Virus record (IMG/VR): IMGVR_UViG_3300050821_008607
Span: 1-64,000 of that record
Length of the DNA: 64,000 nt
Source: a virus
Reading direction: 5' to 3' (one strand)
The translations under genes were made by a program, and so were the position numbers. Positions 1-64,000 of the stretch are shown in pieces (positions within the stretch are counted from its first letter, which is position 1; each line of letters opens with the position of its first letter). The notes below the pieces were generated by a model that saw only the letters and a program-made list of their open reading frames with translations, ran no database searches and was not told the origin of the DNA.

Positions 1-159
1 GCCCGGCTGCGGCAGGCTGCTGACGGACCCGGAGTCGGTGCTGCACCGTCGTGGTCCGCGGTGCCGGGCCGAGTTCGCCGCGCGGGGCTTCGACGTGGAG
101 CAGGAGATGCTGCCGGGTCTGTGGCCTGCGCTGGTACGGCCTGCCCCGTAGATGCACAA

Positions 160-175
160 TCGAACACATGCTCGA
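160..175 (+). promoter_or_regulatory. LexA (SOS) box overlapping a leaderless start
   Basis: TCGAAC-ACAT-GCTCGA fits actinobacterial TCGAAC-N4-GNNCGA; CACAAT -10-like hexamer directly upstream; ATG at 168. Confidence 0.75.
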
Positions 176-554
176 ACGCCGCCCTGGGATACCGCCCCAC
201 ACCTGGCCCCAGCAACTCCCACCACCCCACGACCCCACCCTGCCCTGGGCCGTGATCGCCTGGATCCGGGAGATCCTGCCGGCCGAGGAGTGGCGCGTGG
301 ACACCCTCAGCCGCCACCCGTGGGAGCTCGCCACGATGGGCATGACGGCCGTCGACCGCATGGTCGAGAGCCTGCGCGAATCCCACCGCGAAACCGTGCG
401 CCTCTACACCGGCATCCTCGGCGACGATGACATCCGCCGCCTCCTCGCCGCCCACGCCGCAGAGGCCCAGCGGCTCATGGTCCTGCGGGAGCAGATGAGC
501 GAGGTCGTGGACGCGCTCACCGCCATGGGCGCACAAGGCATCCAGCCGAAGTGA
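168..554 (+). CDS. Hypothetical protein, probably SOS-induced
   Basis: MLERRPGIPPHTWP...; WP..PP..W..E.LP....L.RHP.LA pattern recalled from actinobacterial hypotheticals. Confidence 0.7.
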   Translation: MLERRPGIPPHTWPQQLPPPHDPTLPWAVIAWIREILPAEEWRVDTLSRHPWELATMGMTAVDRMVESLRESHRETVRLYTGILGDDDIRRLLAAHAAEAQRLMVLREQMSEVVDALTAMGAQGIQPK

Positions 555-630
555 ACTGTCAGTGCTGCGCCGTAGCGTCGGAGACAGCGCACCAGGCCGC
601 CGAGGCGAGCGACCGGGAGCAAGGCGCAGC

Positions 631-668
631 AGTGTGGCCCGGTCCGAGGTACGGGACCGGGCCACACT
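631..668. terminator. Hairpin terminator between convergent genes
   Basis: AGTGTGGCCCGGTCC-N8-GGACCGGGCCACACT, 15-bp perfect stem. Confidence 0.7.
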
Positions 669-871
669 CACCTCGCTTCTTTCAAGCCCCAAACCTGGCG
701 GTAGCCGCACTCCGGAACGGAGCAGTGCATGCCGTCCCGGTGCGCAATCAGCACCATGTGCCATCCGTCATGGTCCAGGCTGCAGATCAGCGGAAGGTCG
801 GCGTTGGTCTGGTACGTGTTGATCGCGGCGATCTGATCGGGTGTCCACGGGGCCTGAAGCTCGTCAGCCAT
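668..871 (-). CDS. Hypothetical protein (Cys/His-containing)
   Basis: 67 aa, last gene of overlapping minus-strand operon. Confidence 0.65.
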   Translation of the reverse strand: MADELQAPWTPDQIAAINTYQTNADLPLICSLDHDGWHMVLIAHRDGMHCSVPECGYRQVWGLKEAR

Positions 872-1190
872 GCCGCCCAGTCTCCTGGTTGTTCGGAACG
901 GTTTCCGCGGCCGGCCCCGAACAACTCCCGAGCCGGGTCGCGTCGACAGCCCACGGCATCGCCGCCAGCAGCTCCATACGAATGCCCTCCCTCGGATCCG
1001 GGTCCTCCAGCCCGGCCTCTTCGAGCCGGGCGATGAGCCGGCGCCGGTCGTTCACGGACCGCTCGACCAGCCCCAGGTACATTCCCTGCACCTCCGCGAT
1101 CCGGGACCGGAGTACGGCGATGGTCTGCGCGGCCTCGGCGTTGGCGAGCAGCACGTCATGCAGGTCCGGGGTGGTGTCCGTGGCGGTCAC
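864..1190 (-). CDS. Hypothetical protein
   Basis: GTG start in GTGA overlap with upstream stop. Confidence 0.6.
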   Translation of the reverse strand: MTATDTTPDLHDVLLANAEAAQTIAVLRSRIAEVQGMYLGLVERSVNDRRRLIARLEEAGLEDPDPREGIRMELLAAMPWAVDATRLGSCSGPAAETVPNNQETGRHG

Positions 1191-1492
1191 CCCGGGGTCC
1201 CGGCCGGCTCGTAGGTCAACTCCAGGGCGGCCGGCGACAACGGGTAGAACTCGTTGAGCGGCCCCTGGACGACGTGGTGCCCGACGGGCACCAAGACCCA
1301 GCAGTGCTCCTGCGTGTTCCAGACGCGGGCCGAGGCGTAGACGCCGTCGGCCGGGTCGGGCCCAGCGAACAGGGGCGCTGATCCGCCGGGGAACGGGCCG
1401 CAGAACACCAGCAACTCGTCCAGGTTGTCGCCGTCCCATTCCAGGGTGCGGACCTTGACGGGCTTCTTCTGGCGCACGATCACTTCGGGCAT
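1187..1492 (-). CDS. Phage hypothetical protein (KKPV...W.G.N...FYP..TYE type)
   Basis: MPEVIVRQKKPVKVRTLEWDGDN...EFYPLSPAALELTYE; GAGGAG RBS. Confidence 0.75.
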   Translation of the reverse strand: MPEVIVRQKKPVKVRTLEWDGDNLDELLVFCGPFPGGSAPLFAGPDPADGVYASARVWNTQEHCWVLVPVGHHVVQGPLNEFYPLSPAALELTYEPAGTPG

Positions 1493-1680
1493 GGGGTCTC
1501 CTCGGGGGTGATGGTGCAGATGGCGCACCAGTCGACGGGCTGTTTGGTGCCGGGTTGCACGGACCAGCCCCAGGCTTTGGCGGCGGCCCGTGCGAGGCCG
1601 GGTGACACGTCGGACTTGGTGCCGGGCGTACCGCAGCGGTTGCAGGTGACGGTGTACGGCGGAAGCCGAGACACGGTCAT
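1480..1680 (-). CDS. Small zinc-binding hypothetical protein
   Basis: CxxC...GW...CxxC, 66 aa. Confidence 0.65.
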   Translation of the reverse strand: MTVSRLPPYTVTCNRCGTPGTKSDVSPGLARAAAKAWGWSVQPGTKQPVDWCAICTITPEETPCPK

Positions 1681-2303
1681 GGGGACGGCTCCTTCGGCGC
1701 GGGTGGCTTGCGGGGGTTGCCAAGCCCGGTCGGGCGCTCAGGCCCGCAGGCGTCGAACAGGGCAGCCACGGCCGCGCTGCTCGGGTACGAGGCCCCCTGG
1801 GGTCGCATGCCACGCACCCGGGCCGCATACAGCTCGGCGATCCACTCGCCGCCGTCGGCCGCCTCGCAGTCGCGCCAGGCCCGTTCGAGGATTGGGAGGC
1901 GTTCGGGGGTGATGTCCTCGGCGTCGGCGCAGCCCCATGCGAACACGTCGGAGACGTTGACCGCGATGCTGATCCGGGGCCCGTCGAGACTCAGGAGGAT
2001 CTGTTCGCTGGGGAGATCGGCGCGGCGGATCAGGTCGACGGCCGCGCGGAGGAAGTCGAGGTGGTCGTTCGCGGCCTGCTTGGCGTCGAGGAGCGGCAGG
2101 ACGACGGCGAGCGCGGCGTCGGCCTGCGCGTAGCAGTCGGAGCGCTCCTCGTCGGTGCGGTACCAGCCGCGCCCGTCACTCGCAGGGCCGTTGATGCGCA
2201 GCGCGAGCACCTCGGCCAGCTGCTCGCGGAGGTCGGGTTGGGGCTGGCCTGCCTCGCGTCGGCGAGCCTCGGCGGCATCGGCGATGAGACTGCGGTCAGA
2301 CAT
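1677..2303 (-). CDS. Phage hypothetical protein
   Basis: ATG in TGATG overlap; SDVFAWGCADAEDITP motif. Confidence 0.7.
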   Translation of the reverse strand: MSDRSLIADAAEARRREAGQPQPDLREQLAEVLALRINGPASDGRGWYRTDEERSDCYAQADAALAVVLPLLDAKQAANDHLDFLRAAVDLIRRADLPSEQILLSLDGPRISIAVNVSDVFAWGCADAEDITPERLPILERAWRDCEAADGGEWIAELYAARVRGMRPQGASYPSSAAVAALFDACGPERPTGLGNPRKPPAPKEPSP

Positions 2304-2671
2304 CAGGGCTGCTCCTTGGTCTTGCTGCGCTTGCCGCTGTACCAGGGCAGCGCGAGGCCATCGTTCTCGGCGCGGGGGACGAGATGGAGGTGGAGGTGGA
2401 ACACGGACTGGGTGGCTTCCCGGCCGCGCGAGGTGATCAGGTTCATCGGCCGGTCCGTCCAGCGCATCAGCTCGGCAGCGCGGCGCATGGTCGCCGCCGA
2501 CACCTCGGGGTCCGTGGCGAAGTCGGCGACGTGCCGGTCCGGGATCACCAGGACGTGTCCCTTGACCACGGGGCGCAGCGGGATGAAGGCCATGGCGTCG
2601 TGCCACCTGTGGACGAACGTGGCGGGCGCGCTTCCGGCGACGATGGCGCAGAACGGGCAGTCGGCGGTCAC
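2303..2671 (-). CDS. HIT-family nucleotide hydrolase
   Basis: CPFC N-terminus, GHVLVIP, histidine triad QSVFHLHLHLVPR. Confidence 0.92.
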   Translation of the reverse strand: MTADCPFCAIVAGSAPATFVHRWHDAMAFIPLRPVVKGHVLVIPDRHVADFATDPEVSAATMRRAAELMRWTDRPMNLITSRGREATQSVFHLHLHLVPRAENDGLALPWYSGKRSKTKEQP

Positions 2672-3018
2672 GGGGTCGGCTCCTCGGTCGGGGTGTTGAT
2701 GGCGCGGGCCAGTGCGAGGGCTTGGGCGGGGATAGCGACGCGGGCACCGTCTTCGGCCCGGATCATCCACTCCAGCCAGTCGGCGAGCGCGAGCCCGACG
2801 GCGGGCTGCATCGCGGTGACGTACTCGCTGACGCCACCCCAGAACGCCATCAGGACGGGCCGCTCCTCGCCAGGGACCGTCACGACGCCCTGCTTGGCCG
2901 GGTACGGCAGTTGCGTCCAGCCCTCGCGGACCGGGTCGGGCATGCCGTCCTCGTGCAGCAGGTAGCGCAATCGCTCGGCTGCGGCGCGGAGTTCGGCGGC
3001 GGGCGTGAGGTCAGGCAT
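2668..3018 (-). CDS. Phage hypothetical protein
   Basis: MPDLTPAAELRAAAERLR...M.PAVGLALADWLE. Confidence 0.7.
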   Translation of the reverse strand: MPDLTPAAELRAAAERLRYLLHEDGMPDPVREGWTQLPYPAKQGVVTVPGEERPVLMAFWGGVSEYVTAMQPAVGLALADWLEWMIRAEDGARVAIPAQALALARAINTPTEEPTP

Positions 3019-3213
3019 CGGGGTTCTCCCTGCGGGTCTGGTGGATCTGCACGGCGTGGTCGAGGCTGGTCGCTCCGAGGCGACGCCGGATCCGGGCGAT
3101 GGTGCGGCGGACGGCCTGGCCTCGACGCCGAGGCTGCGGGCGATGTCGCGCGTGCTGTATCCGTTGGCGGCAGCGTTGAGGACCTGCTCGTCGGTGGGAG
3201 GAAGGTCAGGCAT
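3011..3213 (-). pseudogene. LuxR-like HTH gene with a frameshift near 3117
   Basis: EQVLNAAANGYSTRDIARSLGVEA continues in another frame as AVRRTIARIRRRLGATSLDHAV..., stop at 3011. Confidence 0.65.
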
Positions 3214-3421
3214 GGTGGTGCTCCTTGCTGTTGCGGCGGATCTTGCGGGACTCCCACCAGCCGACCCGCTGCCAGTCGTGGTAGCGGCTGCCCATCAGCA
3301 GTCGCCAGTACCGGCCGCAGCCATCGCAGCGGCGCACCTCGCCCGGCTCGTGCTCGAACTGGTCGATGAAGCGCGGGAGGGGGCAGACGTGGCGGACGCC
3401 TGCCACTCGGGTGAGCGTCAT
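3206..3421 (-). CDS. Small Cys/His hypothetical protein
   Basis: HVC...CDGCGRYW; ATGA overlap. Confidence 0.6.
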   Translation of the reverse strand: MTLTRVAGVRHVCPLPRFIDQFEHEPGEVRRCDGCGRYWRLLMGSRYHDWQRVGWWESRKIRRNSKEHHHA

Positions 3422-3708
3422 CGCTGCTCCTCGGGGTGGTCGTAGTCGTGGAGTGCGTGGTGTGCGGCGTGGGCGACCGCGAGGCAGCGGCGCTCGGCGG
3501 CCGGGTTGAGGTGCGAGGACAGCAGCGGTGCGAGCTGCTGGGCGAGGTAGGCGATGCGCTGCGGCGGCAGGTACTCGGCGAGACTGCACGCAAGGTCCGG
3601 ACTGATCTGGCAGTCCTCGCAGCTACAGCCGCCGTCGGTGTGCTCGGCGAGCAGGCCGCCGCAGTTCGCGCACCAGCAGCTTGGGCAGCGGTCCGGCAGG
3701 TCAGGCAT
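3418..3708 (-). CDS. Cys-rich hypothetical protein
   Basis: Nine Cys in the N-terminal half. Confidence 0.6.
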   Translation of the reverse strand: MPDLPDRCPSCWCANCGGLLAEHTDGGCSCEDCQISPDLACSLAEYLPPQRIAYLAQQLAPLLSSHLNPAAERRCLAVAHAAHHALHDYDHPEEQR

Positions 3709-4165
3709 GCTGGCCGCCCTCCGCCACCGGGGCAGCGGCGACCAGCGCGGCCACGCCGATCCAGCCCTTGTGCCAGGCCTGGTCCAGCAGATAGGGCGAG
3801 CCGGGGTCGCGCTCCAGCCAGCCCCGGTGCCCGGTGACGGCGGCCAACCAGGCGACGCCGCGCGGGTGCGGGTCGCGCCAGTGCCCGGCCTGCCGGTCGG
3901 CGACGTAGTGCGTTACGGCGGAGATGGCCAGCGCGGCTGTGGCGCGGCGCCAGGTCAGGCCGAGGCCGAGCAGACGGTCAGCGGCGAGCAGGGCAACGGC
4001 CTGCGTCGCTGTGTAGGTGGCGACGTGCATCGCGCACGCCTTGGCGCCGGCGGGACCGGGCAGGCCCTTCGCGATGGCGTCCCGGTCCTGCTGAGTCCAG
4101 TGGTCCCCGACCTCGTGAGCTGCGGTCAGGACGGCGTACACGGCGGCGAAACGGGCGGCGCTCAT
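3701..4165 (-). CDS. DUF3307-like membrane protein
   Basis: HEVGDHWTQ...H...THYVAD...LDQAWH motif set with hydrophobic helices. Confidence 0.8.
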   Translation of the reverse strand: MSAARFAAVYAVLTAAHEVGDHWTQQDRDAIAKGLPGPAGAKACAMHVATYTATQAVALLAADRLLGLGLTWRRATAALAISAVTHYVADRQAGHWRDPHPRGVAWLAAVTGHRGWLERDPGSPYLLDQAWHKGWIGVAALVAAAPVAEGGQHA

Positions 4166-4422
4166 CGGCCGGCCTCCGGGGTGTCGCGGGGTGCGGCGGC
4201 CATGGACGCTGCGACGATCCGCGCCCCGTATTTCCCGGCCAGAGCCTCGGCAGCGGCCAGCGCGACACGGAGCCGGTCGACCTCGGCGAGCAGCTGCCCG
4301 CGATCGGCGGTGGCGTCGCCCTGCCCGACGGTCCGCCACTCCCCACTGTGCCTGCTGCGTTCGTGGCGCAGACGAATCGCAGCGAGCTGCTCATCGGAGA
4401 GCGGGGCGGCGGGCTCAGGCAT
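4162..4422 (-). CDS. Hypothetical protein
   Basis: LSDEQLAAIR...LLAEVDRLR phage-type motif. Confidence 0.65.
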   Translation of the reverse strand: MPEPAAPLSDEQLAAIRLRHERSRHSGEWRTVGQGDATADRGQLLAEVDRLRVALAAAEALAGKYGARIVAASMAAAPRDTPEAGR

Positions 4423-4699
4423 CGGCCTTCTCCCCGGCTCCGGTGGTGGAGGCGGCGACAGGGGCGACGTTCTGCCAGTCGCCGTCGTCGTCGACCGCGA
4501 TCGCGCCGCTCTTCTCGGCGGCATACGCGCAGCTGTCGCAGATCAGTCGGTCAGGCAACTGGATCCAGTCGTACTCAATGGCGGTCTGGACGGCTTCCTC
4601 GGCGGAGTCGTAGTGCATGGTGACGTACTCGCAGTTGGTGTAGTCGTTCTTGCAGTCGTCGCACTTGACGGTGAAGCAGGTGTGCTGAGCGGTGCTCAC
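4415..4699 (-). CDS. Zinc-binding hypothetical protein
   Basis: CDDC...CDSC; AAAGGA RBS before GTG. Confidence 0.65.
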   Translation of the reverse strand: MSTAQHTCFTVKCDDCKNDYTNCEYVTMHYDSAEEAVQTAIEYDWIQLPDRLICDSCAYAAEKSGAIAVDDDGDWQNVAPVAASTTGAGEKADA

Positions 4700-4754
4700 G
4701 GTCGTGGTCCTTTCGGTGCGGGCCGGGGTCGCGGTGACCCCGGCCGGGGTGAGG

Positions 4755-5207
4755 TCAGCGGGGCGGGGTCGCACGGGGCAGGCCACCAGCGCGGCGAACC
4801 TCGCGGATGGCCTCGGCGACATGCGGCGGGTCGGGGTTGATGGTGATCGTGCCGCTGGACGGGCGCACCACCTCGGCGTCGCCGTTGAGCAGCGCGACCA
4901 GATAGGCCGCCATCTCCTCCGACCACACCTCGATCCACGGCCGGGGGCAGCAGTCGTACAGGCCCAGGTCGTCCCGCGCGTCCGGGCCGAAGACGTCGGC
5001 GTCGAGCTGGTGCGTGGGCTGCGTGGTGCCGCCGAGGTCGGCGTCGAGGGTGAAGCTGCTGGCGGTGCATACGGGTGCGATGCCGCCCCCGTACTCGATG
5101 CTGACGACACGCCAGCGGACAGGGGCGTCGCCGGGGGCGTCGCCGGGGACGTCGATGGCGGTACGGGCTGCCGCGCGGAGGGCGGTCAGGTCGGTGGGCT
5201 CGGGCAT
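4755..5207 (-). CDS. Hypothetical protein
   Basis: 150 aa, GGAG RBS, GC3-rich. Confidence 0.6.
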   Translation of the reverse strand: MPEPTDLTALRAAARTAIDVPGDAPGDAPVRWRVVSIEYGGGIAPVCTASSFTLDADLGGTTQPTHQLDADVFGPDARDDLGLYDCCPRPWIEVWSEEMAAYLVALLNGDAEVVRPSSGTITINPDPPHVAEAIREVRRAGGLPRATPPR

Positions 5208-5238
5208 GGTTGGCTCCAGGTCGGGGCGGGCGGTGTGG

Positions 5239-6441
5239 TTAGGCGGCGGCGTAGGTGCTGCTGGTCAGCGATGCGAGTGCGCGCTCGCCGAGCCAGTGGG
5301 CGACGTTGACGGGAACGGCGTTGCCGATCTGTCGGATCTGCGCAGTGTCCACGCCGGCGAACCGGTGGCCGGCGGCAAAGCGCTGCGCCGCGGCTCGGGT
5401 GTTGATGTCGAGCATGTGGACCCGGCACTCGTCGACCGTGGCCCCGGGGTGGACCAGCATGTGATGGTTGCCCTCGGCGGTGATCGTGCTGACCGGCTCG
5501 TCCAACGACTGCACAGTGCAGTGCCTGCGCATGATCACGATGAACGGCTCGGCGCCGAAACGGTCCAGGCCGATCTGAATCTTGCGGCGCGTCTCCGCGA
5601 CGTAGGGCGTGAACACCTTCCGGTCCGCCCGGCCATCCGCCACCCGGGTCCCGCGCGGCGTCAGGTCCACGAACTCCCGGATGGACTGCACCACCGGCTC
5701 GACCCGCAGGTGGCAGCGCGGCGTCGGGCACACGTAGTGGTACTGCTTGCCGTAGGTGCCGACCTTCCGCACCCCGATCCGGTCGAACCGCGGCGCCCAC
5801 CGCTGCACCCCCTGCACGGGGCCGCAGTTCAGGCAGATGCTGTCCGGGCGCACCCGCAGGTCCGGGGCGGGCAGGCCCTTCTTCGAGATGCAGAACACGA
5901 TGCGGTTCCGCAGCTGCGGAGCGCACGGGTTTCCGGGGCCGGAGATGTGCGCGGCGTTGACCGACGCCAGTTGCACGGTCTTGCCCAGCGCCGTCCACAC
6001 GCCCACCCACGCCTCGAACAGGCGCCAGCGGGTGAAGAAGTCGGGGACGTTCTCGCCGCAGATCATGTCGAAGTCGTTGACCTCGTCCGCGCGGATCAGG
6101 TCCCAGGCGGTGGCGCGGGTGCGGGAGAACTCCGGTTCGGCCGCGGCGCCGTCGTCGTCGCCGAGCGCCGCGGGGCGCTTCGGGGTGGCGTTGCGGCCGG
6201 CGGGACTGATCTCGGTGCAGATCGGTGAGCCGACGAGGATGTCGGTGCGCGGGACGCTACGGAAGTCGAGGTTGTTGATGTCGCAGCGCAGGCCGCGCAC
6301 CCCGGGGAAGTTGTCGCGCAGGGTCTGCACGGCGGACTCGTCGTGGTTGGCGGCGAGGGTGGGGGTGAAGCCGGCGTCGGTGAAGCCGCGGACGTCGCCG
6401 CATCCGCCGGAGAACAGGTGGGTACTCGTCGGGCCGGTCAC
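5239..6441 (-). CDS. DNA (cytosine-5) methyltransferase
   Basis: LFSGGCG (motif I), SPICTE (IV), ENV (VI), PQLRNR (VIII), RQIGNAVP (X). Confidence 0.9.
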   Translation of the reverse strand: MTGPTSTHLFSGGCGDVRGFTDAGFTPTLAANHDESAVQTLRDNFPGVRGLRCDINNLDFRSVPRTDILVGSPICTEISPAGRNATPKRPAALGDDDGAAAEPEFSRTRATAWDLIRADEVNDFDMICGENVPDFFTRWRLFEAWVGVWTALGKTVQLASVNAAHISGPGNPCAPQLRNRIVFCISKKGLPAPDLRVRPDSICLNCGPVQGVQRWAPRFDRIGVRKVGTYGKQYHYVCPTPRCHLRVEPVVQSIREFVDLTPRGTRVADGRADRKVFTPYVAETRRKIQIGLDRFGAEPFIVIMRRHCTVQSLDEPVSTITAEGNHHMLVHPGATVDECRVHMLDINTRAAAQRFAAGHRFAGVDTAQIRQIGNAVPVNVAHWLGERALASLTSSTYAAA

Positions 6442-6489
6442 GGGGTGCTGCTCCTCGGGTTGGCGGGTCGGGGCGGAGGTCAGGCGGGG

Positions 6490-6690
6490 TCAGCGGTAGC
6501 CGTCGACCCAGCAGTTGGGGCAGATGTCCTTGCTGCCGCTGCGGTGCCAGCCCTGAGTGCGGAGGTAGGCGCGGAAGTCGGGGAGGAAGATGAAGCCGCC
6601 CGAGGTCTCGGATGGGGTCCCGCAGGGCGGTCCGTCGCGGCCGTCCCGCTTGGCGTCGCAGCGGAGGCGGTGGAGCTTCTCGGCGGACAT
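6490..6690 (-). CDS. Small zinc-binding hypothetical protein
   Basis: CD...C...GW...DICPNC. Confidence 0.65.
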   Translation of the reverse strand: MSAEKLHRLRCDAKRDGRDGPPCGTPSETSGGFIFLPDFRAYLRTQGWHRSGSKDICPNCWVDGYR

Positions 6691-6751
6691 GGCGTCGTGC
6701 CTTTCGGTCGGCGGGTCGGTGGTTGCGGGCCGCGCGGGCGGGGCGGGGCGG

Positions 6752-7132
6752 TCAGGCGGTCGGCCCGTCGGTCAGCAGGTTGCCGAGGTGGGCCAGGCTG
6801 CGGATCTCGTCGACGGCCACGTGGCCGCAGTGCGCGCAGGGCCGGACCAGGAGCAGGCGGCTCTTCTCGTCCTCGGCGTCGTAGGTGTAGCGGATGCCGA
6901 AGCCGGCCTTGCCGGGCAGGTCGGCCTCGGCGGCGAAGGTGTCGGACGGTTCCGCCTCGATGGGCTCGAAGTTCAGGGACTCGCTGGCGTCGCCGAGGAT
7001 CTTGTCGGCGGCTGTGTTGGCGTAGTGGATGGTGTCGGCCACGGTCTGGGCGTCGTAGGCCTTCTGCTGCTCGGCGTCGGCGAGTTCGGCGGCGTCGTAG
7101 GCGGCAATGGCGGCGGCGATGAGGTCGGTCAT
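6752..7132 (-). CDS. Hypothetical protein
   Basis: 126 aa acidic protein, C-terminal CxxC. Confidence 0.7.
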   Translation of the reverse strand: MTDLIAAAIAAYDAAELADAEQQKAYDAQTVADTIHYANTAADKILGDASESLNFEPIEAEPSDTFAAEADLPGKAGFGIRYTYDAEDEKSRLLLVRPCAHCGHVAVDEIRSLAHLGNLLTDGPTA

Positions 7133-7150
7133 GGCGGGCTCTCTCTCGGG

Positions 7151-7449
7151 TCAGCGGGGGGCGGTGCGGATCTGCTTGCAGGTGTCGCAGGTGACGTCCG
7201 CGAGGTGTTTCGCGAAGCGGGCTTCGGCCCAGGTCTTGTCGAACCCGGCCTGCGCGCCGCAGAGGGTCTGTGAGCCGTTCTCGCTGGCGCTGTACTTGGG
7301 GGGAGGTAGAAGCCGTTGCCCCACTTGAGGGCGGGGCGCTTGCGGATGTGGACCGGGCCTGCCAGGGCGGCGGCGAGGCGCTCCTCGCGCTGCCGTTCCA
7401 GGTCGGCGAGGTGCTGCTCCAGCAGGTGTCTGGCTTCGTCCTCGGTCAT
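7151..7449 (-). pseudogene. Zinc-finger hypothetical gene split at a C6 run (7298-7303)
   Basis: MTEDEAR...GFYLPP continues in -1 frame as KYSASENGSQTLCG...VTCDTC. Confidence 0.6.
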
Positions 7450-7458
7450 GGCGGGCTC

Positions 7459-7602
7459 CTACGCGGCGTTGATCCGGTCGGCGATCGCGCACACGGCGCG
7501 CCCGACGCGGTAGTGGGCGGTGGCGTAGCGACGGCGGATCGTGCGCTGGACCGAGCGGCGCAGCGAGCGGGCGGTGCGGCGGAGGCGGTAGGTGAAGGAC
7601 AC
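7459..7602 (-). CDS. 47-aa Arg-rich peptide (not in ORF track)
   Basis: MSFTYRLRRTARSLRRSVQRTIRRRYATAHYRVGRAVCAIADRINAA; AGGAG RBS. Confidence 0.65.
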   Translation of the reverse strand: MSFTYRLRRTARSLRRSVQRTIRRRYATAHYRVGRAVCAIADRINAA

Positions 7603-7611
7603 GGCGGGCTC

Positions 7612-7878
7612 CTAGGCGGGGTTGGGGGCGTCGGTGATGGGCTCGACGCGGGCGGCGTACACGGCTTCCCGGTGGGCGTCCATGGCCTCGTCGCGGCTCG
7701 TCGTCCACGTCGAGGACCGGTCGATGACGTAGCCGCCGACGACCCGGCCGACGTTGGCCTTGTCGGCGGAGTCGTCGAACACGACGGTGTCGTAGCGGCT
7801 GCGGCTGATCCGGATGGTGGACACGGTCAGCTCGCGGTCGGCGTTCTTGACCGGGGTGTAGGCGATGGTCTCGTTCAT
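7612..7878 (-). CDS. Hypothetical protein
   Basis: MNETIAYTP...VSTI...YDTVVF...EAMDAH; AGGAG RBS. Confidence 0.7.
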   Translation of the reverse strand: MNETIAYTPVKNADRELTVSTIRISRSRYDTVVFDDSADKANVGRVVGGYVIDRSSTWTTSRDEAMDAHREAVYAARVEPITDAPNPA

Positions 7879-7886
7879 CGGGGCTC

Positions 7887-8246
7887 CTAGGCCGCGAGCA
7901 GCAGGTGGGCGCGGGCGATCTTGTAGGCGGGGACCCTCGGCCGGTACTGGGCGGCCATGCGGGCCACGTCGGCGGTGGTGTACCGGTGGGCGGTGACGGG
8001 CCCGGTGCGGCGGGAATGGGTGCGCCACTTGACCTGCATGTCGACCTCGCGGCCCGAGATGTCCAGGGCCTTGGCGGCGGTGCGGAGGGATCCGGCGACG
8101 GTGCGGGCCTGGCGCGGGGTGAGGCCGGCGGCAATCGCGTGGCTGGTGAGGGTGGCGTCGCCGGTGCGGCGGATGCGGCTTGCGGCCCGGGTTGCGGCGG
8201 AGCGGGTGCGGATGGTGCGGCGGGCGGTGCGAGCGGCTGCGTTCAT
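7887..8246 (-). CDS. Basic hypothetical protein
   Basis: MNAAARTARRTIR...YRPRVPAYK; first gene of a divergent operon. Confidence 0.7.
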   Translation of the reverse strand: MNAAARTARRTIRTRSAATRAASRIRRTGDATLTSHAIAAGLTPRQARTVAGSLRTAAKALDISGREVDMQVKWRTHSRRTGPVTAHRYTTADVARMAAQYRPRVPAYKIARAHLLLAA

Positions 8247-8268
8247 CAGGTCCCCCAGAAGCATCGGG

Positions 8269-8394
8269 AGCGATGATTTCCATCGCTTCTCCGTGGTGCT
8301 TCCAGTGTGCCTGAACCCGCCACATGATCGCAAGTAATCAGCGCTGATTGCTCTGCCTGATGATGGATGGTTCCCAGCGCTGCACTCCATCGCT
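8269..8394. promoter_or_regulatory. Two related operator palindromes in a divergent promoter region
   Basis: AGCGATG-N5-CATCGCT (8269-8287) and AGCGCTG-N5-CATCGCT (8376-8394). Confidence 0.6.
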
Positions 8395-8405
8395 ACTCTT
8401 GGCTC

Positions 8406-8681
8406 ATGGCAGACAAGCCCAAGCACGCCCGCATCGCCGCCATCGAAGCGGCCACCAGACAGTTCGAGAGAGCCCGCAAAGTCCTCGAAGAAGCGATCTT
8501 CGACGCCTACCGCGACCCGACCGTCAAGCGCACCCAGATCGCCCCTGCCTCCCCCTGGACCGCTGCCCACGTGCGCAAACTCGCCCGCGACAAGGGCATC
8601 GGCCCCGACCCGGCCTACGCCAAGCGAACCGAGACCGCCCGCAAGCACGCCGCCGAGGCTGCCACTCCCGCCGCCGACTAG
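8406..8681 (+). CDS. Small HTH-like regulator, leaderless
   Basis: IFDAYRD..KRTQIAPASPWTAAHVRKLAR; TACTCT -10 just upstream of ATG. Confidence 0.7.
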   Translation: MADKPKHARIAAIEAATRQFERARKVLEEAIFDAYRDPTVKRTQIAPASPWTAAHVRKLARDKGIGPDPAYAKRTETARKHAAEAATPAAD

Positions 8682-8758
8682 CCCCGCCCCGCCCTCCCGC
8701 CGCCGGCCGCACCGGGCGGCGATGCGGCACGCGCGGGCGGGATCGCTCGGGGAACCGT

Positions 8759-9148
8759 TCACTGCTGCTCACCGCCCTCGGTGTACCTGCGCACCGGAAT
8801 CCCGGCGCGCTCGGCGAGCAGCGCGCAGTGGCTGGCGCCGCGGCTGTCGTTGCGGATGAATGCCAGGCACACGTCCGCGCCGAGCCCGACCATGAGGGCG
8901 TTGCGGCGCGGGCCGGCGGCTTTGCCGTGCCACTGCCACAGTGCCGGGTGGGCCTCCTCGGACAGGCCGATGACCCGGTGCGACCGGGTCCACCGTGCGG
9001 CGATCGCGTCGGCTCCGGTCGGGCACGCACCGTGGACGATCACCGCAGGGACCTGCTGGTACACGGCCGTGGCGAGCGCGCCCTCGACGGTGAGCTCGCT
9101 GAGCCAGTCGCGGGAGCCGGTCACCAGGACCCGGAACGGGGCGGTCAC
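8759..9148 (-). CDS. SLOG superfamily (YspA/DUF2493-like) protein
   Basis: RVLVTGSRDW, IVHGACPTGAD, GKAAGPRRNALM, SRGA. Confidence 0.88.
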   Translation of the reverse strand: MTAPFRVLVTGSRDWLSELTVEGALATAVYQQVPAVIVHGACPTGADAIAARWTRSHRVIGLSEEAHPALWQWHGKAAGPRRNALMVGLGADVCLAFIRNDSRGASHCALLAERAGIPVRRYTEGGEQQ

Positions 9149-9429
9149 GAGGCAGCCCCGCAGGTCCCGCACACGAAGCCGGCAGGCGGCGTCCCGTGGC
9201 AGATGCTGCACGCGTCCGCCTCCCAGAACAGGCGCCCCGGTGGAACGCTCAACGCGAACGCCGCCGCCGCGATCTCGTCGGCCGTCCAGACGCGGCGCCC
9301 GTGCTCCGCCTGGCCTGCCGTGTCCGCCGACCAGCCCAGGCCCAGGCGTTCCGCGAACTCGGCCTGCGTCCAGCCGCGGGCGACGCGCAGAGCGTGGACG
9401 TTCTGGCTCACGACCTGTCGCGCGGTCAT
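9145..9429 (-). CDS. XRE HTH regulator with C-terminal zinc ribbon
   Basis: LRVARGWTQAEFAERLG...EHGRR; CSIC..CGTC. Confidence 0.8.
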   Translation of the reverse strand: MTARQVVSQNVHALRVARGWTQAEFAERLGLGWSADTAGQAEHGRRVWTADEIAAAAFALSVPPGRLFWEADACSICHGTPPAGFVCGTCGAAS

Positions 9430-9638
9430 CGCTTCCCGCCCTTCCGCTGCGCCCGCTTGTTGCGCCTGCGGTCGGCCCGGTTCAACGCCGGTGCCGGCTC
9501 GAACGGGCGGGCGGGTTCGGGGCCCAGCCAGGGTGTGACGGTCCACGGGTCGCCGTCGTCGTCGCGGATCACGGTCTCGGTGCGGGTGGGCTGCTGCTGC
9601 CAGGTCACGCCGGGGCGCGGGGAATGCTCGCGGGTCAC
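9426..9638 (-). CDS. Hypothetical protein
   Basis: 70 aa, overlapping start/stop, NRADRR tail. Confidence 0.55.
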   Translation of the reverse strand: MTREHSPRPGVTWQQQPTRTETVIRDDDGDPWTVTPWLGPEPARPFEPAPALNRADRRRNKRAQRKGGKR

Positions 9639-9832
9639 GGTTCGATGCCCATCTGGATCGCGGCGAGTTCGACGGCTTCGGTGACGCTGATGCCGTCTTC
9701 GGAGTTGGCGCGGAGGCGTTCGGCTCGGCGGGCGAGTTCGGCTGCTGCGGCGCGCTGGTCGTCGGTGAACTTGAGCCAGCGGCGCGGCGTCAGGTCGGCT
9801 TCGCTGGGGGTGGCATCTTCGGTGGGGGTCAT
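9635..9832 (-). CDS. Hypothetical protein
   Basis: 65 aa, GAGG RBS. Confidence 0.55.
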   Translation of the reverse strand: MTPTEDATPSEADLTPRRWLKFTDDQRAAAAELARRAERLRANSEDGISVTEAVELAAIQMGIEP

Positions 9833-9944
9833 TTCTGCCTCTTCTCGGGCTCTGGCGGGGTCTCTGGCGGCTTGCGGGGTGACTGGTGGCGCTCCGTGCG
9901 CAGGAGCCTTAAAACGGCTCAGGGAGTTAACTGGTGAGTAACAA

Positions 9945-10418
9945 TCACGACGGGGGCACAGCCGCAGCCGCCTCCCGGGCGCTCCTGGCGTCCGGCCCCA
10001 GCAACCCCGCCTCGTAGCCCGTCACGATCGACTCGAACCGGCCCGAGCAACCCAACGCCGCATACAGCTCCCGCAGACGCCGCTTAACCTGGCGCTCCGG
10101 CAGCGACAACCGCACCGCGACCTGCCGGTCCGTCAGCCGCTCCGAGATCAGCTCCAGCAGCTCCAGGAGCACCGGCGTCATCCCGAACGGCAGCGGCGGC
10201 GGGGCGGGCAGCGGCGACAACACGGCGACGGGCTCGGGCTTCACCGGCGCGCCGTTGCGGGCCCGCTCGTCCAGGGCGACCTCGGCGGCCCAGAGGGCCA
10301 TGAGGTTGAGCTCCTGCACGTCGTAGCGGATCCGCTGCTCGCCGCAGCCCTGGATCAGCCGGGTTTTGATCTTCTGCTTCAGGTTGCCGAGGCGGGACGG
10401 CGTGATGGGCTTCGGCAC
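9945..10418 (-). CDS. LuxR-type HTH transcriptional regulator
   Basis: LLELISERLTDRQVAVRLSLPERQVKRRLRELYAALG..GRF....GYEAGLL. Confidence 0.75.
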   Translation of the reverse strand: MPKPITPSRLGNLKQKIKTRLIQGCGEQRIRYDVQELNLMALWAAEVALDERARNGAPVKPEPVAVLSPLPAPPPLPFGMTPVLLELLELISERLTDRQVAVRLSLPERQVKRRLRELYAALGCSGRFESIVTGYEAGLLGPDARSAREAAAAVPPS

Positions 10419-10518
10419 TTCTTACTCCTCGGTAAGCGGCGAATCTCGTTGGGACGGCATTGCATGGCTGCTGACGGCCGCTCACCCCGACGGCCCGCCA
10501 GGCGGCAGGTGCTCGGGG

Positions 10519-11106
10519 TCAGGCAGCCGAGCCGGAGCGGCAGGCCCACGGCGAGCAGCCGTCCGGGTCGCCGTCCTCGGCCAGCTCGACATCGGCGATC
10601 TCGGCGAAGATGTCGGTCTGCCGGGTCTGCCACTCGTGACTCGCGACCCGGTTGATCGGGGCCTGGTCGAGCGGCAGCCGGGAGCGGTGCAGGTATGCCT
10701 CGCCGAGCAGCGGCTTGCCGTTGGCGTTGCCCCGGGCGTTGCCGCCTCGGATCGCGGCGTCGAACGCGACGGCGTCGGCGAACTCCTCGGGGCGCTGGTC
10801 GCGCATCTCGCGCCACTGCCGGTTGCCGTGGAACGGGCACGTTATTGCGAATATCCGGTAACGATGGCCAGCTGCGTGGCCAGGAACGCGGCTGGAAGTG
10901 GGGCGGTGCGAGGCGTGTGCGGCGGGCTGGGCAACCTCGCGGTCGATCCGGTCGAGGTGGGCGTACACGGGGGCGGGTTCCCACTGGGTGTCGCTGAAGA
11001 TCGCGCCGTCGAGCCTGGGCAGTCGCCCCTCGGCGGCCAGGAGCAGCAGCGTGGTGGATTGCACTCCGGCGCCGAGCGACAGCAGGCGGAGAGTCGGTTC
11101 GGGCAT
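10519..11106 (-). pseudogene. PAPS-reductase-like (adenine nucleotide alpha-hydrolase) phage protein with central part missing
   Basis: LSLGAGVQST..AIFSDTQWEP N-terminus and CPFH...W...P.EF..AV.FD..IR C-terminus joined by about 27 unrelated residues. Confidence 0.65.
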
Positions 11107-11107
11107 G

Positions 11108-11470
11108 TCAGGTCTCCTTCGGGAAGGTCATCTGTCCGGCGTCTTCAGCCGCTTTGCGCCGGGTGGCCGCTGCGGTCTCGCGGTGGTGTTCGCGGTCGTA
11201 GTGCAGGTGGCAGCCGTTGCACATGGCGCGGAGGTTGGGCGGGTCGCAGTTCTCGGGTGTGTGGTCGAGGTGAGCGGTGGTCAGCTGGACGTTGGAGCCG
11301 GTGCCGTAGGCGGGCTGCCCCTGCCGGTTGGGGCAGCGCTCCGCGTGGGTTCCGCGTCCGCACTCGCCGTAGCACTCGCATCGGCCGCCGGCCCGGACCG
11401 TGCGGATGCTGCGGCTGATCGCGGGCCAGTCCTTCGGGTAGCGCTTCCGGTTCTCGGGGCGGATGGGCAT
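11108..11470 (-). CDS. HNH-like protein
   Basis: MPIRPENRKRYPKDW...LTTAHLDHTPENC...NLRAMCNGCHLHYD. Confidence 0.85.
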   Translation of the reverse strand: MPIRPENRKRYPKDWPAISRSIRTVRAGGRCECYGECGRGTHAERCPNRQGQPAYGTGSNVQLTTAHLDHTPENCDPPNLRAMCNGCHLHYDREHHRETAAATRRKAAEDAGQMTFPKET

Positions 11471-11775
11471 CAGGCCCTCCCGGCGTAGTCGCGGCGTTCG
11501 GCTTCGGCGACCAGGGCGAGCAGGACGGGCCGCAGTGGGCTGTCGTTGGGCATGCCGTTCCAGGTTTCGGGTGGCATTGCCCCGGTCCACTGTTCGGGGT
11601 TCTGGCAGTTGATCGGCTGCTGGGTGAGCTGGGCGGCGAGGTCGGGGTAGCGCAGGACTGCGGCGCGGCGTGCGTCGGCTTTGGCGCGGCCTTCACGCAT
11701 CTGGCTCTTGATCCAGTCGATGAGGTCGCCCTCTTTGCGCATGGCGCGGACGTCGCCTTCGTCGAGGAACCTCAC
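11470..11775 (-). CDS. Hypothetical protein
   Basis: GTGA overlap with loader gene stop. Confidence 0.65.
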   Translation of the reverse strand: MRFLDEGDVRAMRKEGDLIDWIKSQMREGRAKADARRAAVLRYPDLAAQLTQQPINCQNPEQWTGAMPPETWNGMPNDSPLRPVLLALVAEAERRDYAGRA

Positions 11776-12506
11776 TGCTGCCCCCTGCGCCGGTCGCTGC
11801 CCTTGAGGACGACGCGCTGGCACATCTCGGTGAGCCGGGAAGCGACGCGGTCGCCGAGGGCCGCGCCGAGCTCGCTGGGCCGGACGTTGGAGGTGAACAG
11901 GGTGGGGCGCTCGGCCTCGTACCGGTGGTTGATCAGCCGGTAGTTGACCTCCTCGGTCCACTCGGTCGCCTTGGCGGCGCCGAGGTCGTCGACGAGGAGG
12001 ACATCGGCCTTGGCGTACCGGTCGAACACGGTCTCGGAGTCGACCTGGTGCCGCGGGCGAAGCGAGGCGTACAGGTCGGCGGCGGAGGTTGCGACCCAGC
12101 GGGCCCGGACGCCGGTGACGGCGAGGTCTCGGATGGCGCCGAACGCCTGGAAGGTCTTGCCGACTCCGGTGGGTCCGAGCAGCAGCAGCGACGGCCCGGT
12201 GTGGACGGCGACGACGATGTGCCGGCGGGAGCCTGCCACGAGTGCGTCGACCCAGGCGTGGATCTCGGGGACGTCGGCGACGGCAGCGCGGTAGTGGCGC
12301 GGGATCTTCTCTGCGCAGACGCCGAGGGCGAGCCGGATGTTGGCGTGCTTGCCGTGCGGATCGCCATCGTCCTCAAGGAGCTGGTCGATGTTGACGCCGC
12401 GTCGGACGAGGACTTCGCCGACGCGATTGGATGTGACGTCGACAGGTGCGGCGTGGCGCGGCCGGGAGTCGTTGAGCATGGCTTCGAATTCCGGGCTGTA
12501 GGTCAT
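11772..12506 (-). CDS. DnaC/IstB-like AAA+ helicase loader
   Basis: Walker A GPTGVGKT, Walker B LLVDDLG, INHRY..PTLFTSN, RVASRL. Confidence 0.92.
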   Translation of the reverse strand: MTYSPEFEAMLNDSRPRHAAPVDVTSNRVGEVLVRRGVNIDQLLEDDGDPHGKHANIRLALGVCAEKIPRHYRAAVADVPEIHAWVDALVAGSRRHIVVAVHTGPSLLLLGPTGVGKTFQAFGAIRDLAVTGVRARWVATSAADLYASLRPRHQVDSETVFDRYAKADVLLVDDLGAAKATEWTEEVNYRLINHRYEAERPTLFTSNVRPSELGAALGDRVASRLTEMCQRVVLKGSDRRRGQQ

Positions 12507-13543
12507 CCGAGTTCCTCGTCGTAAGCGTTCTCGTCGGTGGGGTTCTGGAACGGCGGTCGTCGGCGGCTCTTGGTCTTGAGTGCGTCTTCGGATGCCCATT
12601 TCGCGGATCGGCGCATCCATATCTGCCATTCGGTGTTCCAGTTCGTTTTCCGCGTTCCGTCGTCGCGGTAGTGGTCGATGAACTGGGCGGTCTCGTAGTC
12701 GGGGTCCAAGCCGGGGACGGTGGTCGTCGCCCATCGGCGCATGCCATCGGTGAGGGCGAAGTCCTCGGGGATGGGGTGGCGGCCGTCAGGCCGGGAGCGG
12801 GCGGGAGGCAGCGGCGGGACGGCTACGAGCTCTCGGCCGCCCGCGCGTCCTCCCCCCTTGCTCCCTTGCTCCCTTGCTCCCTTGCTCCCTTGCTCAGGGA
12901 CGAAATGCTCCGGAGGGTTTCCGGAGGGATTCGCGAGAGATTCCGGAACGGCCCACAGGGTGTTCTGACCTGCCCCTTCGTCGTCTTCTGGGTCCTGCTC
13001 GTCCTCGTCGGCGGTTGACGGTGGCGCGTCAGCTTCATGGGCCTCGGAGGCGGCTTCGGAGGGCGCCCAAAGGGCCCCGGAGCGGGCCTCAGAAGTGACG
13101 GGGAGAGGCCCGGGGGAATTCCGGAGGGTTTCGCGAGACTTTCGCGAGCGCTTCACGAACCGCTCGGGGTGCTCCTTGCGCCACACCTCGAAGTCGCCCG
13201 GCTCGTCGTCCGGGCACGGCGGGATCTTGGACCGGGTGGGGTGCGACGGCTTCTGGTGCTCGCGCCAGTTCGGGCAGTGGAGATAGGGCCGCCCGTCGAC
13301 CTCGTATCGGCACAGCGGACCGGAGTCGGCAATCATCTCCAGCCACTCGCTGACAATCTCCGGCGTGATATCGCGATCCCTCGGAAAGCAGTCCGAGGCG
13401 ATCAGCAATTCGTCGTCGACGCCGCGGCCGTAGTCGTCGAGGTAGCCCCAGAGCAGGATGAATAGGTAGCGGACCTCCCGCGGCCACATGGACACGGTGA
13501 CGGAGGTGCGCAGCTCTGGCTTGATGGAGCGGATACGTGCCAC
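12503..13543 (-). CDS. Phage replication initiator
   Basis: MARIRSIKPE...DDYGR...NWREHQK N-terminus, low-complexity repeat-bearing middle, F.DHY....K.NW...WQ.W.R C-terminus; directly upstream of loader. Confidence 0.82.
   Translation of the reverse strand: MARIRSIKPELRTSVTVSMWPREVRYLFILLWGYLDDYGRGVDDELLIASDCFPRDRDITPEIVSEWLEMIADSGPLCRYEVDGRPYLHCPNWREHQKPSHPTRSKIPPCPDDEPGDFEVWRKEHPERFVKRSRKSRETLRNSPGPLPVTSEARSGALWAPSEAASEAHEADAPPSTADEDEQDPEDDEGAGQNTLWAVPESLANPSGNPPEHFVPEQGSKGAREQGSKGGGRAGGRELVAVPPLPPARSRPDGRHPIPEDFALTDGMRRWATTTVPGLDPDYETAQFIDHYRDDGTRKTNWNTEWQIWMRRSAKWASEDALKTKSRRRPPFQNPTDENAYDEELG
12855..13150. repeat. Iteron-like repeats inside initiator gene (putative origin)
   Basis: 5 x CCCTTGCT (12855-12894); TCCGGAGGG(A/T)TTCGCGAGA at about 12920 and 13120. 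Confidence 0.65.
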
Positions 13544-13625
13544 GTGGGTCTTCTTTCAAGGCATGAGCGTCTGGTTGCGGGGAGGGGAGCGGGGTTTTCC
13601 TAAGCGCTTCAGGGCTTCGCTCCCG

Positions 13626-13829
13626 TCAGCCGCCTCGCTCCCGGATCCACCGGATGACGGCCTCCCGCGGGTACCGGACGCGGCCGGCGCGGCCCGGCGT
13701 GACCTTGATGTAGTCCGGCCCTTCGCCGCGGCTGCGCATGCCGGCGAGGGTCTGGAGGGCGAGTTTCGTGATGCCGCTGACTTCGCGGGGGGTGAGTAGT
13801 TCCTCGTTCTCAACTGTGGTGATCGACAT
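13626..13829 (-). CDS. AlpA/Xis-like small HTH DNA-binding protein
   Basis: LLTPREVS.....QTLAGMRSRGEGPDYIK....VRYPREAVIRWI. Confidence 0.85.
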   Translation of the reverse strand: MSITTVENEELLTPREVSGITKLALQTLAGMRSRGEGPDYIKVTPGRAGRVRYPREAVIRWIRERGG

Positions 13830-13932
13830 GAAGGCTCCATTGACAACAGCAGACGCTGTGATGATTGCAGTATATCGGAGTGCTGCGGAGTTGGGCTTGG
13901 GGACTGGGGAGATCGCGTGCAATCCTGCGAAC

Positions 13933-14361
13933 ATGGCCGAGGAGCAACGGAAAACGCGACGCGCCAACGATCTCGGCGAGACCGGCAGGTACCTCGCGCG
14001 CAACGTCGCGCGCATCCGCAACGCGCAGGGCCTGTCCACCGTGAGGCTGTCCCAGATGCTCGACGGGGCCGGGCGGTCCATCTCGGCCACCGCCATCACC
14101 CGCGTCGAGTCCGGCGAGCGCCGCGTCGACGTCGACGACCTGGTAGCGCTCGCCGCAGCCCTAAACGTGAACCCGTCCGCGCTGCTCCTGCCACCCACTG
14201 CAGAGGGCAGCATCGAAGTCACCGGGGCCGGGACGGTGAGCGCCGCAGAGGCGTGGGAATGGATGGACGGCGAGCACCCGCTTTTGGATGCCGACCACGA
14301 GGACACCGTGCTCGGCTTCCAGCTGCACGCCCGCCCGCCCGGCCGACGCAGCCTCGGCTGA
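13933..14361 (+). CDS. XRE-family repressor-like protein
   Basis: NVARIRNAQGLS...AITRVESGERRVDVDDLVALAAALNVNPSALLLP. Confidence 0.88.
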   Translation: MAEEQRKTRRANDLGETGRYLARNVARIRNAQGLSTVRLSQMLDGAGRSISATAITRVESGERRVDVDDLVALAAALNVNPSALLLPPTAEGSIEVTGAGTVSAAEAWEWMDGEHPLLDADHEDTVLGFQLHARPPGRRSLG

Positions 14362-14380
14362 CTCGCCATCGCCCCTCCTC

Positions 14381-14584
14381 TCAGAACCTGTCGTTGTAGC
14401 TACGTGCCGCCCGCTGATCGCGGGCGGCTGTGTCGTTTTCGGCGCAGACCTTGTGCGAGGGCTTCTTGTCGTCGTCGCGCAGGTGGGTTGGCTGGTGGCA
14501 GTGGCGGCACGGGGCTTCGGTCCGTAGCCAGTGCTTGTCGCGGTCGCTCCAGTCCAGGAGCCGCGGCCGGTCGGCGTCGGTCAT
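14381..14584 (-). CDS. Small zinc-binding hypothetical protein
   Basis: PCRHC.QPT.LRD...SHKVCAE. Confidence 0.7.
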   Translation of the reverse strand: MTDADRPRLLDWSDRDKHWLRTEAPCRHCHQPTHLRDDDKKPSHKVCAENDTAARDQRAARSYNDRF

Positions 14585-14778
14585 AAGTCCACCCCGGCTT
14601 TCCGCAGCCAGGCCCGGTTGTTCTCCGCGGACCGGTTGGCACGGCCGGGTGTTGCCGGGATGGTGATCGTTGCCCCGGCCGGGTTGTGGGCCCGGTAGTG
14701 ACCCGACTTGGCGAGCCTCACCGTCCAGCCCTGCGAGCGGAGCCGCCGTATCAGGGCGCGGGTGTCCTTGTTCGCCAT
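14581..14778 (-). CDS. HicA-like protein
   Basis: LIRRLRSQGWTVRLAKSGHY...P.G..ITIPATP. Confidence 0.7.
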   Translation of the reverse strand: MANKDTRALIRRLRSQGWTVRLAKSGHYRAHNPAGATITIPATPGRANRSAENNRAWLRKAGVDL

Positions 14779-15641
14779 CAGCCACCGTCCCGCTCGGGCG
14801 CGAACCGGACCGACAGCGGCAGTTCCTCGCCCGCCCGGTCATGCGTGATCACGATGGAGTTCCACTCGATGCCCATGCGGGTGGCGATCTCCTCGCGGGT
14901 GCAGCCGAAGCCGGCCAGGTGCGCGGTCTCCTCGATGACCTCACAGCTGCGCTCGCCCGGGTTGGGCTTCGCGAAGACGATCCGCCAGGGCCGCGGCTTC
15001 GGCTTGTCGTCGTGGTCGATGTCCGTCCACGCCGAGGCCGGTGCCCAGCGTTCCCGGCGGGCGGTTGCGCGGGCGCGCTTGGCGCTGAGCGCGGGCACGC
15101 CGTGCCGGGTGGGGTCCTCGTCGTGGAAGTCGTCGAAGAACTGGGCGATGGTGCGGTGGTTCCCGGCGAAGATCAGATCGTGCTGGGGGATGCGCGCGAT
15201 GGCCCGTGTCGACAGGCTCCAGCGCCGGGACAGTTCACGGGCGGTCCAGCCGTGGGCGCGCAGGGCCAGGGTGCGGCGGGCGGCTCCGCGCGCCGGGTAG
15301 TCGGCGCGGTCGGCGAGGAGGTTCACGTTGGGGCGGATCGCGAGGACGCGGGTGATGGTCTCGGGGCGCACGTACTCGGTGGCCATGAGGACGGTGATGC
15401 GCCTCTTGGTGACGCCGAGCTGGTCGGCGATGTGGACGTCGGCCATGCCGCCGGCGCGCAGGCCCGCGATGTGCTCGTGCAGCGGGGTGGCGTCGACGAA
15501 CGGCTTCCAGGTGCCGTAGGCGATCTCGCGGTGGCGGTTGCGGGCCCAGGCGGAGGAGAGTTCGCAGCAGTCGAAGCAGTTGCAGTTGTGGGGGTGGCCG
15601 GGCATGTAGGCCTGCCGCGGGGGCCGTGTCGCGGTGGTCAT
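14778..15641 (-). CDS. Phage HTH-containing hypothetical protein
   Basis: CNCFDC, AYGTWKPFVDA, several HTH-like segments. Confidence 0.75.
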   Translation of the reverse strand: MTTATRPPRQAYMPGHPHNCNCFDCCELSSAWARNRHREIAYGTWKPFVDATPLHEHIAGLRAGGMADVHIADQLGVTKRRITVLMATEYVRPETITRVLAIRPNVNLLADRADYPARGAARRTLALRAHGWTARELSRRWSLSTRAIARIPQHDLIFAGNHRTIAQFFDDFHDEDPTRHGVPALSAKRARATARRERWAPASAWTDIDHDDKPKPRPWRIVFAKPNPGERSCEVIEETAHLAGFGCTREEIATRMGIEWNSIVITHDRAGEELPLSVRFAPERDGG

Positions 15642-15869
15642 CGTTCCTGCCTTTCGAGTCGGTACATGGGTGCGCAGAGGAGTCCGCCGAGCCCGTTGAG
15701 GAGCAGCCAGACGGTGCCGATCTGGGCGAGCTGGTGGCCGGTCACCGCGAGCCCCGGCGGAGGAGGCCGCGGAACGTGCCGTGGCGCAGGACGTGGCCGA
15801 CGATCAGGGCGAGGGGGATGGAGGCGGCGGTCCAGGCGGCGAGGGCCTCCAGGGCGGTGATGAGGGTGG

Positions 15870-16058
15870 TCACGGCTGTTCTCCTTCCTGTGGCTGGAGC
15901 CCGATGGCGTGGAGGAGTTCACGGAGGGCCTTGTGCGGGTCCTTGGCGGCGAGGGCCTGGCTGGCGCACCAGCGGCGGGCTTTCTGGCGTTCGGCGTGGC
16001 TGTTGGGGCGGAGCCGCTGGAGCATCGCGCCGCCTTCGTTGCGGATGTCGGCGGCCAT
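15870..16058 (-). CDS. Hypothetical protein
   Basis: MAADIRNEGG...LLHAIGL; TGATG overlap. Confidence 0.55.
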   Translation of the reverse strand: MAADIRNEGGAMLQRLRPNSHAERQKARRWCASQALAAKDPHKALRELLHAIGLQPQEGEQP

Positions 16059-16294
16059 CACGTCCACCAGCTCTCGCCCGCAGCGGCCCGGCGCAGGAGG
16101 TCGTCGAGGTCGTCGTACAGGTCGAGGAGGTCGTCGTGGTGGACGTCCTTGGCCTGCGTGGTCTGTTCCCAGCGGCGGAAGTCGAGCCGGCGGGTGATGC
16201 CGCGGACCGCGGCGCAGCAGGCGCAGCAGCAGCTCACGATGCCCGCGGCGATCAGCGGCACCACGATCCACGCGAACACTCCGGCGGCGATCAC
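16058..16294 (-). CDS. Small membrane protein
   Basis: Hydrophobic N-terminus followed by CCCACC. Confidence 0.55.
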   Translation of the reverse strand: MIAAGVFAWIVVPLIAAGIVSCCCACCAAVRGITRRLDFRRWEQTTQAKDVHHDDLLDLYDDLDDLLRRAAAGESWWT

Positions 16295-16524
16295 GGCCGC
16301 CTCCCGATCGCGCGGTTGAAGCGCGCCCATCCGGCGCAGGCGTTCAGCCAGGCCCACAGCGGCAGGGCGTACAGGAAGCAGAAGACGGTGACGGTGCGCC
16401 ACTTGGCCTCGGTCCAGCCGGGCCAGAAGGCCGCCGCGAGCAGCAGCATGACGATGAGGGCGACGGTGCCGATGTCGCGGAGCGGGTGAGTGAACAGGAC
16501 GTATGCGGCCTGGAGCAGGTTCAT
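16291..16524 (-). CDS. Small two-TM membrane protein
   Basis: Two hydrophobic stretches, 77 aa. Confidence 0.6.
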   Translation of the reverse strand: MNLLQAAYVLFTHPLRDIGTVALIVMLLLAAAFWPGWTEAKWRTVTVFCFLYALPLWAWLNACAGWARFNRAIGRRP

Positions 16525-16573
16525 GGGTTCCCCCGGGTTGGTGCCGGGCGCCGGAGTAGTGGCGCCCGGCGGC

Positions 16574-17281
16574 TTAGGTGGTGACGGCGGCGTGTACGGA
16601 GTCGTGGGCGCGCTGACCGGTGACCGGCGAGGCTTCGACGGGTGGGGCGGCGAGCGCCTCGGCGAGGGGCATGGCGAGCGTCGGCGCGACCTCGGGTGGC
16701 AGTGGCGGTACGGCGGCGATGGTCCAGGCGACGGCGGGGACGGCGAGTTGCTGTGTCGCCTCCGCGCCCTGCCGGAGCGTGCGCACGTCCACGGCCTGCG
16801 TCTCCGCGTTGACGTCCGCGATGTCGTAGGTGGCCGGTGCGTCCGGGAACGGCTCGGCGCGGCGCGAATCCGGTGCCGGCGGCGGGGACGGCTGCGAGAA
16901 GCACGACTGCGGGTCGTCGGCCGGGGCCACCGTCGGGGCGGTACCGGGCTGGCCGTCGCCGTCGTCGAGGAGCTTGTGCAGCGCCTCGTTCTCCCGCGTC
17001 AGCCGCTCGCACTCGTCCTGGAGCTGCGCGTACTCCCGGCTGGTGAAGTCGAGGGCCGCCTCCCACTCCTCCGTGTCGTCGGCGTGCTGCTCCTCGGCCT
17101 GCACCAGTTCGACCCGCAGACTGTCCCGCTCGGTCTCGGCGGTGACGGCCCGGCCCTTCGCGGCGCTCAGTTCGGCCTGCAGGGCGGCCACGCCCTGGAC
17201 CATGGCGGCCCACTCGGCGGAGTGACGCCCCGGCTGACGGACCGGCGCGGGCTTCGGCCTGAACACGGCGAGGAGGCTCAT
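16574..17281 (-). CDS. Coiled-coil hypothetical protein
   Basis: MSLLAVFRPK...GRH; heptad-rich acidic middle. Confidence 0.65.
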   Translation of the reverse strand: MSLLAVFRPKPAPVRQPGRHSAEWAAMVQGVAALQAELSAAKGRAVTAETERDSLRVELVQAEEQHADDTEEWEAALDFTSREYAQLQDECERLTRENEALHKLLDDGDGQPGTAPTVAPADDPQSCFSQPSPPPAPDSRRAEPFPDAPATYDIADVNAETQAVDVRTLRQGAEATQQLAVPAVAWTIAAVPPLPPEVAPTLAMPLAEALAAPPVEASPVTGQRAHDSVHAAVTT

Positions 17282-17697
17282 ACCGCCACCTGCCCGCGAA
17301 CCGCCGCGATGTACTGCTCGGCCTCGCCCGTCAGCCACGCCACGAACTCCGGCCGCGACAACGACACGTAGTGCCGGTGCGTCTCCGAAGCGACCTTCGC
17401 GTAGTGCACCGCCAGGTCGTGGGCCTCCTGCTGCGTCCAGCAGTACACCTCGGCATCCGGGACGCCCTGCTTCAGCTCCCGCCAGGCGGTGCCGTCCCAG
17501 AAGTCGGGGCAGCGCCAACCGGCATTGCTGTCGATCACAGCCCAGTCGCCGATCGCGTTGCAGCGCGTCGCGATGAACGCGGCAGGCCCGGCGGCGTGGC
17601 CCTCGATGGGGTGGCGGGTGCTGGTGGCCAGGGCGATACGAGCCTCGGCCTGCTCGGCGCGGGCACGGGTGGCCCGGACGGCGCGGGTGGCAGTCAT
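17278..17697 (-). CDS. Hypothetical protein
   Basis: ATGA overlap with HU stop. Confidence 0.65.
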   Translation of the reverse strand: MTATRAVRATRARAEQAEARIALATSTRHPIEGHAAGPAAFIATRCNAIGDWAVIDSNAGWRCPDFWDGTAWRELKQGVPDAEVYCWTQQEAHDLAVHYAKVASETHRHYVSLSRPEFVAWLTGEAEQYIAAVRGQVAV

Positions 17698-18035
17698 CGG
17701 GCACCGCCGGTCAGCGACCCCTTCGGGGCCTTCGCGATTGCCGAGCCGTCGAGCGGCACCTTGCGGTCGCCGTTCACCAAGTCCTTGAGGTTCTGGCCGG
17801 GCCGGAACCTGGGCCGGATGCGGGCCGGGACGGTGACCTTGTCGCCGGTGTGCGGGTTGCGGCGGGTCTGCTCCGTCGTCTCGCTGGTGTGGAATGTGCC
17901 GAAGCCGGTCACGCTGACCGTGCCGCCGTCGGCGAGCTCGCGGGCCATGGCGTCGAACACCGCCTCGACGGCGTTGACTGCGGCCTTGCTGCCGAGGGTC
18001 GTGGCGACGGTCTTGATCAGTTGCGTCTTGTTCAC
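17694..18035 (-). CDS. hup: HU-family DNA-binding protein
   Basis: MNKTQLI...VTGFGTF...RRNPHTG...PRFRPGQ.LKDLV; Streptomyces HupA-like tail KAPKGSL. Confidence 0.93.
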   Translation of the reverse strand: MNKTQLIKTVATTLGSKAAVNAVEAVFDAMARELADGGTVSVTGFGTFHTSETTEQTRRNPHTGDKVTVPARIRPRFRPGQNLKDLVNGDRKVPLDGSAIAKAPKGSLTGGAR

Positions 18036-18113
18036 GTGGTTCTCCATGAGGGTTGTGCGACAGGTGGGACTCGACGCGGGGCGTGCGAATCCCCAGAACT
18101 GGGGCGGTGCGGG

Positions 18114-18323
18114 TCAGTCCGTCAGGGCGGCGACGTCGTTGCCGCAGCGAAGGCAGCGGAACGAGTTCGCCCCGACGACGGCCGGCTGCACGCCGTGGCA
18201 GTGCGAGCAGTCCCAGCGGGTCTCTAAGACGAACCAGCCCTCCGGGACGGCGTCTGCGGGTTCGTCCGACGGGGGAGCGGGGCGCAGGCCAGGAATGCGG
18301 CGCAGGGCCGCGAGAGGACTCAT
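18114..18323 (-). CDS. Small zinc-ribbon protein
   Basis: CSHC...CLRC. Confidence 0.6.
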   Translation of the reverse strand: MSPLAALRRIPGLRPAPPSDEPADAVPEGWFVLETRWDCSHCHGVQPAVVGANSFRCLRCGNDVAALTD

Positions 18324-19129
18324 GAGGCACCCGCCGTCCGCAGCGGCCAACTGCCGTCGATCACAGCCGTCGGGTCCGACTGCCGCAGGTACGCCTGGAA
18401 GTCAGCCGCCCACGTCGCGTGCCACCGGACCTGACGGCGGTGCAACTCCTCGACGTCCACGCGCAGGTCATCGAAGCGCTCATACGGACCGCGCCGGTTC
18501 ACCAGACCCCGCACCCATTCCGGGCGCTCGCCGGCCGGGACTGCGGCAATGCAGCCCATGCGCCACGCAGCCTGGGCGGACTTCAGCGCGTCGTAGGCCG
18601 CGCCGTGAGCCTTCGTCTCGTCCCAGCCCAGGCCGTACATCTCGGCGGTGGTCTGCATCTGGTACGAGCCCTGCTTCTCCGACACCTTCTTGCGGAACGG
18701 CGCGACGTGCCGGTCCAGGACCATCGTGTCGATGACCCGGGTCAGCGGCTGACCGCACAGCCCTTCGAACGACCCGAGGCCGTGGCGTGCGCACTCGGCG
18801 TCCAGCAGCGTCAGGTCGTAGCCGCCCAGGTTGTGCCCGACCAGCGGAATCCCGGCCTGCGCGACCTTGCTGACCGCCGCGGCGATCTGCGTTACGCCCT
18901 CCGCTGCCGGCTGGCCGTGCGCGGCGGCGTACTCGTCCGTGATGCCGTGGACCTTGATGGCCTCCGGTTCCATCGGGATGCCCGGGTTGAGCAGCCACTC
19001 GAAGGTCTCCGTCGGCTGGTCGCCGCCGACCAGGATCAGGGCGCACGACACGATGCGGGCCGTCAGCGGGTCCTTGTCGGAGGATTCGAAATCGAGGGCG
19101 GCCATGCGCTGCAGGTGCCAAGGAGTCAT
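18320..19129 (-). CDS. DEDDh 3'-5' exonuclease (DnaQ-like)
   Basis: LDFES, VHGIT, VGHN..YD, IDTMVLD, AHGAAYDA. Confidence 0.9.
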   Translation of the reverse strand: MTPWHLQRMAALDFESSDKDPLTARIVSCALILVGGDQPTETFEWLLNPGIPMEPEAIKVHGITDEYAAAHGQPAAEGVTQIAAAVSKVAQAGIPLVGHNLGGYDLTLLDAECARHGLGSFEGLCGQPLTRVIDTMVLDRHVAPFRKKVSEKQGSYQMQTTAEMYGLGWDETKAHGAAYDALKSAQAAWRMGCIAAVPAGERPEWVRGLVNRRGPYERFDDLRVDVEELHRRQVRWHATWAADFQAYLRQSDPTAVIDGSWPLRTAGAS

Positions 19130-19431
19130 GACGGCACCTCCTCGGCCGGCGCGTCCATGGCCCGCAGGACCGCGAGCAGTCCCCGGTTCTGCTCGGCCAG
19201 CACGGCGTTCTCGACGTCGCGGTCGACGACCTGCTGCTCCAGGGCGGTGATGCGCTTCCACGCCTCATCGCGGGCCTCATGCGTCCGCGCCAGGGCCTTC
19301 TCCGACTCGTCGAGCCGCCCGGCCAGCCGGCCGTTCGCCCCCGACACCTCGGCCTCGCCACGCACGGCCTTCTCCAATGCGGCCTGCAGGTCCCGGACCT
19401 GCTGCTCCAGCTCGTCAGTGCGCTTCGACAT
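19126..19431 (-). CDS. Coiled-coil hypothetical protein
   Basis: MSKRTDELEQQVRDLQ... Confidence 0.6.
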   Translation of the reverse strand: MSKRTDELEQQVRDLQAALEKAVRGEAEVSGANGRLAGRLDESEKALARTHEARDEAWKRITALEQQVVDRDVENAVLAEQNRGLLAVLRAMDAPAEEVPS

Positions 19432-19522
19432 CACGCACCGTCCGAGTTCTGCCGCGAGTAGTGCAGGAAGAAGGCCAGGACCGCGGCGTACCAGCCGACG
19501 ATGGCCAACTGCTCGCAGGCGC

Positions 19523-20431
19523 TCATGCCAGCTCTCCCGTCTGGCGGGGCTGCGGGAGCTGCACAACGTTGCGCTGCGGGGCCTGGTTCAGCGTCGGGTG
19601 CTCCTCGCGGAACTCCGCCTGCAACCAGCGCAGGCCCTTCGCCGTGACCACGGTCGCCGGACGGGCCTTGCCGTTCACCACGTCGGTGCGGACCGCGAAG
19701 TACCCGCGGTCGATCAGGTGCTGATAGGGCAGCGTCGAGTTCTGGATGATGACCCGCATCCCGCGCAGCTGGTTCAGGAACCTGGTGCGGCCCATCCGGC
19801 CAGTCACGGGCGCGAGGATCTTCGCGGCGGTCGCCATGTCGAACAGGCCCTCCGCCGCGATCAGATCGTCGTAGCCCTCCGCCTTCGGCGCCATGTCCGC
19901 CAGCCGCACCGCCATGTCGGCGTTGCTCGTCGCCAGCGCGAGCACCTGGTCCTGCAGGCCGATCACGCGACGGGCCATCTCCAACTCGCCGTGCGACTGC
20001 GGCACGGCCGCCTGCGACTGGCGCTCCGCCTCCGAGTCGAGCAGGTAAGTGCGGACCCTCTTGGCGACCTCGGACTCGGTGAGAACCATCCCCACATCGA
20101 GCAGCGCCCGGCGGGAGAAGACGCGGAGCACGCGGCGGTTCGACTGCTCCGTCGAGCTGGTCAGATTGACCACCTCGAAGTCACGAAGCTCGGCGCCCCG
20201 CAGGGTGTGCATGCCGTTCTCGGTCAGCTCCTGGCGGTGCCGGCGGACCACGCTGTGAATGGCCTCGACGTCGACCTCGTAGTACTGCGCGACGAGGTCC
20301 GTTGTGAGGTGAAGGCCGTCGGGCAGGAGCGCCAGGGCCTTGACCTTGTCGAGCACGTCGACGCGCTCGATGGCTGCCGCCCGCATGCTGCGGGACTCGG
20401 TGAGCGCCAGTTCGTTCGGTACGGTGAGCAT
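19523..20431 (-). CDS. Phage antirepressor (C-terminal ANT/KilAC-like domain)
   Basis: PKAEGYDDLI...AKIL...GR...LR...PYQHLIDRGYF...VTAKGL.WL. Confidence 0.85.
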   Translation of the reverse strand: MLTVPNELALTESRSMRAAAIERVDVLDKVKALALLPDGLHLTTDLVAQYYEVDVEAIHSVVRRHRQELTENGMHTLRGAELRDFEVVNLTSSTEQSNRRVLRVFSRRALLDVGMVLTESEVAKRVRTYLLDSEAERQSQAAVPQSHGELEMARRVIGLQDQVLALATSNADMAVRLADMAPKAEGYDDLIAAEGLFDMATAAKILAPVTGRMGRTRFLNQLRGMRVIIQNSTLPYQHLIDRGYFAVRTDVVNGKARPATVVTAKGLRWLQAEFREEHPTLNQAPQRNVVQLPQPRQTGELA

Positions 20432-20511
20432 GTGTCCCCTCCGGGGATCGGTAGGTAAGTCGGTAGTTCGGGTGGTGGCCCCGGTCGCAGCGGACCGGGG
20501 CCACCGGTACG

Positions 20512-21456
20512 TCAGCGAGCGGCGAACTCCGCGGAAAGCTCCTTGGTCAAGGCGCGCAACTGCGCCTCGGTGGCCTTCTCGATCGGGCCGTCCGTCACTC
20601 CGAAGCAGTGCTGCTGCAGCGCCTCGTCGGACATCCCGGCCGCGGCACCAGCGGCGCGCAGCTCCTTCTCCGCGACGGCACGCGAGGCGGCATCCGGCGA
20701 CGGCGCGGCAGGCTGCGGCGCGCGCTCGGCGAGCAGCGTCTTGCCCAAGGCCAGCAGGGTCACCGGCTGGCCGGCCCGGTCCAGGACCAGGCGCTGGAAC
20801 AGTCCGGCCTCGCCGATCTCGTAGCCGATCTGCTCGGTACGGGCCAGCGTCGTTCCAGGCAGGAGCAGCTCGTCCCGGTAGCTCTCAGGACTACGGACCC
20901 CGGCCTCGCCACGGACGGTCGTGTCGGCGTCCGGATCCTGCTCCTCCGTCGGCACCATCCCGCCGGTCAGCATCAGCGTCCGCAGTGCCACCGACTGGGC
21001 CTTCGGCGTGGACCGGCTGCCCGTGTCGGTGGCCTCGCCCATCGCCTGCGTCTCGATGAAATCGCCGGTAGGCCCGTAAATCCGGTAGGTCACCGTGGCG
21101 GTGCACTCGCGCATCTTGCCGCCGCTCGCGGTACCGATGTCCCGGTACTCAGCCACCGTCTTGAAAGGGAAGACCGCGATGCCGTGCTTGCGGCAGATCG
21201 GCCCGAAGGCGTTCAGAACCGCGTCGACGCCACGGAAGTTGAAGCGCCCGGCCTTACCGCCCTCGAACTTCTGGGCCTTGTGAATCACCGTGACGTCGCC
21301 CATCACCCGCAGCCAAGCGGTGATGGTGTCGACCTTCTCCGGGTCCTTCTCCATCTCTGCCGCACTGAAGTCCGGCTCCGGGTAGTCCGGCCTCGGCTGG
21401 GCGATGTCGGCTTCGATGCGGCCCGCCGCCGCGGCGGCGGCCTCTGCCAGTCCCAT
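20512..21456 (-). CDS. ERF-family single-strand annealing protein
   Basis: FNFRGVDAVLNA.GP...KHG, GEA.D.G....KAQSVA.R; adjacent to YqaJ. Confidence 0.85.
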   Translation of the reverse strand: MGLAEAAAAAAGRIEADIAQPRPDYPEPDFSAAEMEKDPEKVDTITAWLRVMGDVTVIHKAQKFEGGKAGRFNFRGVDAVLNAFGPICRKHGIAVFPFKTVAEYRDIGTASGGKMRECTATVTYRIYGPTGDFIETQAMGEATDTGSRSTPKAQSVALRTLMLTGGMVPTEEQDPDADTTVRGEAGVRSPESYRDELLLPGTTLARTEQIGYEIGEAGLFQRLVLDRAGQPVTLLALGKTLLAERAPQPAAPSPDAASRAVAEKELRAAGAAAGMSDEALQQHCFGVTDGPIEKATEAQLRALTKELSAEFAAR

Positions 21457-22499
21457 TAGGACTCCTTCGGGGGTGTGAGGCGGAACGCCTTATCGATGGC
21501 CAGCCGCGTGCCGGGCTTGCCGCGCTTCACGCAGTCCGCGTAGGCCTCAGGCCAGCGCTCCGCGAGACGCTCGTAGTCGGTGCCGAGGCGGCCGTCCTGC
21601 GGATCGCTGGAGTACGCCACGTCGTTGTCGAGGTAGGCGTACTGAGCGCCGTTCAGTAGGCGCAGCAGTTCGGCGTGCGCCGCGTCCTTGTGCTTCCCGG
21701 CGGCCTTCTCGGCCAGGCGGGCGGTCTCGTAGTCGTGCAGCAGCCCGAGGACCGTGTCGTCGTGGTCCAGGCGCACGATGCCCGCAGGATCCGGGTGCAT
21801 CCGCTTGAACATCTTGACTTCGCGTTCGCTGTTCTCCGACGCCGGCGGGACGACGCCGGGCACGACGTACCGGTCCCACCAGGCGCGGCACGCTGCGACG
21901 ACATCCCGCATCGTCTGCTCGTGCGCGGCAGCCCGGACGACGCCCTGCCGGTAGTCGTTGCCGCCGACCAGGACCGCGTAGTGGATGTGGTCGTAGCCCG
22001 TGACGGCCAGCTGGAACAGAACCTGCGCGAGGACGTCGTCCGGTGCGCCGTCGGCCCACTTGGCTGCTTTGAACGCGGTCCGGCACTTCACCTCAAGGGC
22101 GCACACCTGGTGCCGGGTCTCCGGCAGCGGGCATTCGGTGATGCGCCGGTCCAGGGTGGTGAGCAGTACCGGGTCGTCTTTGTGCTCGACGAGGCCGATG
22201 TTCTCCACGACGGACCGGTTGCGGCGGGCCCACTCCAGTGCGATCGGGGCTTCAAGCAGGGTGCCCCAGTAGGCGGCGTCCCCGGCGGTGTCGTCGAGTT
22301 GGCCGAGCTTGTCGTAGAAGACCTTGCGCGGGCTGCCGAAGTCGTCGAGGTCCAGGATCACCGGGGCGTCGGATGCGCCGATGCCGTGCTTGCGGGCGGC
22401 CAGCCACTCGCCGCGGTCGACTCCGGCGGGCAGCACCAGTCGGGCGGTCGGGGTGACGAGGTCGCCGACGGTGGACGGGAGCATCGTGGGGGCGATCAC
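21456..22499 (-). CDS. YqaJ-like (lambda exonuclease family) recombination nuclease
   Basis: WLAARKHGIGASDA, WGT.LE, TLDR, LEVK, Q...QLAVTG. Confidence 0.92.
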   Translation of the reverse strand: MIAPTMLPSTVGDLVTPTARLVLPAGVDRGEWLAARKHGIGASDAPVILDLDDFGSPRKVFYDKLGQLDDTAGDAAYWGTLLEAPIALEWARRNRSVVENIGLVEHKDDPVLLTTLDRRITECPLPETRHQVCALEVKCRTAFKAAKWADGAPDDVLAQVLFQLAVTGYDHIHYAVLVGGNDYRQGVVRAAAHEQTMRDVVAACRAWWDRYVVPGVVPPASENSEREVKMFKRMHPDPAGIVRLDHDDTVLGLLHDYETARLAEKAAGKHKDAAHAELLRLLNGAQYAYLDNDVAYSSDPQDGRLGTDYERLAERWPEAYADCVKRGKPGTRLAIDKAFRLTPPKES

Positions 22500-22918
22500 T
22501 CGGCACCGCCCATCGTCAGCCGGAACGCGGCCTCAAATGGCGCCTCGTGCTCACGGACGGCGGCCAGCACGCGCGCCGCGATGTCCACCCCGGCGCCGGC
22601 CCGAAACTCGTCGCTGGTCTCGGCGTTCCACACGGGGAAGGCCTCGTTGAGGAGTTCGCAGTACCTGTCGTCGACCGGCCCCATGCCGTACGTCAGCCGC
22701 GCCGCCACATCCCGGCCGTCCGCGCTCGGGCGCAACTCCAGGCAGTAGTGCCGGGCATCGACACGGAAGCCGGGGTCGGTCAGGTCGGTCCAGACGGTCA
22801 TGTAGTCGTCCGCCTCGCCCGAGTCCTCGCGGTCGAACGGGAACGCCTCGAAGCCGAGCCCGCAAGCCGCCAGGTTGGTGGCGGCCTCGAACATGGCGTG
22901 CGCCTGACGGAGCCTCAT
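22496..22918 (-). CDS. Hypothetical protein
   Basis: 140 aa, overlapping start/stop. Confidence 0.65.
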   Translation of the reverse strand: MRLRQAHAMFEAATNLAACGLGFEAFPFDREDSGEADDYMTVWTDLTDPGFRVDARHYCLELRPSADGRDVAARLTYGMGPVDDRYCELLNEAFPVWNAETSDEFRAGAGVDIAARVLAAVREHEAPFEAAFRLTMGGAE

Positions 22919-23721
22919 GAGGCCACCGCCTCAGCGGCAGCGCTCAACGCGGGAACCGGCGCAGGGACCTTCGCGGCGTCGTACTGCCGGATGCCCCACA
23001 CGATCGCGTGGCAGGCCCACAGGAACCACCAGCCGAAGTCGTGGGTCCGCCACTCCTCCACGCCGTCGAAGGTGAACGGGTGCAGGTACTTCTCCGTCAG
23101 CTCGTGGCTGCGGTCGTTGTCCCGCTCGTGACGCTGACTCCAGGCGGCTGCCTGCGTGGGCGTCGTGGCCCCGCTGTCCGCGCCGCAGGAGCACAAGACG
23201 TTGATCTCCAGCTCGCCGAACTCGAAGTCCCGCACCGCCTCCGCGGCGGACTCTTTGTACTCGGTGGAGTGCTCGGCCATCGTGCCAGTGGTGAACGCCG
23301 CCCACGCGGCGGTGACGCCGGGGAAGTCGCCCTCGACCTCGGCCAGGTACTCGGCCGCCAGCATGTCGAAGCGCTCGGGCGAGTACACCGTCACGCTGTC
23401 GCGGTCGCTCTCCAACTTCGTAGACCAGTAGTCCGGCTGGACCTGGATCGCGTCGCCGGCTCCGCGGCCGGAGCGGCGGAAGAAGTCGAACATGTCCTCG
23501 ATGCGGGAGAACACGAAGCTCTCGCCGTCGCCCCTGAACATCAGGACGTGCGGGGCGGTGATCAGCTCGAACCAGTAGAACGGATTCTTCGGGTCGCGGA
23601 ACCGCAGGTGCCGGTAGAAACCGTCGTCGTGCAGGACCGTCATGGTGTGCCCGGCGGTCTCGCGGGCAAAGCGCTCGGCGGAGTCCGCGATCAGGCGCTT
23701 CGACATCTCCCAGTCGTTCAT
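22915..23721 (-). CDS. Conserved phage hypothetical protein
   Basis: HTMTVLHDDG.YRHLRF...FVFSR..DMFDFFR...FLWACHAI.WGI.QYD. Confidence 0.8.
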   Translation of the reverse strand: MNDWEMSKRLIADSAERFARETAGHTMTVLHDDGFYRHLRFRDPKNPFYWFELITAPHVLMFRGDGESFVFSRIEDMFDFFRRSGRGAGDAIQVQPDYWSTKLESDRDSVTVYSPERFDMLAAEYLAEVEGDFPGVTAAWAAFTTGTMAEHSTEYKESAAEAVRDFEFGELEINVLCSCGADSGATTPTQAAAWSQRHERDNDRSHELTEKYLHPFTFDGVEEWRTHDFGWWFLWACHAIVWGIRQYDAAKVPAPVPALSAAAEAVAS

Positions 23722-24068
23722 GCTGCTTCCTCAGGGGTCTCGCGGTCGTCGGCGGCCAGCTCGCGCCCGGCGCAGGCCGCGCACAGGCCGCGGGTTGCGG
23801 CGGGGGAGGAGCAGTTCGAGCACAGCGGGCCGGTGGAAAGGGCGGCCAGGGCCTCGGCCAGCGAGTCGGCGGCCTGCACGTCGTCCCAGCGGGCCAGGCC
23901 GTTGCCGTGCCGCCGGTCCACGCCACAACCCGTGTGAACCGCGTCGAGGGTGCAACCCAGGGATCCGCCCGGGTACGCCGAACCCGCTGGCAGGTACAGG
24001 CGCGAGGTGCAGCCCGCGTCCTCGTCAGGGCGCAGAGCCGGGACGATGTCCCACGTCGAGAGCGTCAT
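23718..24068 (-). CDS. Cys-containing hypothetical protein
   Basis: CSNC...CAAC. Confidence 0.6.
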   Translation of the reverse strand: MTLSTWDIVPALRPDEDAGCTSRLYLPAGSAYPGGSLGCTLDAVHTGCGVDRRHGNGLARWDDVQAADSLAEALAALSTGPLCSNCSSPAATRGLCAACAGRELAADDRETPEEAA

Positions 24069-24307
24069 CGCCGCACCTGCGCCAACTGGGCTCGCAGCTC
24101 GGCATTCTCGGCCGCGAGCCGCACAGCGGACGGCACGTACGGGCCCGGGTCCTCCTGCAGCAAATCCGCCAGGTACTCGGCCTGCGGGCTGTCCTCGGGC
24201 AGCTGCTTCAGCTTCGCCGCGACACGGGCCATCACCTCGGGGTCGGTCACGTACTTGTGCGCGTTGCCCAGCGAGGCCGCGCGGGACTGGACGACGTCGG
24301 GGATCAT
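24065..24307 (-). CDS. Hypothetical protein
   Basis: ATGA overlap. Confidence 0.6.
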   Translation of the reverse strand: MIPDVVQSRAASLGNAHKYVTDPEVMARVAAKLKQLPEDSPQAEYLADLLQEDPGPYVPSAVRLAAENAELRAQLAQVRR

Positions 24308-24504
24308 GAGGTCACCACCAGTGCGGCGCTGAGCTGCACGATCTTCTCGACAGCGAACTGCGTCAACTCGGTGTCGCGCATCCCCAGCGCGACCGCCACG
24401 ACCTTCTGCGGCCCGTGCTCGCGGCACAGCGGCGTGATCATCGCCTGCACGCTTCGGACCGGGACACCCAGGCGCACGGCAACCTGCTCGATGGTCTCGC
24501 TCAC
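24304..24504 (-). CDS. Small HTH-like protein
   Basis: TIEQVAVRLGVPVRSV; GTGA overlap. Confidence 0.55.
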   Translation of the reverse strand: MSETIEQVAVRLGVPVRSVQAMITPLCREHGPQKVVAVALGMRDTELTQFAVEKIVQLSAALVVTS

Positions 24505-24803
24505 GCCGCCACCTGCGCTTCCGACAGGTCGCCGGCCACGAGCATCACCGGGCAGCCGCACACGCAGCCCTCGGCGAGCGAGAAGTGCCGCCCGACCTGC
24601 GCCGACATGTGCACGCCCGGCAAGGAGTCCATGGCCACGATCCAGGCGGCCCACACGTCCAGGTCGTCCACCAGGACCACGGCCGTGCCGTTCTGGGTGT
24701 AGACGACGGTCGCGTGCAGCGCCTCGGGCATGGCGTCGTCCGTCGCGAACAGGGCGGCGAGGGCTGGGCCCTCGGGGGACTGGGTAGGCTGGAGGACGGT
24801 CAT
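24501..24803 (-). CDS. Hypothetical protein
   Basis: GAGGTG RBS before ATG. Confidence 0.6.
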   Translation of the reverse strand: MTVLQPTQSPEGPALAALFATDDAMPEALHATVVYTQNGTAVVLVDDLDVWAAWIVAMDSLPGVHMSAQVGRHFSLAEGCVCGCPVMLVAGDLSEAQVAA

Positions 24804-24881
24804 CGTCCACCTCTTTCTTCTACGGGTTTGGTGGGCTGTGATCACTGGCCGTTGTCCGGGGTGGAGCCCGGGCGACGGCCG

Positions 24882-25400
24882 TTATGCCGACTGGGCGGCG
24901 TTGCTCGCGTCGAGCCAGGCCTGGACGCTCGACTGCTTGAAGCGGCGGATTCGCTTGCGTCCGGTCCCGGGAACCGATTCCACCGGGAGGCCGTGCTTGG
25001 CGAGCATTTCGTTGACCCACCAAGGGCTCACGCCGAGCCAGGTCATGAGCTCTTCCTGGGTCATCAGCGGTTCGGGCGGGGATGTCGTCGTTTCCATCGC
25101 GTTGCTACTTTCTGCTGTGGTAGTAGTAGCCATGGGCATGCTTGAAGACGAAGGCGTGCCGGTGAAGAACTCCTGAATGTCCTGATCTAGCGCTCGGGCG
25201 ATGAGGCTGGCCGTGGCCGGCCCGCACGTTTCGCGGGTGCTGCGCTTGCCGGGCGCTCCGGTGAGGAAGCCGATGTACGCGGGGGAGACGCCGATGCCGT
25301 CCGGATCGATCGCCTTTGTGGCCTCGGCGAGCTGGGGCCCGGACATGCCTGCCTCTCTCATCGCTGCGCGCAGTGGCGCGCCGCCGTCCCGTCGTTGCAT
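24882..25400 (-). CDS. Cro-like HTH fused to excisionase-like HTH
   Basis: N: LRAAMREAGMSGPQLAEATK...A.LIARAL; S/T linker; C: LMTQEELMTWLGVS.WWV......GLP...RRF...V.AWL. Confidence 0.78.
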   Translation of the reverse strand: MQRRDGGAPLRAAMREAGMSGPQLAEATKAIDPDGIGVSPAYIGFLTGAPGKRSTRETCGPATASLIARALDQDIQEFFTGTPSSSSMPMATTTTAESSNAMETTTSPPEPLMTQEELMTWLGVSPWWVNEMLAKHGLPVESVPGTGRKRIRRFKQSSVQAWLDASNAAQSA

Positions 25401-25447
25401 GTGGTGGCTGCCCTTCTCGTCACTTCAGCGGCTGGATTCCTCCGTCG

Positions 25448-25615
25448 CTGCTACAGTTCTACAGTAGCAGTCGTAGGAAGGTCAAGAGCGAGGTTGACAG
25501 GAGTAGTCGGAAGGCGAAACCCAAGGAACATAGGAGACTCACGTCCCTGCGTGCCCGTATGACGTGAGCACTCAAATTAAGACACCTTCTACAGTCGACT
25601 TGTGTCTGTAGAAGG
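25448..25615. promoter_or_regulatory. Immunity switch: divergent promoters and operator-like repeats
   Basis: CTGCTAC-N9-GTAGCAG; CCTTCTACAG-N11-CTGTAGAAGG; leftward TTGACC-N18-TAGAAC; TTGACA at 25494. Confidence 0.65.
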
Positions 25616-25635
25616 CGTGATACATCCTGTGCTCT

Positions 25636-26013
25636 GTGGCCCCTGAAAACGCGCACCAGGAACCCGACGGCGGCGAAGACGTCCCCGCGCTGCTGCGGCG
25701 CGTCATGGACGAGCGCCGCTGGACCCAGAGTGACCTCGCACGCGCCATCGGCGTGCTCGTAGGAACAGTGAACACCTGGGTCAACGGCAAGAGAACCCCC
25801 ACGGGCGAGAACCTCCGCAAGCTCGCCGCCGGCACCGGCATCAGTGAGGCCACCTGGGTTGCCGCGACCGGCCGCAAGATCCCGGCCGAGCTCGACGCCG
25901 ACCGCGAAGCGCGCCTCATTGCCCTGTGGCGCTCGTTCACCCCCGAGGAGCAGCGCTACGCCGAGGGCTCCCTGGAGGGCATCGCGAAGGCCCGGGCCGA
26001 GTCCCACAACTGA
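25636..26013 (+). CDS. Immunity repressor (XRE HTH)
   Basis: WTQSDLARAIGV..GTVNTWVNGKRTP...LRKLA; divergent from cro, upstream of integrase. Confidence 0.88.
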   Translation: MAPENAHQEPDGGEDVPALLRRVMDERRWTQSDLARAIGVLVGTVNTWVNGKRTPTGENLRKLAAGTGISEATWVAATGRKIPAELDADREARLIALWRSFTPEEQRYAEGSLEGIAKARAESHN

Positions 26014-26147
26014 GCCGCGTTCACAAAATCCCCACCCATTCGGATGAACCTGAGGTCAAACGCGCATCCTCCGAGTACAGTCAGGGTTCCGCCGCTGCCT
26101 CCGCCTGCGGTTACCGCAGACACCCGCGTAACCCTGGGGGTAGAGGT

Positions 26148-26429
26148 ATGTGCATCGCCGTGCGCTTTGTCGACCCGAAAGCGCAGTCGCAGCCCTGGAT
26201 CCGGGCAAAGCTGGTCATCAACGTCCCCTGGTCGGTCACACGCAGCGCAGCCCTGTACATCGTCCGTGAAACCCTCCGGGCGCTGGGCGTGGCGCAGCAT
26301 CATGACACCAAGGCAGTCTGCTTCTGCGGGGACCCCGTCGAGGTGCCGTTCTGCGCAGAAATAGTGGCGGCGGTGAGCTCCGCGTCTGCGATCTCCAGAG
26401 GCCGGGAGGCGATGCGCCGTGGCGCGTAG
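26148..26429 (+). CDS. Hypothetical protein between repressor and integrase
   Basis: MCIAVRFV...VCFCGDPV; GAGGT RBS; overlaps integrase start. Confidence 0.7.
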   Translation: MCIAVRFVDPKAQSQPWIRAKLVINVPWSVTRSAALYIVRETLRALGVAQHHDTKAVCFCGDPVEVPFCAEIVAAVSSASAISRGREAMRRGA

Positions 26430-27681
26430 GGCAACGAACAACCCGCGGCAGATCCGGCTCAAGAGCTGCGGCTGCCCACTGTGCACCGAGGAGTTCCGGC
26501 CCGGCCAGAAGGCCACCCGCAAGGACTGCAAGGGGACCTGGCAGGCCCGCTACCGGGACATGAACGGCAACCAGAAGGCCCGCAACTTCCCCACGATGGC
26601 GAAGGCCGAGGCGTTCCTGGACGAGGTGCGGACCCGCGTCCGCAACCGCGACTACAACGACCCCGACCGCGGCAAAGTCACCCTGACGTGGCTGTGGGAC
26701 AAATGGCGCCCAGGCCGCAAGCTCAGCGAGAAGAACACCCTGGCCGCCATCGACTACCAGTGGTCGATCATCGAGCCGCGGTGGGGTGCGTACCGGCTGT
26801 GCGACATCGAATACCTCGACATTCAGGCGTGGGTGCCGCAGCTGATCGCACAGGGCCACGCGCCGAGCGTGGTCAACAAGGTCGTCGAGCTGCTGTCGCG
26901 GCTACTGAAAGTCGCCGTGAGGGACAATCGGCGCATCCCCTACAACCCGTGCGAGGGCGTGGAGAAGCCGCCGCCGCGCAAGGTCAGCCCCGAGGATCGG
27001 CGCTCCCCGAGCTATCGCCAACTCGACCTGATCCGCGCCGCAATGCCGAAGCACCACGAGGACATGCTGGAGTTCCTGGAGGAGACCGGCCTGCGCTGGA
27101 GCGAGCTGATCGGCCTGCGGCGCTGCTACGTGGACCGCAAGAAGAGGGTCGTCAAGGTCCGCCATGTCATCGAGGAGATCACCGGGCATCCGCTGACGCG
27201 CAAGGAGTACCCGAAGACCGAGGAGGGTTTCCGCACGATCCCCCTGAGCCCCCGGGCCCTGGCCGCGTTCGACCGGCACATGGAACGGTGCCCCGCCTCG
27301 GACACGAAGACGAGAGTCGAGGACGGCCTGTGCGAGGACGAGCTGGTGTTCCGCGGGGCTCGTGGCGGGATCCTGCGGAAGGGCAACTTCTGGACCGTGT
27401 ACACCCGGGCTGCGGTGCGGGCCGGCGTGGCGCGGAAGATCAAGCGGCCGAGCGGCAAGTTCGAGTGGTGGCCCACCGTCCATGACACCCGCGGGTCGTG
27501 GGCGTCGCGGCTGCACGACGAGGGCGTGCCCGAGGTGATCGTGCAGCGGTTGATGGGGCACAAGCGGGCGTCGAGCGTGACGTGGATCTACCTGCACGCG
27601 GCCGAGGATGCGGTCGACCAGGGGCGTGAGGCGCTGGAGGGGCGCGGGTCCAAGCGGCATCTGCGGGCGGTGGGGGAGTGA
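26419..27681 (+). CDS. int: Tyrosine integrase
   Basis: Arm-binding N-terminus (WQARYRD..G.Q.ARNF), TGLRWSE, PKT, HDTR, LMGH, TWIY. Confidence 0.95.
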   Translation: MARRATNNPRQIRLKSCGCPLCTEEFRPGQKATRKDCKGTWQARYRDMNGNQKARNFPTMAKAEAFLDEVRTRVRNRDYNDPDRGKVTLTWLWDKWRPGRKLSEKNTLAAIDYQWSIIEPRWGAYRLCDIEYLDIQAWVPQLIAQGHAPSVVNKVVELLSRLLKVAVRDNRRIPYNPCEGVEKPPPRKVSPEDRRSPSYRQLDLIRAAMPKHHEDMLEFLEETGLRWSELIGLRRCYVDRKKRVVKVRHVIEEITGHPLTRKEYPKTEEGFRTIPLSPRALAAFDRHMERCPASDTKTRVEDGLCEDELVFRGARGGILRKGNFWTVYTRAAVRAGVARKIKRPSGKFEWWPTVHDTRGSWASRLHDEGVPEVIVQRLMGHKRASSVTWIYLHAAEDAVDQGREALEGRGSKRHLRAVGE

Positions 27682-27690
27682 TGGGCCGCG

Positions 27691-27991
27691 GAGTCCACAG
27701 AGTCCACGTGGAGTCCACAATGCCCCCGCTGAACCCCAGTCAACTCCTGCCAACTACTACTGTAGAAGTAGTAGATGGCGGGAAGTCCGAGGTGAGCGGC
27801 AATCAGGCTCCCACCTCGGGCAACATCATCACGGGGTGTCAGTCCGCGCATGTTCGGGCGGAGAAGATGGCGGTCTTGAACTGTAGAAGGATCAGCCGGG
27901 CGACTTGACGGCAGGTCAGAGGCCATTCTTCCCACGCGGCGGGTGCCCCTGGGGTGGCCGGATTGAAGATCGGAGTCCACTTGGAGTCCAC
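27691..27991. promoter_or_regulatory. Putative attP with arm-type integrase sites
   Basis: GAGTCCAC at 27691, 27700, 27711 and at 27973, 27984, flanking about 250 bp of non-coding DNA right after int. Confidence 0.8.
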
Positions 27992-28159
27992 AAAGTCGCG
28001 TCACCCATTCGGGTCACAGCTTGATCGAACGCTGGACGGACCCTGGTTGCACCTGGAAACTAGATGCATGGGGAGGCGTCCTGCGGGGCGCCTGATACGC
28101 GTCCTCTCCCATGGCCCCGTGCGGGGCTGGCCCTCGGGCCGCGGAGAGCCCACATGGGG

Positions 28160-28194
28160 AACGCCCCCGCCGAGTATGTCGGCGGGGGCGTTTT
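28160..28194 (+). terminator. Intrinsic terminator
   Basis: AACGCCCCCGCCGA-GTATG-TCGGCGGGGGCGTT-TT. Confidence 0.8.
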
Positions 28195-28525
28195 GCGTTC
28201 TGCGCAAACGATAAGCCGCCCCCGGCCCGGGTGGGGGCGAGGGCGGCAGTCCCGGCATATGCCAGCCGGAGCAGGTAGGCGGATACGCGTACACCAACCG
28301 TGCCCCGGTGCGACCGCTTGATCAGGGCGGGAGCCGGGGTAGCGCTCTGCCGAGGCTGGGGAGCCGTAGCCGGCAGAGCGCCGCTGAGGGATGCCGCGGT
28401 GGGGCGGCATGGGTGGAGCTGGTGCCGTCGGCTGCGGCTGGGGGAGACGCGAGGCGGGGTCTGGGCCTCTAGCGCTCCCGCCGCGGGGAAACCGGCGGGT
28501 CTGGGGTGGGGCTTAGCGGGCTAAT

Positions 28526-28541
28526 TCGAACATGCGCGCGA
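28526..28541 (-). promoter_or_regulatory. LexA (SOS) box at a leftward promoter
   Basis: TCGAAC-ATGC-GCGCGA; TACGCT -10-like hexamer adjacent on minus strand. Confidence 0.55.
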
Positions 28542-28631
28542 GCGTATCGGATATAGGTGCACTCTGCACAGACCTCATGATCACAAATTGACCGATCTAC
28601 GCTGCATGCAACACTCCAAGATCCATCCACT

Positions 28632-28955
28632 GTGGGCCGGGTGCCCCAGGTAGAACCACCCGACGACCGAACCCTGCGCCGGCGACGCGAACTCGGTGAT
28701 CGTGTCCGCAGTCTGCGGCTCTGGCGGAACCTGGCGCAAGACCGCACCGCGCACGCCGCAGGCATGTCCCGCAGCACCCTCCAGCGCGTCGAGTACGGCC
28801 AGACCGCCCTGTCCGTGGACAGACTCTGGGCCATCGCCGACATACTCCGCGTGCCCGTGACCTGGCTGCTTACTGACGACTGGTCTCACTCTGGCGAGGC
28901 TGGCGCGGGCGATGAAGACCCCCCGCCACCTCCCGCCACCCCGCGCCACCGTTAA
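28632..28955 (+). CDS. XRE HTH regulator
   Basis: GDRVRSLRLWRNLAQDRTAHAAGMSRSTLQRVEYG...IADILRVPVTWL. Confidence 0.85.
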   Translation: MGRVPQVEPPDDRTLRRRRELGDRVRSLRLWRNLAQDRTAHAAGMSRSTLQRVEYGQTALSVDRLWAIADILRVPVTWLLTDDWSHSGEAGAGDEDPPPPPATPRHR

Positions 28956-29050
28956 GGCCGCGCAAGGATCGATGCACGGCGCGCACGCACGTCGTGCACG
29001 CTGCGGTACGCGCTCCCCGAATGCGCCCCCGCGCGCCCCCTGTGCGGCCG

Positions 29051-29251
29051 TCACCCGGAGTACGTCCGCGGCCGGTCGGCAGACGCGGGCTTCCGCAGCC
29101 CGACGTGCTCCGGGTGCCGCACGATCACCGCGCCGGGCCCCGACTCGCTGTGAACGACCGTGACCACGACGCCCTCCCGCAGCCACTCGCCGCAGTATGA
29201 GCAGTAACCCGCCGCAGTCGGGAACCCGGGCACCTCCGCCTGCTCGCTCAT
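29051..29251 (-). CDS. Small zinc-binding hypothetical protein
   Basis: GYCSYC...V.SESGPG...H.EH; ATGA overlap. Confidence 0.65.
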   Translation of the reverse strand: MSEQAEVPGFPTAAGYCSYCGEWLREGVVVTVVHSESGPGAVIVRHPEHVGLRKPASADRPRTYSG

Positions 29252-29436
29252 GACGCCACGACCGGCCGGACGACGACCTTCTTCGCCGCGGCGTGGGCCT
29301 CGTCGAGGGTGCCGTAGGCGAAGGGCCGCCCGTAGAGGCCGCATACCGGCTCGCCCCCGATGTAGTTCCGCCAGGCACCCAGCTCCTTGTCCCACACGGA
29401 CTCAACGGGAGGTGGCGCGGTCGTGGTCTCGCTCAT
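29248..29436 (-). CDS. Small hypothetical protein
   Basis: MSETTTAPP...; ATGA overlap. Confidence 0.6.
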   Translation of the reverse strand: MSETTTAPPPVESVWDKELGAWRNYIGGEPVCGLYGRPFAYGTLDEAHAAAKKVVVRPVVAS

Positions 29437-29627
29437 GACTGGTCCTCGCACTTCGGTGTGCAGGCAACGACGGCCCACGGCAGCCGGCCGCCTTCGCTGC
29501 TGCGGGTGTAGGCGTAGCCGGCGCGGACGAACGGGCCCGCCGTGCTGCCGCAGTCGATGCACGCCTTGCCGTCTTTCTGGGCGCGGGTGGGCGTGTGCTG
29601 CTCGCGCTCCGGCGTCGTGGTTTCCAC
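29433..29627 (-). CDS. Small zinc-binding hypothetical protein
   Basis: Q..G.ACIDCG...AG......W.V.AC..C. Confidence 0.65.
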   Translation of the reverse strand: METTTPEREQHTPTRAQKDGKACIDCGSTAGPFVRAGYAYTRSSEGGRLPWAVVACTPKCEDQS

Positions 29628-29789
29628 TGGTCAACTCCCTGAACCTGTCGATGGATCAACCTTCGACAGGTTCGGCGGCCAGCAACAGCGTGCGAAGCAC
29701 CCGGGGTGCAGTACTCGTTTCACACACCGTGTGAATCCGGTTCCGCTACCGTCATTGCACAGACAGTGACCTGACGGGACGGCAGCACC

Positions 29790-31124
29790 ATGGAGCCCAA
29801 CACCCTGCTCGACGCACTCCTCGACGAGGCAGGCATGTCCCACGCCGGACTCGCCGCCCGCGTCAACACCGCCGGAGCCGGACTGCCGAAACCACTCCGC
29901 TACGACCACACCGCCGTCGGGCGCTGGATCAAAGGCGAACGCCCCCGCGGACGCGTCCCCGACCTCATCTGCGACGCCCTCAGCGAACGCCTCCACCGGC
30001 CACTCAGCCACGACGACATCGGCATGGGCAAACCCGGCGTCGCACCCGCACCCACCGCCCTGACCGGATTCGTCGACCGCGCCACCGCCCTGTGGCGATC
30101 CGACCAGCAACAGCGCCCCGACGTCCAGGCCGCGCCCGCCATCGTCGGCACCGCCGCCGTCATGCCCGTCTGGGAATGGGAGAACCCGCCCGAAGACAAG
30201 GACGTCTCCCGCCCCGGCACACCCAAAGTCGGCGGCACCGACGTCGACATGCTCCGCGCCGCCCGCACCCGCTACGAATCCATGTACCGCTCCGCCGGCG
30301 GCATCGCCACCCGCGCCCGCATCGTCGGATTCCTCACCGGCCAGACCGCCCCGCTCCTGCGCGGCTCCTACAACGACACCGTCGGCCGACAGCTCTACCG
30401 CGCCTCCGGCGGCCTGGTCGCCGTCGCCGGGATCTGCGCCTACGACTCCGACGCCCAGGGCCTCGCGCAGCGCTACTTCCACCACGCCCTGCGCCTGGCC
30501 AAAGCCTCCGGCGACCGGGCGTTCGGCGGCTACGTCATCGCGCTGCTCGTCAACCAGGCCATCTACCTCAAGGACTACCGGCAGGCCGTCGCGTTCGCCG
30601 AGGCCGGGCTGCGCGCCGCCGGGGACCTCATCTCGCCCGCGCTGGCCACCGACCTCAACGCCATGCAGGCCAAAGCGTTTGCGCGCCTCGGCGACATCAG
30701 CGCCGCACACAAGGCCATGGGGCGCGCCGAGGCCGCCGCCGCCCGCATCCGCCGCGCCGAGGAACCACCCGAGACCGGATACGTGCAGCCCGGACTCGTC
30801 GAAGCCCAGCTCGCCGAGGCCCTCATCAGCCTGGAGGACTGGAGCCCCGCCCGAGCGTTCGCCGAAGAGGCCGTCCGCACCCAGGCCCACGCCCGCGGAC
30901 GCGTCCACCGCCTCGCCACCCTCACCACCGTCGACCTGGGCCGCGGCGAACCCGAACAGGCCGCCGCCAACGCGCTGGCCGCCCTCGACCTCGCCGCAGG
31001 CATGGAGTCCCAGCGCCTCCGGGACCGGTTCGTCACCCTGCGCGTCAAGCTCGCCGGCCACGGCTCGGCCGCCGCCCGGGACGCGGTGGAGCAGATCGAC
31101 GCGTCCCTCTCGGTTCCCCTGTAG
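29790..31124 (+). CDS. Streptomyces-type HTH + TPR-like regulator
   Basis: PN.LL..LL.EAG.S..GLA.RVN...YDHTAV.RW..G..PR N-terminus; YDS...GLAQRYF..ALRLA helical repeats. Confidence 0.85.
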   Translation: MEPNTLLDALLDEAGMSHAGLAARVNTAGAGLPKPLRYDHTAVGRWIKGERPRGRVPDLICDALSERLHRPLSHDDIGMGKPGVAPAPTALTGFVDRATALWRSDQQQRPDVQAAPAIVGTAAVMPVWEWENPPEDKDVSRPGTPKVGGTDVDMLRAARTRYESMYRSAGGIATRARIVGFLTGQTAPLLRGSYNDTVGRQLYRASGGLVAVAGICAYDSDAQGLAQRYFHHALRLAKASGDRAFGGYVIALLVNQAIYLKDYRQAVAFAEAGLRAAGDLISPALATDLNAMQAKAFARLGDISAAHKAMGRAEAAAARIRRAEEPPETGYVQPGLVEAQLAEALISLEDWSPARAFAEEAVRTQAHARGRVHRLATLTTVDLGRGEPEQAAANALAALDLAAGMESQRLRDRFVTLRVKLAGHGSAAARDAVEQIDASLSVPL

Positions 31125-31177
31125 TCGGCTGCGGTAGCGTCGCCCCCGTCATCAGGGCGAGCAGAGCGGGGACGGGC

Positions 31178-31729
31178 GTGTCGGATTCATCGGTGTGGAA
31201 GAACCTCGGCGAGCACACGGTGTACGAGAATCCGTGGCTGCGGATCAACCTCGCCGACGTCGAACTGCCCGACGGCCGTCACCTGGACCACTACCTGATG
31301 CGGCTGCGCCCCGTCGCCCTGTGCACCGCGGTCAACGCCGACGACGAGGTGCTGCTGCTGTGGCGGCACCGCTTCATCACCGACACCTGGGGCTGGGAAC
31401 TCGCCGCGGGCGTCGTCGAGGACGGGGAGTCCCTGGAGGCTGCGGCGGCGCGGGAGATGCTGGAGGAGACCGGCTGGCGGCCGGGCCCGCTCAAGCACCT
31501 GCTGACCGTGGAGCCGTCGAACGGGCTCTCCGACGCGCTGCACCACGTCTACTGGTCGGAGACGGCCGAGTACGTGGGGCATCCGGAGGATGACTTCGAG
31601 TCGGAGCGGCGGGAGTGGGTGCCGCTGTCGCTGGTGCCGGAGCTAGTCGCGAAGGGCTCGGTACGGTCGGCGAACGCCGTGGCGGCACTGCTGATGCTGC
31701 ACCAGATGCGGCGCCGACCGGTCGGCTGA
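31178..31729 (+). CDS. NUDIX hydrolase (ADP-ribose pyrophosphatase-like)
   Basis: Nudix box GVVEDGESLEAAAAREMLEETGW; VYENPWL...DVELPDG. Confidence 0.92.
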   Translation: MSDSSVWKNLGEHTVYENPWLRINLADVELPDGRHLDHYLMRLRPVALCTAVNADDEVLLLWRHRFITDTWGWELAAGVVEDGESLEAAAAREMLEETGWRPGPLKHLLTVEPSNGLSDALHHVYWSETAEYVGHPEDDFESERREWVPLSLVPELVAKGSVRSANAVAALLMLHQMRRRPVG

Positions 31730-31748
31730 GCCGTCCCGACCTGGGACA

Positions 31749-31949
31749 ATGGATCACGTGCACCACACTCCTCCCCATGCTCCGGCCTGCCGCTGCCCGT
31801 CCTGCATCAACGAGGCCATACGGCGACTGGCCGCCAGCGTGGTGGAGTGGACGCCGCAGGCCCAAGCGGAACTGGACGTGCTGTACCGGCGCTGGCAGGC
31901 GGCACGGGAGGTCGCGGACGCTGACGAGGACGAACCCGCTGCGGCGTGA
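31749..31949 (+). CDS. Small hypothetical protein
   Basis: INEAIRRL...W......EL..LY.RW.AA pattern common in Streptomyces mobile elements. Confidence 0.65.
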   Translation: MDHVHHTPPHAPACRCPSCINEAIRRLAASVVEWTPQAQAELDVLYRRWQAAREVADADEDEPAAA

Positions 31950-31969
31950 GGCATCATGGACACAGCAAA

Positions 31970-32002
31970 CCGCCCGGCCCCGACTGCTACGGGGCCGGGC
32001 GG
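31970..32002. terminator. Bidirectional hairpin terminator
   Basis: CCGCCCGGCCCCG-N7-CGGGGCCGGGCGG between convergent genes. Confidence 0.7.
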
Positions 32003-32010
32003 AACAGCTA

Positions 32011-32175
32011 CTACAGGGCCAGCATCAACCCGCCGGCCACGACCTTGGCGACCTCGATCTGACCCGCCGACCAGCCGCGTTTCCGCGCCAGCTCGGTGAT
32101 CTCCGCGTTGAACAGCCAGTGGATCGCATGCGCCACCAGATAGGCCAACAGGACCTGCTGAGTCTTCTTCGACAC
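32011..32175 (-). CDS. 54-aa hydrophobic peptide
   Basis: MSKKTQQVLLAYLVAHAIHWLF...VVAGGLMLAL; strong GGAGGTGA/GAGAG RBS. Confidence 0.6.
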   Translation of the reverse strand: MSKKTQQVLLAYLVAHAIHWLFNAEITELARKRGWSAGQIEVAKVVAGGLMLAL

Positions 32176-32268
32176 CTCTCTCACCTCCCTCCACGTCGGG
32201 TGCCGGGCAGTCTCGCAGCCGGCACTGACAATCCGGCCGCCCTCCACATAGGGGAGCGGCCCGGTCGA

Positions 32269-32847
32269 TCAGGTGGCGATGAGCAACTGGACGACTTCGG
32301 CGATGTCGTCCGGCGCCATGTGCTTCAGCAGGGTGGCGGCGACCGCCTCGGGCCGACTGATGGGGATGCTGACGGTCTTCGGCCGGAAGCCGGCCCGGAC
32401 CATGGCGGCGTGCGCGGACAGGCTGCCGGCGAGGACTTCGGCGTGGAGCTCGGGCGCGTCCTTGCGGAGGCGACGGAGGGCGGCCGTCTGGCTGGTGCCC
32501 GTCGGCCTGGCAACCTCGTTGATGTTATCAACGAGGTCGGTGCGCCGTCCCTGGCGCTCCGTCAGCACCCGGTCAAGGAGATCGACCGCCTCGGGATCGC
32601 CCGACACCACACGCTTGACCAGGTCGAGCGTTGCACCTAGGCCCTTCAGTGGCGGCCGGACCACGAAGTCCTCGAACCGCTCGTGCTGCACCAGCTCGCC
32701 GCGCTGCGTCGTGAACTCCCGCCACGACCCCTCCGCCAGCACCCGCTTCAGCAGCGCCGGCACGGTCTTCAGGCCGTGGTCACCACTACGCAGCGCCGAC
32801 CCGAGCGCGTCGACCAGGGTCGCGTTGACCTTCAACTGATCCTTCAC
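32269..32847 (-). CDS. Hypothetical partner protein of the helicase
   Basis: GTGA overlap with helicase stop; QGRRTDL...LRRLRKDAPEL..V..G.LSAHAAM..AGFR HTH-like C-terminus. Confidence 0.8.
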   Translation of the reverse strand: MKDQLKVNATLVDALGSALRSGDHGLKTVPALLKRVLAEGSWREFTTQRGELVQHERFEDFVVRPPLKGLGATLDLVKRVVSGDPEAVDLLDRVLTERQGRRTDLVDNINEVARPTGTSQTAALRRLRKDAPELHAEVLAGSLSAHAAMVRAGFRPKTVSIPISRPEAVAATLLKHMAPDDIAEVVQLLIAT

Positions 32848-34880
32848 GCGAGGTCACCCAGCCACTCCAGCAGGGTGCGGCGAATCCCCTCCAGCTGCTC
32901 CACCGTCGCCTTCTTTCGCGCCGGATGCCCGAACCGAAGCAGGTCCCCGTTGATCTCCTTCGGCGTGCGCCCGGCCTTGTAGGCCGCGCGCCGGGCCAGC
33001 AGCTCCACCTCCTGGCGCAGCATCTTCTCCCGGCGGAACCGCGGCTCCTCCACCGGATCCGGCACCACCACAGACGGCGATCCACCCGCGCGCTGCTGCC
33101 GCAGCAGCGGGACCAGGTTCAGGGCGAAACGCGTCGGGATCCCCAGACTGCGGCACTTCGCCTCCGCCTCCGCAAGTTCCTCCGGGGAGCACTCGTCGCC
33201 GCCGAGGATCGCCCGGTCGAACACCGGCGCCGACGCCGACAGGGCCGTACGGAAGTCGAACTCGCCCTGGCCGTCGCCGTCCTGCTCGGCGCGGGCCTTC
33301 TCCTCCTTCTCGGCCTCCAGCTCCAGCTGGTGCCGCAGTTCCTCCTCGATCTCGCGGGAGTGCCGCAGCAGCTCCGGGACCGCGGGGAGCAGCAGGCGGG
33401 CGTTGAACTCCTCGTCCGGGCGGGTGCGCACGAAGCGCCCGACGACCTGCCGGAAGAACAGCGGCGTCTGCGTCTTCGACGCGTACACCCCCACGGCCAG
33501 GCGCGGGATGTCCACGCCCTCGCTGATCATCTTCACGGCGACGATCCACCGGCCGGTGCCCTCGCGGAACTGCTGGATCGTGCTCTTCGCGACCTCGCCC
33601 GCCGGGTCCGTCTTCGGGTCCGACACCACCACCGGCGGCCGGGTCCCCGTCATCTGCTCGATGAGGGCCGCGTACCCGTGCGCGTGCCACTGCCGCTCGC
33701 ACACCACCAGGCCGGCAGCGTCCGGGACATCGGCGCGCAGCTCCTCCAGCATCGCGTCGGCGTGCTGAAGCATCGCGGGCATCCACTGGTACTTCGGCTC
33801 ATACACCACGTCCAGCGCGGCGGAGACGTCCTCCTCCGCCATGTGGCCGCCGAGCTTCGCCGTGAACTCCACGTTCACACCCGAGTCGCCGGTGCGGTAC
33901 TCGCGCTTGCCGCGGGACGGGTCGATCCAGCGGGCCTCGCCGTCGTAGGCGTGGAACTCGATGCGTCGGCACACTCCGTCCGCGACCGCAGCGCCGTACT
34001 CGTAGGCGTAGTCGACGACGACAGTGCCCTCGTCGTTGTACTCGACGAACGGGATCGGCGACGCCGCGTCCCGCCTCCACGGCGTACCGGTCAGCGAGAG
34101 CCGGTACGTGGCGTTCTCCACGGCCGTGCGCAGCGACTCGCCCCACGAGCGGTTGTCCCCGGCATGGTGCACCTCGTCGAGGATGACCAGGGTCGAGCGC
34201 CTGGTCACCGTTCGGATGGCGTCGGCCCCTTTGTTGTCCAGCAACTGCTGGTAGGTGACGACGCATCCGACGTACCCGGCTTTGTCGTAGTCGGCCTTGT
34301 CGGACACGGGCTTGAGCTGCAGCCCGGACTTGCCAGCGGCCACGGCCCACTGGCTGCGCAGGGCGTCGGTCGGGACAACGACGACTACCCGGTCGACGAG
34401 GCCCTGGCCCAGGAGGCCCTGAGCAATGCTGATCGCGTAGTGCGTCTTGCCGGCGCCCGGGGTGGCGCTGACGAGGAAGTCCGTCTTGGTGTTGGCGTAG
34501 AACGCCTCGGTGGCGCGCTGCTGCCAGACGCGGAGACCGTCCGCCATGGTGGAGCCCTTCGTAAGGTTGCAAGAAGGGCAGAGCGCCTGCCCGTTGGTCA
34601 TGTCGGTGGGGCCGCCGGCCACGTAGGGGATCCTGTGGTCGGCGTGCCAGCCGCCGGCGAGGGGCGTACCGCAGTTGCGGCAGTGGCCGTCCGCGTCGAG
34701 GTAGAGGGCTATTCGCTCGGTCGCGTTGAACCGGCGGCGCTGGGGGGATCCGGGCTGACCGGATGGCGAGACGCGCCTGTTCGGTTCGAACGGGAACAGG
34801 CTAGGGTCGGGCTTGTCCAAGGATGTGCATCCTTCGGGCCATGCCTCCGGCGGACGGGAATCCGCGCGGGGGCGTCGCAT
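32844..34880 (-). CDS. HNH endonuclease-SF2 (DEAH-like) helicase fusion; start uncertain
   Basis: HCRNC..WHADH.IP...GG.T...NGQALCPSCN..KG, then ATPGAGKT, LDEVHH, LTGTP, ISEGVDIP, QVVGRFVR. Confidence 0.9.
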   Translation of the reverse strand: MRRPRADSRPPEAWPEGCTSLDKPDPSLFPFEPNRRVSPSGQPGSPQRRRFNATERIALYLDADGHCRNCGTPLAGGWHADHRIPYVAGGPTDMTNGQALCPSCNLTKGSTMADGLRVWQQRATEAFYANTKTDFLVSATPGAGKTHYAISIAQGLLGQGLVDRVVVVVPTDALRSQWAVAAGKSGLQLKPVSDKADYDKAGYVGCVVTYQQLLDNKGADAIRTVTRRSTLVILDEVHHAGDNRSWGESLRTAVENATYRLSLTGTPWRRDAASPIPFVEYNDEGTVVVDYAYEYGAAVADGVCRRIEFHAYDGEARWIDPSRGKREYRTGDSGVNVEFTAKLGGHMAEEDVSAALDVVYEPKYQWMPAMLQHADAMLEELRADVPDAAGLVVCERQWHAHGYAALIEQMTGTRPPVVVSDPKTDPAGEVAKSTIQQFREGTGRWIVAVKMISEGVDIPRLAVGVYASKTQTPLFFRQVVGRFVRTRPDEEFNARLLLPAVPELLRHSREIEEELRHQLELEAEKEEKARAEQDGDGQGEFDFRTALSASAPVFDRAILGGDECSPEELAEAEAKCRSLGIPTRFALNLVPLLRQQRAGGSPSVVVPDPVEEPRFRREKMLRQEVELLARRAAYKAGRTPKEINGDLLRFGHPARKKATVEQLEGIRRTLLEWLGDLA

Positions 34881-35048
34881 TGCCGACCGTCAGACAGGCG
34901 GTCGATGTGAAAATCCTACGCCTACAGTCGGTCACTTTGTTACCAGCAGACGCAGCGTCAGCAACAAGGTCGCGCAGGCGAATCCGCACCGTAGGGGCAC
35001 CACTGGCCAGGGTGACACCCAAATCCCTTGCTGACACTGCGTGAACGC

Positions 35049-35089
35049 AAAACAGCGCCCCCGCCCGGCCGAAGCCAGACGGGGGCGCT
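35049..35089 (-). terminator. Intrinsic terminator ending the late transcript
   Basis: AGCGCCCCCGTCTGGC-TTCG-GCCGGGCGGGGGCGCT-GTTTT on minus strand. Confidence 0.78.
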
Positions 35090-35213
35090 CAGTGGTCGGG
35101 GCAACAGGGTCCAGCTTCCGGGCTGCTGGCGCCCGCCGGTGCGCCGCCGTGGCGGTCGGACCGGTCCATCCCTCCCCTGGACGTCGCCCCTGATGGGAAG
35201 TCTCGGGAACAGG

Positions 35214-36062
35214 CTACTTCCCGGCGACCAGGGACTCGTACTGCGCCTTCGAGATCGTCACCGGACCCGTCACGCCAGCAGCCTTGAACGCCGCCAGGTC
35301 CGCCTCCGTCGCGATGTGCGACAGCCTGCCGTCCGCGAGCAGGAAGTCGCCCGGCCAGTTCGGGTCCGGCATCTCCTTGCGGTTCACACTGACGATGATC
35401 ATGTCGATCTCCTTCGGGACAACCGGCACAGGAACCGGCGTAGGAACAGGCTTCGGGGTCGGGGCAGGCGGGGGCTTCGGCTGGAACGACAGCGCCCAGT
35501 CCCGCAGCGCCGCCGTGCTGGGCAGATGGCAGAAGTCGCGGTCCACCGACGCCGCCGAGTACTGGTGGAACAGCCACGGCGCGGTGATCCCCGGCTGCCC
35601 GGCCGGAAGACCGGCGGTGGCGATCCACAGGAAGTCGCCGAAGTAGCCAGTCTTGTCGACGTTCCGCCAGTAGTCGACGTTGCAGTACATCCCCACCGGG
35701 TTGTGCGGCAGCTTGCCCTTGACGTACTGCAGGAACGCGTCCTTGTAGGCGGCCTGCTGGGACTTCGACACGCCCGCGTTCGCCGAGTCGTAGCCCTCCC
35801 AGTCCAGGCACACCAGGTCGCCCGGCTTCCACGCCACCTGCGAGAGGAAGTGATCCGCCTCCGCCGAGACGGAGTTGCCCATGTGCGGGTAGTGGTAGCC
35901 GCCCCACACCAGGCCGTTGGCCTTCGCGTGGTCCCGCTGCGACTGCCACTCCGGGTTCGTGTAACCCGTCCCCTCAGTGACCTTCACGAACGCGAACGAC
36001 AAGCCCGTAGTGTCCGGGGTCGCCGACTGGTACGACGCCCAGTCCTGGCCGAAGATGCCCAT
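35214..36062 (-). CDS. Endolysin, GH25 muramidase
   Basis: G.DWASYQ, FAFVKVTEG..Y.NP, GGYHY, LDWE, LWIA, W.FHQY, DRD. Confidence 0.9.
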   Translation of the reverse strand: MGIFGQDWASYQSATPDTTGLSFAFVKVTEGTGYTNPEWQSQRDHAKANGLVWGGYHYPHMGNSVSAEADHFLSQVAWKPGDLVCLDWEGYDSANAGVSKSQQAAYKDAFLQYVKGKLPHNPVGMYCNVDYWRNVDKTGYFGDFLWIATAGLPAGQPGITAPWLFHQYSAASVDRDFCHLPSTAALRDWALSFQPKPPPAPTPKPVPTPVPVPVVPKEIDMIIVSVNRKEMPDPNWPGDFLLADGRLSHIATEADLAAFKAAGVTGPVTISKAQYESLVAGK

Positions 36063-36071
36063 CCGAACCTC

Positions 36072-36518
36072 CTAGGTGATCAGGCCGGGGACGTACAACT
36101 GCGCCGTCCAGTCCGCGTGTGACGCCGTGTGCGCCCCGCCGTGCCCACGGTGATGAAACGGGCACAACCAGCGGAACTCCCCAGGAGACGACTCTAGCCA
36201 GGCCGCGATCTCCTCGGCGGTCGCGTGCTCGCTGATCTCCGGGAAGTCCTTGTGCAGGGCGTGCGGATCGGCGGCGTTGGCCGTCGCGAACTCCAGCACG
36301 GCATGGTGGAGTTCCAGCGGGCCGACAGCGCAGTGCTCGGCGCCGACGCGCTCACCGACGTAGCAGACCGCCCCGGCGAGGTGGTGCCGCCGGAAGGCGT
36401 TGAACGCCCCGTAGTGTGGATCATGGGCCCGGGGGGCGTGGTCCGGGAAATGCATGACGTACCGGTGCGTCTCCGACTGCGGATGCGCAGCGACGACATC
36501 GGGCTCGGGTGTGCTCAT
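36072..36518 (-). CDS. His-rich HNH-like protein
   Basis: C...C..PLELHH..LEF...WLCPFHHRG.GG.H. Confidence 0.7.
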   Translation of the reverse strand: MSTPEPDVVAAHPQSETHRYVMHFPDHAPRAHDPHYGAFNAFRRHHLAGAVCYVGERVGAEHCAVGPLELHHAVLEFATANAADPHALHKDFPEISEHATAEEIAAWLESSPGEFRWLCPFHHRGHGGAHTASHADWTAQLYVPGLIT

Positions 36519-36584
36519 GAGGGTCTCCGGGGGTGGGCGGCAGAAAGCCCCGGCCAGCAGGCACGGGGCGAGAGGTGGGGTGGG

Positions 36585-36932
36585 TCAGCGGCTCTGGTGT
36601 CGGTCTTCCGGCCACGCTCCATGCAGATGGAGAGCGTGGATCTCGCCGACCTGGGCGACGACCGCGGCCATCTCCTCGCGGTGCGCCGCCAACTCCGAGG
36701 CGTGCGCCTCCTGGCGGCCGACCAGCTCGCGGTGCGCGGCCATCCGCTCGTCGTGCTGCCGGTCCTGCCGGTGACGCGTCAGCAGATGGGAGGCGATCAG
36801 GCCCGGGGTGATGATGATGAACTGGGCCTCCACATTGCCCTGCACCTCGGCCAGGCGCGCCACCAGCAGGTACACGTCGTACGCCAGCAGCAGGGCCAGC
36901 ACCGGCAGCCAGCGGAGCAGAGTGCGCCTCAC
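36585..36932 (-). CDS. Membrane protein, possible holin
   Basis: One or two hydrophobic helices plus coiled coil, in lysis cassette. Confidence 0.6.
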   Translation of the reverse strand: MRRTLLRWLPVLALLLAYDVYLLVARLAEVQGNVEAQFIIITPGLIASHLLTRHRQDRQHDERMAAHRELVGRQEAHASELAAHREEMAAVVAQVGEIHALHLHGAWPEDRHQSR

Positions 36933-37198
36933 GACGCCTCCCGGTGCGCGGCATGCGCCCGCTCGACCGTCAACGGCCCATCGGGATGGTGACGCCGGCA
37001 CAGCACAGCACCCGCCGCGGTCTGATGCCGACCCAAGCGCGGGCAGCGCACGATCTCGCAGTTGTGGCGCCGGTAGATACTCACCAGGCCGCCGACGATC
37101 GCCAGCTCACCCAGATCCGCACCAGCGCCCGACCACCACAGGTAGGCCCGGCCCGACGCGTCATCCAGGCCCAGGACGTGCAGCAGGACATGCATCAC
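36929..37198 (-). CDS. Membrane-anchored Cys/His protein
   Basis: YLWWSG.G.DLGELAI.GG...HNC...C.RLGRH......LCRRHHP. Confidence 0.65.
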   Translation of the reverse strand: MMHVLLHVLGLDDASGRAYLWWSGAGADLGELAIVGGLVSIYRRHNCEIVRCPRLGRHQTAAGAVLCRRHHPDGPLTVERAHAAHREAS

Positions 37199-37956
37199 GG
37201 CCTCCCCGGACCCGTCGACACTGCGGTACCCGAACGGTGCACCACGGAGGTCTTCGGCGTCGTCGCGGACTGCGACGGGCTGGGGCCGGGCGTCGGCGAC
37301 GGGCCCGTACCTGACTGCGCCGTGCAGACGTAGTGCGTTGAACCCGCCGAGTCCGGGACGCAGTTGTAGACCGTGCCGTCGGACGCCGTCCATGTCCAAC
37401 CCGACGGCGCCGGGCCAGTGGCCCCCGCCGGCCCGGACGGACCGCCGCCGCCCTGGGGGCCTGCGGGCCCTGGACTTCCAGCAGGACCAGCCGCTCCCGT
37501 CGCACCGGCCGGCCCAGGGACCGTCGAGTCCGCCCCTGGCGCGCCTCGGGCACCCACCGGACCGGGCGGACCGGTCGGCCCTGGGCTGGGGTGCACCATC
37601 GTCGCGACCAACGCGGCAATCGCCTGAGGGTCGGGCGAGACGCCGTCCTTGCCCGCAGGCCCCTGCGGGCCGACGATGCTCTGACCAGCCGCGCCCGTCG
37701 CACCCGGCACGCCTTGCACGATTGTCGTCGCAGGCGGGGCTTTCGGTGTCACGCCATGCTGCTGCAACTGGGTGCGTGTCGTATCCAGGGCTGCGCCGAG
37801 CTTCGTCGTCGCCGTCTGCTGCGCGTTCAGGCTCGCCTGCAGGGCCAGCTGTCGATCCACGATGTACGCGCAGCCCAACAGGAACAGCGCCACCACGACA
37901 GCCCACAGCAGAGACTCAGGCCGGCGCCGGCGTTGCGCGGGGACTGGAGCAGTCAC
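37195..37956 (-). CDS. Membrane-anchored collagen-like protein
   Basis: N-terminal TM, coiled coil, Gly-X-Y repeats, C-terminal two-Cys domain. Confidence 0.8.
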   Translation of the reverse strand: MTAPVPAQRRRRPESLLWAVVVALFLLGCAYIVDRQLALQASLNAQQTATTKLGAALDTTRTQLQQHGVTPKAPPATTIVQGVPGATGAAGQSIVGPQGPAGKDGVSPDPQAIAALVATMVHPSPGPTGPPGPVGARGAPGADSTVPGPAGATGAAGPAGSPGPAGPQGGGGPSGPAGATGPAPSGWTWTASDGTVYNCVPDSAGSTHYVCTAQSGTGPSPTPGPSPSQSATTPKTSVVHRSGTAVSTGPGRP

Positions 37957-38345
37957 TTCGCCCCCTTGGAGGTTGCCCACACCGTCACTAGCACGCCCAG
38001 GAACGTCGCCGCCAGCGTCAGCAGCGCGACCCACTTCGTGAACGTCATCGTGGGCCGGGTCGCGTTCACCGTCTCCAGCGCCATGATCCGCCCCAGTGCA
38101 GGGTTGATCACGTCTTCGCGCATCTTCCGCTCGCCCTCGACGCGGTCTCGCTCCAGGCGCCGCGCCAGCTCCGAGGTCGCCCGCTGGTCCGCCTGGTACA
38201 CGTCCATCTGCACCGATTCGGCAGCGACGCGGGTGATTCGCTCGTCCAGGGCCCGATGCTGCTCCGCGCTCTCGCGCCGGTGTTCCTGCAGGCCGCGCTG
38301 CACTTCTCCGAGAGTGAAATCATCCGGCAAAGTCGCCCCCTTCAT
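37953..38345 (-). CDS. Coiled-coil protein with C-terminal TM (lysis-associated)
   Basis: TLGEV.R.L...; KWVALLTLAATFLGVLVTVW. Confidence 0.75.
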   Translation of the reverse strand: MKGATLPDDFTLGEVQRGLQEHRRESAEQHRALDERITRVAAESVQMDVYQADQRATSELARRLERDRVEGERKMREDVINPALGRIMALETVNATRPTMTFTKWVALLTLAATFLGVLVTVWATSKGAK

Positions 38346-38369
38346 GCGGACAGCAGTGGGGCAGAGCGG

Positions 38370-40691
38370 TCAGAGGAGCTGGGTGACGCCGAGCGGCGGC
38401 CACGGTGCACCCGTCGTCGGATAGTCCACGACCGCCGCCGAACTGAACGACCCGACGCACTCCGGCGACAGCACCAGCACCACATCCGAGCAGTACAGGA
38501 GGTTCGTAGCCCCCGGCGAACTGTTCTCCGTCGGCAGCACCTGCCCGAACGCCGCCGTGGCTGGCGCCTCGGCGTATGCCTGGACGTGGGTCCACACGCC
38601 GGTCGACAGGTTCACGGTCGCGCCACCCGTCGTGGAGAGGTAGCCGCCGTTGCGGTCGAACCAGTTGACGTTCAGGGAGAAGTTCGCCCACCCGGTCGGC
38701 GAGTAGAACCAGCCGTCAGCCAGGTACCACTGCGAGGCGCCGTAGAACGGGCCGCCGCCCTGCCGGATCGGGATCTGCTCGCTAGCGGCGAAAGCCTGGG
38801 TGAAGCCGCCCGTCGGCGTCAGCAGGCCCGAGAACGCGAACCCGCCGTGGGTCTGCGCGCTGGACCGGGTGAGCGTGCCGTTCGTCGCCGTCCACGGCGA
38901 GGTCGTGGTCGCGAACGTCGGGTTGGCGTTCAGCGGATTGTTCGGCATCAGCGTCGTCTCGGTGTGCCCGAGCAGCAGGCCGGTGGTCGACGCGTACTCC
39001 ATCGTCGTCCACCGCTGGTTGACGTTGTACGGGCCCACGTCGTCCACGAGGTGCCGCACGTTCGGGTTCACCGACACGTTGTTGTACACCGCCATCGGGA
39101 CCGAGTAGCCGCCGATCGTCGACCACGTGCCGCTGTGCCGAACGCTGTTCTTCGCCGAGTTGGGGAGAGCAGAGTCCAACAGCCCCCACGCCAGGTAGTC
39201 CACGGCGCTCGCCTGCTGGTTCTGCTGCAGCACCACGTGGTACGTGTTGCCGTTCGTCAACCCGGTGGCGTTCAGCGGCACCGACAGCAGCGGCACCGAC
39301 AGTAACGTCGACGACTCCGTCTGCGGCGGCAGGGCGTTCAAGTCCACGGCAACGACGTCGTAGGAGCCCGCGCCGAGGCCGAACGCGAACACGGGGAAGA
39401 ACCTGGTGCCGTTCCAGTTCGACGACACCCAGTTGTCGCCCGGGCCGTCCGCGGTGACGCTCAGTACTGTGACGCTGCTCAGCGACGAGCCGCCGGTGGT
39501 CGCGCCGCCGATGATGACGAGCAGGTCATCCGCTACCGCCAGGTCGAAGCCCGGTCCGAACGCCTGATTGGGCGACGGCAGGGCAGGCCCGGTCTGCCAC
39601 GGCCCCAGAGAGCCGTCCGTGTTGATGGCGGCGTAGTAGACGGTGCCGACCACCGCGAGGCTGTTGTTGAGGCCGCCGATCACGAACAGGAAGCCGTTGA
39701 TGGCGGTGACCATCGGATTGCTGAGCGCCACTGGCAGCGACGGTCCGCTGGTCCACGTGTTGATCTGGCCGTTGACGACAGGCGAGTAGTAGACCGTGGC
39801 GAGGTTGGTGGAGCCGTTGGTGCCGCCGAGGTAGTAGACGAAGCCGTTGTAGCCCGCGGCACCGCCGAACTGGCTCGTGCCGGGCAGGGCGGTCTGGGCG
39901 CTCCAGCTGCCGACGATGCCGTTGTTGGCATCCCAACTCGCCGTCCATACGGTCGCCACGGGCGTGCTGCCGGTGGCGCCGATGCCGCCGCCCATGACCA
40001 CGAGCGTGCCGCCCGCGACGGCGATGGCGGGCCCGTTGTTGCCGACCGGCAGTGACGGCTGCGGCACCGGTGGTGCCAGAGTGCCGCTGCCGACGTACTG
40101 GAAGGTATTGACGGACGGCGACGCGGTAGCGGACGGTGGCTGGCCGCCACCGACCGAGATGATGAAATTCCCCGACACTGTGAACGACGACAGCACCGAC
40201 ACGCCGCCAGCGCCGGCCGTCGGCACCGGGTACGGGTTGGTGGTGACGCCGTGGGTGAGGTACCCCGAGTTGTACTTCGCGGTCGCCAGCGGGCCGCCGC
40301 CGGTCAGTCCGCTCGGGGCGGCAAGCTGGCCGCTCAGCGCGGCCGGCAGCATCGTGGCCGCGAGAGCCCCGGCGGCAAGGTTGGGTGAGCCGCCACTGTC
40401 GGAGTACAGGGACACCAGCAGATCGGCGCCGTTCCCGACGGGCTTGACGGGGATCGTCACACGGCTGACGGCGGTACCGGACAGGACGAACGACTGCGCC
40501 AAGTCGAAGCCGTCGCCGTAGGTCACCCACGTGAAGTTGCCGTTGCCACCAGGCGTGAGTACCTGCGTGCCGTCGTAGATCGGCGTGATGCCGTGCGTGC
40601 CCAGGTGCTGGTTGATCTGCGCCGACGCGTTCGTGGCGTCCAGGTTCCCGGGCAGCCCGTTCTGCGCCGCGGACCATGCGGGTGTCGTCAC
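38370..40691 (-). CDS. Tail protein with Kelch repeats and carbohydrate-binding module
   Basis: Repeated VxGG...W...P.LP Kelch blades; NANPTF....SPW.....L.RS....HGG CBM-like domain. Confidence 0.8.
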   Translation of the reverse strand: MTTPAWSAAQNGLPGNLDATNASAQINQHLGTHGITPIYDGTQVLTPGGNGNFTWVTYGDGFDLAQSFVLSGTAVSRVTIPVKPVGNGADLLVSLYSDSGGSPNLAAGALAATMLPAALSGQLAAPSGLTGGGPLATAKYNSGYLTHGVTTNPYPVPTAGAGGVSVLSSFTVSGNFIISVGGGQPPSATASPSVNTFQYVGSGTLAPPVPQPSLPVGNNGPAIAVAGGTLVVMGGGIGATGSTPVATVWTASWDANNGIVGSWSAQTALPGTSQFGGAAGYNGFVYYLGGTNGSTNLATVYYSPVVNGQINTWTSGPSLPVALSNPMVTAINGFLFVIGGLNNSLAVVGTVYYAAINTDGSLGPWQTGPALPSPNQAFGPGFDLAVADDLLVIIGGATTGGSSLSSVTVLSVTADGPGDNWVSSNWNGTRFFPVFAFGLGAGSYDVVAVDLNALPPQTESSTLLSVPLLSVPLNATGLTNGNTYHVVLQQNQQASAVDYLAWGLLDSALPNSAKNSVRHSGTWSTIGGYSVPMAVYNNVSVNPNVRHLVDDVGPYNVNQRWTTMEYASTTGLLLGHTETTLMPNNPLNANPTFATTTSPWTATNGTLTRSSAQTHGGFAFSGLLTPTGGFTQAFAASEQIPIRQGGGPFYGASQWYLADGWFYSPTGWANFSLNVNWFDRNGGYLSTTGGATVNLSTGVWTHVQAYAEAPATAAFGQVLPTENSSPGATNLLYCSDVVLVLSPECVGSFSSAAVVDYPTTGAPWPPLGVTQLL

Positions 40692-40700
40692 CGGGCCTCC

Positions 40701-41174
40701 TCAGGCATGGACCCACTGCACCGACAGCGAGGTGAGAAGACTGCTCGTCGTGGCCAGCGCCCCGCCGGAGGCCTGGTTGGCGACCAGCTCGATGTAGTCC
40801 GTCGAACCGTTGAACTGCACCAGCCCGGTGACCTGCACGACCGTGTTGGCCACGGCGCCGGCGTTGGTCGTCGACGTCTGCGCCTGGTTCGTGGAACCGT
40901 TCTTGCTGATCTGCGCCACCCGGTAGCCGGTGGCGTTCGCCGCAAAGCTGACCGACCCGTTGATCTCGTACCAGCCGGCCACTTTGGGTGTGACCCTGGT
41001 CGGGTTTCCGGCGCCCCAGGCCGTGTAGTTGTCGAGGACCGGGGTGGACCAGATGATCGCCGTCGAGGTGGTGGAGGCGAGGCTCTGCGACGCGGGGGTG
41101 TTGAGGACCGTCACCGGCGCATTGCGCAGGAACTGGCCGCCGGCGGCATTCAGGATCTCAAGGCTCGATGCCAT
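40701..41174 (-). CDS. Tail fibre/C1q-like beta-sandwich protein
   Basis: NPTRVTPKVAGWYEING.V.F...G.R...I.KNG...FNGSTDYIEL. Confidence 0.7.
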   Translation of the reverse strand: MASSLEILNAAGGQFLRNAPVTVLNTPASQSLASTTSTAIIWSTPVLDNYTAWGAGNPTRVTPKVAGWYEINGSVSFAANATGYRVAQISKNGSTNQAQTSTTNAGAVANTVVQVTGLVQFNGSTDYIELVANQASGGALATTSSLLTSLSVQWVHA

Positions 41175-41942
41175 CTACGCCACCTTCGTCAGCAGGCCGG
41201 AGGAGTAGGTGAAGGCCCGGTACGACTGGACGTAGGCGTTGGCGCCCTGAGCGGCCGTGTACTCGGCATAGGAGGCGTACTGGTTGATCGCCGCCGCGGT
41301 GGTGTACGTGGAGGCGGTCCACCGCGCCCCCGAGTCCTCCCACGTGGCCGTCAGCAGGCCGGAGGCGGCCTGGTCGAAGACCTGATACCGGAACCCGTAG
41401 GTCTGCGCCGTCCAGGTGGTGCCGTCTGGCGAGGTTGACGCGCCACTCGCCGACGCGGACCGGAACCAGGTGTAGGCCCCGGTGCTCGCGGTCGATGCCA
41501 GGACGAGCCAGTACGTCGTTGCCGCCGTCAGGCCCGTCACAGGCAGCGGGTACACGGTGAAGGTGTTGGTGTTGCCGTTCGCCGTGGACAGGTACGCGTA
41601 TTCGGCGGTCAGCGTGACGCTGCTCAGTGATGCGCCGGATGGGGCGCTGCCGCTGTTGGCGTACAGGCTCAGCGTCGTCGGCGTCAGCGACGTACCCGAT
41701 GTCATCGTGGTGCTGATCGGGGCCAGCACGTAGCCGACCGCCGTTTGGCCGGCCCCCGTGGTGAACGACTGGGCCAGGTACAGGCCGTTGCTGCTCGTCG
41801 TCGCAGCCCCTGAGGTGACGACAGAAGCCTGACTCGTCGCCGCATACAGGTAGGTGGTCGGGTGCGTGGTCAGGAACTGGTTGACCTGCTGGGCCAGCGG
41901 GGACTGCCCCGGGGCGGCCCCGAGCCAGTTACTGGAGGCCAT
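41175..41942 (-). CDS. Tail protein (paralog of 44685-45437)
   Basis: MASSNWLGAAPGQSPLAQQVNQFL...Y..GLLT.V; TGATG overlap. Confidence 0.75.
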   Translation of the reverse strand: MASSNWLGAAPGQSPLAQQVNQFLTTHPTTYLYAATSQASVVTSGAATTSSNGLYLAQSFTTGAGQTAVGYVLAPISTTMTSGTSLTPTTLSLYANSGSAPSGASLSSVTLTAEYAYLSTANGNTNTFTVYPLPVTGLTAATTYWLVLASTASTGAYTWFRSASASGASTSPDGTTWTAQTYGFRYQVFDQAASGLLTATWEDSGARWTASTYTTAAAINQYASYAEYTAAQGANAYVQSYRAFTYSSGLLTKVA

Positions 41943-44683
41943 CAGGTGAGCCCGACCCAGAACGGCACGTTCAGGGACACGTTGCTGGCCGGGGTGATCG
42001 ACCCCGCCAGTGCCGTGGTCGCGGTGCCGTTGGTGGCGAACCGGTTGCGGGCCGCCGTGGTAGTGCCGTTGTAGAGGGTGGCGTCGAGCGAGTTGTTGTT
42101 CTTCGCGAAGGCCGGTGGCGTGGTGCCGACGGAGAAGAACGCCACCCAGTAGTAGCCGGGCGGCAGCGTGAACGGGCCGCCGGTCAGGGCCATGGACTTG
42201 CGGCCGGTGGAGTTCCAACTGCTGGACTGGCTCGCGGTGGTGGCTACCAGGGTGCCCGCCGAGTTGTAGATCCCGGCGAAACTCTGGCCTGCGGTGAGGG
42301 TGGATCCAGCCGTCACGACGTACAGGACCACGTTGGTCACCGAGATGGGCTGCGGCACCAGCACCTTCACCAGGTTGACGACCCCCGACCCCGGGGCAAT
42401 GCCGGTACCCGAGACCAGCACCGAGTCGAACGACCACGCCAGGTACCCGCTGTCGTTGGGCAGCGCGGTGAAGTTGGCCGACTGGATGGGGCCGCCGGTG
42501 ATGGTGCCGTCGGTGGCGAAGTTCCACACACCAGTGCCGGTGTTGTTGCTCAGCGTCTGGGCCCGGTTGTTGGTGAGGATGACGCCGCTGGCACCGTTCA
42601 GGTTGATGAACGGGTGGCCGGTGAAGGTGCCCGGGATGTCGCGGACGTCGTACTGCGAGACCTCGGTCTGCAGGCAGGTGGCTTCCAGGTAGACGTCCCA
42701 TGTCGCGGCGCCGTCGGGTCCCTGCAGGTCCCTGCCGCAGGACCGGATGACGGTGTTGGTGGAGGGCCACGTCGAGTTGGTGGCCTGCCCGATGTAGAAC
42801 AGGCTGTTGCCGACGGTGGCCCCGGTGAAGATGTCGTAGGACCGGCAGTTCTCGAAGACCACCCCCTGTCCGGATAGGGACTTAACGGCGCCACCGAACG
42901 GGTGCTCGAAATAGCAGTCCCGGAACGCGTTCTGCTCGTGGTAGGTACGTGCCGAGCTGCCGGAGTCGGCCTGGATCAGCACCAGGTACTGGCTGGTGTC
43001 CAGGCCCACGTTCTGGAACAGGCAGTGGTCCCAGGTCAGGTTGGCCACGTCCGCGGTGGAGATGCCCGTGACCGACCAGCCCGGAACGGACCGCGTGGCC
43101 CCGTACACGCTGGAGATGATGTTCTCGAACTTGACCCACAGCAGGGTCCCGGACGAGTTCCACACGCTCTTGTTCGCGGAGCGGGCGTAGCACACCAGGT
43201 CGTGGAAGCTGCCCTGGTTGATGTTGGCGCCGGTGAAGCAGTGGCCGCCCGTGGCGTCCAGGACCAGGTGGTCGACCTCGACGAACCCTGGCTGGCTGCT
43301 GTAGCCGGGGTGCATGTAGTTGCTGCCGAAGTCGAAGATGTCCGTCGCGGTGGTCTTCAACGTGCTGCCGTAGTCGCCGGTGAAGCGCAGGCCCACCGTG
43401 GGCTTCAGCGAGGTGCCGAGCAGGTAGGTGCCGGCCGGGAAATAGATGACGCCACGGCCGCCGGTGACCACAGTGGTGGCCGCGTTGATCGCGGCTTGAA
43501 TCGCGGCACTGTCGTTGGCGACCCCGTCACCCACGGCCCCGTAGGTCTTGACGTTGAGCCAAGCGGTGCCGGAGACAGCGCCGGGGACCTGCCACGCCCC
43601 GTTGCCCGAGGCGTCGGAGGTGAAGACACTTCCGGTAGCGGCACCCGTGGGGAGCTTGAGCGTGCCCGTCACGGTGGCGTTGCCGGTGACCGTGCTGAGG
43701 ACGGTGCCGCCGCCGTTGTACAGGTATCCGCCACGGGCGGACCCGGTGACGGTGATGTTGCCGAGCTCGTGCAGGGTGCCCGAGTAGATCTCGATGTTGT
43801 GCGACGGCATGTTCGTCAGCGAGTCGTTGCCGAACGTTGTCGCGTGGACCGTCAGTTCGCCGCTGGCCGACATCTGGATGTTCGGGTACGTGTTGTCCGT
43901 GGCCTGGCTGTTGGAGTGGACCATGCAGCCGACGACGGTGACCCCGGTGACCGTGTCGCCCACGTAGATGCCGTGCTTCTGGTTGCGGTCGACGCCGCAG
44001 TTGACCACGGACACCATCTGCACGCCGCTGTTGATGTTGATGCCGGTACCGGTCGAGGACCAGATGTCACAGTTCGCCAGGTGGGCGACCCAGCCGACGC
44101 CGCCGATGTTGACGCCGTCGTTCCCGGACAGGCCGATCAGGCATGCGTCCAGGCCGGTGTCGGAGCCGTTCAGGCTGACGCCGTTGTGCGTCGACTGCAC
44201 GATCCACGTGCGCTGCACCTTCACGGCCTGGCGGCCGGAGCCGATCTGGATCCCGTCAAAGGCTGCGCCGGTGAGGTAGCAGTCCACGATGTGCCAGGCA
44301 GTGTCCTGGCTGGTGGCAGTGTCGAGGTGGATCAGGTCGCCACTGGAGTTGTTGGCCTTGTTGCCGTCCAGGCCCAGGTTGCGGATCTGGACGTTGGCGA
44401 TACCCGCGGCACCGTGGATCAGGTGGTCGTTGAGGCCATTCTTGGCCTTGAGAACGCTGGCCTGCCCCGGCGGAGTCGGGTACGTGTAGTTGGACTGCTC
44501 GGAGCCCATCAGTACCGTGCCGATGCGCGGCTCCAGGCGTCCCGTCAGGTACGTGCCCGGCGGGAAGTACACCGGCGGCCCGGCCGCGTTGATGGCGGCC
44601 TGAATAGCCGCAGTGTCATCCGTGACCCCGTCCCCGGCAGCCCCGTAGTCCTGCGGCGTGATGAAACCGGCAAGAAACGACAC
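41942..44683 (-). CDS. Tail spike with two pectate-lyase-like beta-helix domains
   Basis: Two copies of YGA.GDGV.DD.AAIQAAINAA...YFP.GTYL. Confidence 0.85.
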   Translation of the reverse strand: MSFLAGFITPQDYGAAGDGVTDDTAAIQAAINAAGPPVYFPPGTYLTGRLEPRIGTVLMGSEQSNYTYPTPPGQASVLKAKNGLNDHLIHGAAGIANVQIRNLGLDGNKANNSSGDLIHLDTATSQDTAWHIVDCYLTGAAFDGIQIGSGRQAVKVQRTWIVQSTHNGVSLNGSDTGLDACLIGLSGNDGVNIGGVGWVAHLANCDIWSSTGTGININSGVQMVSVVNCGVDRNQKHGIYVGDTVTGVTVVGCMVHSNSQATDNTYPNIQMSASGELTVHATTFGNDSLTNMPSHNIEIYSGTLHELGNITVTGSARGGYLYNGGGTVLSTVTGNATVTGTLKLPTGAATGSVFTSDASGNGAWQVPGAVSGTAWLNVKTYGAVGDGVANDSAAIQAAINAATTVVTGGRGVIYFPAGTYLLGTSLKPTVGLRFTGDYGSTLKTTATDIFDFGSNYMHPGYSSQPGFVEVDHLVLDATGGHCFTGANINQGSFHDLVCYARSANKSVWNSSGTLLWVKFENIISSVYGATRSVPGWSVTGISTADVANLTWDHCLFQNVGLDTSQYLVLIQADSGSSARTYHEQNAFRDCYFEHPFGGAVKSLSGQGVVFENCRSYDIFTGATVGNSLFYIGQATNSTWPSTNTVIRSCGRDLQGPDGAATWDVYLEATCLQTEVSQYDVRDIPGTFTGHPFINLNGASGVILTNNRAQTLSNNTGTGVWNFATDGTITGGPIQSANFTALPNDSGYLAWSFDSVLVSGTGIAPGSGVVNLVKVLVPQPISVTNVVLYVVTAGSTLTAGQSFAGIYNSAGTLVATTASQSSSWNSTGRKSMALTGGPFTLPPGYYWVAFFSVGTTPPAFAKNNNSLDATLYNGTTTAARNRFATNGTATTALAGSITPASNVSLNVPFWVGLT

Positions 44684-44684
44684 G

Positions 44685-45437
44685 TCAGCTCACCCCCGTC
44701 AGCAGGCCGTTGGAATAGGACAATGTCCGCGACGAAGAGACGTAACTGCCGTCCTGCGCGACCGTGTATTCAGTGACCTGCGAAATACGGTTCGACGTGT
44801 CGTAGGCGAAAGTAGTGATGCGGGCCCCGCTGTCATCGGAGATCGATTGCAGGAGTGTGCCGCCCGACTGGTCGAACACCTGGTACATCAGCCCGTACGG
44901 CACACCCGTCCACGTCGCCCCGTCCGGTGACGTGGCCGCGCCCGTCCCGGCGTTGGAGTGCTGCCACACGTAGTAGTGGCTGGCGGAGCCGACGAGCGCC
45001 GTCACCACGTGGTACGGGGTGCTCGGCGTGAGCCCAGAGGCGGCCAGCGGCACCACCGCCCAGAACGGCGCCGCATAGACGTAGTTGCCGCCCAGGGCCG
45101 TGGACGCCAGTGCGGGCCCCGCGGGGAGTCCGGCCGCGTCCGCGTACAGGCTCACCTGCAGCGGCGGGATCAGGTTCAGGGTCGGCGAGCCGCCCACCGC
45201 TGCGACCTGGAGCTGCAGGCTGCCGATCGTGGTCTGCGACGCCCCGGTGGTGATCCTCTGCGTGAGCCACTGGGCGCGGGTGTCCGAGTACACCCCGGTG
45301 CCGGTGGTCTGCGACGACACCGCCGCGCCGCCCGAGTACACGAACGTCGAGGTGTGCGCGGCCAGGAACTGGTTCACCTGCCCGGCCCGCGAGGACTGCC
45401 CCGCGGTGGCCGCAACATAGCTGGGGACAGCGGACAC
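44685..45437 (-). CDS. Tail protein
   Basis: 250 aa Thr/Ser/Gly-rich beta protein in tail module. Confidence 0.75.
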   Translation of the reverse strand: MSAVPSYVAATAGQSSRAGQVNQFLAAHTSTFVYSGGAAVSSQTTGTGVYSDTRAQWLTQRITTGASQTTIGSLQLQVAAVGGSPTLNLIPPLQVSLYADAAGLPAGPALASTALGGNYVYAAPFWAVVPLAASGLTPSTPYHVVTALVGSASHYYVWQHSNAGTGAATSPDGATWTGVPYGLMYQVFDQSGGTLLQSISDDSGARITTFAYDTSNRISQVTEYTVAQDGSYVSSSRTLSYSNGLLTGVS

Positions 45438-45440
45438 GGA

Positions 45441-45989
45441 TCACATCCCCGCGAGCGAGAAGGACGCCTGCAGCAGGCAGGTGTCGGTCGTCGGCACGGT
45501 CACCGCGGGCGACACCGCCCAGTGGTCCAGCAGCACCCCGGCAACGGCCGGACTGCCCGCGGTTGCGGAGCCGTTCGCGAACACCCCGGCCTCGCTGATG
45601 ACCCAGGTGGTGGCGGGCTGCGGGAAGTAGAACAGCCAGGTGGCCTGCGCGGTCAGCGATGGGGTGGCCGGACTCGACGCGCCCGCCCCGACCGTTTGGC
45701 GCCCCAGCTCCGAGGTGAGCGCTGTATCGGCTGCGGTCGGCGTCGTCGTGCCGTTGCCAACCGCTCCCCATAGTGGCGTGAGGTACGTCGGCGAGGTCAC
45801 CCCGAGGGCTGTGGCCTGGTCCTGGATGCCGGACCACACCAGCGCCGCCATGATCACCGACAGGCCCGCAGTGCACATCGTGTTGTCGCCCTCGCGCCGG
45901 TCCCGGACCGTCCCGTCCGGCCGGAACACCGTCAGCGACAGGCGTCCGTTGATGCCCAGCGACACCGGTGCGGGCCTGATCAGCTCCAT
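45441..45989 (-). CDS. Tail collar/baseplate-like protein
   Basis: N....GL...AVGNGTT.PTAADTALTSEL.R...ISEAGVF...LL.H. Confidence 0.75.
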   Translation of the reverse strand: MELIRPAPVSLGINGRLSLTVFRPDGTVRDRREGDNTMCTAGLSVIMAALVWSGIQDQATALGVTSPTYLTPLWGAVGNGTTTPTAADTALTSELGRQTVGAGASSPATPSLTAQATWLFYFPQPATTWVISEAGVFANGSATAGSPAVAGVLLDHWAVSPAVTVPTTDTCLLQASFSLAGM

Positions 45990-46189
45990 ACCGAGCACCC
46001 CCACGTCGACTGGTCCCAGCCCGGCGGGGCGGAGTGCGTCACCACCGCCGAGTCGGCGAGGGTGCCCTGTTCGGCGGTCTCCACGAAGTCCCCGAAGCCG
46101 TTGACCAGGTCCCCGGTCTGCTGCGACGACTGCTGGTTGAGGGTCCCCAGGACGTCGACGAGGGTCATCGCACGGTTCACGCCGGGCAC
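45980..46189 (-). CDS. Small tail-associated protein
   Basis: Ends WDQSTWGCSVWS; fills the gap between tail genes. Confidence 0.55.
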   Translation of the reverse strand: MPGVNRAMTLVDVLGTLNQQSSQQTGDLVNGFGDFVETAEQGTLADSAVVTHSAPPGWDQSTWGCSVWS

Positions 46190-46205
46190 GGGCCACCGCC
46201 TCCCG

Positions 46206-47606
46206 TCACAGTCGAATGGCGGTGATCTGCGCCTGGCGGTAGCCGCCCTGGCCGAACGTCACGGAGTTGGCGACGATGATGAACGTGCCGTTGATCCCCG
46301 GGATGCGGGAGTTCCTGGAGTCCGGCACGAACCGGTTGACGACCGTGCACGTCTGGCCGGCCCGCGCCCACCCCAGCCACTCCGGGGTGGTGGTGAACGT
46401 GGCGCGCTCGGCCGCGAACGCGTACTCGGTTCGCTGGCGCATCGCCCGGGCCAGGGCCATCGGCGGCGTCGTCAGGCTGGTGTCGTTGATGTACTCGCTG
46501 AACGCGCCACCGTTCGGGCCCGCGTAGGCGACCTGGGAGGGATGGTCGTTGGCGACCGCGACGATCGGAACCTGGTAGTCGTACCAGATCCGCAGGATGA
46601 CCCCCGGGGACGGCTCGTCGGCCGCACCCAGGAACCAGCCGCCGAAGGCATTCTGGGTGATGTACCAGGCCGTTCCGGCCGGGATGGCACTGCCCGCGTT
46701 GACGATCGTAACCGACGTCTGCACGCCGTTGACCTTCAGGATCGGGCTGCCCGTCACCGTGTACCGCAGTGCCCACGAGGTCTGCGACCCGTTGCCCACG
46801 AACACATCCGTTGCGGCCGTCGTCAGCACCGAGCCGTGCGTGATGGTCTGGTTCGCGCCCTGGATCAGGATCCGGTTGCGGATCGACGCGCCGTCCCACT
46901 CGTACGTCGACTGCGCGGTGCCGTCGAAGTGCGCCTCGGTCAGCGACCCGGCCCCGGCCGCGGTCGGACTGGTGGTGAACGTGACCCCGGAGGCCAGGGC
47001 GGTGGTCGAGTCGTAGAAGTGCAGCTTGCGGTTCTCGTCCACGTACCAGCCGTAGGGGGTGACCTGCGACGCGAGTTGTGCCAGCCTCCGCCACGCCTCG
47101 CTGAGGGTGACGTAGTTGAGGACGAACGACGCCAGCTGGGGTCCTGGGGCGACGAAGCCGCCGTTGCGGACCGTCGCCGCCGAGATGCCGCAGTTCGCCT
47201 GCGCGGTCAGCTCGACCACGATCTGGTCGACGGTCTGGCCGATGAACACTCCGTGGACCACGGCGTTGTCCGCGTAGAACGTGTAGTCGACGCAGGACAG
47301 GTCCCACTCGTTGAGGTTCGTGCCCTGCACGCTCAGCGCCGGATTGGTGACCACCCCGGCGAACAGAGTCTGTCCTGCGGTGTTGTCGACCAGCTTCACC
47401 TGCGACATTTCCAGCACGTAGAACGTGCTGGCCGTACCCAGATACTCGTCGACCAGGGGGATCACGGCCGTGTCGCCCTGGCGGCCGAAGTTCTGGTTGA
47501 TCGTCATCGACTGTGCGGCGCCGGCCCGGGCCAGTTTGCTCGTGTAGTTGGTGGGGCTTCCGCCGGGCGGGGTGAGGGTGAGGGTGAGGTTGGGGGGAGC
47601 GACCAT
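46206..47606 (-). CDS. Tail tip/hub protein
   Basis: First co-oriented gene after TMP; LFAGVV, WYVDENRKLHF, IRNRILIQG. Confidence 0.8.
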   Translation of the reverse strand: MVAPPNLTLTLTPPGGSPTNYTSKLARAGAAQSMTINQNFGRQGDTAVIPLVDEYLGTASTFYVLEMSQVKLVDNTAGQTLFAGVVTNPALSVQGTNLNEWDLSCVDYTFYADNAVVHGVFIGQTVDQIVVELTAQANCGISAATVRNGGFVAPGPQLASFVLNYVTLSEAWRRLAQLASQVTPYGWYVDENRKLHFYDSTTALASGVTFTTSPTAAGAGSLTEAHFDGTAQSTYEWDGASIRNRILIQGANQTITHGSVLTTAATDVFVGNGSQTSWALRYTVTGSPILKVNGVQTSVTIVNAGSAIPAGTAWYITQNAFGGWFLGAADEPSPGVILRIWYDYQVPIVAVANDHPSQVAYAGPNGGAFSEYINDTSLTTPPMALARAMRQRTEYAFAAERATFTTTPEWLGWARAGQTCTVVNRFVPDSRNSRIPGINGTFIIVANSVTFGQGGYRQAQITAIRL

Positions 47607-47691
47607 CCGTCACCCCCCGTCTGGTCACAGATGGAGCACGACGGGCCGCTATGCGAGACGCCGGGCGGGTGCCCGGCGCGATACTGCGCGG

Positions 47692-47976
47692 ATGACGACA
47701 CCACCTGCAGTCGCACCGCCCCGCATCCCCATTGGCACGGGCATCAAGTACAAGGATGGCAACCTGGTCATGGGCCAGCTCTGGCAGAAGTGGCGCACGC
47801 CCATGGCGCACGCCACGCTGCAGAGCGTCGGGACCCCCGGCAAGCGCCTCACTATCGTGATCTCCACGCCCTCGGGGGAGACGCGCCGCCACCCCGTCCG
47901 CAAGGAGCACGCAGATCGCGCCACTGCCTGGGTGGTGGCGTTCAACGCCTGGCGGGAGGCCATCGGGCAGGCGTGA
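47692..47976 (+). CDS. 94-aa protein antisense to the late operon, leaderless
   Basis: MTTPPAVAPP...; GATACT six bases before ATG; fills the TMP-to-hub gap. Confidence 0.65.
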   Translation: MTTPPAVAPPRIPIGTGIKYKDGNLVMGQLWQKWRTPMAHATLQSVGTPGKRLTIVISTPSGETRRHPVRKEHADRATAWVVAFNAWREAIGQA

Positions 47977-47988
47977 CCGGCGGCCGGT

Positions 47989-50900
47989 TCAGCCCCGACT
48001 CCGGTAGCCGCCCTGGGGCAGCATCTTGGTGGCCAGGGAGCGGCCGATGTCGTTGATGAGCCTGTCCATGTCGGCCTTCGAGCTGAAGTGCGCGCCCTCG
48101 AAGTGGTTGTGGACCACCAGGGTCCCGCCCCCGCCGCCCGCGCCACCGCCGTAGGAGAGGCCGGCGCCTGCGCCCGCGAGGGACAGGCTGCCCGTCAGGG
48201 CCGTCTGCGCGGAACCGGGCAGTGCCCCGGACAGGTTCCGCACCGCGGCGTGGGCAAGGTGGGCATGGTCGTTGACGCCCTTGGCGATGCCCTCGGGGAT
48301 GGCCATGCCCACGCCGTCCGCGAAGACCTTGCTGGGGCTGTTGATGCCCAGGGCGCTCATGGCGGACTTGAGGGCGTTCTTGGCCAGGTCGCCGACGGAG
48401 TTGAAGAGCCAGCTCGCCGCACCCTCGATTCCGCTGACGATGCCGTTGACGATGTCGGAGCCGATGGACAGGAACTTGGAGCCGATGTTGCTGACGGCGT
48501 TCCAGGCGGACTGCAGTCCCGAGCCGATCGCGGAGCCGATGTTCCCGACGACGCTGACCACGGCGTGCCAGGCCCCGGTGATCGGGTTGATGATCGCGGC
48601 CTTGATGCCGTTCCAGACCGCTGAGGCGGTGGCCTGGATGCCGCGCCAGATGGCGGCCAGGAACGATTCGATGGCGTGGATGATCGGCTGGATTGCCGAC
48701 CAGGTTGCCTGGATCGGCTGAATGATCGTGACCTTGATGGCGTTCCAGGCGAGGCGCGCTCCGGCCTCGATGACATGCCAGGTGGCGACGAAGAATCCGG
48801 CGACGGCGCCCCAGACTGCCTTCGCCGTGCCGATGATCTGCGTGTGGAAGTGGTTCCAGATCCCGATGACCGCCGCGACAGCCGGAAGGAAGATCATCAG
48901 GAGGAGTGGCCACCACTTGGCGAAGAACCCGGAGATCGCGTTCCACACCGTCGTCGTCACCGAAGCGACCGCGTTCCAGGCCGCCTCCAGGGCGTGCCAG
49001 ACTGCCTCCGCCGCACCCACGACCGCACCCCACGCAGCCGCCAGTGCGTGCCCGACCGCCACGGCGGCGGCAGCGATCGCCCGCCACGCCGCCTCCAGGG
49101 CATGCCACATGGCGAAGAACGCGATCCGGACGGCGTCCGCGACGGCGTTGACTACGTCCCGGAAGACCTTGAAGTGGAAGTAGGCGTAGACCACGCCGGC
49201 CACGACGGCGGCGATCGCGATCACGATGAGCTCCGCCGGAGAGAGGATCGCAGCCTCGGCCCCGGCAAAGATCAGCGCAAGGGCGTTCATGACCCCCTGG
49301 ACGATCTCCCAGGCCTTCATGGCCAGGACCACGGCGCCGATCGCACCAGCCACGGCAAGCAGTAGGCCGACGATCTTCTGGTTGTGTGCGATCCACGTCG
49401 CCATCGGCACCACGACCTTGGCGATCGCACCGGCTATCGCGGACACCGGCGGCAGCAGGACCGTGCCGAGCGAGATCCCGGCCGCCTCGATGCTGGCCTT
49501 GGCGACGTCGAGTTTCTGGTTGAACGTGCCCTGGATCGCAGCCCAGTTGTCGACGCCCTTGCCGCCCTTGGTGGCGGACTCCTCGATGGCCTTGGCACCG
49601 TTCTTGAAGGTGTCCATCCGGCCACCGGTGATCATCAGCGCGGTGTTGAGGCCCGTCGACCCGCCCATGAGCTTGGACAGGGCCGCAGTCATGGCCTGCG
49701 CCTGCGGGGAGCCCGACTTCAGGAGGTCGTTGAACGAGCTCGACTTCTTGACCAGCGCCTCGAACTGCTGCGCCAGCGCCTTCTGCGGCAGGCTCAGCCC
49801 GGAGAGGTCCTTGTTGTACTGCTTGGCTGTGATCGTTCCGGCCTGCAGGGCCTTGGCCGTGCCCTGAATGCTCGGCGACAGCTGGCCCATCATGACGTTC
49901 AGGTCCGCGGCGGCGACCTTCGAGTCCTTCAGGCTGCTGATGAAGACCTGGCCGCCCTTGGTGTGCGCGGCCAGCGCATTGGTGACCGTCTCCAGAGTGG
50001 CGACCAGGCCCTTGCTGCCCAGCTCCTGGGTCACGCCGTTGACGCTCAGCCCGAGCGCCTGCATCTCGGACCTGGCCGGCCCCAGCGGATTGGTGAGGTC
50101 GCGGATCGTGAACGCGAGATCCTGGGTGGCCTGCTGCGCGGACATGTTCTGCGCGGTCATGGTCGCGAGTGCGCCGCCGACCTCGGAGAACTTGATGTGA
50201 ACGGCAGCCGCGAGCGGGGCGACGTTGCCGAGTGACGCAGCGAGGTCCTGCATCTTCATGTCACCCTGGCCGACCGTGGTGATCATTTCGTTCATCATCA
50301 CGTTGGCCTTGTCACCGGACATGCCGTAGGCGTTCATCGTTCCCGTGAGCGCCTTCGACACCGTGTCCAGGTCAGCGCCGCCGACCTTCGCACCCTCGGC
50401 CGCGACCCGCATCACATCCAGGCCGCCGTTCGCGGCATGGAACCCCGCCGACTCGACGTGGTACATCCCGGCGGCCATCTGGCTGGTGGTCGTGCCCGTG
50501 TCGGCGGCGATCTGCAGCATCCCGGCCCGAATCTTCGCCAGCCCCGACTGCGACTCACCCGCGTCGGTGACCAGGTGCTCGGTCATCGACTCGAAGTTCC
50601 CCGCCGCCTTGATCGCGAGGACGCCGACGGCGGCCACCGCGAGGCCGGCCATGCCCATGCCCTTGGACATGAGGCTGCCGCCCGCCGCGGCACGTTCTGC
50701 CGATGCGCCGGCGCGGGTGGTCGAGGCCGCAGCTGCATCCGTGGCGGCGGCGGACTCGCCCGACGCCGCAGCGGTCGCGCGCTGCACACTCGCCTGGTGC
50801 TCCTGGGCGGCACCGGCTTCCTTCGCCGCGAGCGCGGACTGCTTCTGCGCATCCGTCAGTGCCCTCGACGCGGCAACGAGACGCTCGGTCGCAGCCGTGT

Positions 50901-51219
50901 CGCCGTCCTCCGCAGCCGCCGCCTGCGACTGGGCCTCCAGAAGGGCCCGCTCGGCGGTGGCCTGCTGCTCGGCGGTCGACGCCACCCGGGACTGGGCGGC
51001 GCTCAGCTTCGCGTCGGCCAGCTCCATCGCGTTGGCGCCCGACGCGGTCTGCAGTAGCGACGCGTCGATCTTCTCCCCGGCCACCCCGGCGACCTCAGCC
51101 GCCCGGGCCGCAGTGCTCGCGAACTTGTCGAACGACGCGTCGATGCGCTCGGCGGTCCGCGTGGCCCTGTCGACGATCTCGATGACGGCCAGGACGGAGA
51201 AACCCTCAACGCTGCCCAC
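47989..51219 (-). CDS. Tape measure protein (TP901-like core)
   Basis: 1076 aa Ala-rich helical, W-spaced repeats, LGINSPSKVF. Confidence 0.95.
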   Translation of the reverse strand: MGSVEGFSVLAVIEIVDRATRTAERIDASFDKFASTAARAAEVAGVAGEKIDASLLQTASGANAMELADAKLSAAQSRVASTAEQQATAERALLEAQSQAAAAEDGDTAATERLVAASRALTDAQKQSALAAKEAGAAQEHQASVQRATAAASGESAAATDAAAASTTRAGASAERAAAGGSLMSKGMGMAGLAVAAVGVLAIKAAGNFESMTEHLVTDAGESQSGLAKIRAGMLQIAADTGTTTSQMAAGMYHVESAGFHAANGGLDVMRVAAEGAKVGGADLDTVSKALTGTMNAYGMSGDKANVMMNEMITTVGQGDMKMQDLAASLGNVAPLAAAVHIKFSEVGGALATMTAQNMSAQQATQDLAFTIRDLTNPLGPARSEMQALGLSVNGVTQELGSKGLVATLETVTNALAAHTKGGQVFISSLKDSKVAAADLNVMMGQLSPSIQGTAKALQAGTITAKQYNKDLSGLSLPQKALAQQFEALVKKSSSFNDLLKSGSPQAQAMTAALSKLMGGSTGLNTALMITGGRMDTFKNGAKAIEESATKGGKGVDNWAAIQGTFNQKLDVAKASIEAAGISLGTVLLPPVSAIAGAIAKVVVPMATWIAHNQKIVGLLLAVAGAIGAVVLAMKAWEIVQGVMNALALIFAGAEAAILSPAELIVIAIAAVVAGVVYAYFHFKVFRDVVNAVADAVRIAFFAMWHALEAAWRAIAAAAVAVGHALAAAWGAVVGAAEAVWHALEAAWNAVASVTTTVWNAISGFFAKWWPLLLMIFLPAVAAVIGIWNHFHTQIIGTAKAVWGAVAGFFVATWHVIEAGARLAWNAIKVTIIQPIQATWSAIQPIIHAIESFLAAIWRGIQATASAVWNGIKAAIINPITGAWHAVVSVVGNIGSAIGSGLQSAWNAVSNIGSKFLSIGSDIVNGIVSGIEGAASWLFNSVGDLAKNALKSAMSALGINSPSKVFADGVGMAIPEGIAKGVNDHAHLAHAAVRNLSGALPGSAQTALTGSLSLAGAGAGLSYGGGAGGGGGTLVVHNHFEGAHFSSKADMDRLINDIGRSLATKMLPQGGYRSRG

Positions 51220-51428
51220 TGTTCGCCCGCCTCTGCTGTTCTTGTTCCTGGCTGGTGATCAGCTGCAGGTAGACGAGGTAGTCCTCAAGCTCACGGGCAG
51301 GCAGCGCTTCGATGTCAGCCTTCGTCATCCCCAGGCGCTGCCAGAACTGCTGCCTCGTCCAGAACGTCGACAGACTCGGCGGCCCCGGTGCCCCCATCCG
51401 GATCGCCGCCGACGCCTCCAGCAGGAAA
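51206..51428 (-). CDS. Frameshift extension of the tail assembly chaperone
   Basis: +1 frame FLLEASAAIRMG...FWQRLGMT..DIEALP..ELEDYL runs up to the TMP start. Confidence 0.65.
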
Positions 51429-51791
51429 CTGACGCGACTCCGCCTTGGTCCTCGCACCGTTCGACTCGTCGATGAGCTCCCACAGCTGGTCGAAGACCAC
51501 GCCGGGCAGGCGCTTGACGGACTGCAGGTTCAGCGGCCAGATCGGGCCGTCGTCCTCGTCGGCGAGGTTCCAGTCGGCGATGCTGGCCAGGAGCAGCGTC
51601 TGCCGGTACTTGACTGTGTCGGGCTTGACCTCGCGGCCTTTCTCGTTGATGACGACGTTCGCCAGCGCGCGCTCGCCGGCTTCCTGCTGTCCGTGGGAGA
51701 GGTGCTGGCGGATGTCGATCCAGTACTTGCCTTCGGGGTCGCCGACCTCGACGCGGGTGATGCCGGAGTAGGCGGAGAGGAATCCGGGCAT
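51315..51791 (-). CDS. Tail assembly chaperone
   Basis: Between tail tube and TMP; SIADWNLADED..IWPL...V.RLP. Confidence 0.85.
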   Translation of the reverse strand: MPGFLSAYSGITRVEVGDPEGKYWIDIRQHLSHGQQEAGERALANVVINEKGREVKPDTVKYRQTLLLASIADWNLADEDDGPIWPLNLQSVKRLPGVVFDQLWELIDESNGARTKAESRQFPAGGVGGDPDGGTGAAESVDVLDEAAVLAAPGDDEG

Positions 51792-51823
51792 GGGGTCCTG
51801 CTTTCGTGCTGAGGGTGGGCATG

Positions 51824-51853
51824 AAAAAGCCCCGGGCCGTCTGGCTCCAGGGC
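51824..51853 (-). terminator. Hairpin plus T-tract after tail tube gene
   Basis: GCCCTGGAGCC-AGAC-GGCCCGGGGC-TTTTT. Confidence 0.55.
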
Positions 51854-51870
51854 GTGCGGTCGGCGGTGTG

Positions 51871-53094
51871 TCAGTACGGGAGGTACGCCGAGTTGGAGAC
51901 CGTGGCCTGCACGGTGTACTGGCTGGCGCCGGTCAGCGGGCGCGAGGCCTCGTAGGTCAGGGCAGACATGACCACGTCCTCGGCCTTCACCGTCGACCCG
52001 TACTTGGCGACGGCGATCTGCGGCATTGTGATCACGATCGTGCCCGCGCTGGCCGGGTGCGCCAGGGTGAACGTCATTGCGCCCAGGGTCTGGTTGTGGG
52101 CGCGGTTGAAGTCGCCGTACGTGGCGTCGTCGAGCGAGGACCAGACGACGTCGACGGCGCCGGAGACGTGCAGGTTCACCGGGGTCAGGAAGCTCGGCCC
52201 GTGGTTCCCGCTGTAGGTGTAGGTCTCCTTGACGCCGTTCTCGATCACGATCCCGACGTTGCTCACGTCGGCCCGGGCGCCGCTGTAGAAGTTGATCGTG
52301 GCCTCGGAGAACACGAACGGCATCTCGTTGGCGACCGACACCGCGCTGGGGTTGTCGAGGATCGCGACGGACTGGCCCATCAGGTCCGCGGTCATCTCCA
52401 CTGCGGTGTTCCCGACCGGGGCCTTGAGGTCGAACTTGTTGACGCGGCATCCGGCGAACTGCAGCGACTGGTAACCGCCCATGTTCTTCTCTACCGTCAG
52501 CGACGGCAGGAGGTTCTGCTGCTGGATGGTGTGCAGGAACGGCGCGGTCACGATCTTCACGGCGGCGCCGGTGAGGTGGTTGTACGTCAGCGCGACGTCC
52601 ACGGTGAGGGTGTTCGTCGCCACGTTGGTGACCTTGCGGACCTCCGCGGTGGTCGTGGGCCCGGTGCCGTTGACGTCGATCTGCACGATCGAGCCGATGG
52701 CGTAGCCGGCCGCGGACGTCACTACGACGGTCGTGGTGCCCGCAGTCAGGCCGCCGTTGAGGGTGGTCGGCGACGTCGACCCGGTGCCGGTGATCCCGGC
52801 CCCGGCGATGTTGTCCGCGCCGATGCTCGCCACCAGCAGCGCCATGGCATTGGACGGGAAGATCGGACCCGTGAGCGATCCGGCGTACTTGGCCTCGCCC
52901 TGCAGGTTGTAGACCTGCTTGTCGCGCAGGTTCTGCATCAGAACCGGCGAGAACCAGCCCGGGTCTTCCTCGGCGGTGTTGTCCGTCATCGGGAGGTAGG
53001 TGGTGGGCGTCAGGGGCACACCGAAGGTGGCCTCCTTTGCCAGTCCGGTCGCGGACAGGGAACCGGGGCGCTCGATGATGTTCGGGTACGGCAT
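51871..53094 (-). CDS. Major tail (tube) protein
   Basis: GLAKEATFG.P, LPSLTVEK, F.GCRVNKF; position. Confidence 0.85.
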   Translation of the reverse strand: MPYPNIIERPGSLSATGLAKEATFGVPLTPTTYLPMTDNTAEEDPGWFSPVLMQNLRDKQVYNLQGEAKYAGSLTGPIFPSNAMALLVASIGADNIAGAGITGTGSTSPTTLNGGLTAGTTTVVVTSAAGYAIGSIVQIDVNGTGPTTTAEVRKVTNVATNTLTVDVALTYNHLTGAAVKIVTAPFLHTIQQQNLLPSLTVEKNMGGYQSLQFAGCRVNKFDLKAPVGNTAVEMTADLMGQSVAILDNPSAVSVANEMPFVFSEATINFYSGARADVSNVGIVIENGVKETYTYSGNHGPSFLTPVNLHVSGAVDVVWSSLDDATYGDFNRAHNQTLGAMTFTLAHPASAGTIVITMPQIAVAKYGSTVKAEDVVMSALTYEASRPLTGASQYTVQATVSNSAYLPY

Positions 53095-53106
53095 GGCCGG
53101 GACCTC

Positions 53107-53370
53107 CTACTGGGCTGCGGTCGGGTCCGGCACCGGGCCGGCAGGAGTGGCGCTGTCGCCAGCGGGGTCAGGCGCCGCGGCCTGTACGGCATCGGTCCTG
53201 GCGGCGCGCTTGGCTTTCGCCGGGCGCTCGGGTGCGGCGGCCTCGATGTCGGCGCGGCGCGTGAACGCCTCGGCGCCCTCGTCGGGGACCTCGAACTCGT
53301 CGCCGGGGGCGACCTCAAGGCCGATGGACGTGAAAAGGACCGGCCCGGGGCCGGTGTAGCGGAGCAGCAC
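53107..53370 (-). CDS. Small virion-associated protein
   Basis: LRYTG......V.PGDEFEVPD. Confidence 0.65.
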   Translation of the reverse strand: MLLRYTGPGPVLFTSIGLEVAPGDEFEVPDEGAEAFTRRADIEAAAPERPAKAKRAARTDAVQAAAPDPAGDSATPAGPVPDPTAAQ

Positions 53371-53373
53371 GGA

Positions 53374-53823
53374 TTAGCCCCTCAGGCTGGCGGAGACGAT
53401 CTGGGAGAACCGCTGCTGGATCAGCGGCAGCAGCGGCTTGATGGCCCTGGTCGGGAACGGGTTCGCGCGCGTACCGGGGTGTTGGACCAGGCGGGCGAAA
53501 CGCGTCTGGCCGCCGTGCTGGAACCGCAGCGCGCGGGCCGTGCGCGGCCGGATGATGTGCGCCGCGGTGCCCTCAAGGACGTACCGCGTGTACGGGGTGT
53601 CGGCGGTGAACACCAGCTGCGCACTGCCCGTGCCGATGTGGCGCTCGAAGCGGACCGAGTCCCGCAACCGTCCGCCCTTGACCGGTGCCACCGGGGCTTC
53701 GCGCCTCAGCGCGTCGTGGACGGCGGGACCCACTACGGCCGCCCAGCGGGACGCCTCGGCGGGGAAGTTGAAGCGCCGCAGCGGCGAGCGGTCCGCGCCG
53801 GAGACGGTCACACGGATGCTCAC
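53374..53823 (-). CDS. HK97 gp10-like head-tail protein
   Basis: APV..GRLRDS...TPY..YV.EGT..H.IRP....LRF...V.HPGT.ANPF. Confidence 0.8.
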   Translation of the reverse strand: MSIRVTVSGADRSPLRRFNFPAEASRWAAVVGPAVHDALRREAPVAPVKGGRLRDSVRFERHIGTGSAQLVFTADTPYTRYVLEGTAAHIIRPRTARALRFQHGGQTRFARLVQHPGTRANPFPTRAIKPLLPLIQQRFSQIVSASLRG

Positions 53824-54323
53824 CCTTGGACCTTTTCCTGTACGTCCAGGCCCAGGCGGCAGGTGTAATACAGCAGCCGCAGATCCGACGGGCTGCGCTC
53901 CGGCGGGTACTCCAATTCGAAGTTCTCGCCCAGCGACAGAATCTGTGTCGCACCCGGCGGCGCGTTGGCCGCGTCGACCGGCTGGCCCTGACCGTCGATC
54001 ATCAGCGGGATCGTTGTCGCCCACGTCGCCGCCATCACCGCATCGACCAGCGCCGGGAACTGCTCGTCGATGCCGGCACTGTCGGGCGTCGTCAGATACG
54101 ACAGGTACACGTCGATGGTCCAGTTGAGGTTCTTGAACCCCTGCCGGCGCGGCGCCGTCTGCCGGTCCCCTCGCAGCCGGCCACCCCACACGTAGGCGCG
54201 GGGCCCGTTCAGGTCCTCGATCATCGGTGGGGTGATGAACGCCGTGAGCGGCGCGGTCGAACCCGGGATCGCGAGGCCCTGGATGATGCCCAGGGTGAGC
54301 TTCTGGACACTGTTGAGCGGCAT
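53820..54323 (-). CDS. Tail terminator-like protein
   Basis: 167 aa, position in connector cluster. Confidence 0.6.
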   Translation of the reverse strand: MPLNSVQKLTLGIIQGLAIPGSTAPLTAFITPPMIEDLNGPRAYVWGGRLRGDRQTAPRRQGFKNLNWTIDVYLSYLTTPDSAGIDEQFPALVDAVMAATWATTIPLMIDGQGQPVDAANAPPGATQILSLGENFELEYPPERSPSDLRLLYYTCRLGLDVQEKVQG

Positions 54324-54370
54324 GGGCCCCTCCTCTCTGCAAGATCGAGGAAGGGCGCGGACGGTCGGGG

Positions 54371-54514
54371 CTACCAGGCCTTGGGGGCGTTGACGGTGCG
54401 GACCTTCGTGCCGCCGCGACGTCCGACGCGATGGTTCGCGACTGCTGCCCGCTTCTTTGCCGCGGCAACGCGCTTTGCTGTCCCGGCGGTGGTGGTTCTG
54501 CGTTTCGTGGTCAT
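54371..54514 (-). CDS. 47-aa very basic peptide (not in ORF track)
   Basis: MTTKRRTTTAGTAKRVAAAKKRAAVANHRVGRRGGTKVRTVNAPKAW; TGATG overlap, GAGGAGG RBS. Confidence 0.65.
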   Translation of the reverse strand: MTTKRRTTTAGTAKRVAAAKKRAAVANHRVGRRGGTKVRTVNAPKAW

Positions 54515-55461
54515 CACTGCCTCCTCATGAACGGCTCCAGCAGCCACTCGTAGGACGTCTGCACATCGGCGACACCGTGGCCGCCCTCAGTGAGCGACCC
54601 GGCGATGTTCTGCACCGAGATGCTCGTGAACCCCGCCTCCAGCGCCTGCGACGCTGCGGCCAGCGCGGAGGCCCAAATGACGTTCGCGGGCAGCGCCGAT
54701 ACGCACACCCCGACTGCATGGGGGTTCGCCAGCGCCGACGACAGGGTGATCGTTCCGGGTCCGGCCTGCGCCGTGCCGACGCCGTTCGGGAGATTCATCG
54801 GGGTTGTCGCCGACACTGACAGCACGCTGACGGTCTCCGTCTGAGCGCCGTCGTAGGCGAACCCGGAGGCGCCCGCCCAGCCCGTCACGTCGTCGACGTG
54901 CAGGACCGTGTCACCGGAGTTCGCCGCAGCCGTCAGGGACGTGTGGGGCCAGCCGTTGGTGTAGGAGACGAGGATTCGGGTGGAGTTCCGGCCGCAGGAC
55001 AGCGGCGGAATGTAGCCCGGCGCCACAATGATCGACGCCCCGCCGTCCGGGCCCGTCGCCGACGCCGCGTCCGTGTACAGGTTGATCAGGGGATGCTCAG
55101 GCTCGTACATGCCGGACGGGACGGGCGTCCATGTCCGGGGGAACGAGCGGTTCGGGCTGGTTTGGATCGCCAGGACCTGAGTCACCGGCCAGCGGGACAT
55201 CACCAGGAGCCCGTTGAAGGTTCCCGGCTGAACGCCCACGCGCCGGGAGCCGGGCCCGGTCAGCTCCTGATTGTCGACGGTCGCCCGCAACACCTGGTTG
55301 CAGTACGTGTCGACGATGCTCGTGGCCCGCCAGCAGATGTTCGTCAGCTCCGCCAACTGGGCAGCGCCGTCCGCACCCGGTTTCGGAATGATCTGCCAGG
55401 ACACGCCCGTAGGCGAATTGGAGACCATGCCGGGAGTGATGTACGGAGTGCCTACAGCCAC
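54514..55461 (-). CDS. Head-tail adaptor
   Basis: PYIT...RATSIVDTYCNQ...WPV...VSYTNGW...LLEPFMR. Confidence 0.75.
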   Translation of the reverse strand: MAVGTPYITPGMVSNSPTGVSWQIIPKPGADGAAQLAELTNICWRATSIVDTYCNQVLRATVDNQELTGPGSRRVGVQPGTFNGLLVMSRWPVTQVLAIQTSPNRSFPRTWTPVPSGMYEPEHPLINLYTDAASATGPDGGASIIVAPGYIPPLSCGRNSTRILVSYTNGWPHTSLTAAANSGDTVLHVDDVTGWAGASGFAYDGAQTETVSVLSVSATTPMNLPNGVGTAQAGPGTITLSSALANPHAVGVCVSALPANVIWASALAAASQALEAGFTSISVQNIAGSLTEGGHGVADVQTSYEWLLEPFMRRQ

Positions 55462-55518
55462 AGCCGCTCACCCCCAACCGTGTTCGAGACAACTGGTGAC
55501 AGGCCGGAGCGGCATGGA

Positions 55519-56199
55519 TCAGGCGACGCGCTCGGTCCAGCCGCCGAGCAGCTGGATCGAGTTCCCGGATGCGCCTGGGGTGATGTCCAGCACCCATGCC
55601 TTTGTCGAGGTCAGCGACACCGTCACCGCCGATGTTGCCGCCGCCATGTACAGCGACGCCGCACCAGCCGCGGCCGAGTTGATCGAGATCTCCGTCAGGC
55701 ACTCGACGGTCGTCGGCGTCAGAAAGTTGATCAAGGTCTCGTGCTTCCACTGGGCCGCCGTCAGCGAGGTGCCCAGCACGATGCTGGCCGTCGCCAGCAG
55801 TGACGTGCCCGCAACGCCGCCCAGCCGCGACGTGAACACGGTGTTGCCCGGCGAGCCGGTCGAGGAGAACACACCCCAGCCGACCATCTTGTACACCGCG
55901 CCCGCGATCGCGTCGTTCGCCGGAAGCGACATCGACTGCAGCACTGTCTCAGCGGTGGTGCCGGTGATCGCCGCGCCCGCGGCGGTCTGCCCGCCCTGCG
56001 AGCCGACGATCGTGTTCACGAGGCCCTGCGGGTTGATGTAGGTCATTACGCCGCCGGTCGCGTACAGCTCGGCGCCACCGACGGGAGTCGCGGGCTGGGC
56101 GGCCTGGTTGGACAGGGTCAGCGGGCCCTGCATGGTGAAGCCGCCGGATTCGGCTGCGGCGGGGCCATTGGAACCGCCGGTGACGATCGCACTGGGCAT
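55519..56199 (-). CDS. Virion structural protein (head fibre/decoration-like)
   Basis: 226 aa Ala/Thr/Gly-rich; GGAGGT RBS. Confidence 0.65.
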   Translation of the reverse strand: MPSAIVTGGSNGPAAAESGGFTMQGPLTLSNQAAQPATPVGGAELYATGGVMTYINPQGLVNTIVGSQGGQTAAGAAITGTTAETVLQSMSLPANDAIAGAVYKMVGWGVFSSTGSPGNTVFTSRLGGVAGTSLLATASIVLGTSLTAAQWKHETLINFLTPTTVECLTEISINSAAAGAASLYMAAATSAVTVSLTSTKAWVLDITPGASGNSIQLLGGWTERVA

Positions 56200-56262
56200 G
56201 GGATACCTCCAAGAGACTGGTGCGGCGTACCGCGCGGGTCAGAACGGTGAGACAGCCGACTG

Positions 56263-56685
56263 CTACTCGGCCTTGGCGGTGCGCCGGCTCGCCGCGGTCT
56301 TACGCGGAGTACGAGCCGTCTTCTCGGCGGGCGGCTCGTCTGCGGCAGCCTCCGCGCCGTCGTCGGCGGGGGTGGTCGCGTCCTCGGCGGGAGCTTCCTG
56401 CTTGGCGACGCTCGCAACCCCGGCCGACTGGGCGGCGCGCATGAGCTGCTCGACCACGCCCAGCAGCGTCGCCGGATCCTTGCGGCGCTCCATCTCCTCG
56501 CCGATGAGGCGGTGCTGGCGCTCGATGTCGGTCTCCCAGCCCGGTCGGCCGCCGGGGTGGAAGTGGTGCATCTGGTCGGACAGGTCGTCCGGGAAGTCGA
56601 AGCCGCCCTGTTCGTCGGCCTCGTAGACGATGCCGGTGGCTGGGTCGGTGAGCGCGATCGCGCCCGTGCGCGTGTACAGGCGCAT
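56263..56685 (-). CDS. Hypothetical protein after capsid
   Basis: MRLYTRTG...; AAGGAG RBS. Confidence 0.7.
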   Translation of the reverse strand: MRLYTRTGAIALTDPATGIVYEADEQGGFDFPDDLSDQMHHFHPGGRPGWETDIERQHRLIGEEMERRKDPATLLGVVEQLMRAAQSAGVASVAKQEAPAEDATTPADDGAEAAADEPPAEKTARTPRKTAASRRTAKAE

Positions 56686-56814
56686 GCGTGGCTCCTTGGA
56701 AAGGGTGAGGGTGGGTGGTGCCGAGTGCGGCCCCCGCAGGGGGCGGGCTCCTCGCGGGGGCTGCAACGGGGGCGCGATTGATCACGGGCCCCAGGGGTGA
56801 ATCCGCAGGTCAGA

Positions 56815-58314
56815 TCAGGCGCAGTTCGCCAAAACTGCCATGGCAACGGGGGCCCTGTTGACCAGTGCGGAGACGGTCCGGATCTCGAATTCTTTCCTCG
56901 GGCCACCACCAGCGGTGTTCGCGACGCGGCTGATGCCGTAGTCGAACTGGGCGGTGTCGCGCAGGGTGCGGCACTCCAGCACGCTGGAGATGTTGGCCTG
57001 CGGGAACGGAACCCTGTCGGTCCTCGCGACGATCGTGCCCGGGGGCAGGGAGACATGGACCTCGATCGGAACGGTCACGCCCCCCGCCGGGGCGTTGACG
57101 ATCTCGCCGACCCGGCCACCGGCCGTGGTCGAGATACGGCCCGAGGCGTCGGTGGTGAGGTACGTGGTCGCGGAGTTCGACCCGAGGACGAGGTTCGCGA
57201 TCTCCTGCGCCTGCTGGGCGTTCATCATCAGCGCGGTGGGGCTGCACTTGACGGCGTTCCACAGGGGCAGGAACACGTCGTTCTCGATCTCGTTGACGGT
57301 GCCGCCGGTCAGGGTCAGCGCGGCTCCGTCGAGGGAGTTGAAGATCGACGGGTTGGCTGTGCCGGTGCCGGGGGTGCCCCACTGGCCGGAGCCGTTGTAG
57401 TCGCCCGCCAGGGAGGCGAGGAACCCGTCGTAGTCGTTGGCGTTGGCCGACCCGTTGTCCGCCGCGGTGTTGATGGTCGGGACCGTGCTGGCGGTGCCCT
57501 TCCACGACGTGGACAGGTCCGGAACGCCGTTGCCCGTCGGCAGCGCCTGGTTCGAGGAAATGGTCTTGGTGACCGTCACCGTGTTGGTGGTGGTGGTCGT
57601 GTAGTAGTACCAGGTCGACCCGTTCGCCGAGTAGAACCAGTCGTACGCCACGGCCCCGCGCACGGCGGCGACGGTCGCGGTGACGGAGTTCGTGGACCCG
57701 GAGCCGAACGTGGACACCAGGCTGCTGGTGCCCTGGGAGTTCCCCGAGCCGTAGTAGTAGCCGGAGCCGGTGCGGGCGGCGACGCCGACGTACAGGCTGA
57801 CCGCACCGATGGTTCCGCCGGTGGCGTGCTGGGTGACGACCGGGGCGGCCGGGGCGGCGAGCGCGAAGCTCTGGGCGCCCATCAGCTTGCGGTCCTCGCC
57901 GATCAGCAGCTGGTTGAGGGTCTGGAACGTGGAGATGGCGTACGGGTCGCCGTAGCCCTTGGCGAGGTCGTAGGCGTCCTGGGTGACCAGGCCGGCGTAG
58001 CCGATGGGCTTGTAGCGGGCCTGGAAGTCCTGCTCCAGGAACTGGACCTCGTTGGCGGCGTAGTCGAAGCCCATGGAGGGATCCGGCTGCGAGTTGGTGA
58101 GGTTCATGATCGCGCGCCACACGGCGTACGGGTTGCCGTCCGGGCTCATCTTGCGGGCGACGATGTCGCGGAACGGGGTGACGACGGGGATCAGCGAGAC
58201 GAGCTCGGAGAGGTCGTAGCTGTAGATCCCGGTGGATTCCAGGATCCCGCTGGTCTGGGCCTTCATGATGGCGCCGAGGGTCTCCTCGGTCATGTCTGCG
58301 AGCGGTGCGCTCAA
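56815..58314 (-). CDS. Major capsid protein
   Basis: TTG start after AGGAGG; YDL.....LIPV.TPFR..V.R, L...EDR.L.G, I.VH..LPPGTI; position after scaffold. Confidence 0.85.
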   Translation of the reverse strand: MSAPLADMTEETLGAIMKAQTSGILESTGIYSYDLSELVSLIPVVTPFRDIVARKMSPDGNPYAVWRAIMNLTNSQPDPSMGFDYAANEVQFLEQDFQARYKPIGYAGLVTQDAYDLAKGYGDPYAISTFQTLNQLLIGEDRKLMGAQSFALAAPAAPVVTQHATGGTIGAVSLYVGVAARTGSGYYYGSGNSQGTSSLVSTFGSGSTNSVTATVAAVRGAVAYDWFYSANGSTWYYYTTTTTNTVTVTKTISSNQALPTGNGVPDLSTSWKGTASTVPTINTAADNGSANANDYDGFLASLAGDYNGSGQWGTPGTGTANPSIFNSLDGAALTLTGGTVNEIENDVFLPLWNAVKCSPTALMMNAQQAQEIANLVLGSNSATTYLTTDASGRISTTAGGRVGEIVNAPAGGVTVPIEVHVSLPPGTIVARTDRVPFPQANISSVLECRTLRDTAQFDYGISRVANTAGGGPRKEFEIRTVSALVNRAPVAMAVLANCA

Positions 58315-58335
58315 GGGATGCCTCCTGGGCATGCG

Positions 58336-58368
58336 AAAGCCCCCGGGCGCGGTGCGCTCTCGGGGGCT
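58336..58368 (-). terminator. Hairpin plus short T-tract between scaffold and capsid genes
   Basis: AGCCCCCGAGAGCGC-ACC-GCGCCCGGGGGCT-TT. Confidence 0.5.
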
Positions 58369-58392
58369 GGGGTGGGGATGCTGGTGGGGCGC

Positions 58393-60246
58393 CTACTGGC
58401 GGGCGCCGCCCTGGTGGATCGCCTGGAGCGCGGCGATGGCGTCGGCCTGCATGTCCTGGGCGATGCGGTTCTGCTCGGTCGCATTGGCGGCCTTGTACAG
58501 GCGGCCCTTCTGCTCCCGGGCCTTGACCACGTCGACCTGGGCGCCTGCGCCTCGGTCCATGCCGCGCAGGTCGCGCGGCGGGACGGCTCCGTTGGTGAAG
58601 ACACGCGGTTCGGCGGGCTGCTCCTCCAGCGCCCCGATGCGGCCCTTCAGCTCCTTCACGAGGTCCGCCAGCTCCAGGACCGCGTCCGCCTGCTTGGCGA
58701 GGACGGTGTTCTGGCTGGCGCTGTGCTCGGTGAAGGCGCTCTCGACCGCAGCCAGGAGGCTGCTCTTGAACACGTCCGTGAGAGTGGTGTCGGGGATGGA
58801 CTTGGTGACTGCCTCGTCGTCCGTGGGGACGGCGTCGGCGGGGGTGCCGGCCTCGGCCGCAGGGGCGGGGGTGAGGTCGGTGGTCTCGGGGGTAGCCGGG
58901 GCGTCGGTGTCGGCGCCGTCCGTGTCGCTGCCGGTGTCGGAGCTGTCGTCGTCGGCGGATGCCCCGGAGACCATGGTGATCTTCTCGGGGTCGACGATGC
59001 CGACGAGCTTGCCGCTGGCGTTGAACACGGCGACCATCTCCGGCTTGTCGCCGTCGGCCTTCGCCACATCGGTGACGACCTGCCCGGCGACGGGCTTCGG
59101 GTCGGCCTGCTGGGCGCCCATGGCGGGCTCCTGGCCGGAGGCCGCAGTGGCGTCGGCGCTGGGGGTGGGCTCGGCCATGTCGGCCTCCTCGTTCGCGGTC
59201 TTGGCGACCGGGGCCCCGGCCTCCTCGGTGGTGGGGGCCTGCGGGAGGGACGCGAGAACCTTCTGCAGGGAGTCGACGGCGCCGCGGATCGCGGCCTCGT
59301 TGCCCGCGGACAGGACGCGCCCGGCCTTGCGGACGTGGCCGAGGGCCTCGATGGTGTCCAGCGAACTCGGATCCCAGTCGGCGAGGGCCTTGCCGACCAT
59401 CTGCATGTCGTCGCAGCAGTCGGCCTCGGCCTGCTCGGAGACCGCGAACGGCGCGAGGACGCTGATGGCGTAGTCGAGGGCGCAGCACGCGTCCTGGAGG
59501 TCCCAGGCGTTCTCGGCGTCGCCCTCGTCCCCGGCCGCGGCCTCCATCAGTTCACGGTCGGCGAGCATGTCGACGGCGGCCTTGGCCCGCGCCAGGATCG
59601 ACGTCCACTTGCGGGCGGTCGCGGCGTCGACGGCCTCCCAGGCCGGGGAGCCAGGGTCGGTGTCCATGCCGGGGGCGTCGCCGTCGGGCTCGGCAAGGGC
59701 GGTCATCGGGTCCAGGGCGTCGTCGTCCATGCTCGTCTCCTTCGTGACGTCGCCCTTCAGCGAGCCGTCGGCGTTCCAGGTGTCCGGGATCTCGGACTGG
59801 GCGCCGAGGGCCTTGGCTCGTGCGATGACGTGGCGTCGGATCGCGTCATGCTCGGCGCCGCCGCGGCCGACCGCGCGCACTGCGCGGTTGAGGTCTTCAC
59901 GGTCGGCGATCGGGTAGCTCTCGTTGGCCATCGCGGCGCCCGACGCGGCCATGCGCTTGAGGTCGTCGGCGTCGTACTTCGCCTTGAGGACAGCAACCTC
60001 GTGGATCATCTTCGCGATCGCGCCCGGGCTGCCGGTCATCGTCACCGTCTCCTCCGGGATTGGCTCAGGATCAGCCTTGGCGAGCAGCTCGCGGACGAAG
60101 CCGGGGTCGAGGAGTCCGGCGCTGTCGTCGTGCTTCATGAGGAGGAAGCCGGGGACGCCGTTCGCGGCTTTTCCGACGAGGTCGACGCGGGGGATGTTGG
60201 CCTCTGTTGCCTCGGTCCAGTCGTCCTCGTCGAGGAGGTCGGTCAT
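58393..60246 (-). CDS. Scaffolding/capsid maturation protein
   Basis: 617 aa acidic, N-terminal VDLVGKAAN, SYPI...DL..AV.A.GR domain, C-terminal coiled coil. Confidence 0.7.
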   Translation of the reverse strand: MTDLLDEDDWTEATEANIPRVDLVGKAANGVPGFLLMKHDDSAGLLDPGFVRELLAKADPEPIPEETVTMTGSPGAIAKMIHEVAVLKAKYDADDLKRMAASGAAMANESYPIADREDLNRAVRAVGRGGAEHDAIRRHVIARAKALGAQSEIPDTWNADGSLKGDVTKETSMDDDALDPMTALAEPDGDAPGMDTDPGSPAWEAVDAATARKWTSILARAKAAVDMLADRELMEAAAGDEGDAENAWDLQDACCALDYAISVLAPFAVSEQAEADCCDDMQMVGKALADWDPSSLDTIEALGHVRKAGRVLSAGNEAAIRGAVDSLQKVLASLPQAPTTEEAGAPVAKTANEEADMAEPTPSADATAASGQEPAMGAQQADPKPVAGQVVTDVAKADGDKPEMVAVFNASGKLVGIVDPEKITMVSGASADDDSSDTGSDTDGADTDAPATPETTDLTPAPAAEAGTPADAVPTDDEAVTKSIPDTTLTDVFKSSLLAAVESAFTEHSASQNTVLAKQADAVLELADLVKELKGRIGALEEQPAEPRVFTNGAVPPRDLRGMDRGAGAQVDVVKAREQKGRLYKAANATEQNRIAQDMQADAIAALQAIHQGGARQ

Positions 60247-60626
60247 GGGTCACTCCTTCGGTGAGGTCGGCGCCGGGCGACGCCCTGGGGTGAGAAGCCG
60301 GTGACCTTGCCGGACTTGACGAGCCGCCAGGCCGTGTCGTCGCAGATCCCGCCGATGAGCCAGTCCCCGGCTTTGATGACCACACCGTTGCCCTGGTCCC
60401 AGTCCGGGCCGCGATAGATGTACGACTCGGTGACCTGCATGTGGCCGAGGGTGCCCTCGGCGTGAAACAGCCCGACCTGGGCGCCCCCGGGCAGATAGCT
60501 CCAGCAGGCCTTCTCCAGCTCCTCCGCGGTGAAGAAGTCCCGCGCCCCGTCAGCGCCCTTCGCGATGCGCGGATCCTGGCCGGCCTGGTATGCCAAACCG
60601 AGGACGAACCTGGCCTCTTCGGCCAT
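60243..60626 (-). CDS. XkdF-like prohead serine protease
   Basis: D...DFFTAEELEKA, GLFH, ESYI, GDWL.G....W..VK.GK.TGFS..G. Confidence 0.85.
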   Translation of the reverse strand: MAEEARFVLGLAYQAGQDPRIAKGADGARDFFTAEELEKACWSYLPGGAQVGLFHAEGTLGHMQVTESYIYRGPDWDQGNGVVIKAGDWLIGGICDDTAWRLVKSGKVTGFSPQGVARRRPHRRSDP

Positions 60627-60635
60627 GGGCACCCC

Positions 60636-63600
60636 CTATGCGCTCAGGACGGCACACCGACACCGTGGGTGCGCCGGTACGGATCGGTCCCCCGAGGGGA
60701 ATGAGGCGCCGAGCTGGATCGGCCCGGCCCCGGCGTTGGCGATACACCGCGGGCACGTTCGGCTGGACGGGTCCAGGGCCCAGCGGACTTGGGTGACGCC
60801 GAGCTGCTGGTAGCCGAACAGTGCGGCGAGGCCCGACGAGCGGGTGATCTCCGTGATGGCGACGGCCAGTGCCCGGTCGACGCTGCCCAGGGCACTGCGC
60901 AGGGTCCGGCCCAGGGCCAGGGCGGTTGCCCCGGCGATGAGACCCTTGGCCAACTCGCGGGCCAGGTCCCGGCGGCGCGTGTCGGCAATGCCCTGCGCAG
61001 TCTCGGGAACCTGGTCGAGGATCGGCGTCAGGCCCTCGTCGGCGCCCTGGTCGGTGATGGTCCGCTGGGCTCGGGCGGTGTCGCCGGGTGTCCAGCCGTT
61101 GCGCTCTGCCCGGTCGCCGGTGGCTGCGGCGTGGGCGGAGGTGAGGCCGACGAGATAGCCGTCGGTGTACAGCCCCGGCAAGGTGTCGACGAGCGGGGTG
61201 GTGAGGTCCAGGGTCTGGCTTCCGAGCCACGCCTCAGCGGCTGCGGTCAGTTCGCCCTGTTCGGGGCTGCTGGTCTCGTCGAGCTGGTGCTCGGCGAGGA
61301 ACCGGCCGGCGACGTCCTGGGCTGCCGCGGCGGTGAGGACGCCACCGAGTGCCGCGGCGATCACTGCGGCCCAGTGGTTGGCGGCGTCCTCGTCGGTATC
61401 CCAGCCAGGCCACTGGTCGGCAGCCCCCTGGCCAGGGGCTTCACCTTTTCCCGCGCCGACCTTCTCCAGCACCTCGACGCCGAGGGCGGTGAGGACCTGG
61501 TCGAGGTCGGCAAGCAGCTCGGGGCGCACGGCCGGGTTCCCGGCCAGTTGCCCGGGGTGCATCCAGGCGATCGCTTCGATGCAGTCGCCGTCCGGGTCGT
61601 CCGGGTTGGTGACATCCCGGTCGCCGCGAACCGGCACCATGGCCTCGGAGTCGACCGTCCAGACGATGCCCTGGTAGACGCCGTCCGGACTGACCCATGT
61701 GCCGCTCTGGACGCCCGGGGGCGGGATGGACCCGGTCTCCTCCGACCATTCACGCCACGCGCCCATGAGCGGCGACTCGGCCCCTTCGAGGTGACCGCCG
61801 GGGAACTCGAAGGTTCCACCTGCGGGGTCCTCGGGGTCGAGGCAGCGCTGCAGCATCAGGACGCGGCCAGTGTCAGCAGCGCGCACTGCGAGGCCAGCGA
61901 CACTGACCTCACCTGCTGCCTTGCGGACGGCGAGCCGGGCGCTCTGGTTGAGGCGCCGTCCGCGGATCGGGTCGATGGCGCGGAACTCGAAGGGCTCCCA
62001 CTGGCCGGTGCGGCGCCGCTTCTTGGTGAACGACCGGAACGCGGCCAGCTCGCTCTTGGCCAGCTGCTCCCGGTCCTCCTGGTCGTCGTTCTCGTCGTCG
62101 TGCTGCCCCACGAGGTCGTAGGAGGTGATGCCCGTGGCGGTCGTGATCCCCGCCGTGGGGGCGCCGTCCTTCGCAACCTCGGTCGCGGGGGCTTCGGCGA
62201 CGGGCTGCGGGGGTGGGGCGGTGGGCATCGCGTCGAGGCCGTAGATCTGCTCCGCGAGCGGGACGCCCTTCGCCGGCGGTTCCGGGGTGATGCCTTCCGC
62301 GCCGGTGAACACCGAATGTGGCAGCGGCGCGCCGGGTTCGGGGGCGCCGGTCTGGGTGTCGATCTCTCCCGCCACCGAGTACAGCGACGACAGTGGCACT
62401 GGGCCGGCGTGGGAGGTGAAGATGAATCGGGGCACCGGCTGGCCGTTCGGCTCCTGGAGGCCGTAGCGGCTCTCCCGGATCTCGGACGCGCCGACGACAC
62501 CGAGTTCGATGTAGATCTTGTCTGCCTGGGCCTGCTGCAGCCGGTCGGCCTGCTCCTCGCCGAGGTCGAAGGCGAAGTCGAGCGGCAGGCCGAGATCGTC
62601 CTGGAGGAACGCGGACAGGATCGTCTGGACGTGGCGCAGCAGCGGCAGGTCGCCGACGCGGTGCTGGACGTCGGCCTGCGACTCACCGCTGCTCTTGTTG
62701 ACGGACTCGGTGAATCCGAGGTCGGCCGGTACGACGTGGAATGCCGCCGCGGTCTTCCGCATCAGGAACAGGCTGAAATGATCCTGGAAGTCTTTCTCGT
62801 TGGACCATTCGATCTTGCCGCCGCCGGGCATCCACTTGATCTGGGCCTTGGCGGCCTGGTCGCCCAGCATCCAGGCGTCCCAGTAGGTCTGGAATGCCTC
62901 GATCTGGTCGGGGGTCCAGGTCTCGGGTGCGGACGCGAACGCGGAGGGGATGTTGCCCTCGGTGAAGCGCTGCAGGAAGTACGCCTGGAACCTGAGGTCG
63001 GTGTTGGCGTTGAGGAGGATCGTCTCCAGCGGCGCCAGCCCGTAGGGGCTGTTGGCGCGCTTGCGGAACGGCTGGTAGATCAGGTCGTCGCGGGTCAGCT
63101 GGTCCCACGGCAGGCCGTTGACGTACTGCACGAACGCCGGGGCCGGCGTCTCGGGGCTGTTGCCCCAGTAGTCGAGCAGTGGCGCGATCATGGTGCCGTC
63201 TACGACGCGCAGGCCGATGGCGTCACCGCGGCGGTTCCGGAGCCGGTACAGGGTTCCGGCGTCGTAGGCGAGGGTGTCGTACAGGAACGAGCCGAGCCAG
63301 GCGCTGAAGGACTGCTGGCCGTCGGGCTTGGCGAGGGCTTTCATGCCGATCTGGATGGCGTCGGCGAGGTCGCCGCCGTTCCCGTCCTTGGCGACCAGGG
63401 ACCAGTCGAGGGAGCGGATCGAGTCGATGCGGTGCCAGATGCACATCTGGGCGACGTCGTAGGACTCGATCAGGCCGCGCAGGGTGTCGAAGCTGACGCG
63501 CTCGTAGGTCCGCGGCCTGGTGGCCACGTTGTAGTTGGTGACGTAGTTCTCGGTGCGCGGGGTGCGCGAGTACCCGTCGTAGGGCCCGAGTGGTGTGCCG

Positions 63601-63707
63601 GGGCTGAACGGCGACGCCGGGGTCATCTGGGATGCTGCCTGGCCTGCCGCGATGGCTGCGGGCACGTTCGTTCCGTAGGTCTTGACCAGGCGGCGGGGGT
63701 CGGGCAC
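60636..63707 (-). CDS. Portal protein fused to NUDIX and MuF (gp7-like) domains
   Basis: Portal motifs (VDG..I.P, YGL.PLE, F.EGNIP, A.F.V.P.DLG); Nudix box GHLEGAESPLMGAWREWSEETG; MuF TE..R...W....RTCPRC...PAHPRCRC. Confidence 0.88.
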   Translation of the reverse strand: MPDPRRLVKTYGTNVPAAIAAGQAASQMTPASPFSPGTPLGPYDGYSRTPRTENYVTNYNVATRPRTYERVSFDTLRGLIESYDVAQMCIWHRIDSIRSLDWSLVAKDGNGGDLADAIQIGMKALAKPDGQQSFSAWLGSFLYDTLAYDAGTLYRLRNRRGDAIGLRVVDGTMIAPLLDYWGNSPETPAPAFVQYVNGLPWDQLTRDDLIYQPFRKRANSPYGLAPLETILLNANTDLRFQAYFLQRFTEGNIPSAFASAPETWTPDQIEAFQTYWDAWMLGDQAAKAQIKWMPGGGKIEWSNEKDFQDHFSLFLMRKTAAAFHVVPADLGFTESVNKSSGESQADVQHRVGDLPLLRHVQTILSAFLQDDLGLPLDFAFDLGEEQADRLQQAQADKIYIELGVVGASEIRESRYGLQEPNGQPVPRFIFTSHAGPVPLSSLYSVAGEIDTQTGAPEPGAPLPHSVFTGAEGITPEPPAKGVPLAEQIYGLDAMPTAPPPQPVAEAPATEVAKDGAPTAGITTATGITSYDLVGQHDDENDDQEDREQLAKSELAAFRSFTKKRRRTGQWEPFEFRAIDPIRGRRLNQSARLAVRKAAGEVSVAGLAVRAADTGRVLMLQRCLDPEDPAGGTFEFPGGHLEGAESPLMGAWREWSEETGSIPPPGVQSGTWVSPDGVYQGIVWTVDSEAMVPVRGDRDVTNPDDPDGDCIEAIAWMHPGQLAGNPAVRPELLADLDQVLTALGVEVLEKVGAGKGEAPGQGAADQWPGWDTDEDAANHWAAVIAAALGGVLTAAAAQDVAGRFLAEHQLDETSSPEQGELTAAAEAWLGSQTLDLTTPLVDTLPGLYTDGYLVGLTSAHAAATGDRAERNGWTPGDTARAQRTITDQGADEGLTPILDQVPETAQGIADTRRRDLARELAKGLIAGATALALGRTLRSALGSVDRALAVAITEITRSSGLAALFGYQQLGVTQVRWALDPSSRTCPRCIANAGAGPIQLGASFPSGDRSVPAHPRCRCAVLSA

Positions 63708-63721
63708 CGGGACCCCCTTGT

Positions 63722-64000
63722 TCAGCGTTGGGCGCGGTAGGCGGCGTTGCGGGCCCGCTGGCGGGCGGCGGCCGGATCCTCTTGCTGCTCGGGGGCAGGC
63801 GGCGGCGCGGCAGTCGGTGCCAGGTCGGGAAGTTCCGCGTCAGCTCCGCCTTGCGTCGCGGCCTCGGCCTGACGGCGCATGTAGCTGATCCAGCTCTGGG
63901 CGCTGAAGTCGTCGGTCAGCTCGGTCACCGCCCACACGAGAGCGTCGAGCCGGTCGGGGCTGGTGCCGTCCTGTGGCGTCCACGTCGTCATCTGGTCTTC
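63722..64000 (-). CDS. Terminase large subunit, C-terminal end (partial)
   Basis: EDQMTTW...SPDRLDALVWA.TEL; upstream of portal; runs off the window. Confidence 0.85.
   Translation of the reverse strand, partial: EDQMTTWTPQDGTSPDRLDALVWAVTELTDDFSAQSWISYMRRQAEAATQGGADAELPDLAPTAAPPPAPEQQEDPAAARQRARNAAYRAQR

Follow-up and report, generated by a model that had tools for sequence, protein, structure and literature searches.

A portal-NUDIX-MuF fusion gene in a soil actinophage

The window, by which we mean the whole 64,000-nucleotide stretch of DNA analysed here, comes from a complete 98-kb soil actinophage. On its minus strand, after the large terminase gene, lies a long open reading frame whose predicted product joins a portal protein, a NUDIX domain and a MuF-like module. 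The genes and domains are as follows.

63722-64000, minus strand: end part of the large terminase gene (PHROG 38, E = 3.5e-5), after which the portal gene comes
60636-63707, minus strand: portal-NUDIX-MuF fusion gene, 1023 aa with a GTG start, stop codon included in the coordinates; zero-frame product, from the ORF list and translation
62472-63452, minus strand: Portal domain, residues 86-412 (Pfam PF04860 Phage_portal, E = 5.4e-16, 59.1 bits against a cut-off of 39.1)
61524-61889, minus strand: NUDIX domain, residues 607-728 (Pfam PF00293, E = 1e-12, 48.6 bits against a cut-off of 21.1)
60639-61442, minus strand: MuF-like module, residues 756-1023, in the unshifted product only (PHROG and Pfam matches)
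60243-60632, minus strand: next gene, head maturation protease-like (PHROG 3017, E = 2.8e-15)

The translation follows the Nudix box GX5EX7REUXEEXGU as G-HLEGA-E-SPLMGAW-RE-W-S-EE-T-G-S, the last hydrophobic position being the sole deviation. The conserved part of the MuF-like module begins at a WPGW motif, and the Pfam Mu_F core corresponds to residues 915-1020. The module matches PHROG 115 (E = 1e-12) and PHROG 4728 (3e-11), which stand for minor head protein or head morphogenesis, and it is also matched by positions 520-705 of PHROG 2662. Phage_Mu_F (PF04233) scores 27.9 bits on the window protein, just below the cut-off of 29.6, and 38-42 bits, above the cut-off, on the homologs Sonali, P0002 and P0003. 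The Arthrobacter phages Sonali and Mufasa8 have the identical three-domain architecture of portal, NUDIX and MuF, and gene 3 of Sonali is annotated as a 'portal and MuF-like fusion protein'. No tRNA genes were found in the window, so no phage-borne tRNA-Lys(UUU) or tRNA-Gly(UCC) is present in it.

A candidate slip cassette at the NUDIX/MuF junction

The initial annotation of this DNA had proposed that a programmed -1 frameshift at the NUDIX/MuF junction switches the portal between forms with and without MuF. On the minus strand, the zero frame reads GCG GGA AAA GGT GAA at this junction, and four elements can be placed around it.

61460-61467, minus strand: Shine-Dalgarno (SD)-like tract GGAGAAGG, 7 nt 5' of the heptamer, candidate 5' stimulator
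61446-61452, minus strand: slippery heptamer G_GGA_AAA, in X_XXY_YYZ phase with the zero frame, codons Gly753 and Lys754
61441-61443, minus strand: UGA stop of the -1 frame (GGG AAA AGG TGA), one codon (AGG) past the slip codons
61422-61440, minus strand: hairpin AGCCCCU-GGCCA-GGGGGCU, 7 bp, 5 nt 3' of the heptamer, candidate 3' stimulator

The phase of the heptamer was confirmed on the minus-strand ORF 63707..60636, and the immediate -1 stop and the GC hairpin about 5 nt downstream, both described in the initial annotation, were recovered at these positions. So was its remark that GGA and AAA are disfavoured: the gene has a GC3 of 0.90, and of its 97 Gly codons 8 are GGA, of its 21 Lys codons 3 are AAA. 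The predicted products are a 1023-aa protein (109.8 kDa) without the shift and a 755-aa protein (82.3 kDa) ending in ...VGAGKR with it. GGGAAAA occurs once on the two strands of the 64-kb window and CCCAAAA does not occur; the chance expectation of the 12-mer is 0.12. The duplex of GGAGAAGG with the 16S 3' end has an energy of -10.9 kcal/mol, at the 2nd percentile of in-gene controls. The hairpin (-16.4 kcal/mol, z = -1.72) is not significant by itself, as 13 of 200 shuffles fold equally well. By themselves, then, the elements in the window are only mildly unusual, and the evidential weight comes from the comparison with relatives. A further candidate, AAAGGTGA as an internal start or SD, was rejected: no in-frame start comes after it, and relatives with GGC for GGT retain the heptamer.

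Conservation of the heptamer in relatives

The comparison set comprised 49 distinct related junctions with Pro/Gly-Lys at the site, at 45-82% protein identity and including Sonali and Mufasa8. The slip codons are CCA (44/49) or GGA (5/49) followed by AAA in all 49, and the base before them matches X in every case, with C before each CCA and G before each GGA. The initial annotation would have been refuted by synonymous, non-slippery codons in homologs; the opposite is seen. The same genes use CCA for 6.3% of their Pro residues, AAA for 10.3% of Lys and GGA for 7.7% of Gly, while third-position C accounts for 53%. Two internal controls are available. The conserved Pro of WPGW is spelled CCC in 18 junctions, CCG in 3, CCT in 3 and CCA in 1, and a conserved Lys a few codons upstream of the heptamer is AAG in 37 and AAA in 1. 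The chance of the slippery spelling was estimated at ~0.0035 per independent lineage. The heptamer is retained out to the Arthrobacter phages at ~45% identity, each of which has a single CCCAAAA in 8 kb. By these comparisons, the heptamer is conserved at the nucleotide level beyond the demands of protein sequence and codon bias.

The signal is not universal. A clade of Streptomyces prophages (L049, L052, L053 and L055) has an in-frame fusion without any heptamer, implying that the short form can be dispensed with. At two loci (L016 and L011) little or nothing of MuF is left. In the Brevundimonas phage Strzyga, which carries a portal-MuF fusion at 30% identity, no in-frame heptamer was found, and the signal does not reach this phage.

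The -1 stop and candidate stimulators

Of 42 distinct in-frame relatives, 36 have a -1 stop 1-5 codons after the site; the null median of this distance is 54 codons. The distance is one codon in 17 junctions, four in 15 and five in 3; among control positions, 8.7% have a -1 stop at four codons or fewer. The close stops are made from rare T-ending codons, as GGT GA, CCT GA, GCT GA and TCT GA.

Both flanks of the heptamer are enriched for potential stimulators. Upstream, SD-like pairing has a median percentile of 0.10 across 48 distinct relatives, and downstream stems in a per-sequence hairpin scan exceed in-gene controls (KS p = 6e-9), shared ancestry being uncorrected in both cases. The stem recurs 5-8 nt 3' of the heptamer, and other clades have stems of different sequence in the same place. 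By a simple criterion it is strong in about half of the relatives, and weak or absent in about a third to a half. A joint fold of 13 junctions aligned with MAFFT (RNAalifold) gave no stem, since unequal loop lengths had caused misalignment. In a gap-free alignment of seven relatives that share the homologous stem, 95.9% of cells are paired and two pairs are changed on both sides, a modest covariation signal. In one of the compensatory changes, at L005, GCCCCC/GGGGGC has become GCCUCC/GGAGGC at the cost of two amino-acid changes. Of the alignment tests that the initial annotation had put forward, those of the heptamer and of the -1 stop came out strongly in its favour, whereas the support from the stem is more modest.

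Relatives with MuF in the -1 frame

At a minority of loci (L026/L051/L064, L034/L065, L066/67, L068-70, L079 and L015) MuF homology, recognised by S/T-WRD...DLxLTDHYAP, continues immediately past the heptamer in the -1 frame. In the zero frame a stop comes 1-23 codons past the heptamer at these loci, and the MuF ORF in the -1 frame is 262-525 codons long. No start codon precedes the conserved MuF motif in L026 and L034, the only two loci read codon by codon. Two of the out-of-frame products share only 50% identity and identical out-of-frame junctions were assembled from two to three different metagenomes; they are therefore not assembly errors. On a portal-domain tree the out-of-frame lineages occupy at least four separate places among in-frame relatives; the latter are far more numerous and are found across the deepest splits. 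A tblastn search of 50,697 phage records, using the -1 product and a NUDIX-less fusion, found no cultured phage with the out-of-frame arrangement or annotated slippage, and in the same records the only cultured members of the portal family are Sonali and Mufasa8.

Judged from the reading frames alone, slipping is the sole route from the portal to the MuF fusion in the out-of-frame lineages, and on the same grounds these relatives show independently that the heptamer serves slipping. Both predicted logics, slipping to truncate and slipping to extend, are thus present within one portal family.

The existence of lineages that need the site also raises the possibility that the signal works only there, and that in in-frame genes it is a relic whose slips give a useless truncated protein, the close -1 stop merely limiting waste. 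The in-frame relatives without a heptamer would fit such a relic. However, it is in-frame genes that dominate the tree, and across the junctions compared the heptamer is invariant while nearby synonymous sites vary freely, although a relic consisting of two rare codons would be expected to decay; the stimulators are retained in in-frame genes as well. We consider the relic unlikely. A second possibility is that the CCA/GGA-AAA pair, both codons being rare in these GC3-rich genes and lying in an inter-domain linker, causes a translational pause that helps portal-NUDIX to fold before MuF, with no productive frameshift. A pause would not call for a matching preceding base or for so close a -1 stop, and it leaves unexplained the relatives whose MuF can be read only after a -1 slip; we give it very little credence. 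Slippage of RNA polymerase on the A run, instead of the ribosome, could in principle yield the second frame, since four A stand at the site (five in L047). Known bacterial cases need about nine A or T, according to a recoding review (PMC5009743), and polymerase slippage would not require a heptamer conserved in fixed X_XXY_YYZ phase or flanking translational stimulators, which leaves this mechanism hardly credible. Finally, a chance coincidence of in-frame heptamer, nearby off-frame stop and GC hairpin in a GC-rich gene, compatible with window elements that are singly only mildly unusual, is refuted by the comparative data, given how improbable the slippery spelling is in any one lineage.

A proposed two-product portal gene

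The recoding reading of the initial annotation is supported by these comparisons. Very probably, one gene makes the portal both with and without the MuF domain, although no product has been measured. We think it likely that the NUDIX/MuF linker contains a programmed -1 frameshift cassette of the dnaX type, giving an 82-kDa portal-NUDIX and a 110-kDa portal-NUDIX-MuF protein that co-assemble; the co-assembly and any influence on MuF copy number rest on inference, as do the slipping itself and its efficiency. A ribosome that has finished portal-NUDIX would reach the site with tRNA-Gly on GGA and tRNA-Lys on AAA, where the upstream SD-like tract and the downstream hairpin would hold it at the heptamer. 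A fraction of ribosomes would slip back one base to GGG AAA, read AGG (Arg) and stop at UGA, releasing the 755-aa form, and those remaining would read through to the 1023-aa form. Co-assembly of the two forms is expected because each has the entire portal domain, and in the resulting mixed dodecameric ring only some subunits would carry MuF.

The efficiency of slipping may be near one half, an inference from the several flips of topology among relatives. A broader and more tentative proposal, which we regard as possible but somewhat doubtful, is that the junction acts as a stoichiometry dial throughout the family. It would slip about one half of the time, giving twelve-membered rings of both subunit types in which the number of MuF domains is fixed; at such a rate, single-base indels could repeatedly have flipped the gene between slip-to-truncate and slip-to-extend harmlessly, and portal-MuF recoding would join the tail chaperone shift as a second conserved frameshift widespread among tailed phages. 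An efficiency far from one half would give opposite ratios in in-frame and out-of-frame relatives, which the stoichiometry idea would leave unexplained.

Comparison with known recoding systems

The closest precedent for the cassette is dnaX. Escherichia coli dnaX shifts at ~50% with a stop one codon later; in other bacteria, where the stop is placed differently, the two roles are swapped (PMC5009743). Like the portal site, the tau/gamma heptamer of dnaX lies within a long ORF at a domain boundary, a slip leads to a stop one codon on and a shorter shifted product, and the signal has three parts, namely an upstream SD-like tract, the heptamer and a downstream stem-loop, the stem-loop being only a candidate stimulator in the window. 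Other species have a zero-frame stop right after the dnaX site (same review), as do L066-L070. The initial annotation had noted that, since shifting truncates, the logic runs opposite to that of the tail chaperones. This is right, and E. coli dnaX follows the same logic. The systems differ in that dnaX encodes a clamp-loader subunit and not a phage portal-MuF fusion, in the heptamer (A_AAA_AAG in dnaX, X_XXA_AAA with Z always A in the portal family) and in the hosts, which for the portal family are high-GC actinobacteria.

Tailed phages have one near-universal programmed frameshift that is known, in the tail chaperone genes. This G/GT -1 frameshift occurs in lambda and in the majority of phages with long tails (Xu, Hendrix and Duda 2004, cited here through PMC7302621 and PMC5009743). 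It resembles the proposed portal slip in being a conserved -1 shift within a structural module of a phage, where it determines how much is made of a shorter and of a longer protein with a common N-terminal part, and its slip-to-extend logic is exactly that of the out-of-frame L026, L034, L066, L068 and L079. In contrast, the gene pair is a different one, its products are chaperones absent from virions, and the slip proposed in the window truncates. Nor is the portal site at the G/GT position: the tape measure gene (51219-47989) is 10 kb away. From the tape measure start to 53000 the minus strand has no XXXYYYZ with Y = A or T, so no tail-chaperone slip site could be assigned in this phage.

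Recoding in a phage capsid gene is known from T7, where 10A/10B arise by a -1 frameshift. Another case is the major head protein of Lactobacillus phage A2, known to us from a reference listed in PMC10885494. In T7 and A2, as proposed here, recoding in the head module yields two co-assembling versions of one structural protein; those frameshifts extend the major capsid protein, whereas none is in a portal or MuF gene. A different way to the same end is seen in SPP1, whose MuF protein, gp7, attaches to the portal and is taken into the capsid in small numbers (PMC6316719). The entry of MuF via the portal in few copies supplies a rationale for fewer MuF than portal subunits, but in SPP1 the ratio is set by the binding of two separate gene products, gp6 and gp7, and not by recoding.

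We found no published portal or portal-MuF frameshift, including in PMC7302621, PMC7911831, PMC5506516, PMC10885494 and a 2025 bioRxiv frameshift survey, and the word 'portal' is absent from the recoding review PMC5009743 as far as its text was available. If the reading is correct, it adds a second conserved tailed-phage frameshift, located in the portal gene, and changes the annotation of such genes, which at present are entered either as a single plain CDS or as a pair of genes, one of them without a start. It would also explain how a MuF-fused portal is spared twelve copies of what is normally a low-copy protein, and would provide a natural within-family case of one slip site both truncating and extending. 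Portal-MuF fusion genes have been reported in the Microbacterium clusters EA3, EA5, EA8 and EB (PMC7302621). These actinophage fusions likewise place the portal and a MuF-like minor head protein in one ORF, but are annotated as plain single CDSs with recoding unmentioned. Sonali and Mufasa8 are true homologs, with both NUDIX and the heptamer, and the claim can be tested in these two cultured phages.

Sequence of the candidate slip cassette

The IMG/VR record, 98,183 bp in total, has direct terminal repeats and is rated complete; its opening 64 kb make up the window, which has a GC content of 69.7%. The 1023-aa protein under study contains a portal domain (residues 86–412), a NUDIX domain (607–728) and a C-terminal MuF-like module. 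Its nearest relatives are in prophages of Streptacidiphilus, Kitasatospora and Streptomyces and in many uncultured viruses. Among cultured phages only the Arthrobacter phages Sonali and Mufasa8 are related, with all three domains and ~45% identity. The Nudix box (residues 641–663, window 61719–61787, minus strand) keeps essentially its whole pattern (G x5 E x7 RE W x EE x G), and on this basis the NUDIX domain carried by the portal may have catalytic activity.

Features of the portal locus and candidate slip cassette
63722–64000, minus strand: end of the large terminase gene
63707–60636, minus strand: 1023-aa portal-NUDIX-MuF ORF, directly after the terminase
61452–61446, minus strand: heptamer G_GGA_AAA, in X_XXY_YYZ phase
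61443–61441, minus strand: UGA in the −1 frame, which reads GGG AAA AGG UGA
61440–61422, minus strand: GC hairpin of 7 bp, 5 nt past the heptamer
60632–60243, minus strand: head maturation protease-like gene, next after the 1023-aa ORF
51219–47989, minus strand: tape measure gene, farther along

The initial annotation proposed that slipping at the NUDIX/MuF junction truncates portal-NUDIX-MuF to portal-NUDIX, and the features it described at 61420–61455 (heptamer, phase, −1 stop, hairpin, rare codons and products) were all correct. The gene has a GC3 of 0.90 and rarely uses GGA or AAA; its predicted products have lengths of 1023 aa (109.8 kDa) and 755 aa (82.3 kDa), the latter ending ...VGAGKR. 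GGGAAAA occurs once in the 128 kb of both strands, and the hairpin alone has z = −1.72. Viewed without its relatives, the cassette is only mildly unusual.

Conservation of the slippery codons and the −1 stop

For comparison, ~85 related loci were drawn from viral contigs, genomes and phage records, and their junctions were inspected codon by codon. Homologs with synonymous non-slippery codons would have refuted the proposal. The opposite was found, as all 49 distinct junctions with Pro/Gly-Lys at this point have the slippery rare-codon form: the slip codons are CCA AAA in 44, each preceded by C, and GGA AAA in five, each preceded by G, with A as the last base of the heptamer throughout. Because these codons are rare in the same genes (CCA 6.3% of Pro, AAA 10.3% of Lys, GGA 7.7% of Gly), the slippery spelling is expected by chance at ~0.0035 per independent lineage. 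As internal controls, the conserved Pro of a downstream WPGW motif, roughly a dozen codons away, is encoded by CCC in 18 cases, CCG in three, CCT in three and CCA in one, and a conserved Lys a few codons upstream by AAG in 37 and AAA in one. In Sonali and Mufasa8, CCCAAAA occurs once each per 8 kb, at the junction. These controls and the lone heptamers show that the constraint on the junction is at the level of nucleotides, not protein.

The nearby −1 stop is also kept. In 42 distinct junctions with MuF in the zero frame, it lies one codon past the slip codons in 17, four codons in 15 and five codons in three, compared with a median of 54 codons at control positions in the same genes, where only 8.7% have a stop within four codons. 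It is almost always UGA, made with rare T-ending codons (GGT GA, CCT GA, GCT GA, TCT GA).

Relatives with MuF out of frame

In several relatives (L026/L051/L064, L034/L065, L066/L067, L068–L070, L079 and L015) the zero frame encodes portal-NUDIX and ends 1–23 codons past the heptamer, which in L079 is G_GGA_AAA. MuF homology in these lineages continues in the −1 frame immediately past that site. Codon-by-codon inspection of the −1 frame in L026 and L034 revealed no start codon ahead of the conserved MuF motif, and in most out-of-frame lineages the −1 frame is blocked 2–3 codons upstream of the heptamer. Two −1 products share only 50% identity over 500 residues, and junctions with identical sequence came out of the assemblies of two or three separate metagenomes. 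Judged from this divergence and repeat assembly, the arrangement is real and old; misassembly is possible only for L015, which is represented by one contig. In a portal-domain tree these lineages fall at at least four separate places among in-frame relatives, and thus the heptamer has been retained through repeated flips of the frame that follows it.

The long −1 products (L026:4265-5785, P0002; L034:4187-5662, P0003; also L066 and L068) are ~490–525 aa, comprising the MuF core and a ~190-aa C-terminal domain. This domain has matches in PHROG 1752/12049 and in the C-terminal part of the "long" MuF-like minor capsid proteins that many mycobacteriophages encode (e.g. TM4 gp6). In-frame genes have only a short MuF of ~265 aa; L015 and L079 are also short, despite being out of frame.

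Proposed mechanism

A mere pause at rare codons would leave the matching X base, the −1 stop and the out-of-frame relatives unexplained. Slippage of RNA polymerase is unlikely because the site has four A, and ~nine are required (PMC5009743). The best reading of the site is a dnaX-type −1 frameshift cassette, with slipping itself inferred from sequence. A fraction of ribosomes would move from GGA AAA to GGG AAA, add one Arg and terminate, and the remainder would proceed into MuF. In E. coli dnaX, ~50% of ribosomes likewise go to −1 and end one codon later, and in other bacteria a different stop position swaps the roles of the two frames (PMC5009743). That the portal family has both topologies suggests an efficiency near one half, although this is not shown. 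Since both products retain the portal domain, one would expect mixed portal rings. In SPP1, the model MuF protein gp7 is portal-bound, and few copies of it are taken into the capsid (PMC6316719), which offers a rationale for some portal subunits lacking MuF. Co-assembly of both forms and control of MuF copy number remain inferences.

Putative stimulators

Upstream, the window has a Shine-Dalgarno-like tract, GGAGAAGG, 7 nt before the heptamer; other relatives have AAGGCGG or GGTGATG. Such tracts are enriched across 48 junctions (median percentile 0.10 against in-gene controls; 2nd percentile for the window). Downstream, about half of the junctions have a perfect GC-rich stem of 6–12 bp starting 5–8 nt past the heptamer; in the others the stem is absent or a weak one of 5 bp. 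The sequence of the perfect stem varies by clade: GCCCC/GGGGC in the window's clade, CCCUCC/GGAGGG in the Arthrobacter phages, CCCGCC/GGCGGG in L034 and 12 bp in L046. When seven relatives were aligned without gaps, 95.9% of cells were paired and two pairs were altered on both sides, one of them in L005 at the cost of Pro-to-Ser and Gly-to-Glu; 11 of 500 shuffles were equally good. Neither stimulator statistic was corrected for shared ancestry, and the evidence for the stem as a stimulator is supportive, not proof.

Exceptions and variant loci

One Streptomyces prophage clade (L049, L052, L053, L055) keeps the in-frame fusion, with the PKG linker replaced by an acidic stretch and no heptamer. 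At L016:4206-4263 the portal-NUDIX ORF ends right after NUDIX and abuts a protease-like gene, with no MuF at the locus. At L011:4197-4419 an internal deletion has removed most of MuF, joining the linker to its last ~50 residues. No heptamer was found in the Brevundimonas phage portal-MuF fusion examined. Not every relative, therefore, needs the short form. The Streptomyces clade provides a natural control group without the frameshift signal.

At L031:4548-6579 the heptamer, −1 stop and hairpin precede a variant MuF split in its core motif by an intein-like insert of ~300 residues (...GGPHC|FPAAV...GIIVSN|CRCGITY); its close relative L027 has GGPRCRCGITY unbroken and lacks the heptamer. One subclade (L013, L014, L018–L025, L045, L049, L050) has a Cys/His-rich insert between NUDIX and the slip site, ~150 nt past NUDIX (CPCG.P..YD..DGWQH.DGS.GH.DGESVSDKM), and L030, L032, L052 and L053 have a different one (CPCCSG.GEH..G.EC.HCDASG). 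Both look like small zinc-binding modules, zinc binding being inferred. Far more distant portal-MuF fusions (L081:3284, L082:3464, L084:3284, L089:907) have in-frame C_CCA_AAA (…PKA/PKV…) just ahead of the MuF core, with −1 tails of 23–43 codons; in these lower-GC genomes the same signal and chance are both possible.

Portal-MuF fusions have been described (PMC7302621), and those in the Sonali and Mufasa8 records are annotated as plain CDS; full-text literature searching turned up no published case of a recoded portal gene. At the expected tail chaperone region (window 51220–53000) no X_XXY_YYZ of the canonical kind (Y = A or T) was seen on the minus strand, so a chaperone frameshift in this phage, if any, uses another type of site. 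GGGTTTC occurs at 51199–51205 on the minus strand, 14 nt inside the predicted start of the tape measure ORF.

What the first reader, a model, noticed from the sequence alone, without database searches (positions are those of the whole stretch)
60636..63707. Portal-NUDIX-MuF triple fusion: a nucleotide hydrolase built into the DNA gate
Seen: one ORF with a portal domain, a Pro-rich linker, a NUDIX domain (about 61480-61910) with a complete GX5EX7REUXEEXG box, and a C-terminal MuF domain with CxxC and HPRCRC. Known: MuF proteins often carry enzymatic cargo, portal-MuF fusions occur in actinophages, and NUDIX enzymes hydrolyse ADP-ribose, NAD-derived and alarmone nucleotides. Inference: up to 12 NUDIX copies are packaged, perhaps released by the adjacent protease and injected, or act at packaging, to counter nucleotide-based defence such as ADP-ribosylation or signalling nucleotides.
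Basis: partly seen in the sequence, partly recalled or inferred. Interest (0 to 1): 0.8.

Follow-up and report, generated by a model that had tools for sequence, protein, structure and literature searches.

The report
Portal-NUDIX-MuF head gene with frameshift site
This phage's DNA-gate (portal) gene really carries a built-in nucleotide-cleaving NUDIX enzyme and a MuF head domain, a layout already common in actinobacterial phages and noted in print, and a conserved ribosome-slipping signal between enzyme and MuF probably makes the protein both with and without MuF.

Summary
Window 63707-60636 (minus strand) is one real 1023-aa gene. It encodes a portal domain (about residues 70-460), a disordered Pro/Ala linker, a two-helix module, a NUDIX domain (598-750) with a complete catalytic box, a second linker, and a MuF domain (765-1023) with CPRC and HPRCRC. 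It lies between the terminase gene and an XkdF-type prohead protease gene.

The layout is not rare:
- Hundreds of homologues carry it, in Streptomyces, Kitasatospora and Streptacidiphilus prophages, IMG/VR contigs, and Arthrobacter phages Sonali and Mufasa8.
- Iyer et al. 2022 (PMC9503650) already described Nudix fused to portal, MuF or head protease and proposed packaging and injection.

What I add:
- NUDIX sits in a swappable cargo slot, which is empty in some relatives and holds a 2H phosphoesterase in one.
- Its catalytic residues are invariant across relatives.
- Its substrate class cannot be assigned.
- An in-frame slippery heptamer (G_GGA_AAA here, C_CCA_AAA in most relatives) with a downstream hairpin sits exactly at the NUDIX/MuF boundary. 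It is conserved in about 40 diverged loci. It predicts a dnaX-like -1 frameshift giving a 755-aa portal-NUDIX form alongside the full fusion.

This scan has noted portal-MuF frameshift sites before on other DNA, and I found no paper describing them. The anti-defence role remains inference.

The parts
60636..63707 (-). Portal-NUDIX-MuF gene, 1023 aa, GTG start
   Evidence: ORF list and translation; GC3 0.90; Pfam and PHROGs domains
62328..63500 (-). Portal domain, about residues 70-460
   Evidence: PF04860 at 86-412, E 5e-16; phrog_2662 at 50-435, E 2e-66; AF2 folded region
62094..62327 (-). Disordered Pro/Ala-rich linker, residues 461-538, containing conserved short motifs
   Evidence: pLDDT below 50; nearly invariant V511, K513, G520, T522, Y530 and D531 in 54 relatives
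61917..62093 (-). Acidic run plus two-helix basic module, residues 539-597 (ELAAFRSF...WEPFEF)
   Evidence: AF2 helices 539-567 and 580-597; E553, W570, F573 and F575 invariant; a similar motif lies after NUDIX in Sonali
61458..61916 (-). NUDIX cargo cassette, residues 598-750
   Evidence: PF00293, E 1e-12; cleanly absent from the 70%-identical relative P0108; domain model pLDDT 91.7 with a Nudix fold
61731..61796 (-). NUDIX box GX5EX7REUXEEXG, residues 638-659
   Evidence: Read directly from the translation; G637, G638, E644, R652, E653, E656 and E657 invariant in 54 relatives
61584..61607 (-). NPDDPDGD acidic loop, a signature of this NUDIX subfamily (residues 701-708)
   Evidence: P105, D106, P108 and D111 of the domain invariant in 41 subfamily members; coordinates
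61446..61452 (-). In-frame slippery heptamer G_GGA_AAA (codons 753-754), predicted -1 frameshift site
   Evidence: The same position holds C_CCA_AAA or G_GGA_AAA in about 40 related loci, including Sonali and Mufasa8, built from rare codons (CCA 7.6% of Pro, AAA 13.5% of Lys)
61441..61443 (-). TGA stop in the -1 frame, one codon after the slip; the short form would be 755 aa
   Evidence: the -1 stop lies within 1-11 codons in 34/34 in-frame loci against 12% of background positions
61422..61440 (-). Hairpin AGCCCCU-GGCCA-GGGGGCU, starting 5 nt after the heptamer
   Evidence: RNAfold -17.3 kcal/mol, 3.5th percentile of windows in the gene; a hairpin of at least 5 bp in 30/41 loci against 16.7% background, with 19 distinct stems
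60639..61415 (-). MuF (SPP1 gp7 / Mu gpF-like) domain, residues 765-1023, with CPRC (60744-60755) and HPRCRC (60654-60671)
   Evidence: PF04233, 27.9 bits; phrog_115 at 1e-11; AF2 pLDDT about 90; C985, C988, H1013, R1017 and C1018 invariant
60243..60632 (-). Adjacent prohead protease, XkdF / Peptidase_S78_2 type, 129 aa
   Evidence: PF14550, E 9e-12; phrog_3017 at 3e-15
63722..64000 (-). 3' end of the upstream gene, read as the terminase large subunit by synteny (475 aa; runs to 65149 of the contig)
   Evidence: ORF with GC3 0.89. In Sonali and Mufasa8 the terminase gene sits directly upstream of the homologous portal fusion. Not scanned against domain libraries here

Best explanation
This is the portal gene of a temperate Streptomycetaceae-type siphophage, on a 98-kb contig. 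The portal's C-terminal end, which in known portals faces the capsid interior, is extended by a flexible linker. After the linker come a two-helix module, a cargo slot holding a catalytically intact NUDIX pyrophosphohydrolase, and a MuF (SPP1 gp7-like) domain.

Shown:
- the domain order;
- the intact and invariant catalytic box;
- the cassette-like presence or absence of NUDIX among relatives;
- the wide spread of the layout.

Strongly inferred (about 0.8): a conserved -1 programmed ribosomal frameshift at G_GGA_AAA (61452-61446), followed by a hairpin. It makes some ribosomes stop one codon later, so the gene yields a 755-aa portal-NUDIX form and the 1023-aa portal-NUDIX-MuF form. Every portal subunit would then carry NUDIX, and only a fraction would carry MuF.

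Inferred (about 0.4-0.5): the head-enclosed NUDIX is a virion-borne effector. It may be freed by the neighbouring prohead protease and delivered with the DNA, or it may act in or at the head. It would hydrolyse a host nucleotide-diphosphate-X molecule early in infection, such as ADP-ribose or NAD-derived signals, or dinucleoside polyphosphates. The substrate is unknown.
For: Architecture.

Gene context: the order is a gene read as terminase by synteny, then the portal fusion, an XkdF-type protease, a 617-aa ORF with no hits (possible scaffold), an MCP-like gene, tail tube and tape measure. The same head-gene order occurs in Arthrobacter phages Sonali and Mufasa8, whose gp3 proteins have the same three Pfam domains.

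Spread: 704 homologues at E<1e-5. Nearly all of the top 120 carry portal plus NUDIX, many in chromosomes of isolates, so an assembly artefact is excluded.

Selection on the enzyme:
- The NUDIX box residues are invariant in 54 relatives of 56-89% identity and in 41 subfamily members.
- NUDIX is about as conserved as the portal domain and far more conserved than MuF. In L020, for example, identities are 69% (portal), 61% (NUDIX) and 35% (MuF).

Cargo slot: P0108, L038 and L047 lack exactly the NUDIX cassette. L036 has a 2H phosphoesterase in the same slot.

The subfamily as head cargo:
- 956 representative clusters match the domain, and almost all are long multidomain proteins.
- Of 50 sampled, 20 carry a portal domain, 10 MuF, 3 an S78 protease, 3 a 2H domain, 1 Acb1 and 2 an ADP-ribosyltransferase.
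- Pam4 gp13 is MuF-NUDIX.

Frameshift:
- The heptamer is present at the junction in about 40 loci.
- The -1 stop lies within 1-11 codons in 34/34 in-frame loci, against 12% of background positions.
- In L018, L029 and L037 the 0 frame stops after 19-23 codons and MuF continues in the -1 frame. In L029 and L037 there is no start codon between the upstream -1-frame stop and the conserved MuF N-terminus.
- A hairpin is enriched downstream, with 19 different stem sequences.
- Four copies that lack the heptamer also lack the Pro-Lys dipeptide. The conservation is therefore at the nucleotide level.

The published inference of packaging and injection is in PMC9503650.
Against: - No protein-level data exist: the two products, cleavage by the protease, presence in virions and injection are all untested.
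- A portal subunit cannot leave the virion. Delivery therefore needs a cleavage for which I have no evidence.
- Neither sequence nor fold assigns a substrate class. Similarity to T4 NudE is limited to the 25-residue box.
- Four Streptomyces prophage copies lack the slippery site, so the frameshift is not obligatory for the family.
- In most loci the shift truncates the protein, while in three it extends it. The two layouts give opposite major products unless frameshift efficiency is near one half.
- I made no formal covariation count on a structural alignment, because the MAFFT alignment was not in register.
Confidence: 0.6

Rival explanations
1. The fusion is made only as the full-length 1023-aa protein. 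The conserved heptamer is then a relic or a module-boundary sequence, for example a recombination joint between cargo and MuF modules, and no programmed frameshift occurs.
For: The heptamer lies exactly at a module boundary where cassettes are exchanged. Four prophage copies do without it. No protein data exist.
Against: - The heptamer is always in the X_XXY_YYZ register and is built from rare codons in genes with GC3 of 0.9.
- The -1 stop follows within 1-11 codons in 34/34 loci, against 12% of background positions, and is itself made with rare GGT or GCT codons.
- A hairpin is enriched at 3-9 nt downstream.
- In three loci MuF lies in the -1 frame from this very site, and one of them (P0099 / L018) is a cluster of 3 member sequences.
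- Seven bases are too few to serve homologous recombination.
Confidence: 0.15
2. The NUDIX domain is an RNA 5'-end pyrophosphohydrolase or decapping enzyme (RppH-like or NAD-cap removing). It would trigger host mRNA decay or process phage RNA, rather than hydrolyse small signalling nucleotides.
For: Bdellovibrio RppH chains are among the best structural matches (ranks 2-6). NCBIfam gives a weak YtkD 'RNA deprotection pyrophosphohydrolase' match. From general knowledge and PMC9503650, viral Nudix decapping enzymes are known in poxviruses and giant viruses.
Against: The matches are no better than those to ADP-ribose pyrophosphatases, MutT, NUDT15 or Ap6A hydrolase (TM 0.45-0.67). The co-cargo domains seen with this subfamily (2H, Acb1-like, ADP-ribosyltransferase) point towards nucleotide and ADP-ribose chemistry.
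Confidence: 0.15
3. The NUDIX domain is a housekeeping nucleotide sanitiser (MutT-like), or a catalytically irrelevant structural plug or spacer inside the head.
For: Source annotations call homologues '8-oxo-dGTP pyrophosphatase MutT'. There are weak MutT matches in NCBIfam.
Against: Those scores are far below the equivalog cut-offs, for example 20 against 98-148 bits. A sanitiser has no reason to be tethered inside the capsid. The invariant catalytic residues argue against a purely structural role. The domain is dispensable in close relatives, which fits an accessory effector better than a structural part.
Confidence: 0.08
4. The triple fusion is an assembly or gene-calling artefact.
For: None found.
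Against: The same single ORF occurs in hundreds of independent contigs, in isolate chromosomes and in two sequenced cultured phages.
Confidence: 0.01

Closest known systems
Arthrobacter phage Sonali gp3 ('portal and MuF-like fusion protein', QAY16116) and Mufasa8 gp3 (QGJ93453; RefSeq name 'MutT/NUDIX hydrolase')
   Same: Both have the same three Pfam domains in one protein of about 1000 aa and the same head-gene order. Identity is about 40%, and NUDIX is the best conserved segment. Both have C_CCA_AAA at the start of MuF, with a -1 stop 9 codons later and a CCCUCC/GGAGGG hairpin.
   Different: In those phages the two-helix motif appears to lie after NUDIX, whereas here it lies before it. That similarity is weak: local score 51 against a shuffle mean of 32 and maximum of 45. 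The host genus differs. Neither the frameshift nor the enzyme is annotated or studied in those records.
Head-packaged Nudix fusions and polyvalent proteins described by Iyer, Burroughs, Anantharaman and Aravind (Viruses 2022, PMC9503650; J Bacteriol 2017, PMC5512222)
   Same: They describe Nudix fused to portal, MuF or the capsid protease. They also describe 2H phosphoesterases and ADP-ribosyltransferases in equivalent fusions, and they infer packaging and injection.
   Different: They assign such Nudix domains to a T4 NudE-like clade. Here the similarity to T4 NudE is confined to the Nudix box. They report no frameshift and no swappable slot between a helix module and MuF.
SPP1 gp6 portal and gp7 (MuF family), and MuF polymorphic toxins (Jamet et al. 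2017, PMC5576092, cited in PMC7911831)
   Same: The MuF domain has the CxxC...HPxCxC signature and is encoded next to the portal. From general knowledge, gp7 binds the portal and is present in few copies per virion. A frameshift-limited MuF dose would mimic that arrangement.
   Different: Here MuF is joined to the portal covalently, or by recoding. The cargo lies upstream of MuF rather than at its C-terminus. One relative, P0116, has both a NUDIX upstream and an ADP-ribosyltransferase downstream.
E. coli dnaX tau/gamma -1 frameshift (general knowledge)
   Same: An in-frame X_XXY_YYZ heptamer ending in a Lys codon, a downstream hairpin, and a -1 stop almost at once. The shift therefore gives a truncated protein that lacks the C-terminal domains.
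   Different: The gene, organism and heptamer differ (G_GGA_AAA or C_CCA_AAA). An upstream Shine-Dalgarno-like element is not established. Three relatives use the opposite layout, in which the shift extends the protein as in lambda G/GT.

Membership tests
Phage portal protein (PF04860) | Profile match above the curated cut-off | tested here: met
   59.1 bits against 39.1, residues 86-412; phrog_2662 at 2e-66
Phage portal protein (PF04860) | Position in the head module, directly after the large terminase gene | tested here: met
   A 475-aa upstream ORF ends 14 nt before the start; synteny with terminase-portal in Sonali and Mufasa8
NUDIX hydrolase superfamily (PF00293) | Profile match above the curated cut-off | tested here: met
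   48.6 bits against 21.1, residues 607-728
NUDIX hydrolase superfamily (PF00293) | Nudix box GX5EX7REUXEEXGU with the metal-binding Glu residues | tested here: met
   Residues 638-659 match; the last U is Ser. E644, R652, E653, E656 and E657 are invariant in 54 relatives
NUDIX hydrolase superfamily (PF00293) | Alpha/beta/alpha Nudix fold | tested here: met
   Domain model pLDDT 91.7; 498 PDB chains at E<=0.001, and all 50 listed matches are Nudix enzymes
NUDIX hydrolase superfamily (PF00293) | Pyrophosphohydrolase activity | not testable with these tools
   Needs an enzyme assay
T4 NudE-like phage Nudix clade (Iyer et al. 2022) | Specific sequence relationship to T4 NudE beyond the Nudix box | tested here: not met
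   BLASTP aligns only 25 residues of the box, E 0.009. An IME08 NudE model ranks 28th among viral folds, no better than generic Nudix proteins
MutT / ADP-ribose pyrophosphatase / RppH equivalogs (NCBIfam) | Score above the equivalog cut-off | tested here: not met
   Best score 25.5 bits against cut-offs of 98-245
MuF / SPP1 gp7 head morphogenesis (PF04233) | Profile match above the curated cut-off | tested here: inconclusive
   27.9 bits against 29.6 for this protein. However, phrog_115 scores 1e-11, and aligned homologues pass (Sonali 38.5 bits, L032 46.3 bits)
MuF / SPP1 gp7 head morphogenesis (PF04233) | C-terminal CxxC ... HPxCxC signature | tested here: met
   CPRC at 985-988 and HPRCRC at 1013-1018; C985, C988, H1013, R1017 and C1018 invariant
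Head-packaged effector / polyvalent protein (Iyer et al. 2017, 2022) | Effector enzyme domain fused to a virion head protein in the head gene cluster | tested here: met
Head-packaged effector / polyvalent protein (Iyer et al. 2017, 2022) | Presence in virions and delivery into the host | not testable with these tools
   Needs virion proteomics and infection assays
Programmed -1 ribosomal frameshift, dnaX type | In-frame X_XXY_YYZ heptamer conserved in diverged relatives | tested here: met
   About 40 loci. Other in-frame heptamers with Y = A or T number 9 in 32,640 codon positions
Programmed -1 ribosomal frameshift, dnaX type | Stimulatory structure 5-9 nt downstream | tested here: met
   Hairpin in 30/41 loci against 16.7% background, with 19 stem variants; MFE percentiles. 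No formal covariation test was made
Programmed -1 ribosomal frameshift, dnaX type | Alternative frame gives a defined second product | tested here: met
   -1 stop within 1-11 codons in 34/34 in-frame loci; MuF in the -1 frame in 3 loci
Programmed -1 ribosomal frameshift, dnaX type | Two protein products observed | not testable with these tools
   Needs mass spectrometry, western blot or a reporter assay

The most novel reading that the evidence does not exclude
A conserved dnaX-like -1 frameshift at the cargo/MuF boundary sets how many of the 12 portal subunits carry MuF, while all 12 carry the enzyme. The position between the helix module and the slip site is a plug-in slot for head-delivered nucleotide-degrading counter-defence enzymes (NUDIX, 2H or none). 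My searches found this recoding of a portal gene in no paper.
Probability: 0.45. Interest if true: 0.75.

Novelty: new variant of a known kind. Interest (0 to 1): 0.5.

Why it matters
The fusion itself is ordinary for actinophages and has been noted in print, so it is not a discovery on its own. Three points make it useful.

- It offers a simple, widespread test bed for virion-borne counter-defence enzymes. One gene has a slot that natural relatives fill with NUDIX, with a 2H phosphoesterase, or with nothing. Cultured relatives (Sonali, Mufasa8) can be mutated and plated.
- If the frameshift is real, portal genes join dnaX and the tail chaperones as recoded genes. That would also explain how a dodecameric ring can carry a bulky MuF domain on only some subunits.
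- This NUDIX subfamily has about 950 representative clusters, nearly all inside head or polyvalent proteins, and no known substrate. Finding the substrate would show which host nucleotide these phages need to destroy.

Tried and rejected
- Megablast of 56000-64000 against GenBank phages gave no match.
- The PDB sequence search with the NUDIX domain gave only weak box-level hits, best E 6e-4.
- NCBIfam gave no equivalog.
- The comparison with T4 NudE aligned only the Nudix box.
- Foldseek against PDB and BFVD returned generic Nudix folds, so no substrate could be inferred.
- Classical downstream-residue rules suggest an ApnA hydrolase: Tyr678 lies about 17-19 residues after the box and is invariant. 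This rests on my own recall, so I treat it as a weak lead only.
I used IMG/VR and GTDB loci instead.
- A MAFFT alignment of the junction was not in structural register. I therefore made no RNAalifold or pair-count test and used per-sequence hairpin and MFE statistics with in-gene backgrounds instead.
- I looked for a canonical heptamer in this phage's tail-chaperone region, for comparison, and found none.
- Three literature searches for a portal or MuF frameshift found no report. One more, for GeneTack phage cases, found nothing relevant.
- The plus-strand 983-aa ORF was rejected as a high-GC shadow.
- I did not scan the upstream 475-aa ORF against domain libraries. It is called terminase by synteny only.


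Full report
**1. The observation**

The ORF sits on the minus strand, 63707 to 60636, and encodes 1023 aa from a GTG start.
- It is a real gene. Its GC3 is 0.90, like the other coding ORFs of this 70% G+C contig.
- An AAGGGGG ribosome-binding site lies 7 nt before the GTG, and the upstream gene stops 14 nt before it.
- The 983-aa ORF on the plus strand is a low-complexity shadow frame.

Domain matches:
- Pfam finds Phage_portal at 86-412 (E 5e-16), NUDIX at 607-728 (E 1e-12) and Phage_Mu_F at 915-1020 (27.9 bits, just under the 29.6 cut-off).
- PHROGs gives portal at 2e-66, minor head protein / MuF at 1e-11, and MutT/NUDIX at 5e-10.
- The Nudix box is residues 638-659 and is complete. CPRC and HPRCRC are present in MuF.

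An AlphaFold2 model built on 54 homologues sets the boundaries:

| Residues | Element |
|---|---|
| 70-460 | portal |
| 465-542 | disordered |
| 539-597 | two helices |
| 603-741 | NUDIX |
| 746-763 | disordered |
| 769-1023 | MuF (pLDDT about 90) |

**2. Context**

The contig is 98,183 bp, and the window is its first 64 kb. On the minus strand the gene order is:
- a 475-aa ORF, read as terminase by synteny only;
- this gene;
- a 129-aa XkdF/S78_2 prohead protease;
- a 617-aa ORF with no hits;
- an MCP-like gene;
- tail tube;
- tape measure.

The closest named homologues are in Streptacidiphilus (81% identity), Kitasatospora and Streptomyces chromosomes. This is therefore a temperate phage or prophage of Streptomycetaceae.

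**3. How common the layout is**

- Arthrobacter phages Sonali (gp3, annotated 'portal and MuF-like fusion protein') and Mufasa8 (gp3) have the same three Pfam domains, a similar length and the same head-gene order.
- In the three-way alignment, NUDIX is the best conserved stretch.
- The large protein collection holds 704 homologues at E<1e-5. Nearly all of the 120 best carry PF04860 plus PF00293, with or without PF04233.
- IMG/VR gave 44 loci. GTDB genomes gave 15 loci, of which 11 span the gene.
- An assembly artefact is therefore excluded.
- Iyer et al. 2022 (PMC9503650, section 3.5.2) state that phage Nudix proteins are fused to MuF, portal and the capsid-processing protease, and suggest packaging and injection.

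**4. The NUDIX domain**

- All catalytic box residues (G637, G638, E644, R652, E653, E656, E657) are invariant in 54 relatives of 56-89% identity.
- The same holds in 41 members of the subfamily from other architectures. These also share an invariant NPDDPDGD loop.
- Across IMG/VR loci, NUDIX is nearly as conserved as the portal domain and much more conserved than MuF.
- A domain-only model has pLDDT 91.7 and a clear Nudix fold.
- The nearest solved and viral structures are a mixture: RppH, ADP-ribose pyrophosphatase, MutT, NUDT15, Ap6A hydrolase and DDP1, at TM 0.45-0.69.
- Similarity to T4 NudE is confined to the box, and no NCBIfam equivalog is approached.
- The enzyme is very probably active, but its substrate class cannot be named.

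**5. A cargo slot**

- P0108, 70% identical over the portal, linker and helix module, lacks exactly residues 598-750 and resumes at the linker before MuF. L038 and L047 do the same.
- L036 has a 2H phosphoesterase (PF13563, E 8e-6) in the same place.
- P0116 adds an ADP-ribosyltransferase after MuF.
- I searched the NUDIX domain alone against 1.84 billion representatives. It found 956 clusters (322 at E<1e-30), almost all in long multidomain proteins with a median length of 835 aa.
- In a systematic sample of 50 of these, 20 carry a portal domain, 10 MuF, 3 an S78 protease, 3 a 2H domain, 1 an Acb1-like domain and 2 an ADP-ribosyltransferase. Others carry LPD1, RadC, GNAT or ParB-N.
- Cyanophage Pam4 gp13 is MuF-NUDIX-(long C-terminus), and Streptomyces phage Gilgamesh gp52 carries the domain next to the capsid gene.
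- This is a phage-specific NUDIX subfamily that travels as head-protein cargo. That fits the polyvalent / packaged-effector concept (PMC5512222).

**6. The junction signal**

A note from this scan on the same window pointed to G_GGA_AAA at 61452-61446. I tested it.
- The heptamer is in frame (codons 753-754). The -1 frame reads GGG AAA AGG TGA and stops.
- A 7-bp hairpin starts 5 nt downstream (61440-61422). Its energy is -17.3 kcal/mol, the 3.5th percentile of equal windows in the gene.

The same position holds C_CCA_AAA or G_GGA_AAA in:
- 31 of 36 NUDIX-bearing junctions counting the window, plus L035, where the site lies further downstream;
- the NUDIX-less L036, L038, L047 and L049;
- Sonali and Mufasa8;
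- 7 of 11 prophage copies in isolate or MAG genomes.

In all of these it lies 253-287 codons before the stop, just before MuF.

Controls:
- These genes use CCA for 7.6% of Pro codons and AAA for 13.5% of Lys codons.
- Other in-frame heptamers of this kind number 9 in 32,640 codon positions.
- In 34 of 34 in-frame loci the -1 frame stops within 1-11 codons, against 12% of background positions and a background median of 68 codons.
- The -1 stop is itself built from rare GGT or GCT codons.
- In L018, L029 and L037 the layout is reversed. The 0 frame stops after 19-23 codons and MuF continues in the -1 frame. In L029 and L037 a stop lies just upstream in that frame, and no ATG, GTG or TTG precedes the conserved MuF N-terminus. 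The L018 type is a cluster of three member sequences.
- A perfect hairpin of at least 5 bp lies 3-9 nt downstream in 30 of 41 loci, against 16.7% of background positions. There are 19 different stem sequences, for example GCCCCC/GGGGGC, GCCUCC/GGAGGC, GGCCCC/GGGGCC, CCCUCC/GGAGGG and CCGCC/GGCGG.
- Four Streptomyces prophage copies lack the heptamer and also lack the Pro-Lys dipeptide. The Pro-Lys conservation therefore serves the RNA signal, not the protein.

I conclude, with a probability of about 0.8, that this is a programmed -1 frameshift of the dnaX type. It would give a 755-aa portal-NUDIX form besides the 1023-aa fusion. Four literature searches found no report of it. This scan has noted portal-MuF slip sites on other genomes, including a CCCAAAA site at a 2H/MuF boundary.

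**7. How it most likely works**

Shown: a portal subunit with a tethered, intact NUDIX domain and a MuF domain.

Established knowledge: portal C-termini face the capsid interior, and SPP1 gp7 (MuF family) binds the portal in a few copies.

Inferred:
- all 12 subunits carry NUDIX inside the head;
- recoding limits MuF to a subset of subunits;
- the enzyme acts on a host nucleotide at or soon after DNA entry, provided the adjacent protease frees it. Otherwise it acts within or at assembling heads, or as free subunits late in infection.

The conserved short motifs in the 'disordered' linker (VAKDG, TGITxYDLVG) are candidate cleavage or docking sites, but this is speculation. Association with 2H / Acb1-like and ADP-ribosyltransferase cargo favours NAD/ADP-ribose or signalling-nucleotide chemistry over MutT-type sanitation. 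An RppH-like RNA role is not excluded.

**8. Verdict**

The triple fusion is a new member of a known and published kind. The swappable slot and the conserved recoding site make it a new variant worth modest follow-up. The function of the enzyme remains untested.

Noticed in passing
window 58393-60246 (-): A 617-aa ORF with GC3 0.94 lies between the prohead protease and the MCP-like gene and has no Pfam or PHROGs match. By position it is a scaffold candidate. The genes in the same position in Sonali and Mufasa8 are also annotated as hypothetical.
   Followed up: no
window 56815-58332 (-): A 505-aa ORF lies in the major capsid position. It matches only phrog_13692, which is annotated 'unknown function' (E 3e-42).
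   Followed up: no
L036:8-3049: This relative has a 2H phosphoesterase (PF13563) in the slot where this phage has NUDIX. It still has C_CCA_AAA before MuF.
   Followed up: partly
L018:5233, L029:5266, L037:5188: In three IMG/VR relatives the portal-NUDIX frame stops 19-23 codons after the heptamer and MuF lies in the -1 frame. This is the extension-type layout of the same signal.
   Followed up: yes
L052, L055, L056, L058 (Streptomyces prophage copies): These junctions have lost both the slippery heptamer and the Pro-Lys dipeptide. They are fused in-frame versions without the signal.
   Followed up: partly
P0116; P0036, P0076, P0093, P0107: Homologues carry extra modules. P0116 has a C-terminal ADP-ribosyltransferase (PF03496). 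The others have inteins (Hint, Intein_splicing or LAGLIDADG) inside the portal or MuF parts.
   Followed up: partly
L034:4692-5050: The NUDIX coding region of this relative is interrupted by about 119 codons. It may be an intein or an insertion; I did not examine it.
   Followed up: no
L003:2921-5962 (Pseudanabaena phage Pam4 gp13); L004:4413-6338 (Streptomyces phage Gilgamesh gp52): The same NUDIX subfamily (47-52% identity) occurs in other head-module proteins. Pam4 gp13 is a MuF-NUDIX protein annotated as a capsid maturation protease. Gilgamesh gp52 is a 641-aa 'hydrolase' near the capsid gene, and a 4624-aa gene (gp48) lies about 1.3 kb upstream of it.
   Followed up: partly
window 61917-62093 (-) vs L001 (Sonali) residues about 663-717: The helix motif ELxx[FW]RSxT..R...GQ lies before NUDIX here but after NUDIX in Sonali and Mufasa8. 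That would mean NUDIX was inserted at different points. The similarity is weak: local score 51 against a shuffle mean of 32 and maximum of 45.
   Followed up: partly
window 51150-51900 (-): No canonical X_XXY_YYZ heptamer was found near the end of the putative tail-chaperone ORF upstream of the tape measure gene.
   Followed up: partly
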